A stretch of 64,000 bases of DNA from the NCBI GenBank assembly GCA_014905635.1, contig CM026547.1, forward strand, positions 186,001 through 250,000, written 5' to 3'. This DNA comes from Scenedesmus sp. PABB004. Its lineage: Eukaryota. Positions within the stretch are counted from its first letter, which is position 1. Each line of letters opens with the position of its first letter. The position numbers were made by a program, and so were the translations under genes. Under the pieces are notes generated by a model. That model was not told the DNA's origin, made no database searches, and worked only from the letters and a program-made list of their open reading frames with translations. Below, piece by piece: positions 1 to 64,000 of the stretch.

Positions 1-198
1 ACGACGACGCTGAGGCTGCTCTGGCTCCAGTCGTTGCCGGCGAGGTTGTACGCGAGGCACGGGTCCGCGCCCGCCGCGCGCGCCGCGGCCTCCTGCTGCT
101 CGTCCAGCTCCGCCGACAGGCCGCCCACGCCGACGGGCGGCACCGCCGCCGGCGGCGACGGCGCGACCGCGGCGGCGCCCGCGCCCGCGCCTGCGCGA

Positions 199-236
<38 letters not shown>

Positions 237-663
237 TGGTGCGCGGCCGGCCGCGACGCCGACGCCGCGCATCGCCCAGCGCAGGGCCGGCGCCCCTGCG
301 CGGCTGCCGGGGGCGCCCGGCCCTCCGATCGCGCGCATAGGGTTGCCCCGCAAGCAGCGCAACCGCCGCTGCTGCTGCCGCCGGCGCCGCCGGCCCCACG
401 GACGCACCTGGCTGATCCGCCGCGCGCGCCGGCTGCCAGCGCCGCCGGGCGCATGGGTCCGCCCTGCGGCAGAGGCGCCCGCGGGTGAGCCCGCCGAGTG
501 CCGGAAAGGCTGCCGCCGGCGCAGCCGCGCCCTGCGCTCGCTGCGCGGCGCTCCCGCACCAGGATCGCCCCCGCACGCCTCCCGGAGGCAGGCGCTGCCG
601 CGCCTGCGCCGCGGGCGGCCGGGCCGCGCCCGGCCCTCTCGGTGCGGCGCGTGCGAGCTGCAT
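1..663 (-). CDS. 5' part of a gene truncated by the window edge; possibly plastid glucose-6-phosphate dehydrogenase
   Basis: Minus-strand exon 190->1 reads ...GADPCLAYNLAGNDWSQSSLSVVV after a CAG acceptor at 191. 'LSVVV' resembles the LSIVVVGASGDLA start of plastid G6PDH, but the diagnostic motif lies outside the window. Candidate ATG at 663 (MQLARAAPRG..., transit-peptide-like). Confidence 0.3.
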
Positions 664-1137
664 GATCGCGCCGGGGCGTCGCGACCGGGCGTCGGGACGG
701 CGGGAATGCGCGCTGGAGCGGCGGAACGCGCTGGAGTGCCGACCGACGCGGCGGCGGCGGCGTGGACCCCGCGCGAACGGGCGCACGGCAGTTGGGGCCA
801 CACGCCCCCCTGGGGCCCGCGCGTGATCGGTCGTCGTCGCCCGTGAATGTCGACGCGGCAGGCACGCGAGCGTCGATCGACCGATGCTGCGCGCGCGGGC
901 GCGCGCGGCGGGGCGCCGCCGGCGTGCTGCGGCGTTCGTTGAACCCTGCTGCCGCCCAGGGCTGCGTTCGAGATTGCATACAAGCGCTCCTCCTCCGGCC
1001 GCTTCACAGCGCTTCATCCCCCCTGGACGCCGCGGCTGCCGCTGCCGCCGCCGCGTGCGCGCAGCGCAGCAGCACCAGCTCTCAGGCAGCGCCGCCCGCG
1101 CATCGCCCTCGCGTGGCCAGGGCATCGCGTGGCCCAA

Positions 1138-2320
1138 ATGGCCGCCGCCGCGGCGCGGCCCGGCGCGCCCCGGGCGGGCGGCACCGCTGCGATCCGCGCG
1201 GGGCGCTCGCCTCGCGTCTTCTGCCGCGCCGCTGGGCCTGACGCGGTGACCAGCAGGTGGGCCACGGTGTCTAGCAGCGTGGGGGCTTGCCGCAGCGCGG
1301 CCGGGGGCCGCCAGCGCGGTGGCGTCGCGGGGCTGCTCTCGAACGCTGCTGCTGCTGCGGCCGCTCCCCTGGCACGCCGCCCGCGCGGCGCGGGGCGGAG
1401 GCCCCAGCGCCGTCCCGGGAGCAGCGGCGCCGCACGGCGCCGCGCACGGGCGGGCGGGTCGCGCCGCCGCGCCGACGGCGGCGCAGCGCGCGCAGCGGCG
1501 CTGCAGCGACCGCGCCGCGCCGCCGCCGCCGCCGCAGGCGCGACCTGCTGGTCGCGCGCGCGCGCGCGCTGTACGAGGAGGCCTGGACCGCGGGGCGCGT
1601 GCGGGTGCTGGACAGCATCATGGCGGAGGACCACGCGCAGGTGGACCGCGTGTGGCAGGCGTCCCCGGGCGTGGGCCGGCGGCGCATGAAGCGCGGCATC
1701 CTGGCCTACCGCGCCGCCTACCCAGACATACGGCGAGCGCTGCTGCTGCTCGCAGGGACAGGAACCAGGAGGGCGCGGCTCACGCCGCGCCCCGGCAGCG
1801 CGCCCGGGGCGCGCCGCTGCGACGCGTGCGGCCCACGCGCCGCCGCGGCCGCGCGCGGGGCGCAGGTTTGAGGTGCAGACCGTGGCGGCGGCGGAGGGCA
1901 GCGACCAGGTGTTTGTGTATTGGTGAGCGCGCGCAGTCGGCGGCGGCGGCGGCGTGCCGCGCAGCAGCAGCACGCGCCACCGCCCCCGCGCGCCGCGCGT
2001 TGCAGGACCGCGAGCGGGACCAACACGGGGCCGATCCGCGAGGCGCCGCCGAGCGGCCGGCGCGTGGAGTTTGCGGGCATCTCGCTGCTGTGCTTCAACG
2101 CCGAGGGCCAGATCGAGCAGAGCCTCGTGTTCAGGCGAGCGGGCCCGCGTGGTGGCGCGGCGGCGGGGCTGGGAGCCCGCGCGCCGTTGCACAGCGCGAG
2201 CCGTGAGCTGCGCCCGCCGCCGGCAGGCAAGCGCCCGAGGACGAGAAGGCGTACTTCCTGGCGGCTGCCGCTGCCGCCGCGGCCGCCGCTGCGGCAGAGA
2301 GCGCGGGCGGCGCGCCGTGA
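1138..2320 (+). CDS. SnoaL-like / ester cyclase (NTF2-fold) protein with probable transit peptide, multi-exon
   Basis: Spliced exons read RDLLVARARALYEEAWTAGRVRVLDSIMAEDH...GRRRMKRGILAYRAAYPDIR|FEVQTVAAAEGSDQVFVYW|TASGTNTGPIREAPPSGRRVEFAGISLLCFNAEGQIEQSLVFR|QAPEDEK...; the 'YPD', 'W.ASGT..G' and 'PPSGR.V...G' patterns are typical of SnoaL. TGA at 2318-2320. Confidence 0.8.
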
Positions 2321-2875
2321 GCGCGCCGTGCGCCGAGGTGCGTGGGCCGGGGCGCGCGCCCCGCGGCGGCCGCGGCTCCAGCAGGTCCTGCACCGTGGTA
2401 CGACTCGGACCAGTCAAAGCCGGTGCGCACCTCGAGACCAGCCCGCCGCGCGCCCGGGCGGGCGAGCTGGCAGCGCGGGCGGGCGCGTCGGCCGCGCCGT
2501 GCCGGGCGGCGCGCCGACCCGCGCCGACCCGCGCGCGCCGCGCCGCACGCCCCGCCGCAGGCACCGTGACCGACGCTCTGCGTCGCGCCCGCACCGTGGG
2601 CGCCGTCGCACTGCGGTTCGGGCGCCAGGCTGGCGGGCAAGTCGCGGGCGCGGTCCCGGACCCTGTTCCGGCGCCCGGGTGCGCCCGTCGGCGCCCCGCC
2701 GCTCCTCGCCGCGTTGTTTGCTGGCGCCCCACCCACTCCGCTCGCCCGCAGGTCGCCGTTTGCCGGGCTGCCCGCCGCAACAACAGGCTCCGCCCCGGCG
2801 CCGTGGCCATGCGGTTGCGGCCTCATTGAGCCCGCCGTCTGGCGCACGGGCCCGGGCGGCCCCGGCGGCCGGGGC

Positions 2876-5772
2876 ATGAGCGGCGCGGCCAAGCGCAGGC
2901 TGAGCATTGCTGAGGGCGAGCCCGACGAGCCATGCTCGTCCTCCTCCGTGCCCGCGCAGAAGCGCCCCCGCGCCAGCAGCGACAGCGCCGGCCAGGTGGC
3001 GCGCGAGCACGCGCTGCGCCGCGGCGGCGGGGCCGGCGGGCGCCGCTGCTCACGGGCGCCCGCCGGCGCGCGCAGGCGGCGCGGGCGCAGCGCTTCCGGG
3101 CCTCCGCGCAGGTCCTGCGGCCGGGCATCCCCAACCCCATCCGGCTCTCGGCGTTCAAGCTCGCCGACAAGCCCAGCCCGCCGCTGCGGGGCGACGACAA
3201 GGTGCGCACCTTGTCGACGCACGCCGCCGCCGCCCGGCCCCCGCGAGCCGCGCCGCCCGCGACTCGCGGCGACCCACGTGGCCCGGCCGCACGGCACGTG
3301 CCGCCCCCGCTCCCCCCGCAGGAGGGGCACTACAACTATGAGCTGGGCGAGAACATCAGCTCGCGCTGTGAGCGGCGGGCCTGGCGCGCGCACGCGCCAC
3401 GCGCCCAGGGCCTGCCTGCGCGGCCTGCGCAGCCGCGCGCGCGCGCCCGCCCACGCTCACGAGCGCCCCGCCCCGCGCGCGCCGCGCCCTCCCCCAGACA
3501 AGATCCTCAGCAAGTTTGGCGAGGGTGCGCGCCGCAGCCCCGCCCCGCCGGCTCCGCGCCGCGGCCCCGCCGCTCACCGCCCCCGTGCCGCGCCGCGCGG
3601 CCGGCGCCCTGCGCGCAGGCACGTTTGGGCGCGTGCTGGAGTGCTGGGACCGCGCGACCAAGGACTATGTGGCGGTCAAGATCGTGCGCAACGTGGACAA
3701 GTACCGCCACGCGGCCATGATCGAGCTGGAGGTGCTCAACACGCTGGAGCAGAACGACCCCCACAACACGCGGTGCGGCGCGGCGCGGACCACGGGGGAG
3801 CGGCGCGCGAGCGCGCTGGGCGCGGCGGCGGCAGCGGTGGGCGCTGCGGCGGCAGTTGGCGCGGCAGCGGCGGCGGCAGCGGCGCCGGCGTGGCAGCTGC
3901 GGGTGGAGGCGCCGCCTCCGCGTCCCCCGGCCTGCCACGCTCACGGCGCGCTCCCCGCCCCTCCCACGCACGCGCTGCCGGCGCCGCCGGCAGGCACTGC
4001 GTGAAGCTCAAGGAGTGGTTCACCTACCGGGGCCACGTGTGCATGGTGTTTGAGAAGCTCGGCCCCAGCCTCTACGACTTCCTGCGCCGCAACGAGTACC
4101 AGCCGCTGCCGCTCGCGCTCGTGCAGGCACGCCGCACCCGGGCGCCGCGCGGGGCGCGGCCGCGCGGCCGCGCGCGGCGCGGGAGCGCTGCACGGGGCGA
4201 GCCGCCGACTGACTGGCCCCGCCGCGCCGCCGCGCCGCCGCAGGCCGTCGCGCGGCAGGTGCTTGAGGCGGCCGCGTACATGCACGAGCTGGGCCTGGTG
4301 CACACCGACCTCAAGCCGGAGAACATCCTGCTCGCGGCGCACGACCACATGAAGCTGCCGCCGCTGCCGCCCGGCACGTGCGTCGCTGCGCCCGCGCCCG
4401 CACCGCGCCCGCGCGCGCCGCCGGCCGCGCGCCGCCGGCCGCGCCGCGCCGCGCCGCGCCGCGCCGCGCGCACTGCCCCCCGACGCGCCGCCGCCGCCGC
4501 CGCCGCCGGCGCCGGGCGCCGGGCGCCGGGCTGCGTGCAGCGTGGAGCGGCGCGTGCCGCGCGACGCGACGCTGCGCGTCATCGACTTTGGCAGCGCGAC
4601 TTTTGAGGAGGGCTACCACAGCAGCATCATCTCCACGCGCCACTACCGCGCGCCGGAGGTCATCCTGGGCCTGGGGTGGAGCTACCCGTGCGACATGTGG
4701 AGCGCGGGCTGCATCCTCGTCGAGCTCGCGGTCGGCGACGCGCTGTTCCAGACGCACGAAAACCTGGAGCACCTCGCGATGATGCAGCAGGCGCGGCGCG
4801 GCGCGCGGCGCGGCTGTGTGTGTGTGTGTGGGGGGGGGGGGGGCGTGGGGCGCGGGCGCCGGGCGGCAGGGGCGCGCGCGGGGCACTGCGCCGACCTCCG
4901 GCCGCCGCCGCCGCCGCCGTGTCTGGTGGCCGCCAGGTGCTGGGCCCGATGCCGGAGGCGATGGCGTCGCGCGCCGACAAGCACAGCGCGGGCTACTTCA
5001 CGCTGACGCCGCCCGGCGGCGGCGGCGGCGGCAGCGGGCCGCTGCGGCTCGCGTGGCCGGAGGGCGCGAGCCGCAAGAGCCTGCGCGCGGTGCGGCGGCT
5101 GACCGACCTGCGCGGCCTGCTCGCGGCGCGCGCCGACGCGTCCGTGCCGGGCGGCGGCGAGGCGGTGGAGGCGCTGGCCGACCTCGTGGCCGGCATGCTG
5201 CGGTGAGCCCCGCGGCGCCGCGCAGCGCCGCGCGCCGCCCCCCGCGCGCCGCGCGCCGTCGCTGACGCCCCGCCGCCGCGGCCGCCGCGCGCGCGCGCAG
5301 GTACGACCCCGCGACGCGCACGACCGCGGTGGAGGCGCTGCAGCACGAGTTCTTCGCCGCCCGGCTCGACATGCCCGTGGGCGAGGGCGGCACGCCCGAG
5401 CCCAGCGCCGCGACCGCCGCGGCGGCGGCGACGATGGCGAGCCTCCCGCAGCAGGCCGCGGCGCAGGCGGGCGGCGGCGCCGGCGCCGGCGGCGAGCTGG
5501 AGCTGGACCAGGAGATGCTGGAGAGGGGCCTGCCGCTCGCGGGGGTGGTGGCGCTGCAGCTGCCGCCGGCCACGGGCGTGGGCGGCGACGTTGCGGCCGA
5601 GGCGGTCGCGGCGCGCGCGGCGCGCGCGGCGGCCGCCGCCGCGGGCGGCGCCGCCTGGCGCGGCGCGCCGGCGGGCGTGCAGCAGCTGCTGGTGCAGCAG
5701 CAGGCGCTGCACGCGCTGCACGCGGCGGGCGCCGCGGGGCGCGAGGCGCGCGACGACGGCGCGCTGCAGTAG
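2876..5772 (+). CDS. LAMMER/CLK (AFC-like) dual-specificity protein kinase, multi-exon
   Basis: [110 protein letters not shown] at 5770-5772. Confidence 0.95.
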
Positions 5773-7816
5773 GCGGCGCGGCCGTGTGCGGTCAGCCGGG
5801 GCGCGCGCGCGCGTGCGCGCGCGCGCGCCCCAGCTGCCGCTGCTGGGGGGAGGGCGGCGGGCAGGGCGGGGTTGGCGCTGCGACACGCGGGGTGTCGCCT
5901 GCGCGGGGCGGCGGGCGGGGAGAACTGGGGCCTTGGGACACCACTGGATTGCGGCCGCCGTGACACCCCAGCGCTGCGTTGGCGGGGGCTGATGGGCGCC
6001 GCCGCGCGGCGTGCTCGCGTGGCGCGGCGGCGAGGTTGCTGGCGGATGACAGACGACGACCGACCCGCTGACCGGCGACGACGAGAGACCGCCGTTGTAC
6101 TTCTGGACCGCTGACCGGCTTGACTTGACGCGCGTGGCGTGGCGTGCACACTTGGCATCGTGCCGGCGGCTGTGCGGTCGGTCGCGTCAAGGACGGCGGC
6201 AACTGTGAGCTCCGTCGCCGCCCCGGCCGCTCCTCCGGCAGTTCCCCGTCCTCCCCTGCTGCCACAGCCGATCCAGGGGCGCGGGCAAAGCCGCGCGACG
6301 CGGTCGCCGGCGGGCGCTGCCCCGCCGGCAGCGCATCGAAACGCCAGCCGCGCCGCCTCTCGTCGCGGGCATGGACTCATTTCGCGCAGCCCCGTCGGCC
6401 GTCGCGGCGGCCGGAAGCGCGCGGTGCGACGCGCCGCGGCCCGCCATCGCGCCCAGCAGCTGGCCCAGCTGCTGGGCGGCAGCCGCGCCTCGTCAGCGTG
6501 GTCGACGTTCCGGGCGCTCACGCTCGACGCTCCGGCTGCGCGACGGCGCTCCGCGACGACGCAGGGGCCGCGGCAGCGATGCGCAACGCCAGCAGCTCCC
6601 GGCGGGGCGCGGGGTGTCGCCCTGACGCCCACGCACCGCCACGGCGGCCTCCCAGCAGCGCGACGACGATCCGGCGCAGCGGCGCCACCAACGGCCGCCG
6701 CTCCGCGATGAGGCGAGCCGGCTGCCGGCGGCGGGCTCAGCGCGCTGGCTGGTGAGCGAGCTCGCGGCGAGCCGGCCACGGCCTGGCACGGCGGAGGAGG
6801 GCTGCCGGAGGGCAAGCGCACGCACACGCGGCACCCGAGGCCGCCACTACTAGTCGGCGTGGTCGGCGAGAGCAGCGGCGCGCAGCCGCCAGCACTGGTA
6901 CTACGAATGAGCCGCTGATGAGCGCGCCGGTCGTTTTGCGCGAGTAGTGGGCCTCTCTCAGGGGGGGAGTACGGGAAAAAGCAGCTTGCGCGGGCGGTGG
7001 CGGCAGCTTGCGCGCCGCGCCCGCACGGGTCGGGCAGGGCCGCAGCGCGCGCGCCGGGCGTACGTTGGGGGCGTGGTTGGTTGCCCGCTGCACTGCACTG
7101 TCCCGGCGGCGGCGGGCCGCCGGGCCAGAACTCTCACACTGCTCTACCATGTGCTGCGAATCGCAGCCTGCGATGCGATGCCATGCACTCTACTACCAGC
7201 GATTGCCGCGCCACCGAGCGAGTAGCGGCCCGAGCGGCACTTCGCCACTATGCATATAACGTGCGCGCGCCGCGGCTCACGGTTCCTTAGGGCAGGGCTA
7301 CGCCGCGCGGCCCCCGCCCCCCTGGCGGCGCGGGGCGGCGCCGGCCGGGCCGCCCCGCTCTTATTACTCCTGTTGCGATGGCGATCTCTCTGCCTCTGCC
7401 TCTGTCCCTCTCTCCCTCTCCCCAACTCCAACTCTGTGTGTGCGGTCGGCACCGGTCCGATATGCCTGCAGCTCTCTGCGCGGCAACGCGCCCGCTGCTT
7501 CGTCGTCGCGTGTCTTGACGGTGTGTGTGCGCGCGCAGTGCGGGAGTGCGGTGCGGTCGCGCCGGTGGGTCGGTCTCGGCGCGCCGCCGAGCAGGAGTAA
7601 CGCCGCCGGCGGAGTCACACCGCGCGCGCATGCGCAGGAATCGCTCTCCCGTTCGCTCCCCCAAAACTGCCTCGCTCGCAAAACATGGGTGCGCTCCCAG
7701 CACCGCATGCCGCGCCGCGCCGCCGCCGCCGCCGCGCGGGGCTGGCCGGGCCCGCGCACCGCGCGCCCGCAATCACGTCACACGCCCCGCGTGATCACGC
7801 CACGTGTCCCGCGTGG

Positions 7817-10531
7817 TCACGCGGGCGCGGCCTTGTGCGAGAGCAGGAAGTCGGCGAGGTACTGCAGCGGGTCGTCGGGGCGGGCGAGGTTGAGCGCCTT
7901 GAGCCCCTCCCGCAGCACCGGGATGACCGTGGCGTCCATGTACGCGCGCACGGGCATGCCCTTGGCCGCGACGCCCGGCCCCGCCGCCGCGCCAAAGCCA
8001 AAGTCGAGCAGCGCCGCCGTCGCGGGCGCGGCGGCGCCCGCGGCGGCAGCGCCCGCGACCGCCGCCGCCGCGGGCGGCGCGGCGCCGCCGTTGGCGAGCG
8101 GCGCGGGCGCGCCGTTGGCGTGCGGCGGCGCCGGCGGCTGCAGCTCCGGCATCAGGCCCGGGCAGCGCGCGGCGATGAGCGCCTGCAGCTGCGCGAACGC
8201 CGCCTCGAGGTCGCCGTTGACCAGCGTGTGGTCAAACAGGCCCGGGTCCTGCGCGGCGCGCCGCGGCGCGGTCGGGGCGCGGCCGGCGCGAGGGCGCGAG
8301 GGGCGCACCCGCCGTGTCGCGCGCGCGCGCAAGCGGCGGCCGTGCCGCCGCGCCCCGCACCTGCGCCTTTGCGATCTCCGCCTGTGCGTTGGCGAGGCGC
8401 TCGCGGATCTTCTCCTCCGACTCGGTCCCCCGCGCGCGCAGGCGGCGCTCGAGCTCCGCGTGGCTCGGCGGCGCAATGAATATGAAGAGACACCCACGCC
8501 CCAGCGCGCTCGCGCGCACCTGCGCCGCGCGCACGCGCCGGCGCGTCGGCGCGTAAGCAGGCGCGCGTGCGGGGCGCGGCGCGCTGCGGCGGGCTTGCGC
8601 GGCGCCGCTGCGGGCGCGGCGCGGCGGGTGGCGCGCCTGCGCGGCGCCCTGGACGTCGATGTCGAGCACGCAGTGCTTGCCCTCGCTGCTCACGCGCGCG
8701 ACGGCGGCGAGGCTGGTGCCGTACATCTGGCCGTGCACGACCGCGTGCTCCAGGAACATGCCCGCACCCACCTGCGGCGCGCGGCGGGCGGGCAGCGGCG
8801 GCGGTTCAGGGCCGAGGGTTCAGGGCTGCGAGGCGCAGCCCGGCCGGCCGGCCGGCTCCCGCATGGCTCTGCCCCGCGCGCAGGCCGGCCAGCGCGCGGC
8901 GCGGCCGCCCGGCGCGCGCGCGCGCGCCTGCTGGGTCATGGCCCCCGGGTCGGTGAAGTAATAGTGGCTGCCGTGCGCCTCGCCCGGGCGCGGCGCGCTG
9001 CGCGGCGCGCGGCGCGGCACGGCGTGCGCGTCAGCGGCGGCGCGCCAGCAGTGGCGGGGGCATCGGCAGCGGCGGCAGTGCGCCGGCGCGGCGGCGCCCG
9101 GACAGCCGCGCGCCGCACCGCGTGGTGTGGCTGACTGAGAAGCCGAAGCGGTCGGGCCAGCGGGCCATGAGCTTAGCGATGAGCGTGCCCTTGCCCACGC
9201 CGCTGGGGCCGCACACCACGATGGGCGTGCGGATGCCAGACAGGTCCATCTGCACGCCGCCGCCCGGCGGCGGCGCCGCCGCGGCCGCCGCGCCGGCCGC
9301 CGCGGCCGCCGCGCCGGCCGCCGCGCCAGCTGCGCCCGCGGCCGCCGCCGCGCCAGCTGCGCCCTCGGCCGCGGGCGCGGGCGCGGGCGCCGCCGCTGCG
9401 GCGTGCTCCGCCTCGAGTCGTTCGATCACGGCGCGCGTCGCGGCAAAGACCTCGTCCGGCGACCCGCCGGCGTCGACCTCCGCCAGCCGCCCCTCGCTGC
9501 GCAGCGCGTCCACCACCGGCATGCTCTCCTCGCTGCCGGCGCGCGGCGGCGGCGGCGGAGGCGGGAGGGGGCGGCGGGGAGTGAGCGGCGCGGCGGCAGT
9601 CGCTGCCGGTGCTCGCGCCGCCGCTGCCCGCGCTGGCTGCGCCCGGGCGAGCCGCACGTGAAGACGACGAAGCGCTTGGCCATGGTCTCCTCGTTGTCGT
9701 CCACGCGCCCGCTGCTCGCGCCGCGCCCGCGCAGCCGCTCGCGCGCCGCCGCCTCGGACACGCTGTAAAAGAGCGCCAGCCGGCAGGGGCCGACCTGCGG
9801 CGGCGGCCGCGCCCGCAGCGGCGGCGCGGGCGGCGCTCGGGTGAGCCGCGGCCGCGGCGGCGCGGCAGCGGCGCGGCTGCGGGCGCGGCGCAGCGGCGGT
9901 GAGGCGGCGGCGGCGGGCCGCACCGTGGCCTCGAACTCGCGCAGCTGGTCGAGCTTGCGGGGGAAGCCGTCGATGAGGACGCGCGGCTGCCCGCACCGCG
10001 CGATGGCGGCGCGCAGCAGGCCGATGATCATGCTGGCGGGGACCATCTTGCCCTCCTTCATGATCGCCTCCGCCTGCCGGCCCTGCGGCGGCGGCGCGTC
10101 GGGCGCGGCGCGCGCCGCCGCGGCGCGCCCCAACTGCCGCGCCGCCCGCCGCCGCCGGGCGCGCGCCGGCCTGCGGCGGCGGCGCAGGCCGGTGCACGGC
10201 GCCGCGGGGGAGCTGCCGGGCGTCGCCGCGGGCGGCCCCCGGCGCCCGAGCGGGCGCGCGGGGCGCTGCCAGGCCGGCGCCTCACCGCCTCGCTGCCCGA
10301 CGCCACCTCCGCCCTCAGCAGGTCGCCGGCGGAGACGTGGCCCCAACCGGCGTACTTCTCCACGACCCTGCCGCACTGGGTGCCCTTCCCGGCGCTGCGT
10401 GGGCGAAGCCGGCGCGATGGCGGTCAGCGCGGCGCAGGGGGGCGCCCAGGCCGCCCCGCCGCCCGGCCAGAGACCTACCCCGGCGCTCCCAACACGAAGA
10501 CCAGCAGCGGCGGCCTGCTCGACGCCTCCAT
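7817..10531 (-). CDS. Fusion protein: adenylate/UMP-CMP kinase + guanylate kinase + C-terminal Dpy-30 motif
   Basis: N-terminal [48 protein letters not shown] (NMP kinase). Ala-rich linker within one exon (~9250-9410). [55 protein letters not shown] (guanylate kinase). [38 protein letters not shown] (Dpy-30). Confidence 0.9.
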
Positions 10532-10996
10532 GCTGGCGGGCTGCGGCGGGCGCGCAGTACGGGCGCCGGCGCTCGCTGGCCAGGTCCGGAAGGCGCGGCG
10601 CCGATCGGAGAGGGGCTGCCCACGGCGCCGCGGGCGTCCACGCGGCCGCTGCGCCACGTTGTCATTTCCAGCCCGCGCGCCGGCCGCGTTCCCGGGGCCG
10701 CGAGTCCTCCCGGCGTGCGCGTGCGGCCGCCACACAAACCCTCGCAGCCCGGCGTGGCGCAGACCTCGCAGCAGCAGCGCACGGCGGTCGATCATCAGCA
10801 CTCGCGGCCACCTCCCGCGCCCCTCGCGCACCCCCGCGCCACGCCGCCCGCCCGGTTGGGGCGCGCAGGCAAGTCTCGCCACCTGTCCCGCTGGCAGGGG
10901 CCGGCAGCTGCGCGGCATCAGCAGGCGCCCGGCCGAGAGCAGCAGGAGAGGGTGCAGCCCCCGGCGCATGGCCGCCCCGGCGGCGCCCCGCGCACC

Positions 10997-12327
10997 ATGA
11001 GCAAGGATCGCAGCCGGGAGCGGGGGCGCTCCCACCACGAGCGGGTGAGGCGCGGCGCGGGCCGGCGGCGCCGCGGCAGGCGCGACAGCGGCGGGCAGCG
11101 GCAGCGGCGGGCGCGGATTGGCGTGGCGCCGCGCGTGGCGCTCCGGCGGGGCCGCGGGCGGGGCCGCAGGCGGGGCACGGGCGTGGGCGCGGGGCGCGGG
11201 CGCGGCCGGCCGCGCGAGCGGCGCCGCACCCAGCAGCAGCGCCCCAACCCCCGCCGCCGCCGCCGCCGCACCCGCCTCGCGCAGGAGCGGAGCAGGGAGC
11301 GCAGCAAACACACTAGCAGCCGGCACAGGGACCGGTCCCGGGACCGCGACAGGGAGCGGCGGCGCAGGTGCGGCGGCGGCGCCGGCGCCGCGCGGCCCGT
11401 GCGCGGCGGCTGCCCGGCGGGGCTGACGCGCGCTGGCCCGCCCGCCCGCAGGTCGCGCAGCCGCTCGCACAGCAGGGGCCGGGAGCGCAGCAGCCGGCAC
11501 CGCTCCCGGGACCGCTCGCGCTCGCGCTCGCCCGGCGACGACGACGGCCGCAAGCGGCGGCGCACCGATGAGGAGCGCGGCGCGCCGCCCGCGCCGGCGC
11601 AGCAGCCGTCGCCGCAGCAGCAGCTGCCGCACGGCGCGCCGGCGGCGGCCCAGTCGCAGCAGCAGCAGCAGCAGCAGCAGCAGCACGCCCTGCAGCAGCA
11701 GGCGGCGCTGACCGAGGAGGAGCGCGAGGCGGCGCACAAGAAGAAGCGCCAGGACGAGCAGGTGTGGCGCGGCACCCCCGGGGGGGGGGGGGGGGGGGCC
11801 CGGCGCGCGGCAGGCGCAGCGGCGGGCGCAGCGGCGGTACGCTTGCGCCGCGCTGCGCCCACCCGCGCTGCTGCCGGCCGCGCGCGCGCGCGCGCGCTTG
11901 CAGGACGCGCTGGACGCCGAGATGGAGGTGCGGCGGCAGCGCGTCGAGGAGTGGCGCCGCAAGCGCGCCGCAGAGGCGGCGGCGGCGGAGCAGGAGCGCA
12001 AGGCGGCGGAGGAGGCGGCCGCCGCGGCGGCGAGCGCCAAGGGCTGGTCGCTGGAGGACGACGACGAGGACGAGGACGGCCACGCGCACGCCGGCGACGA
12101 GGTGCGCGGCCCGGCGGGGGCCGCGCGCGACGCGTGTCGCAGCAGACCGCGCGCCGCGCCGCGCCCGCGCGCCCGCGCCCGCCCACCGCGCGGCGGCCGG
12201 CGTCTTCCCCTCTCACCCGCCCTGCGCCGCCGCGCCGCCGCTGTTGCCGCGTCCGCTGCGTGCAGGACGAGGAGGACCCGCTGGATGCCTTTATGGCCGG
12301 CAACGCCGCAGCGGCGGCGCCGGCCGC

Positions 12328-12360
<33 letters not shown>

Positions 12361-15300
12361 GGCGCAGGCCGCGCAGCCCGCGGGCGACGCCGACATGGCC
12401 GACGCCGAGCAGCAGGGCGCGGCGGGCGGCGGCGGGGAGGGCGGCGGCGACGACAACGACGAGGTGGACCCGCTGGATGCCTTCATGGCCAACCAGGTGC
12501 TGCCAGAGGTGGCCAAGGTCCGCTGGAGCGTGCCCGACGCGGCCGGCGAGGCAGCCCCCGGCGCCGGCGGCGGCGGCGGCGAGGGCGGCGGCGCGGCGGC
12601 GCCCGCCGGCGGCGGCGGCGGCGGCGCCGCGCCCGGCGGCAGCCGGCCCGCGACGCCGAGCAGCAGCAAGCGCGGCCCCGCCGCGAGCGGTGCGCGGGCC
12701 AAGGCCAAGCGGCGCTTCTACAGCAGCGACGAGAGCAGCGACGAGCGCGACAGCGACGTGAGCGGCCGCGCCGCTGCAGCGCACGCCCGCGCCCGCGCCG
12801 CGCCCGCGCCCGCGCCGCGGCCGCGCGGCCGCCGCCGCCGCCGCCGACGCGCGTGTGCGGCGCCCCGCCGCTGCGCAGGACTCTGGCGAGGAGGAGGCGG
12901 AGCTCGACGACGCGGCGTGGGCCAAGGCGGTGACGGCGGGCAAGCTGTCCAAGGGCGACAAGCTGCTCGCGGTCGACCACGCCGCCGTGACCTACCCGCC
13001 CTTCCGCCGGGCCTTCTACATCGAGGCGCGCGCGCGCGCGCGCGCGTGGCGAGGCGCCTGGGTTCAGGGTCCAGGCTGCCGCGCCGCCGGCCGGCGGGGC
13101 GCTTGCGCGCGCCGGCGGGGCGCCGGCGCAGCAGCGGCGGCGGCAGCCGCGCGTGCGAGCGGGCGGCCCACGCGCGGGCTGCTGCTGCCTGCCTGCCTCA
13201 CCCCCCCCCCCCCTTGTGTCCCCCATCAGGTGCCGGAGATCAAGCGCATGACCGAGCCGGAGGTCGCGGCGCTGCGCAAGGAGCTCGACGGCATCAAGGC
13301 GCGCGGCACAGCGCACAGCACAGCGCGCACAGCACGGCACAGCACAGCGCGCGCAGCACGGCGCAGCGCGACGACCCGCGCCGCGCCTCGGCCCCGCCGC
13401 CGCGCGCCCGCCCGCACGCACGCACGCACGCACGCCCCGCCCCACCCCGCCCGCCCCTCCCCGCCCACCCCGCGGGGCGCAGGTCCGCGGCAAGAACCCG
13501 CCGCGCCCGATCAAGGCGTGGACGCAGAGCGGGCTGTCGGGGCGCGTGCTCGACATTCTGCGGCGCAACGGCTTTGACCGCCCGCTCGCCATCCAGGCCC
13601 AGGCGCGCCACGCCGCTGCACTCCCCCTGCCCCTCCCCTTCCCACTCGCTCCGCGCGCCGCCGCGCGAGCGCCGAGCCCGCTCGGCCGCCCTCCCAACCT
13701 TTGTCGACCGCCCGCTCACTGCCGCAGGCCGTGCCGATCATCATGAGCGGCCGCGACTGCATCGGCATCGCCAAGACGGGCAGCGGCAAGACGCTCGCGT
13801 TTGTGCTGCCCATGCTGCGCCACATCAAGGACCAGCCGCCCCTCGCAAACGGCGACGGCCCCGTCGCGCTCATCATGGCGCCCACGCGCGAGCTGGTGCA
13901 GCAGATCAGCAAGGCGCGCCCGCTGCCGCGCCGCGCTGCTGTGCGCCACACGGTGCCGCCGCCGCCGCCGCGCGCCGCCGTCGCTGCGTGCTCGCCGCCG
14001 CTCAACCCCCGACCCGCCTCCCTGCCTCCCTGCCTCCCTGCCCCGCAGGAGGTGAAGCGCTTTGGCCGCGCGGTCGGGCTCACGAGCGTCGCCGTGTTTG
14101 GCGGCAGCGGCGTGGCCAACCAGATCAGCGAGCTCAAGCGCGGCGCCGAGGTGCGCGGCACGGCCTGGCCTGGCCGCCTCCCTCGTCCCTCCTCCTCCCT
14201 CCCCCCCCCCCCCCCACACACACTCACACAATCAACACGCACGCACACGCGCGCGCAGGTCGTCGCCGCGACGCCCGGCCGGCTGATCGACCTGCTGGTC
14301 AACGGCGGCGGCAAGATCACCAACCTGCGCCGCGTGACCTACCTGGTGCTGGACGAGGCCGACCGCATGTTCGACATGGGCTTCGAGCCGCAGGCGCGCG
14401 CGGGGCCCGCGCGGGGGCGCTATAGGGGCTCAGGTTGAGGGTTTTAGCGGGAGGCCGCACGCTTCAGGCGGTGCTCGGTGTGTCGCCGGCGCGCGGCGGG
14501 TGGGGTGGACTCCTGGCGGTTGATGGATGCCGAACGCCGGCGGCCCTCGCCCGCAAGGAGTGCGCCCTCCCCGCCGCGCCCCGGCGGCACGCCGGACGGC
14601 GCCGCCGGCCGCGCGCGCGCCGCGCCGCCGGCCGGGGGCGGCGCAGCGGCGGGCGCGGGGCGGAGGCGCTCGCGGCCGGGCGCGGGGCGGCTGCACGCCG
14701 TCGGTGTCGTCGCGCGTGCGCCGTCGGTGCGCGGCAGCGCGTGGCCGGCGTGTCGTAGACGGACACGCAATGCCCACGCGCTGCCGCGCGTCGACGGCCC
14801 GCGCCGCACGACACCCACTCACTCGCTCCCTCACTCATTCACTCACGCCCTCTCCCACCCCACTCCCCCCCCCCCCCACCCACCCACCCCCCTCCAACAC
14901 ACGCGCAGATCATGCGCATCGTCGGCAACATCCGCCCCGACCGCCAGTGCGTCATGTTCAGCGCCACCTTCCCGCGCTCCGTCGAGGCGCTCGCGCGGCA
15001 GGTGCTCAAGGACCCGGTCGAGATTCAGGTGCGGCCCGACCCGCGCGCCGCACCCGGCCGCGCCGCGCGCCGCGGCGGGGCGCAGGGCACCCCGCGCGCG
15101 CGCTGCTCCCTGGCCCCCGCCCGCGCGGCGCGGCGCGCCCTCGGACCGCGCGACCGGGCGGCGGCCGGACCCCTCCCCGGCTCCCCACGGTCCACAGCTC
15201 GCGCTCGCGCTCGCTCACCCCGCGCTCGCCACCGCTCGCTCACCCCGTCGCCGCGCGGCGCCGCCCCGGCCGCGCAGGTCGGCGGGCGCAGCGTGGTCAA

Positions 15301-15465
15301 CGCCGACATCGCGCAGTTTGTGGAGATCCGGCCCGAAGCCGAGCGCTGGCTGCGCCTGCTGGAGGTCCTGGGCGAGTGGTACGAGGCGGGCAAGATCATC
15401 ATCTTTGTCCACACCCAGGACAAGGCAGACAACCTGTTCAGGGACCTGCTCAAGGTGCGGCGTGG

Positions 15466-15500
<35 letters not shown>

Positions 15501-17703
15501 CGTGTGTGGGTGTGTGCAGAAGAAGGGGGGGGGCAGGGGGCAGGGCGGCGGCGGCGCGGGGGTGTGTGGCGGGGCAGCAGCGGCGGGGTCCGCGCGCTGC
15601 CTCGCCCACCCACGCACGCCCACACCCACACCCACACCCACACGCCGCCCACCACGCACCCACACACCCTCTCGCGCGCAGGCGGGCTACCCGTGCCTCT
15701 CGCTGCACGGCGGCAAGGACCAGAGCGACCGCGAGTGCACGATCGGCGACTTCAAGGGCGGCGTGTGCAACATCCTCGTCGCGACGAGCGTCGCCGCGCG
15801 CGGGCTGGACGTGCGGGAGCTCGTGCTCGTCGTCAACTACGACGCGCCAAACCACCACGAGGACTACGTCCACCGGTGGGCGCAGGGTTTGGGTTTAGGG
15901 GCGCACCACGCGGCGGCGGGGTTGAGCGGCGCGCGGGCGCAGCGGCGCGGCTGGCAGGGCGGCGGCTGCGCGCCAAAGGCGGCGGCGCGCAGCGCGGCCC
16001 CCGCCGACGCCGCCCGCCCGCGCACGCGCGCGCCGCAGCGTGGGGCGCACTGGCCGCGCGGGCAACAAGGGCACGGCCGTGACGTTCATCGGCCCCGACG
16101 AGGAGCGCTACGCGCCAGACCTGGTCAAGGCGCTGCGCGAGAGCGGCGCGGCGGTGCCGCAGGACCTGCAGGCGCGCGCGCGCGCACGCAGGGGTTATGG
16201 GGCGCGCGGCGCCGGCCGGCTGCGCGCGGCGGGTGGGCGGGGTGGGGCCGGCGGCGCTGCTCGCGGCAGGCAGGGCCGGACGCGGGGCGGCACCCCCCGC
16301 TGACCCCGAGGCGCCGCCGCCGCCGCCGCGCCTGGCCGGCCGCGTGGTGGTGCCCGCAGGCGCTCGCCGACTCGTTCACGGCCAAGCGCAAGGCGGGGCT
16401 GGTGCAGGGCCACGGCAGCGGCTTTGGCGGCAGCGGGTTCAAATTCGACAAGGACGAGGACTCCCTGGTCAAGGCGGCGCGCAAGAGCAAGGCCAAGGTG
16501 CGGCGCCGCCGCCGCCGCATGGGCGGCGGGCGACGCGCGGCCTGGCCGCGGCCCGCGGCCTCGCAGGGCCCCTGCTCGCCCCGCGCGCCCGCGCCCGCTG
16601 ACCCGGCCCCCGCCGCCGCCGCTGCCCCGCCTTGACCCCCCCCTAAACCCCCGCCAGGAGTTTGGCATCGTCGTGGAGGACGGCGAGGACGGCGACGACG
16701 ACAGGGACAAGCTGCCGGGGCTCGGCGACGACGACGACAACATCCGCCCCGCCGGCACGTCCGCCGCGGCGGCCGCCGCGGGCGCCGGCGGCGGCGCCGG
16801 CCTGCCCCTCATCACCCCCGTGCCCATCACGAGCGTCGCGGTGCCCGGCCTCGCGGCGGCGCCCGCCGCCAACGGCCTGCCCGGCGCGCCCGCGCCGGGC
16901 GTGGCCGCGCCGGCGCTGCTCGGCGCGCCTGGCGCGCCGCCGCCCGGGCCGCTGGGCATCGTGGAGGCGGCCAAGGCGGCCGCCGCGCTCGCGAGCGGGC
17001 TGCCGCCGCCGGGCGCGCTCGGCATGCCGCCGCCGGGACCGCTCGGCATGCCGCCGCCGGGGCCGCCCGGCGCGCCCGCCGGCGGCGGCATCGCGGCGAT
17101 GATGCGCGCCGCCGCGGCGGCGGCCGCCGCGGCCGGCGGCGCGCCGCCGCCGGGCGCGATGCTCGCGCCGCTCGGCGCGGCCGGCGCGGCGGCCGCGGCG
17201 GCGCCGCCGCCGGCGCCGCGGGGCTACGAGGCTGAGATCGAGATCAATGACTTCCCCCAGACCGCGCGCTGGAAGGTCACGCACAAGGGCTTCCAGGCCG
17301 ACCTCACCGAGCTCACCGGCGCCGCGGTCACGACCAAGGGCCTCTACATCAAGAGCGGTGCGCGCCGCACCACCGCGGGGCCGCCGCGGCGGCGGCGGGG
17401 CCGGGCGGCGGGGGCGGGCCGCGTCCGCCCCGCGCCCGGTGCCGCGCCGCGCCTCGCGCCCTCGCGCCGCGGCTCACGCCCCTCCCGCCCCGCCGCGCCT
17501 CCTGCGCCGCCGCCTCCCGCGCCCCGGCCTGCCCCGCAGGCGAGCCGCCCGAGGGCGAGCGCAAGCTGTACCTGCTGATCGAGGCGCCGACCGAGGCGCA
17601 GGTGCGCCGCGCGAAGCAGGAGATCCGCCGCGCGGTCGAGGAGGGCGTGGAGAAGGCGATGCGGCGCGAGACGGGCGCGGGCGGGCGCTACACCATCGTG
17701 TGA
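10997..17703 (+). CDS. DDX46: DEAD-box RNA helicase DDX46/Prp5 (plant RH42-like), ~18 exons
   Basis: RS-rich N-terminus, two DPLDAFMA repeats, Q motif, [69 protein letters not shown]-terminal [18 protein letters not shown]-like domain. Confidence 0.96.
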
Positions 17704-18672
17704 GCCCGCCCGCCCGCGCCGCCGCCCCGCCGCGAGCCGCCGCGAGCCGTGCGCGCGCGCGCGCGCGCGCGCGCGGCGTCCCCCGCGCGCGCGGCGCGGG
17801 CGGCGCCGCACGGAGCCGCTGGAGCGGGCGGCGCCTCCTCCCCCGAGCCGCCGCCGCCGCCACGAGTGGCGCCCGGCGCGACGCCCGGCGCGACGCCCGG
17901 CGCGCCGCCGCCCCAGGTGTGCGCGCCGCGCCGCGCGCGTCGCTTGCGCCGCGGCGCGCGCGCCGGCTCGCGGCAGGCGCTCGGCCAGGCGGCGACAGCC
18001 GGGGCAGCTTCAGCGGCAGGGGGGGGGGGGGGGTGGTGAGTAGACAGGCGGGCGGGCTCGAGGGGCACGGCGGCCGTGTGCGAGTGAGTGAACCCAGGTT
18101 CACTGGGAGCGGCAGCAGCGCCAGGCGCCGCCGCCGCCACCGCCCCTGGCCGCAGCCGCCCTTGTCGCGGCTGCAGGAGCCCCCCCGGACTCCCGGACCC
18201 CCCGGACCACCGCCCCCCGTGCAGACGCACGGCAAGCGGCGACGCCGGCACTCGCCACGCGCCACGCGGTGGGTTGCCGGGGCGGCGGCGGCGGCGGCGA
18301 CGACCCGGCGGCGCTGCCGCTGGGGGCGGCGCGCGGGCGCGGCCACGCGCTCGCGCTGGCTGCCGCTGTCCGCAGGCCGGCGCGCCCCGCGCCGGCGCCG
18401 GCGCGCAGTGCGGCCTGCCGCGGAGCTGCCGGCCGGCGCAGCAGCTGCTGCAGTCGCGGCGTGGACGTGCGCGCCGTGCTGCGCGGACCGGCTGCTGCGC
18501 GGCGTGTTTTGACTGTGCAGTGCGCGGCGCGCGCAGCACGCAGCGCGCGCCTCGTGGCCAGGCGTCTCAGTGAATTGCACCGGACGCGCGCCCCGCCGTC
18601 GCCCGCCCGCTCGCTCGCTCGCTCGCTCGCCCCCTCCTCGGCCTGCAGCTGCAGGGCTCGGGGCTCAGGGGT

Positions 18673-20340
18673 TTAGAGGAAGTATGGCGTGATGGAGGCA
18701 GGAAATGAGAGGCGCAGGATTTCCCGCTTGTTGCTCACTCCGTCCTCGCGGACCCACACCTGCACGCGAGCGAGCGAGGCACGCCCCAGGTCAGCGGGCG
18801 CTGACCTGGGCCCGCAGCTGCGCAAGCAGCGCGCCGCGCCTGCGAGCGCCCCCCGCCACGCGCGCGCGCGGCGCGCCGCCTGCCGCGCCTGGCTGCACTC
18901 CAGCACGCCGTCGGCGCGGACGAGCTCCGCGAAGCCCGCCGTGCTGCCGCCGACGCCGAAATAAAACGACTTGGCCGCCAGCAGCGCGACGCCGTGCGGC
19001 GGCTGCAGCACCTGCGCCGCCGCAGGGCAGCGCGGCGGGCAGAGGTCGGCGGCCGTGCGCCTGCTGCGCCGGCTGCGCCTGCGCCGCTGCCTCTGCCGGC
19101 CGCCGCCCCGCCGCTGCCGCGGCCGCGCCTGCTTTATGCACTCCAGCAGCGCCGCGTTTGAGTCGAGGCTGTAGATCGTCTCCGCCGCCAGCACCAGGTC
19201 GTAGTGCCCGCCCAGCCCGCGCGCCGCGAGCGCGCAGCCGACGTCGGCCCAGTCGCCCGCAAAGAAGCGCGGCGGCTCGCGCAGCGCGCCACCGGGCAGG
19301 CGCGCCGTGTTGGCCTGCACGTTGGGCGCCGTGAGCTGCGTGATGACCTCGCGGTTGAAGTCCTGCGCAGCGGCGCGTGCGCGCCGGCCGGCCGCCGTGC
19401 GGCAGCCTCAGCGACGGCAATGGCCTCGGCGGCAGTGCTGCGCGTGCCGCCGCTGCGCCCGCGCCCGCCGGGCGCGCCTGGAAGTGGACCGTCGCGCCCG
19501 CGAGCAGGCAGAGCACGCCCGGCAGGCCGTGCCCGCAGCCCAGCTCCAGAACCTTCTTGCCCTGCCGCCGCAGGCGGGGGCGGCGGCGATGGTGAGGCGC
19601 CGGCGGCTGCGGCGCAAGCGCGGCGCCGCCCGCAGCACAGCCCCCGGCGGGCCACGCGCGGCGCGGCGCCGCGCACCCGCAGGCTGCCGCCGGGGCTGGC
19701 CGCGCGCAGCAGCTCGGGTGTGAGCTGGTGCTCTGAGATGAGGTAGCTGCACAGGTCAAGCGCGCCCTCCCAGAGCTTGAAGCCGCCTGCGGCGCGTGGC
19801 GCGGGCGCCCTGAGGCGCGGCAGCACCGCGCGCTGGGGCCGCTGCAGCCTTTTGCTGCGCCGTGCCGGTGGCGCGGGCCCTGGTGGCGGCGCCGCACCTT
19901 CATACTTGCGCGGCACCAGGTCGCTCGCCTGCAGCGCCGGCTCGCCCAGGACCTCCGCAGCGGCGCGGCTGCTCACCACGCCCTGCGCGGACGCGCGAGT
20001 GGGCGGCGCGCCGAGCTCGGCGGCGCCCGCGGCGCGTGGCCTGAGCCGGCGGGGCTGCGCACCTTCAGCAAGCGCACGCCGCCGTCGAGCTCCACCTCTG
20101 TCGGCGGCTCCGCCGGCTGCGGTCGGGCGGCCCGGTCAGGGGGCTGGTGGCGGCGCGGCCCGCTCGCCGGCGGCATCGCCCACTCCCCCAGCGGCCGCAC
20201 CGCACCGTCGCCGCGTCGGCGGGGGGCACCTCCTCTGCGCTGCCGCCCGCGCTGGCGGCGCTGCTGCGGTCGCCCGCGCCGCCCTGCTGCGCCTGCGCCG
20301 GCCCGGGCTCGAAGAAGTTGAAGGAGAAGGCCGCCGCCAT
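18673..20340 (-). CDS. METTL18: Histidine protein methyltransferase 1 homolog (METTL18/Hpm1 family)
   Basis: F.FNF N-terminus, SDLVPRKYEG-GFKLWEGALDL, GKKVLELGCGHGLPG, VHFQDFNREV, FFAGDW, YDLVLAAETIY, AAKSFYFGVGG. Confidence 0.9.
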
Positions 20341-20645
20341 CGCGCCGGGCGGCGGCGCGGGTGCGGCGGCGTCCGCGGCGCCGCGCGACGGCTAGCTGGC
20401 GCGGGCAGCAGCGGCGGCGCGGCGCGGTGGGGCTCGCTGGCGCGGTCGGTGACGTGCGTTGTGCCTGTGGAGGCGAGAGAGGACCGGCTTCTCCTTGGAT
20501 GCCCGGTGCGCCCGAAACGTCGCGGCACCAGGCGCAGCGCGGCTCGACAGCTCCCGATCGCGGGCGTCAAGTGCGGCGCGCCGACGCCGCGAGCGCCACC
20601 TTCGCCAGCTTGACAGCTCCGCCTCGACCACCCCGGCTTGCCAAA

Positions 20646-22879
20646 ATGCCTGCGAGCGACTTCGCTGCTGCGCTGGAGTTCCTCAAGCAGCAGCATCTCG
20701 GCCCGCTGCTGAGCGCGGTGAACCAGAACCTGGTCAAGCTCAACAAGTGGGACACCGTGGGCAAGGCGCTGCAGGTGCGGCGCCCCGAGATGGCGCCCGC
20801 CGCCGGCGCGCGCCCCGGCCCGGATTCGACGTCGTGAATGGCGCGGGACGGACCCCGGACCCGCGCGGAGCCGGACGTGGCCGGCGCGGGCGCGGCGCGG
20901 CCGCTGCGCGCGGGGAGGCGGCGCAACAGTCGGCCATCACCGTTCACGCCTCCCGCGACCGCCGCGCAGGTGCTCGGCACCACCAACGTCCTCTCCGCGC
21001 CCGTCCTGGACGAGGATGGCGAGTACTTCGGCTGCCTGTCCGTCAACGACCTGCTGAAGAGCCTCTACAAGGGTGCGGCGCCCCGCGCGGCGGTGCCGCC
21101 GCCGCTGCTGCGCGCCCGCGCGCCGGCGGCGGCGCCGAGCGTGCCGCCCGCGCCCCGCGCCGCAGTGCTCGCGGCGGACGACGCGGAGTGGTTTGAGAAG
21201 ATCGACGCGATCACGCCCGCGCGCATGGTCGAGGTTGCGACGACCTTCTCGAAGCAGACCGTCGACAAGATCCAGCACGGTGCGCTCGCAGCGCGCGGGC
21301 CGCGCCGCGCAGCGCGCGCAGCCGCCGCGGCGCCCCCGCGCCAACGGCTGCCGACGCCGCCGCCCGCCGCCCGCTGCCCGCCGCTCGCTGCTCGCCGCCC
21401 GCCGCGGCCCGCCCGCGCAGCCGGCGACCTGTGGCTGCTCAACGCGGACGACGCGTCGACGCTGCTCGACGCCGTCATGGAGAGCTTCCGCATCCAGGAC
21501 CGCGCGGTGAGTGCGCGCGGGACGGGGGAGGGGGAGAGGGAGGCGCCCTCGCTGGGGCCGGCGGGGCGGGGCAGCCGCGGCGCTGCGGCGGCGGCGGCGG
21601 CGGCGGCGGCACGTGACGCGGCGCGCCCGCCCGCCCTCCACCGCGCCACCGCGCCGCCGGCCGGCGCGCAGGTGCACCACCGCCTGTTTGTGTGCTCCAA
21701 CGCGCACGAGCAGAAGAGCAACACCATGGCCGGCACGACCGTCATCAACATCACGCCCGGCAGCGAGCGCCTCTCCGCGTCCGGCCTCAACGTGCGCGCC
21801 CCAAAAGCGCCGCGGCGCGGCGCCCCGCGCGCGGCCGCGGCGCCGCTGCCCCGCGCGCCGCCGCCTGACAGCCCCGCCCCGCGCCCCGCGCCGCGCAGGT
21901 GACCCACGTCGTGAGCCAGAGCGACGTCGTGAAGCTGCTGTGGGCCAACAAGGCCGTGCTCGGCGGCGCGCTCAACCAGACCGTGGAGCAGCTGGAGCTG
22001 GACGCGGTGCGGCTGCAGCTGCGCCGCACGCGCCGCCGCCACGCCCGCCGGCCGCCGCCCGCGCCGCGCGCTCACCCTCATCCTGCCGGCGCCGCCGCTG
22101 CCCCTGCTGCCGCTCGCGCGCAGGGCAAGGCGTTCAGCGTGCCCGCGAGCATGACCGCGCTGGAGGCGTTCAGCCAGATGGCGCGCGACCACAAGTCGAG
22201 CGTGGGCGTGGTCGACCCCGCGGGCGGCAAGCTGCTCGGCAACCTCTCCGTCTCGGACCTGCGGTGCGGCGGCGGCGGCGGCGCGCGGCGCGGCGCGGGC
22301 GAGGGGGGCCACGGGGCCGCACCGCGCGCCCCCGTTCCGACGCGAGCCCGCCGCCCGCGCGCCGCCCCGCGCCGCAGCGGCCTGGCGGTGGAGGACTTCC
22401 CGCTGCTGCTGCTGACCGTGGGCGAGTACATTGCCGCGCGCCGCGGCCTGCCCGCGCTGTCCAAGGCCGACGCGCTCGCCGGCAAGCGTGCCGAGGTGCG
22501 GCCGCGCCCCTCAGCGCAGGGAAGGGGCGGGGGGCCTGCCTTGCGCCCGCGGTGCCGCCGCCGCCGCCGCCGACGGCGCTGACGCTCACGCGCCCACGCG
22601 CGCCGCCGCCGCGGCGCGCAGGCCGCGACCTCGGGCGACTGGGCGTCGCTGCTCGCGGGCGCGCCCGCGGTGTCTGTCACGGGCGCGTCGACGCTGGAGG
22701 CGGTGCTCGAGGCGCTCGCGGTGCGGGGGCTGCACCGCGTGTACGTCGTCGACGGCGACGGCAAGGCGAGCAGCATCATCACGCTCACCGACGTGCTGCG
22801 CCTCATCACCAAGCCCGACATCGTGCCGCCGCCGCCGCGCATCTCCATGGAGGTCAGCGACGACGACGACGAGGAGTGA
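20646..22879 (+). CDS. CBS-domain protein (tandem CBS pairs)
   Basis: TVGKALQVLGTTNVLSAPVLDEDGEYFGCLSVNDLL; VHHRLFV; VVSQSDVVKLL; TALEAFSQMARDHKSSVGVVDPAGGKLLGNLSVSDLR; TLEAVLEALAVRGLHRVYVVDGDGKASSIITLTDVLR. Confidence 0.88.
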
Positions 22880-23601
22880 GCGGCGCCGGCGGCGGCGGCG
22901 GCGGCGCCGGCGCGGCGCGGCGCATTGCTGGGCGGCGGGCGGCGGCCGCGGGCGCGGCGGCGGCGCGCGGTCCTGTGCGGGGCGGCATCGGTGTGTGCTG
23001 GCACTGAGCGCGCGTGTGTGGATGGCGGGGCAGCGGCGGCGGCGTGAACGACATCCACTTTGCAACCCCCTTCTCGATTGCAGCCGGCAGCTCTTGCGTT
23101 GGAAGAGAGGTCTGCCAGGTTCCACAGAGCTGGTCACTCGTACACGCGCCGATATGATAATAGCCGCCGCCGCCGCAGTCAAAACAAACTCCCCGCACGC
23201 ACACTGCACTCTGGCGACCCCTGCCGGCACTCCACAAGCCCCCAGCTAGCCGTCGCTCGACGAGTCTCGCAGGTGCGCCCCGGCTCGCTCGCCCGGCCCG
23301 CCCGGTCTGGGCGGTGCTTTGAGTCCCGGTCTGTCTGCGGCAGCCGCCGGCATCGGGCGCGGCATCGGGCGCGGCGCCCGCAGCGGGCGTGCCAGCCATG
23401 CCGAAGTCCAGCTCCCGCGGCACGGGCGCTGCAGCCCAGACCGCGCGGGGGCGCGCGTTGCCTTCAGCAGCATCATCAGGCCGTCCTCCCCTCGCGCCGG
23501 CGCGGCCGGGCGCGAGCGTCACCGGGCCGCCGCTGCTGCGGGCAGCTGAAGCCGCCCGCCGCCGCCCGCTGCCGTGTCGCGCAGGCCCGGACCGTGCCAC
23601 C

Positions 23602-24223
23602 ATGAAGCTGCTCTTCGTGCTCGCGACGCTGGCGCTGGTCGCCGTCGCGTCCGCGCAGGACACGAAGCCCTCCAACTGGGCGCCCTGGCCCAAGGTCGTG
23701 CCGAGCACCGTCCCCGGGCTCTGGCGCCTCACCCAGGTCACGGCGCCGCCCTTCCCCGAGGTCACGCTCGCCGCCACCCGTGAGCGCCGCGCGCCCGCGT
23801 GCTGCGCGTGCACCCGGCGTCCGCCTGCCTGGCGGCCCGCGCGCCGAGCGCCCCTCCGCGCCGCCCTCACCCCGCCTCGCGTCGCGCGCAGTCTCGGGCA
23901 CCACCCTGTCGCTCGCGGGCGCCGACAACTCGACCGGCGCGCCCGTCACCGGCGCGGGCTACTTCTACAAGCTGAGCTCGCGCTCCGCCGGCGCCGGTGC
24001 CGCGTCCGCCTCGCCCAACCATTGGGCGATCACCGCCTACCCCACATTCAAGGTCTATTTCAGCAACCTCCGCCCCGACGTGGCCGGCAGCGGCGGCTGG
24101 TTCACCGCGGTGCAGGCCGACCGCGACACCGTCTACCTCTACCCCGGCTTTGACGCCGTCATCCCCAAGCCCCTCGCGCCCCTCGCCGGCGGCTGGTCGA
24201 TGACGCGCACGGCCGGCCCCTGA
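23602..24223 (+). CDS. Small secreted protein of unknown function (two coding exons, plus a 5' UTR intron)
   Basis: Strong Kozak context GCCACCATG; signal peptide MKLLFVLATLALVAVASAQ; host-like codon usage; coding intron ~23780-23891; upstream intron ~23273-23584. Confidence 0.8.
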
Positions 24224-24521
24224 GCGCCGGCAGGCAGGCGGGCGGGGCGCGGGGCCGCCGCGACGGCGCAGCAGGCGCGTTGACAGCGTGTTCCTTCCTT
24301 GTGCGGGGCCCGAGGGGTTTTTAAGGGGCGGCCGCTGACCACACGGCGCCCGGGCGTGACGACGCGCACTGCACTGCTATGTGATCACATGGATCATGAT
24401 CCATGGCGTGGGCGTTCTGCGGGCTGGGCTTTGCACTGAGTATATGTTGATCGCTCATCTGAAGCGAGAGACCCCGACCGTAACCGACGCACGGGCCGCC
24501 GTGACCAGCGCACCGGCACCG

Positions 24522-27485
24522 TCAGCCGCCCGCGCCGTCCGCGCCCTCGGCGCCGCACTCGACAGCCGGCCCCGCAGCCTCGCCCTCCCCGCGCTGCCGC
24601 TCGCTCGCCCAGCTCGCCAGCCCCTCCGCCCGCCGCGCGCGCCTGCTGAGCGGCTCGCCATCGCCGCCGCCCAGGCCCAGGTCCGGCAGCGCCTCGTCGG
24701 CCGCCGACGGCGAGGGCTCCGCCGCAGCCTCCCCACCCCCCGTGGTGCTCAGGCGCAGCTCGACGCGCGGCGTCGCACTCGCCTGCGCCGCGCCGTCGCT
24801 CGCCGCTGGCTGCCCTGAGCGCTGCGCCGCCTGTGCGAGGTCGACGGCTGCGGCCGCGGCTGCCGCCGCGATGGATGGCGCCGCTGGCGCAGCGGTAGCG
24901 GCAGCAGCGCTAGCAGCGGCGGCGCCGGGGCCTGAGCCCGGCCGGCTGCAGCGCCGCGCGGCGCTGCTGCAGCTCGCCTCCGGCGCGCCGTCTGCTGCAG
25001 GCGCCGCGGAGGACTGGCTGCCCTCGGCGGCCGTCGCCGCGTCGTCAGCCGCCGCCGCGTCGCCTGCTGCCGCGCCGCCCACGGGCGTGCCCCAGCCTGC
25101 GAAGAGCACCGGGCCGATGCCGGCGGCGCGCGCCACGGCCACGAGCTCGTCGGCGCCCACGCCGACGCACGCCGCGCAAAACCGCAGCAGCGGCAGCGCA
25201 TAGCGGTTGTGCCGCAGCAGCCCGCAGCTCTTTGCAAAGTCAGCGAGCTCGCGGACGAGCGCCTCCAGCAGCGCCGGCGCCAGCACCGCGCCGCCCTCGA
25301 GCAGCGCCCGCGCCTGCCGGCGGGGGGCGGCGCGCAGCGCACCGGTCGGCGAGGCGGGGCCTAGGGCGCGCGCGCGCGGGCACGCGCGCTGGCCTGCGGG
25401 GCAGGGCGCGCCGCGCGCCGCACCGAGTGCACGGTGTGCAGCGTCAGCGGGTCGCTGAGGCGCTGCTGCTCGACGAGGCCGCAGAGGGCGTCATAAAACG
25501 CCTCCAACGCCTCGCGCTCGCCCTGCTTCAGCGCGCGCGGCCCGCCCGGCGCGGCGCCCTCGCCCGCCGCCGCGGCCGCGGCCGCGGCAGCCGCCGCCGC
25601 CGCCGCGTGCTGCTTGCCGACCGCAAACGGGCTCGCCGGCGTGACGCCTGCGGCGGCACGGGCAGTGAGACCGGACGCCGGGCTGGCGGCGCGCGCACTG
25701 GCAGCGCTGGCAGCGCCCGGCGCGCGCCGCACCGGGGACCCAGCCCGGCACCAGCCGCCCCCGCGCGGCCTCCAGCTGCGCGAACAGCGCGCCGCTCAGC
25801 TGCGCCGCGCTCGCGGGCTCCGACCGTGCGGTCGCGCGCTCCGTGCTGCGTGCCCACAGCGTCGCCTGCAGCCCGGTGTAGCCGGCGTGCCGCACCCCGA
25901 CATGGGCGTTGTGGGCCTCCACGACCGGGTCGGCGCCCGCCCCGCCCGGCGCCTGCTGCGTGAGCCCCGTGAGCGGCCGGAACTCGGGCTGCGCCGGCGC
26001 GGCGGCCGCGCGGCAGCCGCCGACCCAGCCGCAGCCGCCGCCGGCCGCGCCGCACTGCCCGCCGCACTCGGGCGGCGGCGCCGCGGCCGAGTCGGTGGTC
26101 GCGCGCGGAGCCCAGGCCGCGACGGACGTGCGCCGGCTGGCCGCCGAGCTGTGGAGGCCCAGCGTCGTCGCGGCGGGGTCGCCGCAGCCGTCGTATGCGA
26201 GCGAGATGCGGTGCCCGGGACTCACCGACGTGCGCCGCGCGGTGGCGCCGGCGGTCGCGCGCTGGGTGATGAAGACCGACGCCCCGTCGCCCACGGCGTC
26301 GCCGCCCGCGCCGGCCGCGCTGCCACCCGCGCTGGCCGCCGGCCGGTCGCCGCCGGCTGCGCCAGCCGCCGCGTGGCGCGCCACCAGCGCGGCCGCCGGC
26401 GGCGCCGCCGTCGGCAGCGCGTGCGCGCCGTACGCCGCCGCCGCGTCGGCGAGGTCGGCCGCCGCGCCGGCGGGGCTGAAAAACACGCCGCCGCGGCTCG
26501 CCGCGCCGCGCCGCCGCGCGTCCGCCTGCCGCCGCGCCGCCGCGGGGAAGCCCGCCTCGAGCCTGCGCGCGTGTGGGCGAGCGGCGCGGGGCAGAGCGGT
26601 GGGCTGACCGGGGCCCCGTGGATCGGCGGCGGCCAGGGACCGCCGCTGGCCGCGCCGCGCGCGCGCGCTCGCGCTCGCGCAGCACGGCACAGCACCGGCA
26701 GCGCACCGCTCAACCGCCGCAAAGCGCATCACCGTCTTGTGGCGCAGCAGCGTGGCGGCGTGCGGGCCCTGCAGCAGCGCGGCCGCGCCGGCGAGCTCGC
26801 CCGCGGCCGCCGCGCGCGGCGCCGCTCCCGCCGGCTGCGCCGCGGCCGCCCGGGGCGCGGGGTCTGCCGCCGTCGCCGCCGCGCGTGTTGCCGCCGCCGC
26901 CGCCGCCGCCGCCCCGGCGCCCGATGCGCGCGGCGGCAGCGGCCGGCGCGGGGCCTGGCTGCTGCGCAGCTCGTCGCGGTGGAGTCGCGGCAGCAGCGCG
27001 CTCGCGGCGCCGCCCAGCTGCTCCGGCGGCCCGAGGCAGGCGTACGGCTCGCCGGCGCTCGCCCACACGCCCGCGGGCGCCGCCTCGCGCGCGGCCGCCG
27101 CGCCGCGTATGAGGCCCTGCAGCCGCAACAGCCCCTCTGCGGCGGCGGAGCGCGGCGCGGCGGCGCGGCGGCGCGGACGGGGGCGGCGCGGCGGCTCGGC
27201 CGCAGGGCGCGGGGCGGCGCGCGCGCGTGGCGTCGCGAGGCCGCCCTCGCTGAGCTCACCCGCCTCGAGGTCGTCAATCACCGGCGGCGCGGGCGCGGGC
27301 GCGTCCGCGCCGCGCCGCGCGGCCCGGCGCTGCGCGTCGCGGAGCTCCCGGAACAGCGGGTGGTCGTGCAGCGCGGCGCAGTCGCGCTTCTGCTGCCGCA
27401 TGAGTGCACGTATCGCGTCCGCGCCGCCGGGCGCCGCGCCGCTCCCGGCGGCAATGGGCGTCGCGCCGCCCGCGCCGTCCGCCAT
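24522..27485 (-). CDS. Unknown Ala-rich protein, multi-exon
   Basis: Non-low-complexity blocks DAIRALMRQQKRDCAALHDHPLFRELRDAQ, EREALEAFYDALCGLVEQQRLSDPLTLHTVH and LLEALVRELADFAKSCGLLRHNRYALPLLRFCAACVGV, linked by recognisable introns. No family recognised. Confidence 0.6.
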
Positions 27486-28190
27486 GGCGCCGCCGCGCGC
27501 CGCGGGCGCGGGCTGGGCCCCTGCTTAACTGCCGCGGGTGACGTGTGTTGAGCGAGGCGCGCGGCAGCAGGCGCGCCCGGGCGCGGCGCCAGCAGAATGC
27601 GGGGCGTCAAGGCGGTCAGCACCTCGCAGCGCCGAGCCGCCGCGGCCGGCGGCGGCCGGGCCGCAGCCCCAGGACCGAAGCACACGGTGGCGAGCTGCTG
27701 GCAGCGGGGCTGGAGACTCGCCGGGCCAGCGGCGCGCTCGGGGCGCGGGGACGAGCGGGGGCGGCTGCGGCTGCGGGGTGCTGTGCGCGGAATGCAGAGG
27801 GCTGTGGCGCCTGGGTTGTACGGCCGCCTGATTTGGCGGCTGCCGCGGCGGCGGCGCGGCGGCGCGCGGCGGCGGCGCGCGGCGCTTTTATTCGAAGCGT
27901 CGCCCGCGCCGCTGTGCTGCTGCTGCTCGGTGCATCACGCCCCCAGCGCAAGCTCCTCACTGAAGCTGCGTCCGTCACCAGGTCAGCCGGCCCGACGCCG
28001 AGCAGCGCGCACGCGGGCAGCATCACGCTCGAACAGCCCGCTCCCGCGCTGCCCGGAGCCCGGCCCGGAACCGATCCCTTCCCTTGCACGGCGCGTAGTC
28101 GCGGCATCCCGTCTGCGCAGGCATCGCCAGGAGCAGCCAGCCGGCGGCGCGGCGCGGGCAGCAGCGGCGGCGGGCAGCGGCGCCGGCAGC

Positions 28191-30870
28191 ATGGGCACGC
28201 TGGACCTGGAGCGCCCGCGGCACGACCCCGCGTGCGTGACGACGCGCCGTCGCCGCGCACCGCCGGCGCAGCAGCGCTGCCCGGCCGCGGCGCGCGCGCG
28301 CGGCGCCGCCCGACGCCCGACGCCGCGGCGCTGCGGGTGCGCGCGTAGGCTGAAGCACGATGCGCTGCTCAGCATGCCCGGCGACGTCCCGGGCGCCGAG
28401 GCGGCCACCATCCCGCGCGCGAGCTGCGACTACGAGGCGCAGGCGCGCGCTCCGCGGGAGCGCTCCGGGGGCGGCAGCCGCGCCGCGCCGTCCGCCCACG
28501 CGCGCGCGCACGCCCCGTGCCCGGTGCCCCTCGCAGGACGCCCGCTTCCTGCTGGGCGGCTCGCGCTCGTTTGACCGCCAGTACGCGCAGCTCTACTTCA
28601 GCCGCCTCATGGCGCTGCAGCCGGTCGTCGCCGGCGCGGTCGCGGCCGCGTGGCCCGGCACGCGCGGTGCGGCCGCGCGCCCCGCGCCCCGCCGCGCGCC
28701 CCGCGCCCCGCCGCGCGCCGCCGCGCGCCGCCGCGCGCCGCCTCGCACCCACCGCGCGCGCCCGGCGCCCACGTCGCCGCCCGCCGACCGCCCGCCGCCC
28801 GCAGTCGCCAAGATCTTGGGCGTCGGCGAGGACAGCGAGGTCGCGGTGGTTGGCACGCTGTTCAAGGACATGGCGCTCAAGCCCACCATCCTCGACGAGT
28901 ACGCCAAGGCCCCCGGGCTCAAGGCCGCGCTCGGCGGCGCGGCCGACTTTTGCTCCGACGGCGACACGCTCGTGCTGGAGGACGAGGGCGCGCGCATGGC
29001 GCTGCGCAGCGAGACGCCCGCGCTCACGACGCACGCAGTCGTCACGGGTGCGGCGCCCCGCACGGCGCCGCGCGGCGCCCGGCTCGCCCCGGCGCGGCGC
29101 CCTGCCGCCGCCGCCGCCGCCGAGCCGCGCCCGTCCGCGCCGGCGCAGGCACGGTCGTCGCGGTGCGCGGGCGCGCCGAGCCGGGCGGCGACTTTGTGGT
29201 GACGGACGTGCTCTGGCCGGGCCTGCCCCCGCAGCCGGCGCGGGCGGTGCCCGAGGCCGACGTGTACGTCGCGCTCGTGAGCGGGCTGCAGCTCGCGAGC
29301 AGCCAGGCCGACATGATGCGGGTGCGGCGGGCGCAGGCGCCGCGCGCGGCCGGACGGCACACGGCGCCGCCGGCGCGCGGGCCCCCGCGCGCTGCTGAGC
29401 TGCTGAGCGCGCCGCCGCGCCCTGCCCGGTGGGTGCGCGCAGGTGCAGCTGCTGGTGGATTTCCTCACCGGCAACCTCGGCGCGCCGCCGCAGCAGCACC
29501 TCGCCGCCAAGGCGCGGCCCGCCGCTGCTCGCCGCACGCGCCGCGCGCGCGCCGCGCGCGCCGCCCGCGCCGCATGCCTCACCCCGCCGCCGCCGCCGCC
29601 GCCGCTGCCGCCGCCGCCGCGGCCCTCGCGCGCGCCGCGCAGGTCGCGCAGCTTGTCATTGCCGGCGGCAGCCTGGGGCAGCTCGAGGTCATGGCTGCGG
29701 CCAACCCCTACAGCCGGCAGACGACGACCGACATGGAGCCCGTGCGGTGCGCGGCGCCGCGCGTGCGCGGGCGCCCGCCGCTGGCGCCGCGCCCCCTCGG
29801 GCGGAGCCGCCCCCCCCCCCTCGGGCGGTCGGCCGCTCGCCGCGCCCGCACACGCTCAGCCCGGCCCTCTCTCCGTCTCCTTGTCTCTCTTGCATGCCCA
29901 CGCCCACGCACCGCCCCGGCCCCTGTCTCTCCCACTCCCCCTGTCGCTCTCCCACTCCCCCTGTCCTCGCACGCTCCCCCTGTCTCTCTCACGCTCCCGC
30001 TGTCTCTCACGCTTTCACGCTCCCCCTCTCCTGCACAGTGACATGGACCTCATAATGACAGAGCTCGCCGCTGCGCTGCCGGTCGACGTCATGCCGGGCC
30101 CCGACGACCCCGCCAACGTCTCGCTCCCGCAGCAGCCGCTGCACGCGTGCCTCTTCCCCGGCGCGGCGCCGTACGGGTCGTTCCGCCGCGCGCCCAACCC
30201 GCACGCGCTGCGCCTCGGCGGCACGCTGCTGCTCGGCACGGCGGGGCAAAACATCGACGACATGGCCAAATACACCCGCGGCGTGCCCCGGTGCGCGGCG
30301 CCTGCCGCGGCCGCGCCCGCACCAGCGCGCGCGGCGCGCACAGCGGCGGCGCCGCCGCCGGCGCGCGCCACCCGCCGCCCACCCGCCGCCCGCCCGCCGC
30401 GCGCCGCGCCGCGCCCCGCGCCGCCGCGGCGCCAGGCTCGACCTGCTCGCGAGCGTGCTGCGCTGGCGGCACCTCTGCCCCACCGCGCCCGACACGCTCA
30501 CGTGCTACCCCTACGCCGACACCGACCCTTCGTGCTGGAGGCCTGCCCCCACGTGCTCTTCGCCGGCAACCAGCCCGCCTTTGAGACCCGCCTGCTCGAG
30601 GGTGCGCGCGCGCGCGCGCGCGCGTGCGCGCCGCAGCGCCGCGCGCCGCGGCGGGGCGCGCGCCGTGCCGGCGGCGCCGCGGCCGCGGCGGCTCGGCGCC
30701 TGCGCGGCCCACCGCACCGCCCCGCGCCGCGCGCAGGCCCGGCCGGCGAGGCGGTGCGGCTGGTCGCGGTGCCGAGCTTCATCAAGACCGGCACGCTCGT
30801 GCTGCTCAACCTGCGGACGCTGCAGTGCCAGCCGCTGACCTTCGAGTCCTCGTTCGGCGCCGACGGCTGA
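28191..30870 (+). CDS. POLD2: DNA polymerase delta small subunit (POLD2/Pol31); apparent 1-nt frameshift near 30527
   Basis: RQYAQLYFSRL, VVGTLFKDMALKPTILDEY, LVLEDEGARM, VALVSGL, VDVMPGPDDPANVSLPQQPLH, LGTAGQNIDD, RHLCPTAPDTLTCYPY...DPF.LEACPHVLFAGNQP. Confidence 0.93.
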
Positions 30871-31074
30871 CGCACGCTGCTGGCGGCGGGCTCGGGGCGG
30901 GGCGAGGGTGCAGCGGCGGCAGAGCCCCGCGCGCGACGGCGGCCGCGCGTGTGTGTGACCGCGGATGCTCTTGTTCCCGGCACTGCTCCCGCAGCGGACA
31001 CAGCGAGCGCGCCGCCGCCGCACGGCCCGGCGCAGCGCCGACGGCCGCCGCTGCCCGCCGCTGCGCCGGCGACG

Positions 31075-34000
31075 ATGGCGTCGCAGCAGGACGACGGCGC
31101 GCGCGTGGCGGAGCTCAAGTGCGTGCGCCTGAGCTGCCGAGCAGCGCGGCAGCGGGCAGGCCCAGCTCGCGCGGGCTGCAGCAGCTCGCGCCGCGATGGC
31201 ACGCCGCTGCGGCGCGCGGGGCGGCCGCGGCAGCTCGCGGCGCGTCGCGTCGCGCGGGCACGACTGCCTGCCATCGCCTGGTAGCGCGTGCTGAGTGCCA
31301 GGCGCGCCGCCCTCGCCGCAGGGCGGGCCTGGCCGATGCGCGGGCGCGCCTCGCGGCCTGCAAGACCGCGCACGACTTTTACAAGCTCACCGAGACGGCC
31401 AATGCCATCGCCAAGCAGGCAGCCGAGGCCTGCAGGCGCCGCGCGGCGGCCAAAGCGGCGGCGGAGGTGCGCAGCGCGCGTCGGCGGCCGGCCGCCGCTG
31501 CTGCCGCGCGCCCGCCCACGCCGGCCGCCGCCGCCCCTCTCCCACCAACCCCAGGCCCCTGCCCCCGCCGTCGGCGACGCCGGCGGCGCGCCCGGCGCGG
31601 CGGCGGCGGCGCCCGGCGCGCCGCGCGGCGTGCTGGGGCAGATGCCTGACGCCGACGACGGCGTGACGTGCATGCTGCTGCGCCTGCCCAAGGGCTGGGG
31701 CGTGCCTCGCCTGCAGGCACGCACGCGGCCGCGCCGCCTCACCATCACAGCACGCACGCGCCGCGGCGGCCGCCCACATGGCCCTCCTCACCGCCTCGCC
31801 CCCCCTGCCCCGCCAGGCCTTCATTGAGCGCTTCGGCGCCAAGCCCGCGAGCGTGTCCAAGGCGGCGGGCGACAGCCACGCGCTCGTGGCGTTTTCAAAC
31901 GCCGAGGGCCGGGCGCTCTTCTACGAGGAGTTCAAGCGCGCGGAGCTCTCCGGGACCTCCTCCGGCTCCGCCGGGCAGTTCCTGGTGAAGTTCCCCGGCA
32001 GCCGCGGCGCCGGCGCCGGCGCGCCGCCGGCCGGCGGCGACGCCGGCGGCGGCGCGAAGCGCGGCGGCGCCGGCGCCGGCGCCGCCGCCGAGAGCGCGCG
32101 GCCCGCGAAGCAGGCGCGCGGCGCGGGCGCCGGCGCGGGCGCGGGCGCGGGCGGCGACATTCGCGCCGTCGTGTGCCCCTGGTGGGACGTCCCGTACGGC
32201 GAGCAGCTGGGCCGCAAGATGGCGGCGGTCGAAAAGACGCTGCGGGGGCTGGCGGAGAAGGCGGCGCACACGTACGGGCGCGACGAGAAGCCCGGCTGGC
32301 TCACGGCCGCGCTGCGGCGCGCGGGCAAGGAGGCGCTGCCGCTGCCGTGCATCTTCCGCAGCCCGCAGCTCAACGGATACCGGTGCGCGGGTTCAGGGCC
32401 AGGGCTTGGGGTCAGGGCTCGGTCGCCGGGCTCTGGCGGCGCCCTCGCGCCCGCCGCGCTCCGTGCCTCACACCCCGCCGGACCCGCCGCCGCGCGCGCG
32501 CAGCAACAAGGCTGAGTTTTCGATCGGCCTCGACTCGACGGAGCAGCCGACCGTCGGCTTCCTGTTGGGCACGTTTGTGGTGCGCTGCGCGCCGGCGGCG
32601 TCGCTCGCAGCAGGGCGTCGAGCCCAGGCGGCCGCCGCATGCGGCGGCCGCGCGCGCCGCGGCGGCGGCGTCGGGCGCGCCCGGCGGCGGCCCGCCCTCG
32701 CCCCGCGCCGCCCTCACCGCCCCGCCCGCGCCCTCGTCGCCCCCCGCTCCGCAGGACGGCGTGACGCAGGTCGCGCTGCCGGACGGCTGCCGCCACATGT
32801 CGCCCGCGTCGCTCGCGCTCGCTGCGGCGATGAACGACTTCCTGCGCAGCGACGCCTGCGAGCTGCCGGCGTGGGACAAGCGCTGCAACAAGTGCGCGCC
32901 AGCGCCGCGCGCCGCGCGCCGCCGCCCCGCCCTGCCCTCTGCGCGCCCGCCCCGCCCAGCCGCGCGCGCGCGCCTCTGGGGCCAGGGCCCCGCCCGGCCC
33001 AGCCCGCGCCGCGCCGCGCCGCAGGGGCTTCTGGCGCCTGCTGACCGTGCGCGAGGGGCGCGATGCGAGCTTCCTGCCGCTGCCCGCGCCGCTGCCGGCG
33101 GAGGGCGCGGCGCCGGCGCCGCCGGCCGCGCTGCCGCCGTGCGCGCTGGCCGAGGTGCCGCTGGATGGCTGGACCGTCAAGAACCCCAACGTCGTCTCCG
33201 CGGGCGACGCCGAGCCGGGCGTGGAGCTGGGCGAGGTGATGGGCGGGCGGAGCCGCGCGCCAGGGCGCCCGCGCCGCGCTGGTGCCGAGCGCGCCGCCGC
33301 CGGCGCCGCCGCCTGCAGGTGACGGAGGCCGAGCCGCCCGCGCCGCCGCCGAGCGCGGTGCTGGTGATGGTGCAGGTCGACCCCACCGGGCGGCCAGCCC
33401 GGAGCAGATGGCGCAGCAGCTGTCCGCGCTCGGCGGCGCGCTGCGGGCGGGCGCGGCGCGCGCGGGCCTGCCGGCGCCGGCGTTGCTCGCGCAGCACCAC
33501 TCGGGCGTGTCCAACGCGGCGCCCCAGAGCGCGGCGCTCGAGCCCTTTCCGGGCGAGGCCGCGGCGCACGCCGACGGCGAGCCGCTCGGCTGCTTCACCG
33601 ACGCGCTGTGCGAGGTCAAGTTCAGGGTCTCGCCCAACGCCTTCTTCCAGGTGCGGCCCCGCCGCCGCTGCTGGCTCCGCCGCTGGCTCCGCCGGGCCCG
33701 CGCACGGCGCGCGTCCGGCCCGCGCGCGGCGTGTGCGTGCTGCGCCGCCCGCCCGCCGCCGAGCGCCTGCCGTGCCGCCCGCCCGGCGCCGCAGGTGAAC
33801 AACGGCGCCACCTGCCTGCTGTACGCCGCGGTCGGTCGCATGGCGGGCGTGGGCCCGCAGACGCTGCTGCTCGATGTCTGCTGCGGCACCGGCACCATCG
33901 GCATCACCCTCGCCAAGCAGGCGCGCCGCCGCCGCCTCGCCTGCACCGCGCCGCCTCTGCACCGCGCGCGCTGCCGCGCTCTGCCGCCGCACCGCGCCCC

Positions 34001-34813
34001 TCACCCTGCGCGGCCGGCGTCCAGGTCGCGGCGGTGGTGGGGGTGGACAACGTGGAGCGCGCGATCGACGACGCGCGGCGCAACGCGGCGCTCAACGGCG
34101 TAACCAACGCGACCTACGTCTGCGGCAACGCCGAGGCGGTCATGCAGGACGTGCTCAACGTGCGCGCGCCGCCGCGCTGCTGCTGCTGCTGCGCAGGCGG
34201 GCGGGAGGGAGCGGGGCGGAGGGCCGAGCGCTGGCGCGGGGCCGGTGGGCCACGTCCGGCCGCGGCCCGTCCCGGGGCCTGACCGCGCGCCGCGCGTCGC
34301 GCCGCCGCGCCGTGTGCGCAGGAGCACGCGCCGCGGCACAGCCACGTCGTCGCGGTCGTCGACCCGCCGCGCGCGGGGCTGCACCGCAGCGTGCTGCGCG
34401 CGCTGCTCGGCTGCGCGGCGCTCAAGCGGCTCGTGTTTGTCGCGTGCAACCCCGACAGCCTGGTCCTCAACGCGGGGCTGCTGTGCGGCAAGTACACGCG
34501 GGACTGGCCCGCGGGGCGAGGTGCGGCGCCCGCCGCGCCGGCGGGGAAGGGGGGATTTCGCGGGGCGACGGCGACATGGGGTCGCACGTGCCGCGCGCCG
34601 CCGACCCCCGGCCACCCCGCGTGCGCACGCGCAGGCGGCGAGCGCGGCAGGCGCGGCGGCCGTGGCGGGCGCGGCGGGCGCGGCGGCGGCGGCGCCGAGT
34701 TCCTGCCGCCGATGGCGCCGTACGAGCCGTTCCGGCCGAGCAGCGTGATGGCGTTTGACCTCTTCCCCCACACCAAGCACGTGGAGATCGTGATGCTGCT
34801 GGAGCGCGACTAG
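31075..34813 (+). CDS. tRNA (uracil-5-)-methyltransferase, TRM2A-like; apparent 1-nt frameshift near 33390
   Basis: VVCPWWDVPYGEQLGRK, NGYRNKAEFSIG, GFWRLLTVREGR, FRVSPNAFFQVN, LLDVCCGTGTIG, VVDPPRAGLH, LVFVACNP, FDLFPHTKHVE. Confidence 0.92.
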
Positions 34814-35034
34814 GGGCCTGCTGCCTAGGCCCGGGGGCGGCGGCGGCGCGCGGGCGCAGCGCGGACGCACGGGGGCGCGCGCGGCCAGACGCCGCCGGGG
34901 GCGCCCTGGGGTTCGGGGTTGACCACGTGGCAACCGTGCGCGTGGGTGCGAAGAGGCATCGCAGTTACGCCGCTCTCGCCCCACGCGCGCCGCGGCAGCC
35001 GCCTGCTGCCGCCTGCCGCCGCGCCCGGCCCGCG

Positions 35035-36331
35035 TCAGCTGCTCACGCCCGCCAGCGCTGGCTGCTGCTGCTGCTGCTGCTGCTCCTTGTCTGCCTGCTG
35101 CTGCTCCTGCTGCTGCTGCTCCTGCTGCTGCTCCTGCTGCTTGTCCGCGGCGCCGTCGGCGCTCGCGCCGCCGCCCTTGGCGCCGCCCTTGCCGCCCTTG
35201 CCGCGCCGCGCCTCCACAAAGTGCTTGCGCATCTCGTACGCGTCCTCGCCGTTGGCGTAGTACTTGGCCTCCACGTCCTGCACCCTGCGCGGCACACACA
35301 CAGGCGCAGCGTACCGGCGGGTGCGCGCGTCGGGCGACGGCCGGGCGCCGCGTGCTCGCCGCCGCCGCCGCGTGCTGCCCGCCGCGGGGCCCCGCGGCAC
35401 CTGCCCCAACCGCCGCCGCCGCCGCGGGCGCCGCTGCAGCGCGGGCGCACCTGTATCCCAGCGTCTGCGTATAGAGGTGGATCGCGCCCTTGTTGCTCAC
35501 GCGCACGTGCAGGCTCACGTACTCGGCGCCGTACACGTCCTCCATCGCCTTGTCTGCGCGGGGGCGAGCGTGTGTGTGTGTGTGGGGGGGGGGGGGGGGT
35601 GAGGCGGCGCAGAGGGGCGGGGCGCGGCGAGGAGCGAGGAGAGCAGCCAGGGGGAGGGCGGGAGTAAGGGAGGGAGCGAGGGAGCGGGAGCCGCGCTGCG
35701 GCGCAGCGGCGCGGCGCGCACGCGTCGCGGTCATGAGCTTTGCGGCGATGCCCATCTTGCGGTGCGTGCGCGCGACGGCGAGGCTCGTGATGTGCCCGTG
35801 CACCGGGTCGGTCGACTCCTCCTCCCTGCGCAGCGCATGCGGCGGCGGTGAGGCGGGCGCGCGGCGTGCCGCCTGCCGCCGGGCCGGGGGCCGGGCAGCG
35901 GGCGGCTCGTTCGAGCGCGGCGCGCTGCTCGCTGCTCGCTCGCGCGCACATCTTGGCGAGCACGTAGCCCACGATCTTGCCGCTGTAGTCCTCCGCGACG
36001 TGCAGCAGCTGCGGCCAGCTGAGGATGTGGTAAAAGTAGTACTGCGCAGCACCGGCGCGGCGCGTGAGCAGCGAGCACCGAGCGGCGGCGCTCTGCACGG
36101 GCGGCGGTGCCCTGTGCCGCCGCAGGCGCCCGCCCGCCGCACCTTGAGCTGGTAGTTCTCGGGCAGGCTGCGGCAGGGGCGGCGCGGCGGGGGGCGCGCG
36201 TGGGCGGCGCGCGGCGCGCAGTGGCGGCGGCTGCTGCTGCCCGGGCGCTGCTCGCCCCGCGCGCACCAGAGCAAGTTGCAGCGCTGCATCTGCAGGAGGT
36301 CGTCTATCGTGGCTGGCCGGATGCACACCAT
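35035..36331 (-). CDS. NAA10: N-alpha-acetyltransferase 10 (NatA catalytic subunit, ARD1)
   Basis: [104 protein letters not shown]-rich tail. Confidence 0.97.
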
Positions 36332-36715
36332 GGCGGCTGGCTGCGCGGGGCGGCCGGGGGCGGGAGTGCGCGGATGGATCGCGCCCGGACGTCGCGCCTG
36401 GAGGCGGTCGGAGCGCGCTGGCGGTCGCTGTGTGTGCGGGGACCACGGACGCCGCGCTGGGAGCGCAGCGCTGATCGAAGGCGAGCAGGCGCGGCGGCGA
36501 GCGTCGTGCCGCCGGCACGGTGCCGGCGACGACGTGACGCAGAAGCGCCGCGCCGTCCAGCGCCGTCGTGAAGCGCCCCTGGCCATCCGCGCAGACGCAC
36601 CCATCCCCTAGCCCGCCCTCCTTGCCGCTGCCGTTAGCCCGCCCGCCGCAGCGCCCACCGCCAGCGCCGCCGGCGCCGGCGCAGCGCCGCTGCCGCCGCC
36701 GCCGCCGCTCGCGCG

Positions 36716-38870
36716 ATGGCGATGGAGCACGAGCCCATCGTGTTCAGCCTGGAGGCGGCGGAGGCGGAGAAGTCCGCGCTGGAGGAGGAGCGCGAGCTGC
36801 ACCGGCAGCGGTGCGCGCGCCGCCGCGCCGCGGAGCAGCGGAGCAGCGGCGCCCAGCGCCGCCGCCGCCGCCGCCCACGCCGCCGCTTACACGCCGCCGC
36901 CGCCGCCGCCGCCGCCGGGCGCGCAGCGCCGAGCGCTTTGGCACGGGCTACGTCGACCCCGCGAAGCTGCCCAAGTTTGCGCTCGAGGCGCGGCGCGAGC
37001 GCCAGCGGCGCGAGGGCTTTGCGACCGGGATCGATCTCTTCAGCGAGGTGACGCGCGGCGCCGCCACGGGGCACGCGGCGCGGCAGCGACGTGGCAGCGG
37101 CGCGGCAGCAGCGTAGCGGGGCGGCGTGGCCGCGGCGGGCGCAGCAGGCGCCGGCGGCGGCGGGGCGCGCCCGGCTCGCCGCCGCCGGGCCGCGCCGCGG
37201 GCCGAGCCGCGCCGCGCCGCCGCGCAGGAGGAGGCGGCCAAGCGCGCCGCGCGCGCGCTCAAGTTCGGGCTGCCCGAGGAGGCCGCGCCGGGCGCGGCGT
37301 ACACGCTCGACCCCGAGGAGGCCAAGCGCGCGGCGCGGGCCAAGAAGTTTGGCGTCGAGTACGCGCCGCCCAACCCCGACACGCTGCTGCAGAAGGCCGG
37401 TGCGCCACGAGCCCGGGCTGGGCGGCGCGCCGCGGCGCCACAAACGCCGTGAGCGCCGCCGCGGCGCCGCCGCCGATGCTTCCGCCGCCCGCGCGGCGCG
37501 TCGTCGCGCAGACCTGTTTGAGCCGCGCAAGGACGCGCCGCCGGACGTGCCGCGGCGCGAGGCGGCGATCTACCTGTATGGCGTGGACGTGATGAGCACG
37601 GCCGACTGCCTGGCCTACTTCGAGGACTATGGGCCCACGCTGGTGGAGTGGATCAACGACAGCAGCTGTGCGGCGGCGGCCGCGCGGCGCGGCGGGAAGG
37701 GGGCCGCGCGGCGCGGCGGGGGCTGCGCCTGCGGCGACGGGCGCGCGCTGAGCAACCGCTGAGCGCCCGCGCCCGCGCGCCGCGCAGGCTGCGTGGTGTT
37801 TGAGGACGGCGGCAGCGCGCGGCGCGCGATCGCGGGGACAGGGCACCCGCTCGCCGGCGAGGATGAGCTCGCGGCCGCGCCGGACGACATGGACGCCGCG
37901 ATGGGCGAGCTCGACGCCGCGGCGGCGATGCCGCTGCGGTGGCACAAGGGCCGCGACTTTGTCAAGGGCCGCGACGCGCGCGGCAAGGAGATCAAGGCGC
38001 GCAGCACGCAGCACGCAGCGCGCAGCACGCAGCGCCCCGCCGCGCGGCGTACGCTCGAGGTGGGGCGGCGGCGCGCGGCACGCGCCACATGGGCACCGCC
38101 GCGCCACGCGCCGCGCCGCGTCAGGTGCCGCTGATGTACCGCATGGCGACCGACCTTGACCAGAAGGACCCTCACGAGGAGAAGCGCAGCCGCTTCCTCT
38201 GGAAGGTGGGCGGGCGGGGCGGGGCTTAGGGCTTAGGGAAGCGCTCATGCGGCGGCTGACCCAGCGGCGCGGGCGGGGCGCTCGCGCCGCGCCGCGCCGC
38301 GCGCGAGCCGAGCGGAGCGCCGCGCGCGCGCGCCGCAGGGCAAGCGGCGGCGAGAGGAGGGCGGCCGTGCGCGGCGCCAGCGCGGCGACGGCGGCGGCGA
38401 GTGGGAGGACGCGGGCGGCTGGGAGGACGGCGGCGACGCGGAGATGCAGCAGGCGCGCGGGCGCAAGCGGCGCGCGCGCGGCAAGCGGCGCAAGGGCGCC
38501 GAGGGCGACGTCGACATGGCAGACGCGCAGCTGGTGAGCCGCCGTGGCGCTGCTGCCGCGCGCAGCCGGCGGCGCTGCTGCCGCAGCCCGCAGCAGGCGC
38601 GGCGGCGCTGCTGCCGCAGCCCGCGGCAGGCGCGGCGGCGCTGCTGCCGCAGCCCGCGGCAGGCGCGGCGGCGCTGCTGCCGCAGCCCGCGGCAGGCGCG
38701 GCGGCGCTGCTGCCGCAGCCCGCGGCAGGCGCGGCGGCGCTGCTGACGCACGCGCGCTGCGCCGCGCGCAGGACGGCGGCGGCGGCGGCCGGCCGGCGGA
38801 CGAGGGCTGGATCGAAGTGCCCCAGGACGAGCCGGCGGGCGCGGAGCCGGCGGCGGCCGAGGAGGGCTGA
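36716..38870 (+). CDS. NCBP3: Nuclear cap-binding protein subunit 3-like
   Basis: Repeated RA.RFG motifs, [62 protein letters not shown]. Confidence 0.85.
38568..38745. repeat. Intronic minisatellite, ~5.4 copies of a 33-bp unit (GGCGGCGCTGCTGCCGCAGCCCGCGGCAGGCGC)
   Basis: Directly visible tandem copies in the last NCBP3 intron; the first copy has one substitution. Confidence 0.9.
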
Positions 38871-39190
38871 CGCGCGCGCGTCGGAGGCGTTGGCGCGTGT
38901 TACGTTAACTCCTCGGCTCAAAATGAACGCTCGCAGGCTGGGCACGCGAGAGCGATGGTGCGAATGCAGAAGTCCAGCAGGCAGTGGCCGCCACACACTT
39001 CTTCTCCCGCTCCGTCCGGCACAGCCTGCGGCAGCACTCGCACCAACAGCAGCAGCAGCAGCAAGCGCCGGCAGCGGCGCCAGCAATCAACTCAGTGGGT
39101 GGGTGCCCGAGAACATGCACAAGCCTGTACTGAACGGTTGTTGTTTTGGTTTTCGCGCCAGCCAGCCAGTCCTCCGGGCCGCACCGCGGG

Positions 39191-39270
39191 CGGCAGCAGC
39201 CCCAACCCAACGCACGGGGCGCGGCAGCAGCCCCAACGCACGCGGCGCGGCAGCAGCAGCCCCAACGCAA
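39191..39270. repeat. Three degenerate tandem copies containing GCAGCAGCCCCAAC
   Basis: Directly visible in intergenic DNA. Confidence 0.7.
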
Positions 39271-40565
39271 GTGCGTGTGCTCCGTCGCTCACTCGCGCCG
39301 GCAGGCGCCCCCCGCGGCGGCCCACTGACGCCCCACGCGCGCTCTGTGCGCGCCCCCGAAACCATGGCGTCACGCTCTGCGTGCTCGCTCTCGCTGCCCC
39401 CCCCCCCCCGCACCCACCCCACCCCTCAAGCCCCCCTTTCGTCCGAGCAGCAGCAGCAGCAACAACCCACGACGCGAGCCCGCCCGCCTGGTCAAACGGT
39501 GCCGCCCCCGCCTGGTCAAACCTGGTGGTCAGCTAGTCAACGGCAGCCGGCCTCCGCAGGGGAGGGAGGCGACAGCGTAGGTTAGCGCGCGCGCGCAATT
39601 GGTGCCCGCGCGCGGATGCGCGCCGGGTCGGGTCTCCAGGCGCGGCCACGGCCGCGCCAGCAGCCCCACAGCCTGCAGGGCAGCCGCCTCGTGCGGCGGC
39701 GTTGCCCTGCGGCCCCAGGCGTCCCGGCATTGGCTGGGGCGCCCGGGCGTGGAGCAGAGAGGAAGCCCTGCGGCCCTCACTCATGCCTGTGGCGGCGCAT
39801 GCTTCCGCGCCGCGGCAGCAAGTGAGATGGCACGCGTGCCTAAACAGCCGCCCGCCCAAATAATTCACCTCCCCTCCCACACACACCGCAGCAGGCGCCC
39901 ACACTGTGCCACCCCACACACCATCCCCTGAGGGGTTCTTTAAATTATTCCCTGTCGCGCCCCAGGCGCTGCCAGACAAATCTTCGGCGCTCTGGCCCGG
40001 GGAGCCAAAGAAGCGCACGCAGGAAGCACCACACGCGCGGCGCTGGGCGCGCTGCGGCGGCGGCGGCGTGGCCGGCCCGCGACGTTGGCGGCGCGCGCGC
40101 CGCGGCGGCGGGGGCGTGGGCTGCACGCCGCCGCCGCCGCGGGCGTCGCAAAAAAACCGCGCCACGCCCCGCCGGCGCGCCCCTAGGAGTACACGGCGCC
40201 CACGCAGAGAGGCCCCCTCCCCAGCACGACGTGCCTCGCGGCACGTGGGCGGCGCAGCCTGAGCGCGCCGCCTTCCGACAGATCCCACACCCCGAGCAGC
40301 CGGGCGGGCGCCCGGCATTGGCCGCGCGCGCCGCCCGCCGCCACACACGCCGCCCCCCACGCGCCCACGCACGCACCATTGCCCGCCGGCCCCGCCCCCG
40401 CGGGGTTGGCGCCGCCGCCGTCGGTCGTCCGCCGTCGGTTGTCCGCCGGGATTCTTCACGCCGCGCTGCGTCGCTCGCAACGGCGCGTCAGGACCAGGCG
40501 CGGGCGTTGCCGCGCGGTCAGGGCTCGGCGCCACCGGCTCAGGCCAGGCGGCCAGGGCTCAGGGC

Positions 40566-41641
40566 TCAGGACCAGGGCTCCTTGGTGTAGGGGTTTGCGC
40601 CGCGCAGCGTCGCGATCGGGCGCAGCGTAAAGCTGTCGAGCCCGGCCGTCCACGCGGGCGGCCAGACCTCCTTGTAGTTCATGCTCCGCATGAGCGACGC
40701 GCACTTGTCGTGGCTCCAGCCCTCGCACGGCACCCACTGCCAGTCCGCGTTCCACGCGCCGACGGTCTCGGGGCTGATCGCGGTCGACCGCATCGCGTCG
40801 GGGTCGCGGAAGCCGCGCAGGCCGTCCTTGGCGTTGACGTACGGCGCAAAGGGGTTGTTGCCCGACGCCTTGGGGTCAAACGGCGCCCACGAGAAGGGCC
40901 GGTCCTGCAGGATGTCGATGTGGTCGTCGTCGCACTCCGCGCAGCGGTCGCCGACCTGTTTTGTCGGGCGGCGCGCGGGGGCGCGGGCGGCGCGGCGCGG
41001 GGTCTGGCGGCGCACGCGCGCGGCCGGCCGCCGCACGCGGTGCGTCCGCCGCGAGCGGTGCGTCCGCGCCCCGCGCGTCCGGCCGAGCGCGCGGCGCGCA
41101 CCTTGGCGAGGAAGGTGAGGCCGACGTGCTTGCGCGCCTGCTCGGTCTGCAGGCCGCTGTTGAACTTGTCGTCCGCGCCGTGCAGCCGCACGCACATGCA
41201 CTGCCCGCACGCGCCGCCGTCGGCCGCCCAGCCGCCCTGGTAGGTCTTGAGGTACTTGCTCGACACCGCAACCATCGCGGCGTCGTCACTGCCGCGCAGG
41301 ACCTTGTTACACGCGGCCTTGTGCTCGGGCGACGAGCCGTAGATTGGCCCGCGGTAGATCGTGGCGCGGCCAAACTTGAGGCACTGCTGCGCGCGCTTGC
41401 TCGGCGGCGTCGGCCACAGCCCCATCGGCCCCTGCTTGCACCAGTGCGAGTTGGGGACGAGCCACTGCTCCATCGCGCCCGTGCAGCGCCCCCAGTCGCG
41501 CGGGGCGGTCGGCGACTGGTCGGCGCCGCCCGCGTCGGGCACCTCGCGGCACGGCGAGCCCGCCGCCGCGGCGCCCGCCGCCGCCGCCACCAGCGTGGCC
41601 GCCAGGCAGAGCCCGGCCGACAGGCGGCGAGGGCGCATCAT
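40566..41641 (-). CDS. Secreted expansin-like / RlpA-type double-psi beta-barrel (DPBB) protein, 2 exons
   Basis: Signal peptide; GRATIY, AAC, MVAVSS, GGACGQCMCVR, K|VGDRCAECDDDHIDI, WQWVPC are hallmark expansin D1/DPBB patterns. Intron ~40956-41101. Confidence 0.8.
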
Positions 41642-42512
41642 GCTGCTCTGCGCCTGCTGAGCCCTGCGGCTGCGGGGCGGCGGCGTGCCCAACGGTGGCG
41701 GCGGCCGGGTCAGTCAGACTGGGCACGCGCGCGCTACAGGCGGGTCGCCCCGGTCCGGGGGCCATGTCGAGCCTGGTCACAGCCTCCGGGCGCGGCGCCG
41801 GCCCGGCAGGGCTGCCAGGCGCGCGGGGGGCGGTGGTCGGGCGGGCGCCATTCTTGACCCCGCCCAACCACCTCCAGGGCGCGACGGCCCGGGCTGCGCT
41901 GCGCTGCTTCGTGCATGAAAGGACGCTGATCGCCCGCTGGACGGGCGCTGCGGGGCTGTTGGTGCCCAGGCTGGCTGCTGCTGCTGCTGGCGCGCGGTGT
42001 GATGGCCGCCGGCGAGCAGCCGCCCCAGGCCCCGGCGCGCGCGGCATGGCCCGATCAGGCACTCACGAGTTGCTTGCTGGTCGCCGCTTTGCCGCCGCGT
42101 GCTGCGCGGAGGTGGTTGTGCCGCCTGGCCGCAGGAGGGCGCAGCGGAGGCCTGGCTAGAGAGGGAGTCGCTAGGAGTGGCGCGGCGGAGACTGGGGAGC
42201 GGGCCGGACCCGGCGGCGGCGTCAAACCGCGCGGCATAAGCGCAGGGAAGCCGCTCGCCATCAGTCAGACACGGTCGGGCCTTTGAAAATGGCCGCCAGC
42301 TGCGCCCCGCGGGGCCAGGGACGACGCCGACTCGCCGAAAGCCGTCAACTGCGCGGCGCCCGGCGCGGCGACGCGGCAGCCTCACCGGCCGCCGCCGCCA
42401 CACCAGCAGCGGCGGCCGGTCACCGGTGACCACCGCCGCTGCTGCTGCACGCCGCCGCTCACTCAATCCCAGCTCAGTGCGCCGCTGCTGCGCCGCCGCC
42501 GCTCACCCAATC

Positions 42513-44284
42513 TCAGCGCCGCAGCTCCTCAGCGAGGAAGCGCGCCGCGTACTCGCTGCCCTCCGCGACGACCCAGAACAGGGGCACGCCGGGGACCGCG
42601 TGGCCGGGCTCGAGCAACACCTCGCGCAGCGTGCGGCCCTCGTCCACGGCGACCCAGCGCGACGCGCCCGCGCCGTAGCGCCGCGGGCCCGCGGCGCCGC
42701 CGCGCGGCGCGTCGGGCCACTCGCCGTGCATCGCCGCCACCAGCTGCTCCTGCGCGGCGGCGGCGGCGGCGGCGGCGGCCGTCGCGCGCGGGCGGCGCGG
42801 CCCTGCGCCGCCGGCCGCGCGCGGCGGGGCGGCGGGGCGCGGCCCTGAGGCTGCGGCCGCGCGGCCACGCGCCTGGCCGAGCGGCGCGCCCGCGTTGCTG
42901 AGGTAGTGCAGCCGCACGCGGCGCCGGCTGTACTCGCCGGCGGCGTCCCACTCCAGCGGCGGCGCATCGGGGCCAAACATCTGCGCAACGCGGCGGTGTC
43001 GCGGCGGTCGCGCGGCCGCTGAGGCGCCGCGCCGCGCCGCGCCGCGCCGCGCCGTGCATGCAGCAGCACAGGCGCGGCAGCACAGGCGCGGCCGGCCGCT
43101 GCCAGCGCTGCGCACCACGTCGAGGTGGTCTGCCACCGTGCTGTCCTCGTGCCAGTCCTCCACCACGTCCTGCTGCCCCGTCTCGGGGAACATTAGCATC
43201 ACCGGCCAGTGCACCGCGCCCTCCGCGTCCAGGCGCGGACGCTTGGCGCCGACCTGGCGCACGTCGGCGCGCGGGGCGTGAGCCGCCGCGCCGGCGCGCC
43301 GTGGCGCGCGGCAGCCGCTGAGGGCGCGGCAGCCGCTGCGGGCGTGCCGCCCGGCGGGCCGCGCACCTGCACCTCTGGCAGCGTCAGCCGGTACCCCTTG
43401 AGCGCCAGCGCCGCCGCGAGCTTGCGCGCCGGCGCGAGCGCCGCCTCGCGCGCCGCCGCCTGCGCCGCGAGCTGGTCCTCGTGCCGCCGCCGCGCGGCGC
43501 CGAGCTCCTGCTGCACCTGCAGCAGCTCCTGCCCCGCCGGGTCGGCCGCGAGCCCCGCCGCGAGCAGCTCCTCGCAGCGCGCCCACTCGCCGAGCTTCAG
43601 CGCCGCGCGCGCGCCCCTGAACGTGGCCTTGGCGTTGCCCGGGTCCAGGCGCAGCGCGGCGCTGCTGTCCTGCAGTGCGCTGCGCCAGTTGCCTGCGGCG
43701 GCGCGGCGCGCCGCGGCGGCCGCGCGGGCGCGCGGTCGGCGGCCGGCCGGCGCCGGCTGCTGCCGGCCGCCGGGCGCGCGCCCGGCCGCCGCCGCGACCG
43801 CCGCCCGGCCGGCCCCGCGCGCGCACCGAGCAGCGAGTTGACGTGGCAGCGGTTGTTGTGCAGCGCCGCGTTGACCGCGGCGTCGCCGCAGCGCAGCGCG
43901 AGGCCCTTGTCGTAAAACTCGATCGCCTCGCGCAGCAGCAGCCGGTTCTTCGCCTTCAGCCCCACGCGCAGCTTGCCGTTGCCCTGCGTCTGCGCGCGCG
44001 GGCGGGCGCCGCACGTCGGCGCGGCCGCCGCGCGTCGGCGCCGCCGGCCGCGCACCGTGCGCCGCGCCGGCGCCCCGCCCGAGTCCGCGCGCCTTGAAGT
44101 TCTCCGCCCGCTCCTCCGGCGTCGACTCCTCGGCCAGCGCCTGCAGCGCAACGTAGTCCGGGTGCTCCTCGGCATTGTCCGGCATGGACTCCCAGAAGAG
44201 CGCCGGCAGCGCGGCGTCGTTGGCGTCGGCGCCCCCGCCGCCCCGGCGCTGCGGCGGCGCGTCCTCGTCGTCGGAGGACGACAT
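42513..44284 (-). CDS. TTC4: TPR co-chaperone TTC4/Cns1 homolog
   Basis: ALQALAEESTPEERAENFK-QGN, AIEFYDKGL, LHNNRCHVNSLLGNWRSALQD, KATFRGARA, and C-terminal wheel domain VHWPVMLMFPETGQQDVVEDWHEDSTVADHLDVMFG..PPLEWD. Confidence 0.9.
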
Positions 44285-44825
44285 GGCGCCCGCCGCGCCG
44301 CCGCGCTGCGAGTGGCCGGTGGCCGGCGGGCTGCGGCTGCGCGGCCGGGCGGGGCAGCCGCGGCAGCGGCGGCAGCGGCGGCAGCGGCGGCGGCGGCGGC
44401 GCTCGGCGGCTGCTGTGCTGCGGCGGCGGCTGGTGCGGTGCGGCGGCGCGTTGGCGAGTGGAGAGTGGGGCGCGGCACGGCCCAAGCTGCCGCGGCTTCG
44501 GTTGAGCCCTCGCCTACCCGGCCGCCTGCTGCTGCTGCGGCGGCTGCTCCAGGAGCGCCGCTCGCGCCGCCCGCCACAGTCCCGCATGCGCACCGCCACC
44601 GCACCCACGATCTGCGAACGCCCGTGACTCGCGCGCGTTCCGGCCGCGCCACCGCGGGCGCGTCTGCTGCGCGCAATTGATTGGCCAACTGCACTGCTCG
44701 CCGGCCTCGCTGCTCGCCCGCACGCTCAGGCCCGGCAGTGCCCACGGTGACCTCCCTCGCGCCCAGCAGGCGGACGCACCCGGACGCGCCCCGCGGCGCC
44801 ACGCGGCAGCAGCAGCAGCGGCGCG

Positions 44826-45215
44826 ATGCAGCGCCCGGCGGCGGCGCGGCTGCTGGCGGCGGCGCGCGGCCTGCTGGCGGCCCCGCAGCAGATGCAGATG
44901 TGGCAGGCGCAGCTGCAGCTGCAGCAGCAGCTGCCCTGCCTGGGGGCGGCGACGGCAGCGCCGCAGCAGCAGCACGCTCGGGGCATGTCGGTCGTCGTCG
45001 ACGTGTCGCGCAACAACGTCGACCGCGCGTACGCGCAGCTCAACAAGCACTTCCGCGACGCCGGCATGGCGGCGGAGCTGCGCAAGCGCGACCACCGCAG
45101 GACGAGCGCGGAGCTCAAGTTTGCGGCCGCGCGCGCGGCGCACAACAAGCGCGTGGGCGTGCTCATCAGCGACCGGCTCAAGTGGGTGGTGCGGCGGCGG
45201 AAGCTCAAGATCTGA
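44826..45215 (+). CDS. Mitochondrial ribosomal protein bS21-like, intronless
   Basis: Presequence-like N-terminus ending QQHARG, then VVVDVSRNNVDRAYAQLNKHFRDAGMAAELRKRDHRRTSAELK, matching the S21 pattern. Confidence 0.75.
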   Translation: MQRPAAARLLAAARGLLAAPQQMQMWQAQLQLQQQLPCLGAATAAPQQQHARGMSVVVDVSRNNVDRAYAQLNKHFRDAGMAAELRKRDHRRTSAELKFAAARAAHNKRVGVLISDRLKWVVRRRKLKI

Positions 45216-45451
45216 GCAGGCCGCGCCGGCCGCCCAGGGGGAAGGGCGTGCGGGGCAGAGAGCACGGCGGGCGCTGCTGGGGTAACCTCGCGTTGCCGGC
45301 GAGGCCTCGCCGCCGCGCGTTCCAGTGCAGCGAGCGCAGCGGCGCCGCGCCCCGCTCTGTTCGTCTCTGACCCCCCTCCACTCTTCCTGCTCGCGCGTTG
45401 ACTGCCGGTCGCGGCCGGCCGGCCCCGGGCGCAGTGAGCAGCGCCGCCGCC

Positions 45452-47852
45452 TCACTGCCGCACGCGCGACTTGAGCTCGGCGGCGATCACCGCGCGCACG
45501 TCGCCGCACGCGCTGTCGGGGATGCGCTCCGGCGCGCCCTGGTCCAGCACGTCTGCAAACTCCTCCGTGAGCTCCTGCGCGCGCGGCGCAGCGGCCAGCC
45601 GGGGTCGGCAGCGCCGGGCGGCACACACAGCTGCCCGGGCGAGGCGGGTCGGCCGCGCGACGGGCGTGGCAGGCGCCGCCGCCCTGCGCGGCGCGGGGCC
45701 GCCCCTGCGGGCGCACCAGGAACACGTCGTCCATGCCGCTGCCGTCGAATGGCATCTCCGACGACGCCTGCGCGCCGCGCGCACGCGGCGGCCGCCCGCG
45801 GCGGTTGACCGCCGCAGCGGTCCCAGGCGGCGGTCTCCCGCCGCCGCGCGGCGGCCCCGGGTGGCAGTCCGCCGCTGCCGCGGCGCAGTCCCCGCGCCGC
45901 ACCTGCACGCCGAGCAGCAGGCGGCAGATGACGGCAAAGACGCAGGCGGCCACGTAGGGCGCGGGGCAGGCGCCGTCGGGGCCGAGGTCGTGCGCGTCGC
46001 ACGTGCCGACGTGGCGGAAGTACGGCCCCAGCAGCAGGGCCCCCAGGTAGATCAGCAGCGAGCAGCAGTGCCGCAGCATGAATGGCGTGCGGTAGATCTG
46101 CGCGGCGCGCCGGCGGCGCGGTGAGCCGCGCGCGCGCGCGCGGCAGGGGCTCGCTGCGCGCGGCCCGCGCGGGGTCAGCGCGCGGGGTCGGTGCCACGAG
46201 TGCTGCTGGCCGCGCCGCGCCGCGCCTTGATGAGCCGCAGCTGCTCCGTCTGGGCCATGAGGTAGCGAAAGTATTGGCTCGTGCGGCTCATGCCGCCCTC
46301 GCCTGCGGCGGTGCGCCGCGCCGCGCCGCGCGCCGCGCGTCGCCGCGGGCGGCGCGCCGGCGTCCCGCGCGCCCCCCTGCGCCAGCCCCCGCCGCGTGGC
46401 GAGGGAGGGGCGCCGCCCCGCGCGCCCCGCACTGCCCCGGGGCGCACCGCCTTTCGAGTAGCCCGCCTTGAACCCCAGCAGCTCGTTCATCACGCTCATG
46501 CGACTCAGCGACCGGTACACGCCCACCAGGTGCCTGCGCGCGCGGCCGGCGTCGGCAGGCGGCGGCGTGGGCAGGCGGGGCGCGGGCGTCGACGCGGGGC
46601 GAGGCGGGCGCGGCGCGCGGCGCCGGCGTGCGCGCCTGTGGCCGGGCAGGCTGCGGTTGACGTGCTGCACGCGGCCGATGAAGCTCTCGGTCAGCGCCTC
46701 GGGGTCGGGGTGCAGCTGCGTCTCGCCCAGCAGCAGCCCCGCCGCCAGCCGGGGGCGCAGCACGCTCAGCCGCGCCTCGGACAGCGACTCGTAGCCCTCT
46801 GTGTGCGCCGGCGCAGCGCTCGGGGCGGCGCGCCGCCGTCACGGGCGCTGCGGCGGGCGCGGCGCCGCGGCGGGCGCGGCGCGGCGGCGCACCGTGCGTC
46901 GTGAGGTAGGCCTGCAGGTGGGTCAAAAACTCCATGGCGACGTTGGCAAACTGCGGGCAAGCAGCAGGGGGTCGGCGGCGCACCGGGCGCCGACGGCCGG
47001 GCGCGCCGGCCGGGCGCTGCGCGGTCGCTGGCCCCCGCGCCCCCGCGGCGCCAGCGGGCGGCGCACCTCCACCGCCCACGCGTGGCGGTCGTCGCCGAGC
47101 GAGGCTGGGTAGCTGCCGTCCTGCGCGTCGGCGGGGCCCCGGCCCCGCGGGTCGGCTCCCGCCGGGCAGCACGCGACGGCGCGGCCGCTCGCGGCGGCGG
47201 CACCGCGGCCTTTGCCGCGGGCCGCACACGCGCGCCCCAGCGCACCTGGACCCAGTCGCGGTGCATCCAGTACATGGCCACCACGGACGCCTTGAGCTCG
47301 CCCAGCATCATCAGCGCGCGCTCGCGCCTGCGCCCCGCCCGCGGCGCCGCTCGGCGCCACTGGGCTGGCTGCACGGCCGCCGCCACTGGGCCGCGCCGCG
47401 CACACCGCCGCGCCGCACCGCGTGAAGGACTGGGTCAGGTTGAGCGTGAGCGGCAGGGAAATGGAGAGGCTGACGAGCGAGAAGTCGATGTTGATCGGCG
47501 ACAGCCCGAGCCAGCCCGCCGCCCACACGCTGGCGCACGACAGGCTGCACAGGAGCAGCGTGTGCACGTTGAAGCAGTAAGCCGCCGCCCGCACCAGGCG
47601 CCGCGCCTCACGGCCCAAGCTCCCCTGCGCCATGGCGCCACCCCGTAGAGCGGCGCACTGCTGCGGCTGCGCGGCACCCGCGGCGGCGGCGTCGCCGCTG
47701 CTGCTCCGCGCCCGGTGTGTCGCGACGCGCCCGGCGCTGCGCAGCTGCGGTGACTCTCGCGCGTTCGTCCCTGTCCCGCTTGGTAGGCAGCGCAGCGCAC
47801 TTGGCCAGCGAGGGCGCGGCAGTGCGCCGGGCACACGGTCCCGCGAGAGCAT
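45452..47852 (-). CDS. Bestrophin-like membrane protein, multi-exon
   Basis: TM pair followed by SLPLTLNLTQSFTRRERAL..LGELKA; later IYRTPFMLR plus TM pair and SEMPFDGSGMDDV (bestrophin-like TP..Y and E.PF..DD signatures). Start is 47852 or 47633. Confidence 0.7.
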
Positions 47853-48196
47853 CACGGCACGGGGGCGCAAAAACCCGCCCGCGCGGCTTCGGCGTGAAGG
47901 GCGCGACCGCACAGCGGCTATCGCCTGTTCGCGCCGCCCGCCCGCGCTGCGGCGACGGTCAACGGCGGCACGCGGCGCGGCGCGGCGACCGATCGCCCGG
48001 CCGGCGCGGCGCGGGGACCGCGGCGGGCCGGCGAGCCCCTGTTTATTACTGCGGTGCCTGCACCCGCAACGCAACAACTCACCAACCGCGCCCCCGGTCA
48101 CGCGCGCACCAGGCTTCCCCCGCCGCGGCTGCGCGGCGTGCGCGCCGGCGACCGCCGCGCCGCCCCCGCCGCCCGCCTCGCGCAGCGCGGCGCCGC

Positions 48197-48349
48197 CTAG
48201 GCGGTGGGGTAGTCCTTGGCGCTCTTGTGGCGGTTGCAGCGGGGCTCGCCGTTGACGATAGAGGTGGTCATGACCTTGCACTGCTGATCGGTCGTCTTGG
48301 TCATCGCCACGCACTGCTCGGCGGGGCGGTCGCTCTTCTTGGGCGCCAT
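48197..48349 (-). CDS. 50-aa C-x10-C-x13-C-x2-H zinc-finger-like microprotein (left copy)
   Basis: CACCGCCATGG start right after an acceptor; MAPKKSDRPAEQCVAMTKTTDQQCKVMTTSIVNGEPRCNRHKSAKDYPTA*; alignable with the right copy. Confidence 0.75.
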   Translation of the reverse strand: MAPKKSDRPAEQCVAMTKTTDQQCKVMTTSIVNGEPRCNRHKSAKDYPTA

Positions 48350-49659
48350 GGCGGTGGACTGCGGGGCGCGGCGGCGCGGGCGGCGCGCGCGGGCGGCGTG
48401 GGGCGGCGCGCGCGCAGCAGCAGCGGCGGCGCGCTGCGCGCCCCGCGCGCGCCGGGCGGGGCGCCGCGCCCGCCGCGGCCCCGCTGGCGCGGCCCCGGGC
48501 CCCATGCTGGCACCGCGGGTCCGCCGGGGTGCCTCGAGCGGCGCGTGGCCGCACCTGGGCGGGTCGAGAGCAGCAGGACGCGGGCGGGATGCCGGCCTGC
48601 GCGCGGGGCCGGCGGGGCGCGGGCGCTGGAGCATGGGCGCGAGTTCGGGGCGCACCGGGCGGCCACGCCGAGCCGCGAGGCGCGCCCACGGCCTCCCACG
48701 CGCCCCGCTGCTGCGCGTGACGGCCTCACGCGAGGCTGAAGAGGGCTTGCAGAGGAGCTGGAGGACGGCTGTGGCGGTGGAGTGGGGCCGGAGGCGGGGG
48801 CGAGGCGGCATGAGCGCGCCGCGCCGCGGCGACCGGCTGTAGCACGCCACTACGGCCGCCCGCCTCCCGCCGGTCGCAAACAGCACGGGGCGGGCCCGCG
48901 GGCCGGATCGTGGTGGGAGGGAGCGCTGGGCGCCCGCCGGCGGCGCGCGGCAGCCGGCAGCAAGGCGGTCGCGATCGGCGCGGCGCGCGAACGCAGGGCG
49001 CCGGTGCTGCTGCGCAGCCCGCCGCCACGGAGAGCGCCGCCGCCGCCGCCGCGCGCCGCCGGCGGGCGCCCAGCGCTGCCTCCCACCACGATCCGGCCCG
49101 CGGGCCCGCCCCGTGCTGTTTGCGACCGGCGGGAGGCGGGCGGCCGTAGTGGCGTGCTACAGCCGGTCGCCGCGGCGCGGCGCGCTCATGCCGCCTCGCC
49201 CCCGCCTCCGGCCCCACTCCACCGCCACAGCCGTCCTCCAGCTCCTCTGCAAGCCCTCTTCAGCCTCGCGTGAGGCCGTCACGCGCAGCAGCGGGGCGCG
49301 TGGGAGGCCGTGGGCGCGCCTCGCGGCTCGGCGTGGCCGCCCGGTGCGCCCCGAACTCGCGCCCATGCTCCAGCGCCCGCGCCCCGCCGGCCCCGCGCGC
49401 AGGCCGGCATCCCGCCCGCGTCCTGCTGCTCTCGACCCGCCCAGGTGCGGCCACGCGCCGCTCGAGGCACCCCGGCGGACCCGCGGTGCCAGCATGGGGC
49501 CCGGGGCCGCGCCAGCGGGGCCGCGGCGGCGCGGCGCCCCGCCCGGCGCGCGCGGGGCGCGCAGCGCGCCGCCGCTGCTGCTGCGCGCGCGCCGCCCCAC
49601 ACGCCCGCGCGCGCCGCCCGCGCCGCCGCGCCGCGCAGTCCACCGCCATGGCGCCCAAG
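48338..49659. repeat. Long inverted repeat: arms ~48338-48951 and ~49048-49659, ~96-bp unique spacer
   Basis: Arms are reverse complements with symmetry centre ~48999.5, also shown by mirror-image ORFs in the track (48850..49089 vs 48910..49149). Few differences, e.g. 48921/49078 and near the intron 3' end. Confidence 0.97.
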
Positions 49660-49848
49660 GCCGCGGCCAAGAAGGCGGAGCCCGAGGAGAAGGAGCCGGG
49701 GCAGTGCGTCGCGTTGACGCTCAAGGGCCACCGCTGCACCAACGTCACGACCCGCACCGTCAAGGGCGCCCACCGCTGCCACGCCCACCGCGCCTACAGC
49801 AAGTACCCCGCCTTTGACGAGGTGGAGGCGGACGAGTCCTCCGAGTAG
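49648..49848 (+). CDS. 66-aa C-x9-C-x13-C-x2-H zinc-finger-like microprotein with acidic tail (right copy)
   Basis: 5' UTR intron 49445-49638, CACCGCCATGG, MAPKAAAKKAEPEEKEPGQCVALTLKGHRCTNVTTRTVKGAHRCHAHRAYSKYPAFDEVEADESSE*; strong GC3 codon bias. Confidence 0.8.
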   Translation: MAPKAAAKKAEPEEKEPGQCVALTLKGHRCTNVTTRTVKGAHRCHAHRAYSKYPAFDEVEADESSE

Positions 49849-50386
49849 CGCGGGCCCCGCGCCGGCCCAACCTGCCGAGCCCTGGGGGCGGGAGGCGCGC
49901 CGCGCGCGCGGCGGCCGAGTTGGCGCGCGCTGCGCCGCGCGTTGGCGTTGGCGTTGCACGTTGAGGCGGCAGGTTTGGGGGGCAGGCAGGGCCGTCGGTC
50001 GCGCCCAGGTAACGCGCTGCCGCTCGGCGCCGCCGGCGGCGCCGCTCGGCCGCCCACCAGCGCGCGCCGCGTGCCGCCACCTCCGCGCCGAGCTGCCTGG
50101 CCGGCGCGCGCGCCGCCGCCGCCGCCGCCGCCGCAGCCGCCGCGCCGCCGCCGGTGCCGCAGCTGCCCAGCTCCTGGCGCTGGCCCAGCTCTTCGCCGCT
50201 CGCGCGCCGCGGCCGGGGCGCGTGCAGAACCGCACCGCCTGCTCGCCAACGGTGCTCTGCTTCCCTCTGCTCTGCTCCCTCCACACACACCTGAGCAGCT
50301 CGTGCGCCCAGCCCGCGCGGAGCGAGAGCAGCTGGCCCCGCCGGTCGGCCGCCGTTTCAAACGCGGCGCGCTGCCGCCGCCGCGCG

Positions 50387-51139
50387 ATGCAGCCCGCCAT
50401 CCGCTGCGCCGACCCGCCTGAGGCGCCGTCGGTGCACTGGCTGCCGTTCGGCATCGGCCATGAGGGCCCCGCGGCCGTGGGGACCTACTGGGCGGTCGAG
50501 CCAGGCGCGGCCGCTGCTGCTGCCCACGCCGCCGCCCCCGCGCAGCGCCGCCTCCCCCTTGCGCGCGCCTCATGCTCTGACCACGCCGCAGAGGCGTCCG
50601 GGGACGGCAGCGGCGCCGCCGTGTGCACCGCGCACTTTCGCGGCCGGCGGCTCAAGGGTGGGGCACGCCCGCCGCGTGCGCGCGCGCGCGCCGGGGCGGC
50701 CGCCGACTGCGCGCGCGCCCCGCGCGTGCTCACGCCGCCGCCGCGCGCCCGCCCACCCACACAGGCGCGCACAAGCAGCTGCCGGCGGGCTTCCGCGGCC
50801 TGGTGCTGCGCCCCGCGGGCGGCGGGGCGGCGCCGACACCGAGCAGCGCAGCTGGCAGGCGGTGCAGCAGTTCCGGGGCCTCACGCTCTGGAACCACGAC
50901 GCGCCGCCCGCGCCCAGCGACTGGCACGCGCGCTGTATCGACTGGCTCGCGCTGGCGGAGCAGGCGCGCGCTGGGCGCGCTGGGCGCGCTGGGCGTGTCG
51001 TGCCGGGCCCGGGGCCGAGCGCGGGGCCGCCTGCTGCGCCGCTCCGCAGGTGCACGCGCCGGTGACGCTGGAGGCGGTCGAGGCGGAGCTGGCGAGCATG
51101 CAGCAGCAGCAGCAGCAGCAGGGTGGCGGCGGGAGCTGA
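50387..51139 (+). CDS. RNASEH2C: Ribonuclease H2 subunit C; apparent 1-nt frameshift near 50825
   Basis: VHWLPFGIGHEGPAAVGTYW, AHFRGRRLKG, LPAGFRGLVL, FRGLTLWNHDAPP, CIDWLALAEQVH. Confidence 0.9.
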   Translation: MQPAIRCADPPEAPSVHWLPFGIGHEGPAAVGTYWAVEPGAAAAAAHAAAPAQRRLPLARASCSDHAAEASGDGSGAAVCTAHFRGRRLKGGARPPRARARAGAAADCARAPRVLTPPPRARPPTQARTSSCRRASAAWCCAPRAAGRRRHRAAQLAGGAAVPGPHALEPRRAARAQRLARALYRLARAGGAGARWARWARWACRAGPGAERGAACCAAPQVHAPVTLEAVEAELASMQQQQQQQGGGGS

Positions 51140-51784
51140 GCTGGGGATGGATGCGTGGTTGCGTTACAGGCGCCGCGGGCGGCGAGAGCGCAGTGACGAT
51201 GATGAGCGTGCCAGCCGGGCGGCCAGCCCTGGAGGGCGCGGCGACCCCCGCAGTGCGTGTTATCTCTAGTCGGCGGCCCCGATGACGGCTGCGCCTCAAA
51301 ACGCCGGGCCGCAAGCACGCACACACGCAAAGCACGCACAGCACGCACGCGACAACTGGCAGCAGACGCCAGCGCTCCGCCCCAGGGGATCGCGCCGGCG
51401 CCGGTGCGCCGCTCCCGTCCCGCGCGCTGCAGTGGGGCTGGCACCGCCCATGATCGCCCTGGCCCTAGGTCAAGTGCTGCTCACGTTCCTGCGAGCGCGG
51501 CTCTGCGTCGCAGCAGGCCCGCCGCCGGCTGCGCCCCGCCTGGCGGCCGGGCGGCAAATCATCCATCGTCCCTCCCCGCCGCCCTCTCCCTGCAGCGCCG
51601 GTCTCGCAGCGCGCGGGCGTGCACGCGTCGCGCGCGCGCGGGCGCGCTCGGCGGCGCCGCCAGCGGGGCGGGCGCCGCCGCCCTGGAGGGAGACGAGCTC
51701 GTCTCCGCTGCCCCCCGCCCTCTCCCTGCCCCCAGCCGCGCCGCGCCGCGCCGCGCCGCGCGCTGCCCCGGCAGTGCCGCCAGG

Positions 51785-54370
51785 TCAGTCATCGACCAGC
51801 ACCACGCGCGCGTCGCACAGCTCGGGGTGGAGGTGCTTGTACTTGGCAAAGAGCTCCACCAGCGAGCTGTAGTAGGCGCTGCGGGTTCGATGGGCGCCGC
51901 GGGCGGCAGCAGCAGTGAGCGCGAGCGGGCGGCGGCAGTGAGCGCGAGCGGGCGGCGCGGCGCCGCCGGCGCGGTGGCAGTCGCCATCAGCACCTGTGCA
52001 GCGCGTCGACGTCGGCCTGCGCCGCCGGCACGCCCGGCGCGAGCGGCGGCGGCGTGAGCGGCGCGCCCACGACGTACACGAGCGGCGTGCGGCGCGGGAA
52101 CGGCGTCACGCCCCAGCGCCCGGTCAATATGAAGGGGACCGGGAAGCCTAAGGCGGCGCGGGAGCACGCGGCGGCGACGGCAGGTGGCAGGCGGGCAGAC
52201 GAGCAAGCGTGGGCCGGCGCCTGCGGGCGCGCGCGCACGCGCTGTGCTGCGCGGCGCGCTGCGTCGGTTCGCTTTCGAGTCTGCGCATGTCCCTGCTCCG
52301 CGCGCACCGAAGCGCTTGTAGGTGAACTGCGCGAGCGCCGGCAGGTCCACGGCGTTGCGCAGCTGCAGGCTCTCGCCCAGCGCCAGCACCGGCACGAGCG
52401 CCGCCTGGTGCTCGATCGCGATCCTGCGGCGGCACCGCGGCGGCGCGGCGGCTGAGCGCAGCGCAGCGCGCGAGGCCGGGGCGGCGTGGTGGCGCGCGTG
52501 CGCGCGGCACGCGGCGCCGCGGCGCGGCGCGCCGCGCCTGCAGAAGCCCTTGTGCCGCGTGTGCAGCACGAGCTCGCGCGCGCCCGCGCGGAACGCGCGG
52601 CCCGTATGCACCAGCTCCGCCTGCCCGCCGGGGCAAAACATGATGGCGCCGGCCTCCTCGAGCGCGGCGAGGAAGGTGGGGCGCGAGACCTGGCGGAAGC
52701 CCGCCCAGCTGATGACGTCGCGGATGAACGGCGGCGCGAAGAGCGCGCTCGCCGCGAGGCTCACGGGCGGCGGCCGCCCCGGCGGCAGGCCGGTTCGGAA
52801 GCTCGGCATCATCGGCAGGAAGCCCGCGCCGGTCGGGTAGAGGCCGTGCGGCGCGAAACCGTACATGACCTTTTTGCCGGCCGCGCCGGCGCCCCCCGCT
52901 GCCGGCCGGGCGCCCTCCTCGGCTGCGCCCGGCGGCTGCGCGCCGGCGTGCGCCGGCGCGTCGTGGACGACGCGGACGTGCCCAAACCAGTGCGCGAGCG
53001 AGCCCTCAATGTTGGCCTCAAACCAGGAGAGCAGCCACGGCCAGCGCCGGCGGCCTGCGGCGGCCCGCGCGCAGCGGCGGCGGCGCGTGGTCGGCCGGCG
53101 CACGCGCGCGCCCACACACGGGGCGCAGGCACGCCACGGGCACGGCGCGGCGCGGCGCGGCGCGCACCCGTGTGCGCGGGGCGGCCGGCCGAGGAGAGCG
53201 CGTAGTAAGGCACCAGGAAGGCGGCCCAGCCGGTGAGCGCGGCGCGCGTGGGCAGGAAGGCAAAGGAGAGCGCCCAGAGGCTGAAGAAGACGTGGACTGG
53301 CAGGTACATCAGCAGCACCTGCGCGGTGGGAGGGCGGATGGCAGAGGCAGGGGCGGCGCCGGCGGCGGCCAGCGGTCGGCGGCGCAGCGGCGCAGCGGCG
53401 CAGTGGCGGCGGTGGCGCGCGCGCCGCACGCACTGGCATGTTGGCGCCGACCCAGCCCTGCCGCGGCTGCAGCGTCGAGCTCAGCGCGCCGCTCGCGGCG
53501 CGGATGAGCTTGGCGGCGGCGCTCTTGGGCCCCCGGAAGAGCAGCAGGGACACGGCCAGCATCTGCGCGCCGCAGCGCGCCGCGGCGCGGTGAGCGGGCA
53601 GGCAGCACGGCCGCCGCCGACCGCGCGCCGCCGGGCGCAGCCCACCGCACCCCGCCCCCGCCCCCAGCGCCGCCGCGCCGCGCCGCGCACCGCCTGCGCC
53701 AGCAGCATGAGCGCGCCCGCGCCGATGGCCCAGCAGCGGAAGCACGCCGCCACGCCAGCCGCGAGCTGCTGCAGCAGCGCAACGAGGAGCACCACGGTCG
53801 CCGCAAACGTGCTCCACGAGATCGCCTGCGTCGTCACAAACGCTGTCCCGCCTGCGCGCGCGCGCGCGCGCGCGCGTGCGCGCGTCGGCGGCGGCCGCAG
53901 GCGCTCGCGCGCGCCCCCGGGCAGCGTGCGCCCCGGGCGGCGCCCGCGGCGCGCGCCGCACCCTCAAACGGCTGCACAAACCGCCAGACGCCCTCGCCGC
54001 CCCCGCCCGCGCCGCCGTAGCGCAGCCAGCCGCCCAGGCCGTAGGTGGTGCTCGCGGCGATAAGGAGGCAGCAGAGCGAGAGGCAGCAGTAGAGCACGCT
54101 GCGGCGGCGCCGGCGGTGGCGGCGGCGCGGGCGGGGCGGGGCGCGCTCGGCCGCGACGGGCGACGGGTGCCGGGCGGGCGCGGCGGGAGGGCGTGCGCGG
54201 CGCGGCGGCGGGGCGCGGCGGGTGTGCCCCGCCGGGCGTCAAAAGCCAGGCGGCGCACCGCGAGGGGATGTCAGGGAGGTATTCGAGCGCGAGCAGCAGC
54301 AGGCAGCCGGTCAGGGAGAGGAGCAGCCCGAGGCCTACGACCACCGCCGACGCGAGCACGGGGCGCGGCT

Positions 54371-54401
<31 letters not shown>

Positions 54402-55166
54402 GCGTCGTCGGCCGGCGGCGCGCGGCGCACATGGCGCGCGTGCTGCGCGGCGCGGCGCGCGTGCCTTGATGCGCGGCGGCGTGGCCGCGCGGCCGCCGTG
54501 CGCCGGCGCTGCCTTGCTGTCGTCATACACGAGGATGGCCTGCGCGGGCCGGCGGCAGGCGGCTGATCACGCGCGCGGCGCCGCGTGCCGCGCGGGCGCA
54601 AGCGCGGGCGCGGGCGCGCGGCGCTGGTGCTGGGCGACGCAAGGCCGCGGGCGGCGCTGGTGCCGGGCGGCAGCGGGCGGCGCGCGGCCGCGGGCGTCGC
54701 GCCTTGATGCTGAAGAGCCACGCCACGAAGCTGACCGCCGCGGCGGCGCCGCTGATGACGTCGACGTGAGTGTTCGGTACGGTCGGGAGGTCCTTGGCCA
54801 GCGCGTAGCGGCCCGGCAGCAGCGCCAGCAGCACCGGGAGGAAGGTGAGCAGGGAGAACGTCCAAAGCAGCTGCGGGCACGGCCGGCGGCGGCGTCGGCG
54901 GCGCGCGCGAGCGGCGCGGCGGGCGCCCGTCGGCAGGGCCCGTGTGGGCGCACCCAGCTCATGAGCTGCAGCACGACGTGGCGGTTGCCGCCGGTGAAGG
55001 GGAAGACCAGCAGCGGCCGCCACCCCTCGCTGTGCCGCGGGCAGCGGAGCGCCACGCCGACCGCGTGGGTGGCCGGGACCGACACCAGGCAGGTGCCCAC
55101 CACGGGGTACGACAGCCGCGACAGCGCCCAGTACACGGCGTCGGCGGCGGCGAGGGCTGCCGCCAT
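51785..55166 (-). CDS. Type-2 diacylglycerol acyltransferase (DGAT2/DAGAT family) with long multi-TM N-terminal extension
   Basis: MYGFAPHGLYP (HPHG-like), ASALFAPPFIRD, FCPGGQAE, RHKGFC-IAIEHQAALVPVLALGE, PFPRRTPLVYVVGAP, VDALH-YYSSLVELFAKYK. Upstream exons are hydrophobic. Confidence 0.88.
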
Positions 55167-56281
55167 GGCGTCGGCGGCGAGCAGCGCCGCGACAGCAGGC
55201 TGCGCAGCCGCTCCCGGGGAGAGAGATGCCGACGGCTGAGCGTCAGGGGCACATGCCGCGACAACGCGCGCGCCGCTCGCAGGCGGCGCGCGCGCCGCCG
55301 CGCTCGAACGCGCCCCGCCGCTGCTGCGAGCGCGCTCGCGCGCAAGGGCCAGGCGGCTGGCGGCGCTGGTGCCGGGGAGCGAGAGCCGGGAAGTGGAGGC
55401 AGTGGGGCAGCGGACACGCGGGAGCGGGTGTTGCGAGCGCGGCAGCCGGGCGGGCGGGGCTGACGCGGTGCTGCGACGCGCGCCTCCGGCGGCGTTTCTT
55501 TTGACCACAACCACAATGAGCCAGTCTGCCGCCAGAGCACTAGTAACAGGGACTCACGCCGAGTCCGGCGGTGCCGGCAGCGGCGCCAGAACTGGCGCAC
55601 GCGGCTCCCAGTGCGCGCTCCCCGCCGGCAGCCCGTCATGATGGCTGCCGGCACCTGCTGATCAGCAGGTACCGCGGCGGGACGCCCCCCCCCCTCCCCC
55701 CGTCATCTCAGTCTTGCTTCCGTCCCCGGCCGCGCACGGGGCGGGGGCAACCCAACCAACCGCAGCAGTGCGCCAACCACCAGCAGCGCGCAGGCAGCAG
55801 CAGACCGGCGTGGTTGAGCGCGCCTCATCAAGCAGCAGCTCCGTCCCGCTCAGAAGGAAGGAAGGAATCAATCGCGCAGCGCGCCGCACAGCCGGGCGCG
55901 CGGCAGCGCGCGCCACGGCCGGCGGCCAGCCTTGCTTCTTCTTTTGTGCGGCGTGGTCAACCGGCGGGATTCAATCCGCCGTCACGCGAGTTCGGGTGCG
56001 CGAATTCAGGTACGTACGGGTGCGGGTGCCGCCGGCGCGCCGCGCTCGGATGACGGATACGCCGCCACGGTATCGAGGATTGGCATGTGCACATCGCGGG
56101 GCGTGCAAGTGATTGTGTGAGCTGCGCGCTGCAAACCAGATGTGCAGTGCAAGCAGGAATCAAACGGCAGGACTGTGCATCTTCAAGGAATGGGCCAGGC
56201 ATCGGCGCCGCCGGGGGCGCAACCACCGCAGGCGCGGCGCAGGCGCTCGGCCCCCGCCGCCCCGCGCCGCCTGGGCGTTGC

Positions 56282-59200
56282 TCAGGGGCGACAGTTGGCC
56301 GCCTCGTCGGCGCTGGTGGCGAGCCGCACCCTGCCGCCGGGCAGGGCCTCGATGGCGGCCTTGGCCTCGGCGAGGCCGGTGAGGCCAGGGTTGCCGAACA
56401 ATTCCAGGCAGCGCAGCTTGAACGTGGGCCCCGCCATGACCTGCCAGACCTGGGGCACCGTGCCGATGAACGCGTTGCCGCTCACGTCGAGCGCCACCAG
56501 CTCGCGCATGCTCGCGTAAGCCCCGGGCAGCGTGCCAGTGAACGCGTTGCCGCTCACGTCGAGCGCGGTCAGCGACGTCAGGCGCGCGAGCGCCTCGGGC
56601 AGCGGCCCGGTGAGCGCGTTGCCGCCGAGGCGCAGCTCCTGCGCGCGTGCCACCGCCGCAGGCGGCGAGGGGAGGCGGGTCGGCGCGCGCGGCGCGGCAC
56701 CACCCTGGCGGCGCGGGTTGGGCGGCGGCACTGCAACCCTGCGCGCAGCCCTGCGCCCGCGCTCGCACCTGGAGCTGCTCCAGGTCCGCAAAGGCCAGGG
56801 GGATGCTGCCGGCGAGGCCGCCGTTGCGGCTGAGGTCGAGGACGCGGAGCTGAGTGAGCGCGGCAAAGCCCGCGGGCAGCGGGCCGGACAGCTTGAGGCG
56901 CGACAGCACCAGCACCTCCAGCCGTTCCAGGCCCAGCACGCTGGGGCTCGCCGCGGCCGCGACCGCGGCGCCGGCGCTGGCACCGCTGCCACCGCCGCCG
57001 CGCAGGGCCGCCTCGGCCGCGCGCGCCGCGCGCGCCGCCACGACCGCATGCGCCCGCGGCGCCGCGCCGGGCGTGGCCGCGGCGGCGCGCGCCGCCGCCG
57101 CCGCGGCGCGCGCCTCGGCGAGCGCGGCGTCTGCGACGCGGCGCATCGCGGCCGCGTCGGCCCACTCTGCGGGCAGGCCGCCGCTGATGGGCGCGCCGCT
57201 GACGACCAGCTCGGTCAGGCTCTTGAGCAGGCCCAGGCTCGGCGGCAGCTCGCCGGACAGCCCGGTGCAGCCCGCCGCGCGCAGCACGCGGAGCTGCTGC
57301 AGCGACGCCCAGCCGGGCAGGCCGCCGGTGAGGCCGGTGCACTGCGACACGTCCAGGACCTGGAGCGCGGTCAGGCCGGCCCACATGTCTGGGATGGGGC
57401 CGGTGAGCGCGGGGTTGCGGCTGAGGTCCAGCACCTCGAGCGCGCCCTGGCGCATCGGCAGGTCCGCGGGCAGCGGCCCCGACACGCCGAGGCGGCTGAC
57501 GTTGAGGCTCCGGAGATAGGGCAGGTCTCCGAGCGCGTCGATCAGCTCCGACAGACTCAGCGCCGCGCCCGGGCGCAGCGTCAGCCCCAGGCCGGCGAGG
57601 TCGAGCCCCGACACGTGGTTGGACGCGTCGCACGAGACGCCCTTCCACAGCCGGCAGTAGCGCGGCGCGGTGCCGGGGCCTGGCAACGCGCGCGGGGGCG
57701 CGGGCGGGCGCGCGTGAGTGAGGGCGGCGCGGCGGCGGCCGAGGGCCGGCGGCGGGAGGGCCGGGTGCGGCCGCGCGCACCTGCGCCGATTGCGGGGTCG
57801 CCGGTCCAGTTGCCGAGCACGTCGACGTTGGTCACGCGCGTCCCGAGCAGCACCGCGAGGCCCTGCAGCGCGGCGACCTCGCTGCTGTTGCGCGCGCAGT
57901 CGGGCAGGAGGTTCGGCGTGAACGCGACGAGCCCGCTCGGGCGGCACCCTGAGATGCCGGCCGTGCCGAGCAGGTTGACGCAGCCGGACGAGAACCACGC
58001 CCACGACGCGGGGATGGCGCCGGTGACGTTGGTGCTGTCGACCCAGATGTTTGCGTAGCGCGGCATGACCTGCGCGTCGCCCCACTCGGACGGCATGGTG
58101 CCGCTGATGCGCGGGTTCTCGCCGAGCCACAGCATGCGCAGCTTCGCCGCGTCCTTGAGCCCCGGCGGCAGCGTGCCGCTCAGGTCGTTCTTGCCCAGGC
58201 CGAGGACCTCCAGGTTGGCCCAGCTCCCGTAGCTCCCCGGCACGGGGCCGGTGAGCCAGGAGTCGATGATCTGGAAGCTCCTCATGTAGGGGCTCGCGGC
58301 GGGGAGGTCGGGCGGGAGCAGCTGCTCGCTGCGGTTGGACCACTTGGGCGGGTAGAGCTCGCACCTGCGCCGCGCCGGCCGGCCGGCCGGCGCCGCACGC
58401 GGGGTCAGGTTCGGCGCGGTCGGCCGCCGCCGCCGAGGGCGCGCGCCGGCGCAAGCCCCGCCCCGCCCCGCCGCTGCGTCCCGCCCCGCCGCCGCACACC
58501 GCGCGCGCACGCAAGGCCGCCGCACCAGTTGCACTCGAAGTAGTCGAGGCGCGGCAGCGCGGCGGCAAGCTCCGTCATGCGCGCCATGCTCAGCGCGCCG
58601 CGCTCGCCCCTGATGGACGTGACGTAGGCGGTGCTGCCGATGAGGGTGATCGTGAGCGTCACGCGCACCTCCTCGCCCTCGCGGTAGCGCCGCGTCGCGC
58701 TGACCTGGTCGGCCGGCAGCACGCCGCTGAGCGGGCCGAGCGCGTCGAGCCACGCGCCCCAGCCGGCGCGGAACGCGGCCGCGTGCTCGTTGGGCCCCTT
58801 GGCGATGACGTCGGGCAGCACGCTGCGCAGCGCGTCGAGCTGGCGCGCCTCGGTGTCGAGGCGGTCGTTGCGGCAGAGGCCGGTGATCTGGGTGCCGCTG
58901 AAGCCGAGCGACGACGCCGCGCTGAACGGCGCGCAGCCGGTGAGGCCGGCGTTGCCGTCGAGCTTCAGGTCCACCAGCCCGCCCGCGCGCGCCGTGAGGC
59001 ACGACCACGTCACCGGCACGTCGCCAACCTGCGCCGGCCGCGCCGGGCGGGCGGCGCGCTGAGCGGGCGGGCGGCGCAGCGGGCGGCGCGACCGCGGGGG
59101 CGCGCCAGGCGCGGTGGCGCGCGCGGCGGGCGGCGCGGCGCGTGCGGCATCGCGCGGCGGCGCGTCGCGTCACGGCGGTGCGGCGCACCAGGTGGTTGTA

Positions 59201-62200
59201 TGCCAGGTTGAGCGCGTAGGGCGCGAGGCGGGGGCAGGGCGCGCCGATGGGCGGGAGCACGCCGGAGAGGCGGTTGAAGCTGAGGTCGACCCAGCCCCAG
59301 CCCTGGTAGTCGGACAGGAAGGTGCGGTCGCGCCAGGGCATGGAGAAGAGCTCCGCCGGCACGGTGCCGGTGAGGGCGTTGCGGCTGAGGTCGAGCGACC
59401 CGATGCTCGCGGCGGGGCCGACCCACTCGGGCGGGATGGGCCCGCGTATTCCGCACGCCGCGTTCTCGGTGTCGCCGTCGTGGCCGCGGATGACGAGCTC
59501 GCTGAGCTGCGTCGTGAGGTTGGTGATCGGCGGCTTGGCCGCCGTCAGGCCGGCCACGAGGTGCCGCGGCAGGCTCCCGCTGAGGCAGTGGTGCGTGATG
59601 AGCAGCGCGTTGAGGTCGCGCAGCGCGCCGAGCTGCGGCGGCACGGCGCCGTCGTTGAAGAGAACGTCGAGCACCTCCAGCTTGCGCAGCTGGATGAGCG
59701 GGAAGGTGAAGCGCGGGCCCAGCGTCGGCGCCGAGGCCGCGCCGAGCGCGCGGCCCGCCACGCCGCCGTCGACGGCGATCGCGAGCGAGAGCACCATGCC
59801 CGTCTTGCCGAACGTCGCGGTGAACTTGCCGAGCCAGGGGCGCTGCCACGCCGCGTTGTCGCCGCGCTTGGTCACGAGGAAGGAGTCGGCGGTCAGGCGG
59901 TTGGGCTTGCCGCTCGGCGGCATCGTCGCGCCGGGCGCGAGCTTGATCGACGTGATCGCCGGCTCCACGGCGTGCATGATGCCCGCCAGCGCGCGGGCCT
60001 GAGAGTACTTGGGCGCCGCAAAGTACGCGACGCGGTCAAACTCGCCGGGCTGCGCGGAGCGTGCACGGCGGCGACGGACGGCAGCGCGGGCGTCAGGAGG
60101 CGGGGGCCGCGCGCGCGGCGGCGGGTGCGCAGCGCGGCGCCGGGCGCCGGCGCCGCGGTGCCCCCCCCCCACCCCCCCCTCCCACGCGCCTGGTCGGCCT
60201 TGGAGATGTTGCACACGCGCACGGACCCGCCGCGCGGCAGCGTCGCGGGCGGCTCGGCGTCGTAAAAGTTGAGCGTGCACGCGACCGTGCCCGGGCGCAC
60301 GCACGCGACTGCGCCCGCGCCGCCGTCACGCTGCCCGCGCAGCGCGGCGGTGGTGCAGTTGGTCGCCGTCGCGCGGCCGGCCGCGTCGTAGTCGACGCAC
60401 TCGAAGAACGGCCACGCCGCGGCGTCGCCCGCGGCGCGCAGCGGCAGCACGTCGCGCGTCGTCGCACCGACGACGGACAGGATGTCGAGCAGCTCCGAGG
60501 GGCTGCGGCGGCCGGGGAACTTGTACTTGACGACGCGCTCCAGCCCGCGCCCGCCGTGCGCCCGGGAGAGCGTGTCCTGGTTGCGCAGCACAAAGTCACG
60601 CATGTTGATGCCAAACGCGTCGGCGACCGCCGAGAGCGGCTCGCGCGCGCGCGCGGTGTAGGTGTAGCAGTCGGGGTCCAGCTTGAACAGGTCGGCGGCC
60701 GGGTCGACCAGCGTCACGGGCTTGGGGTCGCGCCAGGGCTGCGTCTCGTGCAGGTCAAACGGCCCGCCCGGCGCGGGCACGCACTCGACGCCAAACGTCT
60801 GGTCCGGCACGCCCACGCCGGCGACGCCCATCTTGATCTGCGGCGCGGCGCGCGGCGGCGCGGCGGCGAGTCGGCGTCGGCGCTGCCAGCTGCGGCGGCG
60901 GCCGGCAGGGGGCTGCCGTGCTCGCGCGCTTGCCCACGCACCTTGAACAGCCCGTCCGCGGTCACGCCGCGCTCGCTGTCCATCGTCGACGCGGTGTCGC
61001 CCCAGCTGTTGAGGATGGTCCAGGTGAAGTCCACGTTGTCATAGCCCACGATCGCGACCGCGTGGCCGAAGAGCGGCTTCGCGGTCGCGTTGAAGACGTA
61101 CGGCGGCAGCTCCACGCCGCGCCGGGACCGGGCCGAGGCGTTGAACTGCACGGCAAAGTCGTCGTTGACACTGCGGGGGGCGCCGTGAGGGGGCGCGGCG
61201 GGGCTGAGGCGCGTGCGGCGCGGCGCGGCCGCGGCCGCGGCCAGGGGCGGCCAGCCCCGCCGACGGACGGCCGCGCGCAGACGCTCACGTGATGCGGCTG
61301 ATGACGGAGCCGTGGTTGCGGATGTGCTGCTGGATCTGCCAGAAGCTTGAGAGCGAGCGGTAGGAGCACTTGAGCCAGGGCTGCGCGTCGGTGAACTTGG
61401 CGCACTGCACCGAGCCGCCCGGCGCCGCGTAGTTGGCGGCCTGCCGGCAGCTCGTCTCCCACTGCGTGACCTGGGGCTCCTTGGTTACGTCGTTCAGCCA
61501 GCCGGCCATGTCGGCGCACTCGGTCGGCCGAATGAGGTGAGGCGCCTCGTCAACGATGAAGTTGAGAGCCTCCTGGATCTGGGCGGCGCGGCGCGGCGGG
61601 GCGCGTCGGCGCGGCGGGCGTGGCGGGCGCGGCAGGGCGCCGCGGGCGCCGCGGGCCCTGGCCGGGCCACCGCGCGACCCGCCGCGCGACCCGCCGCCGC
61701 GCGCGTGGCGCACCTTCCAGCCCGTCTTGCACGTGCGGCCGCCTGCGGCACGGCCGCGCGCGGGCGCGCGCATGTCACGGCCCAGCCGCGCGCGCGCTGG
61801 CGCGCGCCCGTGCAGAGGGCCGGCGCGGCGCCCCCTGCCGCCGCCGCCGCCGCCGCACCCTTGGAGCAGTAGAAGAGCGACTGCGGGCTCACGTCCCAGC
61901 GGCTGACGCCGGCAAGCTCGGGGACCTTGCGCGTCGCCCTGGCGGTCGCGATCTGCATCGCGCTGGCAATCGCCTGCGCGACGCACGTCGAGCACTCGCC
62001 CTGGTCGCGCGCCCGCGGCAGCGGGGCGGTCAGGAAGGTCTTCGGCGAGCCGGCAATGTAGTACATCTGCGGGCGCGGCGGCGGCGGGGCAGGGGCGGGG
62101 TGGGCGGCGGCGGCCGGGCGCGCGCCGAAGCACACAGCTGCGGCGCGCGCGTGCGCCGCCGCGCCACGCACCGACATCTGCAGCTGCGTCATCTCGTCGG

Positions 62201-62538
62201 CGCTGCCGAAGCTGCTGCCTGCGCGTGGGTGCGGGCGCGCGCCGTGAGCGGGCGCGCGGCGCAGCGTTGCGCGCAGCCGCGGGCCGCCGCGCCGCCGCGC
62301 GCGCACCCGAGCCGCCCTTGCCGATGGTCCCGCGGCCGGTGGACGTGCTGGTCATGCCCACGAGGTCCTCGAACGAGCCGAACGCGCCCGCCGCGCCGAC
62401 TTCGCCGATGGCGAGCTGCTCAAAGCTGATGTCGAGGCCCTGGCCCGCTGACGGCTGGACCAGCGCCGCGACCGCCAGCGCGAGCAGCAGCAGCGCCACC
62501 GGTCTGCCGGCGCCGCTGGTCTGGCGGGACCGAGCCAT
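56282..62538 (-). CDS. Large secreted protein: papain-like (C1A) cysteine protease + LysM-like + multiple LRR blocks
   Basis: Signal peptide ALLLLALAVAALVQPSAGQ; RDQGECSTCVAQA, SPQSLFYC, FGHAVAIVGYD, ILNSWG, GLFKIKMG; CYTYTARAREPLSAVADAFGINMRDFVLRN (LysM-like); many LxxLDLSxNxLtGxlP repeats and a YCRLWKGVSCD LRR cap. Confidence 0.88.
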
Positions 62539-63253
62539 GGTCCCGCCCGAACGGGCGCCTGGGGCGGCTGCGGGTTCGCGCCGCGGCGCGCGGTGCCGGC
62601 GCGCTGCAGCGGCGGCGGCGCGAGCCCTACGCGCCTGCGGTGCGCGCAGCCGGCGGCCGCGAGGTCGGGCGTGAGTTGGGTGAGGCGTGGGAGCCGTGGA
62701 CGCGCGCTGGGGCCGCGCGGCCCGCCACGCGCGGCAGCAGCAGCGCCTGGTGAGGCGCGGCGCGCACCGGGCCGAGGCGCCGCGCCGCGGCCGCGTGGCG
62801 TCGCCAGGAGAGTGCAGCAGGGCCAGAGCCGTCGATAGACCGCCCCCGGATCGGTGCTGCGCTCGCCCGGCGGAGGGCGCAGGTCCGGCGGGCCTGCTGC
62901 TGGCGCAGTGCTCGGCGCGCGCGGCGCGCGGGACCGCCGTCGTGCGCTTACGATCAGTCAGAGTGGCGTGGGCAGGGCGTCGGTGCCCGAGCGCGGGTCG
63001 GGACCGCGCAGGTCTCTTCTGGGCAAGTTCAGTGTGCCAGACCTGGCCGCGCGCTGCCCGCGACACGCCCGTTGCATCCTCGAGTTTGTTTCAAACGCTC
63101 CTGCACGTCACAGAGCCGTTTGCGGCGGCGCAGCGAGCGTGTCACCCGGGCGACGCTGCTCGCGCCGACCGGTGACGCACGGCGGCGGCGGCAGCGCAGG
63201 CCAATGTTAAACGCGCGCAACCCACACGCAGAGAAACACACCAGCCTTCTGGT

Positions 63254-64000
63254 TCAGGCGTCGTCGTCATCGCTCAGGCCCAGCTGGTCGCCCGGCCCCG
63301 CGACCATGAGCTGCCGCAGCAGCGCGGCGTCGCCCGCCGCGCCCTTACCGCCTCCCGCCAACGACCCCGCCGCGCCGCCGCCGCCGCCGCCGCCGCCGGT
63401 CGCGCCGGCCGACCCGCCGCCGCTCGTCGTGCCGCCGCTGGCCGCGCGCGCGATGGCGGCCGCGGCGAGGCCGCTCGCGGCGCGCAGCGCGACGAGGCTG
63501 CCGCGCACCAGGCGCCCGCCCGTGTCGCGCGTCCAGCGCCCCGCGGCCTGCAGGTGGTCCTGAATGCTCGCCGGCAGCGCGTTCACCGCCGCCTCGTCCT
63601 CCTCGTCCCAGTAGCCCGCCACGACCTTGGCGCGCAGCGCTGCGTCGTCGCCACTGACGCCGCCACCGCCGCCGCCGCCGACGACGACGACGGCCGCGGG
63701 CTGCGCCGGCGGCTCGACGGCGCCGCGGTCGCCCGGGCCGCGCGCCGCGCGCTGCGCGGACGCGGCGGCGGCGGCCGCTGCGGCGGCGCGGCCTGCAAAC
63801 GCGGCCTTGAGCGTGCCGGCGGCGTGGCCAGCCGCGAGCGCCGACGCGGCCGCCGAGCTGTCCGGCGCCCGCGCCGGCACGCGAGCCCCAGGCGAGCCCC
63901 GGTGCTGGCTGGCCAGGGCGTAGCCCCAAGGGTCTCCCTGGTCCTGGTGCGCGCCGCCGCCGCTGGCCGTGCCGCCGGCCAGGTCGTCGGCATCGCTGTC
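63254..64000 (-). CDS. 3' terminal exon of an unknown gene truncated by the window edge
   Basis: Open frame DSDADDLAGG...DPWGYALASQH...LRAKVVAGYWDEEDEAAVNALPASIQDHLQAAGRW...LSDDDDA* with host-like codon usage. Confidence 0.65.
   Translation of the reverse strand, partial: DSDADDLAGGTASGGGAHQDQGDPWGYALASQHRGSPGARVPARAPDSSAAASALAAGHAAGTLKAAFAGRAAAAAAAAASAQRAARGPGDRGAVEPPAQPAAVVVVGGGGGGGVSGDDAALRAKVVAGYWDEEDEAAVNALPASIQDHLQAAGRWTRDTGGRLVRGSLVALRAASGLAAAAIARAASGGTTSGGGSAGATGGGGGGGGAAGSLAGGGKGAAGDAALLRQLMVAGPGDQLGLSDDDDA

Follow-up and report, generated by a model that had tools for sequence, protein, structure and literature searches.

A small palindrome with near-identical arms between two diverged, head-to-head reading frames for putative zinc-finger-like microproteins in Scenedesmus sp. 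PABB004

Organization of the locus

The locus under study lies in a 64-kb stretch of contig CM026547.1 of Scenedesmus sp. PABB004 (hereafter the window; positions are counted from its first letter) and comprises two small open reading frames pointing away from each other on either side of a compact palindrome. The left ORF (P0002, 48197..48349, minus strand) encodes 50 amino acids followed by a stop codon, starts with MAPK and carries its cysteines and histidine in the arrangement C13-X10-C24-X13-C38-X2-H41. The right ORF (P0001, 49648..49848, plus strand) encodes 66 amino acids and a stop, likewise starts with MAPK, has the arrangement C20-X9-C30-X13-C44-X2-H47 and ends in an acidic tail, so that a C-X9/10-C-X13-C-X2-H module is common to both. 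From their composition, both ORFs look like real coding sequence: the GC content at codon positions 1/2/3 is 0.50/0.50/0.96 in P0002 and 0.64/0.50/0.98 in P0001, a signature resembling that of the RNASEH2C exons, and a sliding scan of 47640-50160 returned coding-like segments at these two ORFs only, each being found also in one antisense frame. The left ORF appears to be omitted from the public annotation; P0002 is not among the six profile matches in the public protein library, which may apply a length cut-off, and is apparently missing from the public protein libraries searched.

Downstream of each small ORF, and on its strand, lies a larger gene. On the right this is RNASEH2C, as had been predicted and as is now confirmed by a match to Pfam RNase_H2_suC; the gene (50387..51139, plus strand) has its own in-frame ATG at 50387 (MQPAIRCADPPEAPSVHWLP...), which directly precedes PAIRCADPPEAPSVHWLP and is located 538 nt past the stop of the right ORF. 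On the left, the first coding-like exon of the neighbouring gene spans 47388..47632 (minus strand), with its ATG at 47632-47630, 565 nt past the stop of the left ORF, and with a further in-frame ATG upstream at 47852. The original prediction had described this neighbour as bestrophin-like, a description for which we obtain no support, as neither the 8 exon-like segments nor the 11 minus-strand ORFs analysed match the Bestrophin family of Pfam. An AATAAA at 48042..48047 (minus strand), one of only three on both strands of the window, is found 149 nt past the left stop codon and may act as the 3'-end signal of a stand-alone left transcript. The poly(A) signal TGTAA shows no enrichment, with 5 occurrences in the window versus 3.15 expected, and is therefore of no use for delimiting transcripts.

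The palindrome and its arms

A repeat search combined with alignment delimits a left arm of 617 nt (48338..48954) and a right arm of 615 nt (49045..49659), its mirror image, separated by a unique, non-palindromic spacer of 90 nt (48955..49044) which occupies the symmetry centre. The arms consist of three collinear inverted blocks, of 485 nt (48470-48954 / 49045-49529, 100% identity), 73 nt (100%) and 58 nt (98%). When one arm is globally aligned to the reverse complement of the other, only 5 differences are noted in about 617 columns, corresponding to approximately 99.2% identity: three mismatches, at L48921/R49078, L~48396/R49601 and L48364/R49633 (L and R standing for the left and right arms), and two one-base indels, at L~48471 and L~48397. 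As both indels fall within runs of G/C, they might be errors of the consensus. The claim of near-identical reverse-complement arms is thereby borne out, the outer ends being exactly those proposed and the inner ends falling within 3 nt. These arms are the only long inverted repeats of the 64-kb window, in which the single other inverted pair recovered (20-nt seed, 80-nt minimum) has 74% identity; elsewhere within the window no further arm copy above ~77% identity was found.

The arms have a GC content of 84%, in a genome of ~79% GC, and look non-coding, with GC1/2/3 values that are flat at 0.81/0.88/0.84 and devoid of any coding-like segment, and Rfam and tRNA scans of the 47.0-51.0 kb region gave no match. 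On the minus strand, the left arm would contain in this order the presumed promoter, a short exon of the 5'UTR, the presumed intron, a further 9 nt of 5'UTR and codons 1-4 of the left ORF. The presumed 5'UTR intron of the right gene (49445..49638, plus strand) has 194 nt and the boundaries CAG/GTGCGG ... GCGCAG/TCCACCGCCATGG, the slash marking the splice site, and that of the left gene (48359..48554, minus strand) has 196 nt and the boundaries CAG/GTGCGG ... CCCGCAG/TCCACCGCCATGG. As to the earlier proposal of a 5'UTR intron in each arm, the CAG/GTGCGG and CGCAG/ boundaries are thus present in both, splicing itself being only predicted from them; the introns of RNASEH2C have CGCAG/ acceptors similar to the one on the right.

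A structure of this type could in principle have been created by the assembly or polishing process, through a fold-back, a chimeric read or a collapsed repeat giving rise to one of the arms. The palindrome is known from one assembly, and the extreme GC content of the arms is hard on sequencing chemistry. Nevertheless, we consider such an artefact very improbable, since the arms differ at five positions and enclose a 90-nt spacer that is not palindromic, and since the outer junctions are in frame at homologous codons of two different, coding-like and homologous ORFs, an outcome not to be expected of an artefact. Moreover, the whole structure spans 1.3 kb, far below long-read length, and it lies inside a contig whose reported size is 4.85 Mb, in an assembly reported to have 77 contigs and 1.31% repeats (PMC12571836).

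A sharp edge after codon 4

At their outer ends both arms terminate in ATGGCGCCCAAG, after which the next codons are GCC in one gene and AAG in the other, so that identity stops abruptly after codon 4, precisely as had been proposed. Past this edge the aligned codons are identical at 76 of 135 nt (56%), with pS 0.41 and pN 0.44, and the encoded peptides are ~38% identical. They are still clearly homologous (BLASTP E 6e-10 between left and right), and the residues invariant in both, Q19, C20, V21, A22, T24, C30, T34, T35, V38, G40, R43, C44, H47, Y53 and P54, reproduce exactly the pattern that had been read from the sequence. Outside the scaffold residues the Nei-Gojobori (NG) dN/dS is ~1.1, which gives no sign of purifying selection, although the comparison is saturated.

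The comparison that had been suggested, of arm identity with synonymous divergence, opposes a 0.8% difference between the arms to a pS of 0.41 in the coding part. This indicates that the identity of the arms is secondary, resulting from conversion or overwriting, and is no measure of how old the duplication is; indeed, homologous ORFs with 76/135 identical nucleotides and pS 0.41 point to a duplication far older than the arm identity. In addition, P0002 shares 47% identity, over 36 aa, with the C-terminal domain of P0008, a similarity comparable to that between P0002 and P0001, which makes the two paralogs old members of their family. These results support the view that the two ORFs are anciently diverged, head-to-head paralogs.

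The Cys3-His module

Four unrelated database proteins also contain the module shared by the two ORFs, frequently as tandem copies. By regex extraction we collected 15 instances of it from 5 proteins, and across the 6 aligned proteins the columns C20, A22, T24, C30, C44 and H47 are invariant. A profile built from the 15 instances finds only the two copies described here within the window. This result bears on a further explanation of the palindrome, namely a young inverted duplication of the whole gene, followed by replacement of one of the coding sequences with that of a third, distant paralog: identical arms beside diverged coding sequences would be expected in that case also, but the window holds no third copy, the only other protein from the same organism among the six library matches is P0003, the model that contains the right ORF, and on mechanistic grounds ectopic conversion would hardly be expected between sequences of 56% identity. 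Replacement of one coding sequence is thus a highly doubtful explanation, to which we assign little weight, as to its variant in which a fold-back mobile element carried the arms. A mobile or fold-back element was also considered on its own and rejected, there being no other copy of the arms in the window and no target-site duplication in the flanks (…TCTT / GCCG…).

The relation of the module to characterised domain families appears to be transitive only. P0007, a profile match of both ORFs (E 8.8e-4), scores 5.6e-8 with DUF5763, 1.1e-8 with zf-primase and 1.8e-20 with GvpO_arch_Nterm. For P0001 and P0002 themselves, the Pfam families DUF5763, zf-primase and WRC are unmatched at E values up to 10, PHROGs returned nothing above threshold, and NCBIfam GvpO_arch_Nterm (NF045806) gives 17.5 bits with P0001, against a cut-off of 52, and no match with P0002. 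With DUF5763 (PF19067), GvpO_arch_Nterm, the Mcm10/primase zinc finger (PF09329) and WRC (PF08879), the two proteins share the arrangement C-x-A-x-T-x2-G-x2-C ... C-x2-H, including the first and last spacings, whereas the middle spacer has 13 residues here and neither protein reaches a curated threshold of these families. The plant WRC domain, for example, follows the pattern CX9CX10CX2H. In our literature search no mention of DUF5763 was found.

The AF2 model has a mean pLDDT of 75, with the blocks covering residues 21-50 at 87-89. The fold searches gave no significant match; the top Foldseek rows are the zinc-finger domain of MCM10, an internal domain (E 3.9), and VIA ranks zf-AN1 and the Hit1 zinc finger highest (Z 2.0-2.2). 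A sequence search of the PDB had a Cys-rich eggshell protein as its only match (E 0.15), and a word-index protein search with P0001 at near lengths gave no candidate. Look-alikes in the Atlas score 0.84-0.87 and are taken as leads only. The locus would add two members, putatively zinc-finger-like, to a widespread, uncharacterised family built on the C-x-A-x-T...C...C-x2-H module.

Relation of the small ORFs to the downstream genes

The public model P0003 (HT031_000047, 208 aa) joins the right ORF to RNASEH2C, the first 58 codons of P0001 constituting its exon 1. If this model were correct, the right ORF would be the first coding exon of RNASEH2C, the palindrome would have copied the 5' end of that gene, and the left ORF would be a relic or a separate small gene. 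P0003 is a profile match at E 4.8e-31 and maps to 49648-49821 plus the RNase_H2_suC exons from 50393, the splice sites are plausible (a GAG/GTGGAG donor at 49821/49822 and an ATGCAG/ acceptor), and there is no ATG between the two starts. On the other hand, translation from the ATG at 50387 yields a stand-alone RNASEH2C of 152 aa, starting 15 residues before the Pfam domain, and the extension is found in none of three homologues (P0010, P0011, P0012), of which only P0011 (144 aa) is complete at its N terminus, beginning immediately ahead of the domain. The model is itself imprecise, as it is devoid of the conserved 'LPxGYTGLVLRP', encoded in another frame near 50775-50820. Furthermore, the 8 codons past the supposed donor all have G or C at their third positions and are followed by a stop (C-terminal peptide ...AFDEVEADESSE), and the left paralog has its own stop two codons past the conserved YP. 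The presence of an own ATG in RNASEH2C, together with the lack of the extension in homologues, suggests that the right ORF is probably a separate gene, so that the public fusion looks like a prediction error and a role of the right ORF as RNASEH2C exon is unlikely. Two annotation problems are in this way exposed: a 50-aa ORF with conserved cysteines is missing from the protein libraries searched, and the fusion of a small ORF to RNASEH2C is probably mistaken.

A distinct scenario is divergent transcription, from the mirror promoters, of two bicistronic mRNAs such as those of green algae, each with a small ORF followed by RNASEH2C on the right or by the neighbouring gene on the left, a scenario compatible with conversion of the arms. 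The order of the ORFs, on the same strand and 538 or 565 nt apart, would fit it, and so would the right side, where no ATG is found in the 736 nt from the right ORF ATG to the RNASEH2C ATG (49651-50386), as compared to ~3.9 expected from the density of the window (Poisson P ~0.02; none in 3.5% of 2000 shuffles). A small ORF 1 and an under-representation of ATG before ORF 2 are reported as hallmarks of algal bicistronic loci (Gallaher et al. 2021, PMC7896298; Duenas et al. 2024 preprint, PMC11291117), one listed pair of C. zofingiensis has an inter-ORF distance of 555 nt, and a predicted fusion of both ORFs would be a frequent outcome at such loci. Unlike those loci, for which the same texts give median inter-ORF distances of 183-260 nt and weak ORF 1 contexts, the distances here are two to three times larger and the start context of ORF 1, CCACCGCCATGG, with G at -3 and at +4, looks strong; in addition the left side holds 3 ATGs in 714 nt and the AATAAA follows the left ORF closely. 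The genome is also compact, with convergent stops only 237 nt apart (45215/45452) and another divergent pair having 541 nt between its ATGs, and 540 nt can hold a 3'UTR, a promoter and a 5'UTR. By the general Kozak rule, G at -3 together with G at +4 makes a strong context. Bicistronic transcription is therefore to be regarded as a minor possibility, if a somewhat better one than the RNASEH2C exon, and two stand-alone microprotein genes are likely but not certain.

Probable homogenization of the arms

We consider that the locus consists of old head-to-head paralogs whose upstream halves have been homogenised by homology-guided, arm-to-arm gene conversion, and give this reading a probability of roughly 0.6. 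An ancient duplication would have produced two head-to-head genes for small Cys3-His zinc-finger-like proteins, whose coding sequences were kept distinct, and intrachromosomal, homology-guided conversion between the inverted copies would keep their upstream halves near-identical. The half so homogenised would include the promoter, the short 5'UTR exon, the 5'UTR intron of ~195 nt, the Kozak region and codons 1-4. Tracts reaching deeper into the coding sequence would be blocked by heterology or removed by selection, leaving the sharp edge after codon 4, and the outcome would be a pair of divergent transcription units, alike in promoter and 5' leader and presumably in regulation. That each arm ends in frame, at the homologous codon of its gene, is what homologous recombination would predict and a duplication with random breakpoints would not, and this speaks for homology-guided conversion. 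The repeat and its edges, the coding signature, the paralogy and the Cys3-His module are directly observed, whereas conversion as the mechanism, its recurrence, the intron, transcription and co-regulation are inferred. Regarding the earlier proposal that the arms are being converted or were overwritten, the secondary origin of their identity is supported, and a single recent event and recurrent conversion are indistinguishable in these data.

A stronger version of this reading takes the arms as a selected, continuously self-correcting 'twin promoter' and not as a one-off scar. Concerted evolution would then be confined to regulatory and leader DNA and would provide identical transcriptional and translational control for two anciently diverged Cys3-His microproteins with a joint function, be it in a heterodimer or as antagonists, each of which might lead a bicistronic message (with RNASEH2C on one side). 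This extension is speculative and, in our judgement, improbable; if true, conversion would here, in a eukaryote, preserve the stoichiometry of expression and leave the proteins free to diverge.

Concerted evolution is usually recognised by identical coding sequences with drifting flanks. Here the usual pattern is inverted, since ~615 bp of presumed promoter, leader and intron are 99% identical and the proteins they would drive are ~38% identical. Arm-to-arm gene conversion is known from the palindromes of the human Y chromosome, and there, as in the C. elegans hsp16-1/hsp16-48 pair, the identity of the arms is ascribed to intrachromosomal conversion because the adjoining sequence is far more diverged. 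The latter pair is reported as a 3.8-kb inverted repeat with conversion of the arms (PMC3966223). As far as these descriptions go, our locus resembles both systems in having inverted arms that are at least 99% identical, a unique spacer and adjoining sequence that is far more diverged. In those systems, however, the genes are inside the arms and the coding sequence stays identical, whereas at this locus the arms take in no more than the first 12 nt of coding sequence and only regulatory and leader DNA would be homogenised, next to proteins of ~38% identity. The arms are also tiny in comparison, at 0.6 kb, and concerted evolution is in the present case inferred from one genome. Within the titles and abstract openings surveyed, we found no description of promoter-restricted conversion between head-to-head paralogs. 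The locus most likely offers a neat example of concerted evolution in regulatory DNA, though one with precedents. Should conversion be recurrent, it would constitute a natural experiment on how conversion tracts are bounded and would test recombination, as opposed to motif-level selection, as the keeper of identical cis-regulation for two products. A putative bidirectional promoter, compact and symmetric, would also become available in an alga of biotechnological use.

Related loci were sought in other sequence collections. Protein profiles confirmed none of 390 pattern matches in metagenome contigs and none of 61 in viral contigs, and an exact 34-nt arm pattern recovered no related locus. In the metagenome run that was compared (word share 0.06), nothing spans the arms and most matches are low-complexity GC, the exception being a 213-nt contig which fits 49171-49383 at 98.6% identity, with 3 differences, and can be placed on either arm. 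A lead of another kind is the bicistronic C. zofingiensis pair Cz01g18215/Cz01g18220, in which an unannotated 342-nt ORF lies upstream of a bestrophin gene.

Palindromic arms and the coding sequences beside them

With a GC content of ~79% throughout, the window contains a near-perfect palindrome at 48338-49659, which a repeat search resolves into three collinear inverted blocks of 485 nt (100%), 73 nt (100%) and 58 nt (98%). Global alignment of the two halves places the left arm at 48338-48954 and the right arm at 49045-49659; they differ by 3 mismatches and 2 single-base indels (~99.2% identity) and enclose a 90-nt spacer, itself non-palindromic. Both arms terminate in ATGGCGCCCAAG and the very next codon differs; blocks, alignment and shared end show that the original prediction had located and described the palindrome correctly. 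With a 20-nt seed no other inverted repeat of the 64-kb window is both long and highly identical, the single other inverted pair being 80 nt long at 74%, and no further arm copies occur within the window, just low-complexity GC matches of ≤77%. Such a structure might be a fold-back artefact, but the arms carry a few differences, flank a unique spacer and sit inside a multi-megabase contig, all of which argues against it. Rfam and tRNA scans of 47.0-51.0 kb found nothing.

Each arm ends four codons into a small ORF, the right one at 49648-49848 (+, 66 aa, product P0001) and the left one at 48349-48197 (-, 50 aa, product P0002). The two peptides are homologous (BLASTP E 6e-10, 38% identity), and their alignment reproduces exactly the conserved residue pattern that had been predicted for them. 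As an open frame is uninformative at 80% GC, we used codon-position composition as the coding test. GC1/GC2/GC3 are 0.64/0.50/0.98 in the right ORF and 0.50/0.50/0.96 in the left one, a composition like that of the RNASEH2C exons of the window, whereas the arms are flat (0.81/0.88/0.84), as are the spacer and the 3' flanks. A sliding scan of 47640-50160 finds coding-like segments only at both small ORFs, each plus one antisense frame, and none within the arms except at their ORF-adjacent ends. Past codon 4, 76 of 135 aligned nucleotides are identical, with pS 0.41 and pN 0.44, against a 0.8% difference between the non-coding arms; this bears out the claim that here non-coding DNA has diverged less than coding DNA, and it follows that arm identity cannot reflect the age of the duplication.

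The arms also hold a presumed 5'UTR intron, at 49445-49638 (+) in the right gene and in mirror at 48554-48359 (-) in the left gene, with a CAG/GTGCGG donor and a CGCAG/ acceptor that resemble the splice sites of the neighbouring gene's introns; three of the five arm differences map to this intron. If transcribed, the ATG at 49365 would open an out-of-frame upstream ORF, so that transcription of the right gene probably starts between ~49366 and 49444.

Proposed arm-to-arm conversion

The arms, ~99% identical, adjoin homologous coding DNA whose synonymous sites are saturated, which rules out a young duplication followed by rapid evolution of the proteins. In both genes the arm stops at the same in-frame codon, which is expected from homology-guided recombination and would result from a template switch with random breakpoints only by luck. 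Conversion requires homologous sequence flanking the initiating lesion on each side, and the arms must then already have been similar; recurrent arm-to-arm conversion, that is, concerted evolution, would thus be the more parsimonious alternative to a single overwrite. If the arms crossed over, only the 90-nt spacer would be flipped, so the locus is not an expression switch.

In the palindromes of the human Y chromosome arm-to-arm conversion homogenises the genes themselves, whereas the PABB004 locus would be homogenised only in the promoter, the leader and the first four codons. The same difference separates it from the C. elegans hsp16 inverted repeat, where conversion between arms is described as homogenising the genes themselves (PMC3966223). 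We judge the locus to be real and small in scale: the phenomenon is already known, and the restriction to promoter, leader and four codons is what differs.

Related loci were found neither in metagenome contigs, searched with the protein profile and a 34-nt exact arm pattern, nor in viral contigs. A 213-nt contig of one metagenome run matches the arm at 49171-49383 with 3 differences, which indicates that an environmental sample contains the same alga or a close relative at low depth.

The microprotein family

Neither P0001 nor P0002 has a match above threshold in Pfam, PHROGs or NCBIfam. A two-sequence profile of both, searched against 1.84 billion representatives, gave six matches at E ≤1e-3, four of which carry the module C-x-A-x-T-x(4-6)-C-x(10-15)-C-x2-H (P0004, P0006, P0007 and P0008), in tandem in three of these four. 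C20, A22, T24, C30, C44 and H47 are invariant in the six-protein alignment. Another match, P0005, is a leucine-rich-repeat protein aligned over just 20 profile positions, and it yielded no module instance. P0004 (366 aa, AT-biased) consists almost entirely of tandem C-x-A-x-T...C...C-x2-H-x2-Y modules, six of which were extracted by pattern search, and as no Pfam family scores above threshold on it, the module family appears uncurated.

P0007 scores with Pfam DUF5763 (5.6e-8), zf-primase (1.1e-8) and NCBIfam GvpO_arch_Nterm (1.8e-20); P0001 reaches 17.5 bits on the last, below the cut-off of 52, and neither microprotein can formally be placed in DUF5763 or a related family. An AlphaFold model has pLDDT 87-89 in blocks spanning residues 21-50 and resembles known structures weakly, the matches being the MCM10 zinc-finger domain (E 3.9), zf-AN1 and the Hit1 zinc finger (Z ~2). 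We describe P0001 and P0002 as Cys3-His zinc-finger-like microproteins, belonging to a module family that is widespread and uncharacterised. P0002 is equally close to the P0008 domain (47%, 36 aa) and to P0001, underlining how long ago the two window genes separated; they hold the only module copies in the window (local HMM, 15 module instances).

RNASEH2C and the public gene model

The best library match is P0003 (208 aa, E 4.8e-31), annotated in Scenedesmus sp. PABB004 as a hypothetical protein, which maps onto an exon at 49648-49821 spliced to RNase_H2_suC exons from 50393; the public model therefore takes the right ORF as the first exon of RNASEH2C. We consider this quite unlikely. An in-frame ATG at 50387 immediately precedes the RNase_H2_suC exon (MQPAIRCADPPEAPSVHWLP...), an N-terminal extension is present in none of three RNASEH2C homologues (the complete one, P0011, has 144 aa), and beyond the supposed donor the right ORF runs for 8 more codons, all G/C-third, to its own stop. 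P0003 is also imprecise: the conserved 'LPxGYTGLVLRP' segment is missing from it and is encoded by the window in a different frame. RNASEH2C, probably starting at its own ATG, is placed at 50387-51139 (+), and the locus yields useful annotation corrections.

The longer segment 'DLPxGYTGLVLRPGG', found in all three homologues and missing from P0003, corresponds to LPAGFRGLVLRPAGGG, encoded in that other frame at ~50775-50820; the 5' end of the fourth exon of P0003 is hence probably out of phase. Mapping P0003 onto the window implies four introns, two of which start with GC instead of GT (50506/50507, CCAG/GCGCGG; 50963/50964, GCAG/GCGCGC; both +), and either this genome of 79% GC may commonly use GC-AG introns or P0003 may be wrong there. 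P0002 is not among the six profile matches and appears absent from that protein library. The assembly is described as 39.8 Mb in 77 contigs, with 78.5% GC, 1.31% repeats and 7,092 genes (PMC12571836), figures that fit the window composition and suggest a sparse annotation.

Neighbouring genes

Downstream of each small ORF, on the same strand, lies a larger gene: RNASEH2C starts 538 nt past the right ORF stop, and a multi-exon left neighbour (ATG 47632) begins 565 nt past the left ORF stop. The latter had been called bestrophin-like, a label that was not reproduced: 8 exon-like pieces and 11 minus-strand ORFs give no Bestrophin match in Pfam. Green-algal bicistronic nuclear mRNAs are described as having a small ORF 1 whose start context is weak, with ATGs scarce ahead of ORF 2 (PMC7896298, PMC11291117), and each small ORF could be the ORF 1 of such an mRNA, an arrangement that is compatible with arm-to-arm conversion but that we regard as unlikely. 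On the right side the 736 nt separating the two starts contain no ATG (~3.9 expected; none in 3.5% of shuffles), as bicistrony would have it, but the left side has three, the inter-ORF spacing is 2-3x the published medians, the ORF 1 start context CCACCGCCATGG looks strong, an AATAAA, one of just three in the window, lies 149 nt past the left ORF stop, and this genome is so compact that 540 nt could be an ordinary intergenic distance.

The C. zofingiensis bicistronic pair Cz01g18215/Cz01g18220, in which an unannotated 342-nt ORF is listed as preceding a bestrophin-domain gene by 555 nt (PMC7896298 supplement), recalls in its arrangement the predicted small ORF before a bestrophin-like gene. 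An ATG at 47852 (-) lies 73 codons upstream of, and in frame with, that at 47632; the interval 47852-47630 (-) is Arg/Ser/Ala-rich and transit-peptide-like, but has a weaker third-position GC bias, and the left neighbour may start at either. TGTAA, the usual chlorophyte poly(A) signal, occurs 5 times on both strands of the window against 3.15 by chance, and with AATAAA so scarce in the whole window (3) the 3'-end signal of this genome is evidently something else. Genes are tightly packed at 44195-45455, where a TPR-containing gene (ATG 44284, -) and a ribosomal-protein-S21-like ORF (ATG 44826, +) diverge with 541 nt between their ATGs, and convergent stops (45215 and 45452) are separated by ~237 nt.

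Follow-up and report, generated by a model that had tools for sequence, protein, structure and literature searches.

An inverted repeat of about 615 bp has a short open reading frame at either outer end, one of 50 and one of 66 codons, and the two point away from each other. We interpret them, with moderate confidence, as diverged paralogous genes arranged head to head behind 99%-identical upstream arms; they likely encode stand-alone microproteins, each predicted to hold one zinc ion through a Cys3His set and likely to bind nucleic acid, and gene conversion likely keeps their promoters identical and thereby the two genes co-expressed. The window analyzed, meaning the whole 64-kb stretch of DNA, has about 79% GC throughout and belongs to contig C1 of a 40-Mb eukaryotic genome in 80 contigs; among named proteins, those of green algae of the Scenedesmaceae type come closest. 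The first-pass annotation had proposed that the two peptides form a family; it overlooked the inverted repeat, a second pair of microgenes on contig C39 and a public gene model that incorporates most of the right ORF. Overall, the family appears real enough to pursue: two pairs with matched promoters make up four finger microgenes that are predicted to stand alone, and their function is suggested only by analogy.

Coding features of the two finger ORFs

Both peptides announced by the first-pass annotation are present, with the C3H spacings presented in Table 1. The MAPK start and the Tyr-Pro following the finger were seen in both ORFs, and the acidic tail was confirmed by the sequence in the right copy only, as had been described. 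Across the six frames of the window, the two fingers are the sole matches to such a spacing. In genome-wide searches the left query recovered the right copy with an E value of 0.005, and the right query the left copy with 7e-4. Aligned over 126 bases, their coding DNA shows 46 differences, and the peptides have 19 identical residues out of 42.

Table 1. Coordinates of the features at the microgene locus (window positions) and of the second pair (locus L024, contig C39).
Feature	Position	Strand	Remarks
Left microgene ORF P0001, 50 aa, pI 9.3	48197..48349	-	GC3 0.96, rank 1 of 452
Left finger C-x10-C-x13-C-x2-H	48227..48313	-	pattern
Right microgene ORF P0002, 66 aa, pI 7.8	49648..49848	+	GC3 0.98, rank 19 of 452
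Right finger C-x9-C-x13-C-x2-H	49705..49788	+	pattern, AlphaFold2
Acidic tail, right protein	49816..49845	+	sequence
Left arm (putative promoter, 5' UTR, UTR intron, first 4 codons)	48338..48954	-	repeat comparison
Right arm of inverted repeat	49045..49659	+	repeat comparison
Asymmetric spacer, 90 nt, with CGATCG site	48955..49044		sequence
Predicted 5' UTR intron, left gene	48359..48554	-	mirror of the right one; sequence alone
Predicted 5' UTR intron, right gene, 194 nt (CAG/GTGCGG ... GCGCAG/)	49445..49638	+	ends 9 nt before ATG; sequence alone
GTAA, putative poly(A)-signal core (inferred function)	48046..48049	-	about 147 nt past left stop
GTAA, putative poly(A)-signal core or splice donor (CAG/GTAAC)	50009..50012	+	ambiguous; 160 nt past right stop
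RNase H2 subunit C gene, own ATG	50387..51139	+	fused to right ORF in public model
C39 copy A, two exons	L024:1323-1626	-	predicted 53 aa; 142-nt intron, GC donor
C39 second copy, two exons	L024:2373-2588	-	predicted 49 aa; 66-nt intron, GT donor

Third codon positions are strongly enriched in GC in both ORFs, in comparison with 0.50-0.57 at positions 1 and 2. The ranks given in Table 1 refer to the difference GC3 minus GC12 among the 452 ATG-started 50-codon open frames of the window, a measure on which antisense frames of real genes score high too. Both ORFs begin in the same 11-nt context, CACCGCCATGG, which occurs once per strand in the window. We take the tetranucleotide GTAA to be the core of the UGUAA poly(A) signal of chlorophytes. 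There are 28 occurrences in 128 kb (both strands), and one is found 90-160 nt after the stop in all four microgenes, those on C39 included; about 0.04 occurrences per gene would be expected by chance, for a pattern that was spotted post hoc. Taken together, the high GC3, the identical start context and the rare GTAA past each stop make both ORFs look like genuine genes, and the stand-alone micro-genes proposed at first remain predicted but real-looking. A look-up of sequencing runs listed no RNA run for the locus.

Elsewhere in the window, a multi-exon gene with a hydrophobic first exon lies downstream of the left microgene (~46290-47633, minus strand); it has what we presume to be a bestrophin-like look, and the frames tried gave no Pfam match. 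A tandem array of about six copies of a 33-nt unit, with a core 98-100% identical, occupies 38534-38783, and repeats spaced by 72 nt in a coding frame, with the look of leucine-rich repeats, occupy 56453-58237 on the minus strand.

The inverted repeat and its arms

The inverted repeat contains a perfect core of 485 nt, and a comparison of its non-coding arms over 605 columns shows 6 differences (99% identity), two of them 1-nt indels in GC runs. Identity extends through codon 4 of both ORFs and drops beyond. None of the six frames of the right arm has a coding signature, its three upstream ATGs are each in a frame other than that of the finger ORF, and Rfam gave no match in 47600-50500. This is the sole long near-identical repeat in the window, and among the 40 of 297 candidates scored the arm occurs at full length at two places of the genome only, both at this locus. 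A MITE or foldback transposon was rejected, as dispersed copies were absent: the other 76 of the 78 arm matches, within the same scored set, are short GC-rich stretches with 70-84% identity. A search of the window for further paralogous protein pairs returned none, and hence provided no control for the arm pattern.

Some short motifs were also recorded in this region. Each arm carries a palindrome, CGCGTGA ... TCACGCG (49268-49286, with its mirror near 48713-48731), that may be the site of a dimeric factor. The 11-mer CGCGATCGGCG is common to the spacer (48970-48980) and to the region upstream of C39 copy A. The hexamer CGATCG of the spacer recurs in the window, with 15 occurrences in all, and could be an element of promoters.

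A second microgene pair with matched upstream DNA

The proposal of a family stood, and the family is larger than first seen, with four copies found in the genome, a lower bound from searches that more diverged copies may have escaped. The second pair is arranged in tandem on contig C39, about 965 bp apart. Both copies have the finger C-x9-C-x9-C-x2-H, an intron after the same codon, a short second exon and a GTAA 90 and 129 nt past the stop, and their unspliced ORFs are absent from the protein collection. The C39 pair repeats the pattern of the window pair, in which the coding DNA has diverged behind upstream DNA that is nearly identical: of 382 upstream columns, 370 agree (97%), with only 45 of 70 in the last 70 nt before the ATG, and exon 1 retains 82 of 102 bases (80%). 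The genome has no third copy of this upstream block.

A degenerate pattern search of the genome gave seven matches, namely the four microgenes and three non-finger sequences; matches L034, L035 and L038 were dismissed, having no complete finger. A third genome match, at locus L003, runs antisense across an apparent kinase gene and was attributed to chance. Several apparent GC-AG introns were seen by eye in this kinase-like gene (L003:600-1800) and one in C39 copy A (L024:1521-1524), and their recurrence suggests that this genome commonly uses GC donors. A multi-exon gene located upstream of the C39 pair (L027:1600-4900, minus strand) encodes many cysteine-rich repeats, by eye presumably Kazal-like, with no Pfam match in the one frame tried.

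Alternatively, one recent event (an inverted duplication or a template switch) or the polishing of the assembly could have produced the matched upstream DNA, which would then have no regulatory meaning and imply no ongoing conversion. One genome cannot tell one recent copying from repeated conversion, and polishing may have raised the identity of the arms: two of their six differences are the indels in GC runs mentioned above, and the one DNA sequencing run contained a 213-nt piece of the arm only, with no read bridging the repeat. However, the same pattern is found independently at C39, and the ends of the repeat fall on codons that are homologous between two old paralogues, a result that a simple mis-join would not give. 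We consider this origin distinctly unlikely and retain conversion-matched promoters as the preferred reading.

The right microgene and the RNase H2 subunit C gene

The exact peptides are absent from the protein collection, in agreement with the initial description of the family as unannotated, but this description fails for most of the right copy: in the public model P0003 (KAF8072388.1, 208 aa), residues 1-58 of the right ORF form exon 1 and are followed by RNase H2 subunit C. According to this model, the right ORF would supply exon 1 of a gene for a fused finger-RNase H2C protein, and only the left ORF would stand by itself. The model exists in public and its five blocks match the window letter for letter (49648-51139), an RNase H2 subunit could conceivably carry a finger that binds nucleic acid, and the GTAA at 50009 offers a second possible donor. 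The details of the junction speak against it. The joining intron is 571 nt long, versus 86-121 nt for the gaps between the remaining blocks; its donor, GTGGAG, has no G at +5, and its acceptor consumes the RNase H2C gene's own ATG. Beyond this donor the right ORF continues for eight codons, all eight G/C-ending, to its stop. In addition, both close algal RNase H2C orthologues (157 and 150 aa) are devoid of the finger and start just before the RNase H2C motif, in a search restricted to lengths of 114-364 aa and in which one of the two was a transcriptome ORF labeled 'complete'. Given the long joining intron, the donor without a +5 G, the lost ATG, the coding signature past the donor and the finger-less orthologues, P0003 is probably a chimera as far as its sequence can tell, and a genuine fusion is very unlikely. 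A diacylglycerol acyltransferase gene (51559-53562, minus strand; PF03982, E 9e-6) converges on the RNase H2C gene.

Class of the finger and nearest families

The idea of a wholly new finger was not upheld. The domain appears to fall in a loosely known class, the DUF5763/MCM10-ZnF1-like CCCH fingers, with a resemblance to WRC as well, and judging by sequence this class is also present in repeat proteins and small viral proteins. The Cys and His ligands, whose conservation was to be checked, are kept in all homologues found and invariant in the seven aligned sequences. The check for a curated family returned no match above its cut-off. For the right copy, the suggested structure prediction was obtained for the monomer: AlphaFold2 folded the 40-residue finger into a short hairpin and a helix, with a mean pLDDT of 80.

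When 1015 frames were ranked with an HMM built only from 12 non-algal repeats, the first five places went to the MCM10 finger and the four microgene frames (best E value 2e-9, then 0.002-0.04). The protein P0004 (366 aa, on a 2.5-kb contig) contains six tandem fingers with exactly the spacing C-x9-C-x13-C-x2-H and no Pfam family above cut-off; its long-loop subtype is missed by the DUF5763 model. With this model (PF19067, curated cut-off 26.3 bits), the genome gave two matches, both below the cut-off, the MCM10 finger and one C39 microgene; the window peptides were neither listed nor among these two. The C39 copies scored 17.2 and 20.5 bits against DUF5763, below 26.3 (E 3e-4 and 4e-3 quoted for the pair). 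We assume the ligand pattern of DUF5763 to be C-x9-C-xn-C-x2-H with A-x-T and G-x-R-C. A DUF5763-like pattern, QC-x-A-x-T-x2-G-x-RC...C-x2-H, is found in three of the four microgene copies; the left copy departs from it, with a first loop of 10 and no G-x-R.

The MCM10 zf-primase finger of this genome (G000:C16:478419-478526; L025:1495-1602, plus strand) matches PF09329 with an E value of 4e-11 and is the only sequence of the genome to pass the cut-off of that family (28.8 bits); it also scores with both the 12-repeat HMM and DUF5763. The best microgene reached 15.2 bits against PF09329, below the cut-off, and one C39 copy had an E value of 0.018. The particular closeness to WRC suggested at first did not hold: the W-R-C residues are missing, and PF08879 (cut-off 28.6 bits) has no match at the microgene loci. 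The PF08879 matches elsewhere, at loci L041-L044, were rejected because none has a complete finger.

Outside this genome, we found no orthologue of the microgenes in other algae. The nearest clusters of the ESM Atlas are viral proteins of 47-80 aa (scores 0.83-0.89, leads only), one of them with DUF5763 in 23% of its members, and PHROGs gave two weak unnamed families, for the C39 copies only. Nothing was obtained by word-based homologue searches with P0002 or with a finger alignment, and nothing was confirmed in viral contig scans with P0004 and P0002. A phage tblastn returned two records at E 6, a PDB sequence search four non-significant matches, and fold searches against PDB no significant match; the BFVD fold search yielded 273 matches with E values up to 10, none of them reaching 0.001 and many belonging to large DNA viruses. 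Two metagenome loci for P0001 were discarded as off-frame matches inside a long bacterial ORF. Within the literature covered, which leaves most subscription journals outside, there was no paper naming DUF5763 and no description of the microgene family.

With viral proteins as nearest look-alikes and no algal orthologue found, the ORFs might be relics, of a viral finger gene for instance, that have decayed or fallen silent and make no protein. Against this, their GC3 is host-like, the ligands are intact in four of four copies, the C39 pair shares an intron of spliceosomal type, and the neighbors (RNase H2C, DGAT) are ordinary host genes, which makes such relics highly improbable.

A model for the paired microgenes

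In the model that we prefer, transcription would run outward from the center, with an intron in each 5' UTR and separate 3' ends. Intrachromosomal conversion, or fold-back repair between the arms, would copy promoter and UTR and stop at codon 4, and the promoters matched in this way would keep the pair co-expressed while the proteins differ. Each peptide would fold around one zinc. By analogy with MCM10 ZnF1 and WRC, the folded finger and the basic N-terminus may bind DNA or RNA, probably weakly and with low specificity, and the microproteins could act as small accessories or competitors and not as full transcription factors. The division into activator and competitor put forward initially would hinge solely on the ten-residue acidic tail. 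A less likely view is that the genes are real and that their fingers bind proteins or handle metal (as adaptors, inhibitors or ubiquitin-binding-like modules) instead of binding nucleic acid.

A broader scenario is speculative and, in our view, unlikely. Sphaeroplealean algae would harbor an unrecognized family of microproteins with a single finger, which may go back to an ancient capture from giant viruses and would be maintained in pairs whose promoters are locked by conversion while the fingers diverge. Expressed together, the members of a pair would be decoys or modulators, either of DNA proteins with a CCCH finger (MCM10, for instance) or of the finger proteins of invading viruses, and the asymmetric 90-nt spacer could also flip by recombination and bias expression between the two genes.

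If expressed, the microgenes would be minimal natural test cases for the uncharacterized DUF5763-like finger, widespread in viruses: 50-66 aa, one domain, and four natural variants within one genome. The locus reverses the usual pattern of duplicate genes, since the promoters are near-identical and the proteins far apart, and this twice in the genome, which makes promoter-restricted gene conversion directly testable. For annotation, a probable chimeric RNase H2C model is flagged, together with microgenes that annotation had overlooked.

Comparison with known systems

The second loop of the window copies (13) is longer than that of DUF5763, and unlike DUF5763 and the small viral C3H proteins these genes are eukaryotic and paired, with matched promoters. 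The first zinc finger of MCM10 is described as a CCCH finger that binds single- and double-stranded DNA jointly with an OB-fold (PMC5333062). It shares with the microgenes the CCCH ligands, a first loop of 9 and a last loop of 2; however, its second loop is 11 and it works with the OB-fold in a large protein, whereas the microgenes have no room for an OB-fold. The WRC domain of plant GRF is reported as a DNA-binding C3H finger, C-x9-C-x10-C-x2-H, and the same study found no GRF in the four chlorophytes that it searched (PMC7380329). The likeness to WRC (PF08879; GRF, HRT-type) is limited to the C3H finger: the window peptides have the spacings 10-13-2 and 9-13-2, no Trp in either and no QLQ.

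Two precedents concern the paired arrangement. ZYS1A/ZYS1B of Chlamydomonas is reported to be an invertedly repeated gene pair for a putative zygotic transcription factor (PMC4889651). The comparison is by arrangement and not by sequence, and the ZYS1 pair encodes one protein, as the cited title indicates, whereas the microgene pair has diverged. The ZYRE motif (YGACAYGAC) has no exact match in the window, as a Chlamydomonas motif that may differ here. CYP1A1/CYP1A2 are presented as old head-to-head duplicates with patchwise homogenization in coding exons (PMC3199271). They resemble the microgenes as head-to-head paralogues with patchwise conversion; in contrast, the tracts described there are coding, whereas here the 5' non-coding DNA is near-identical and the coding DNA is not.
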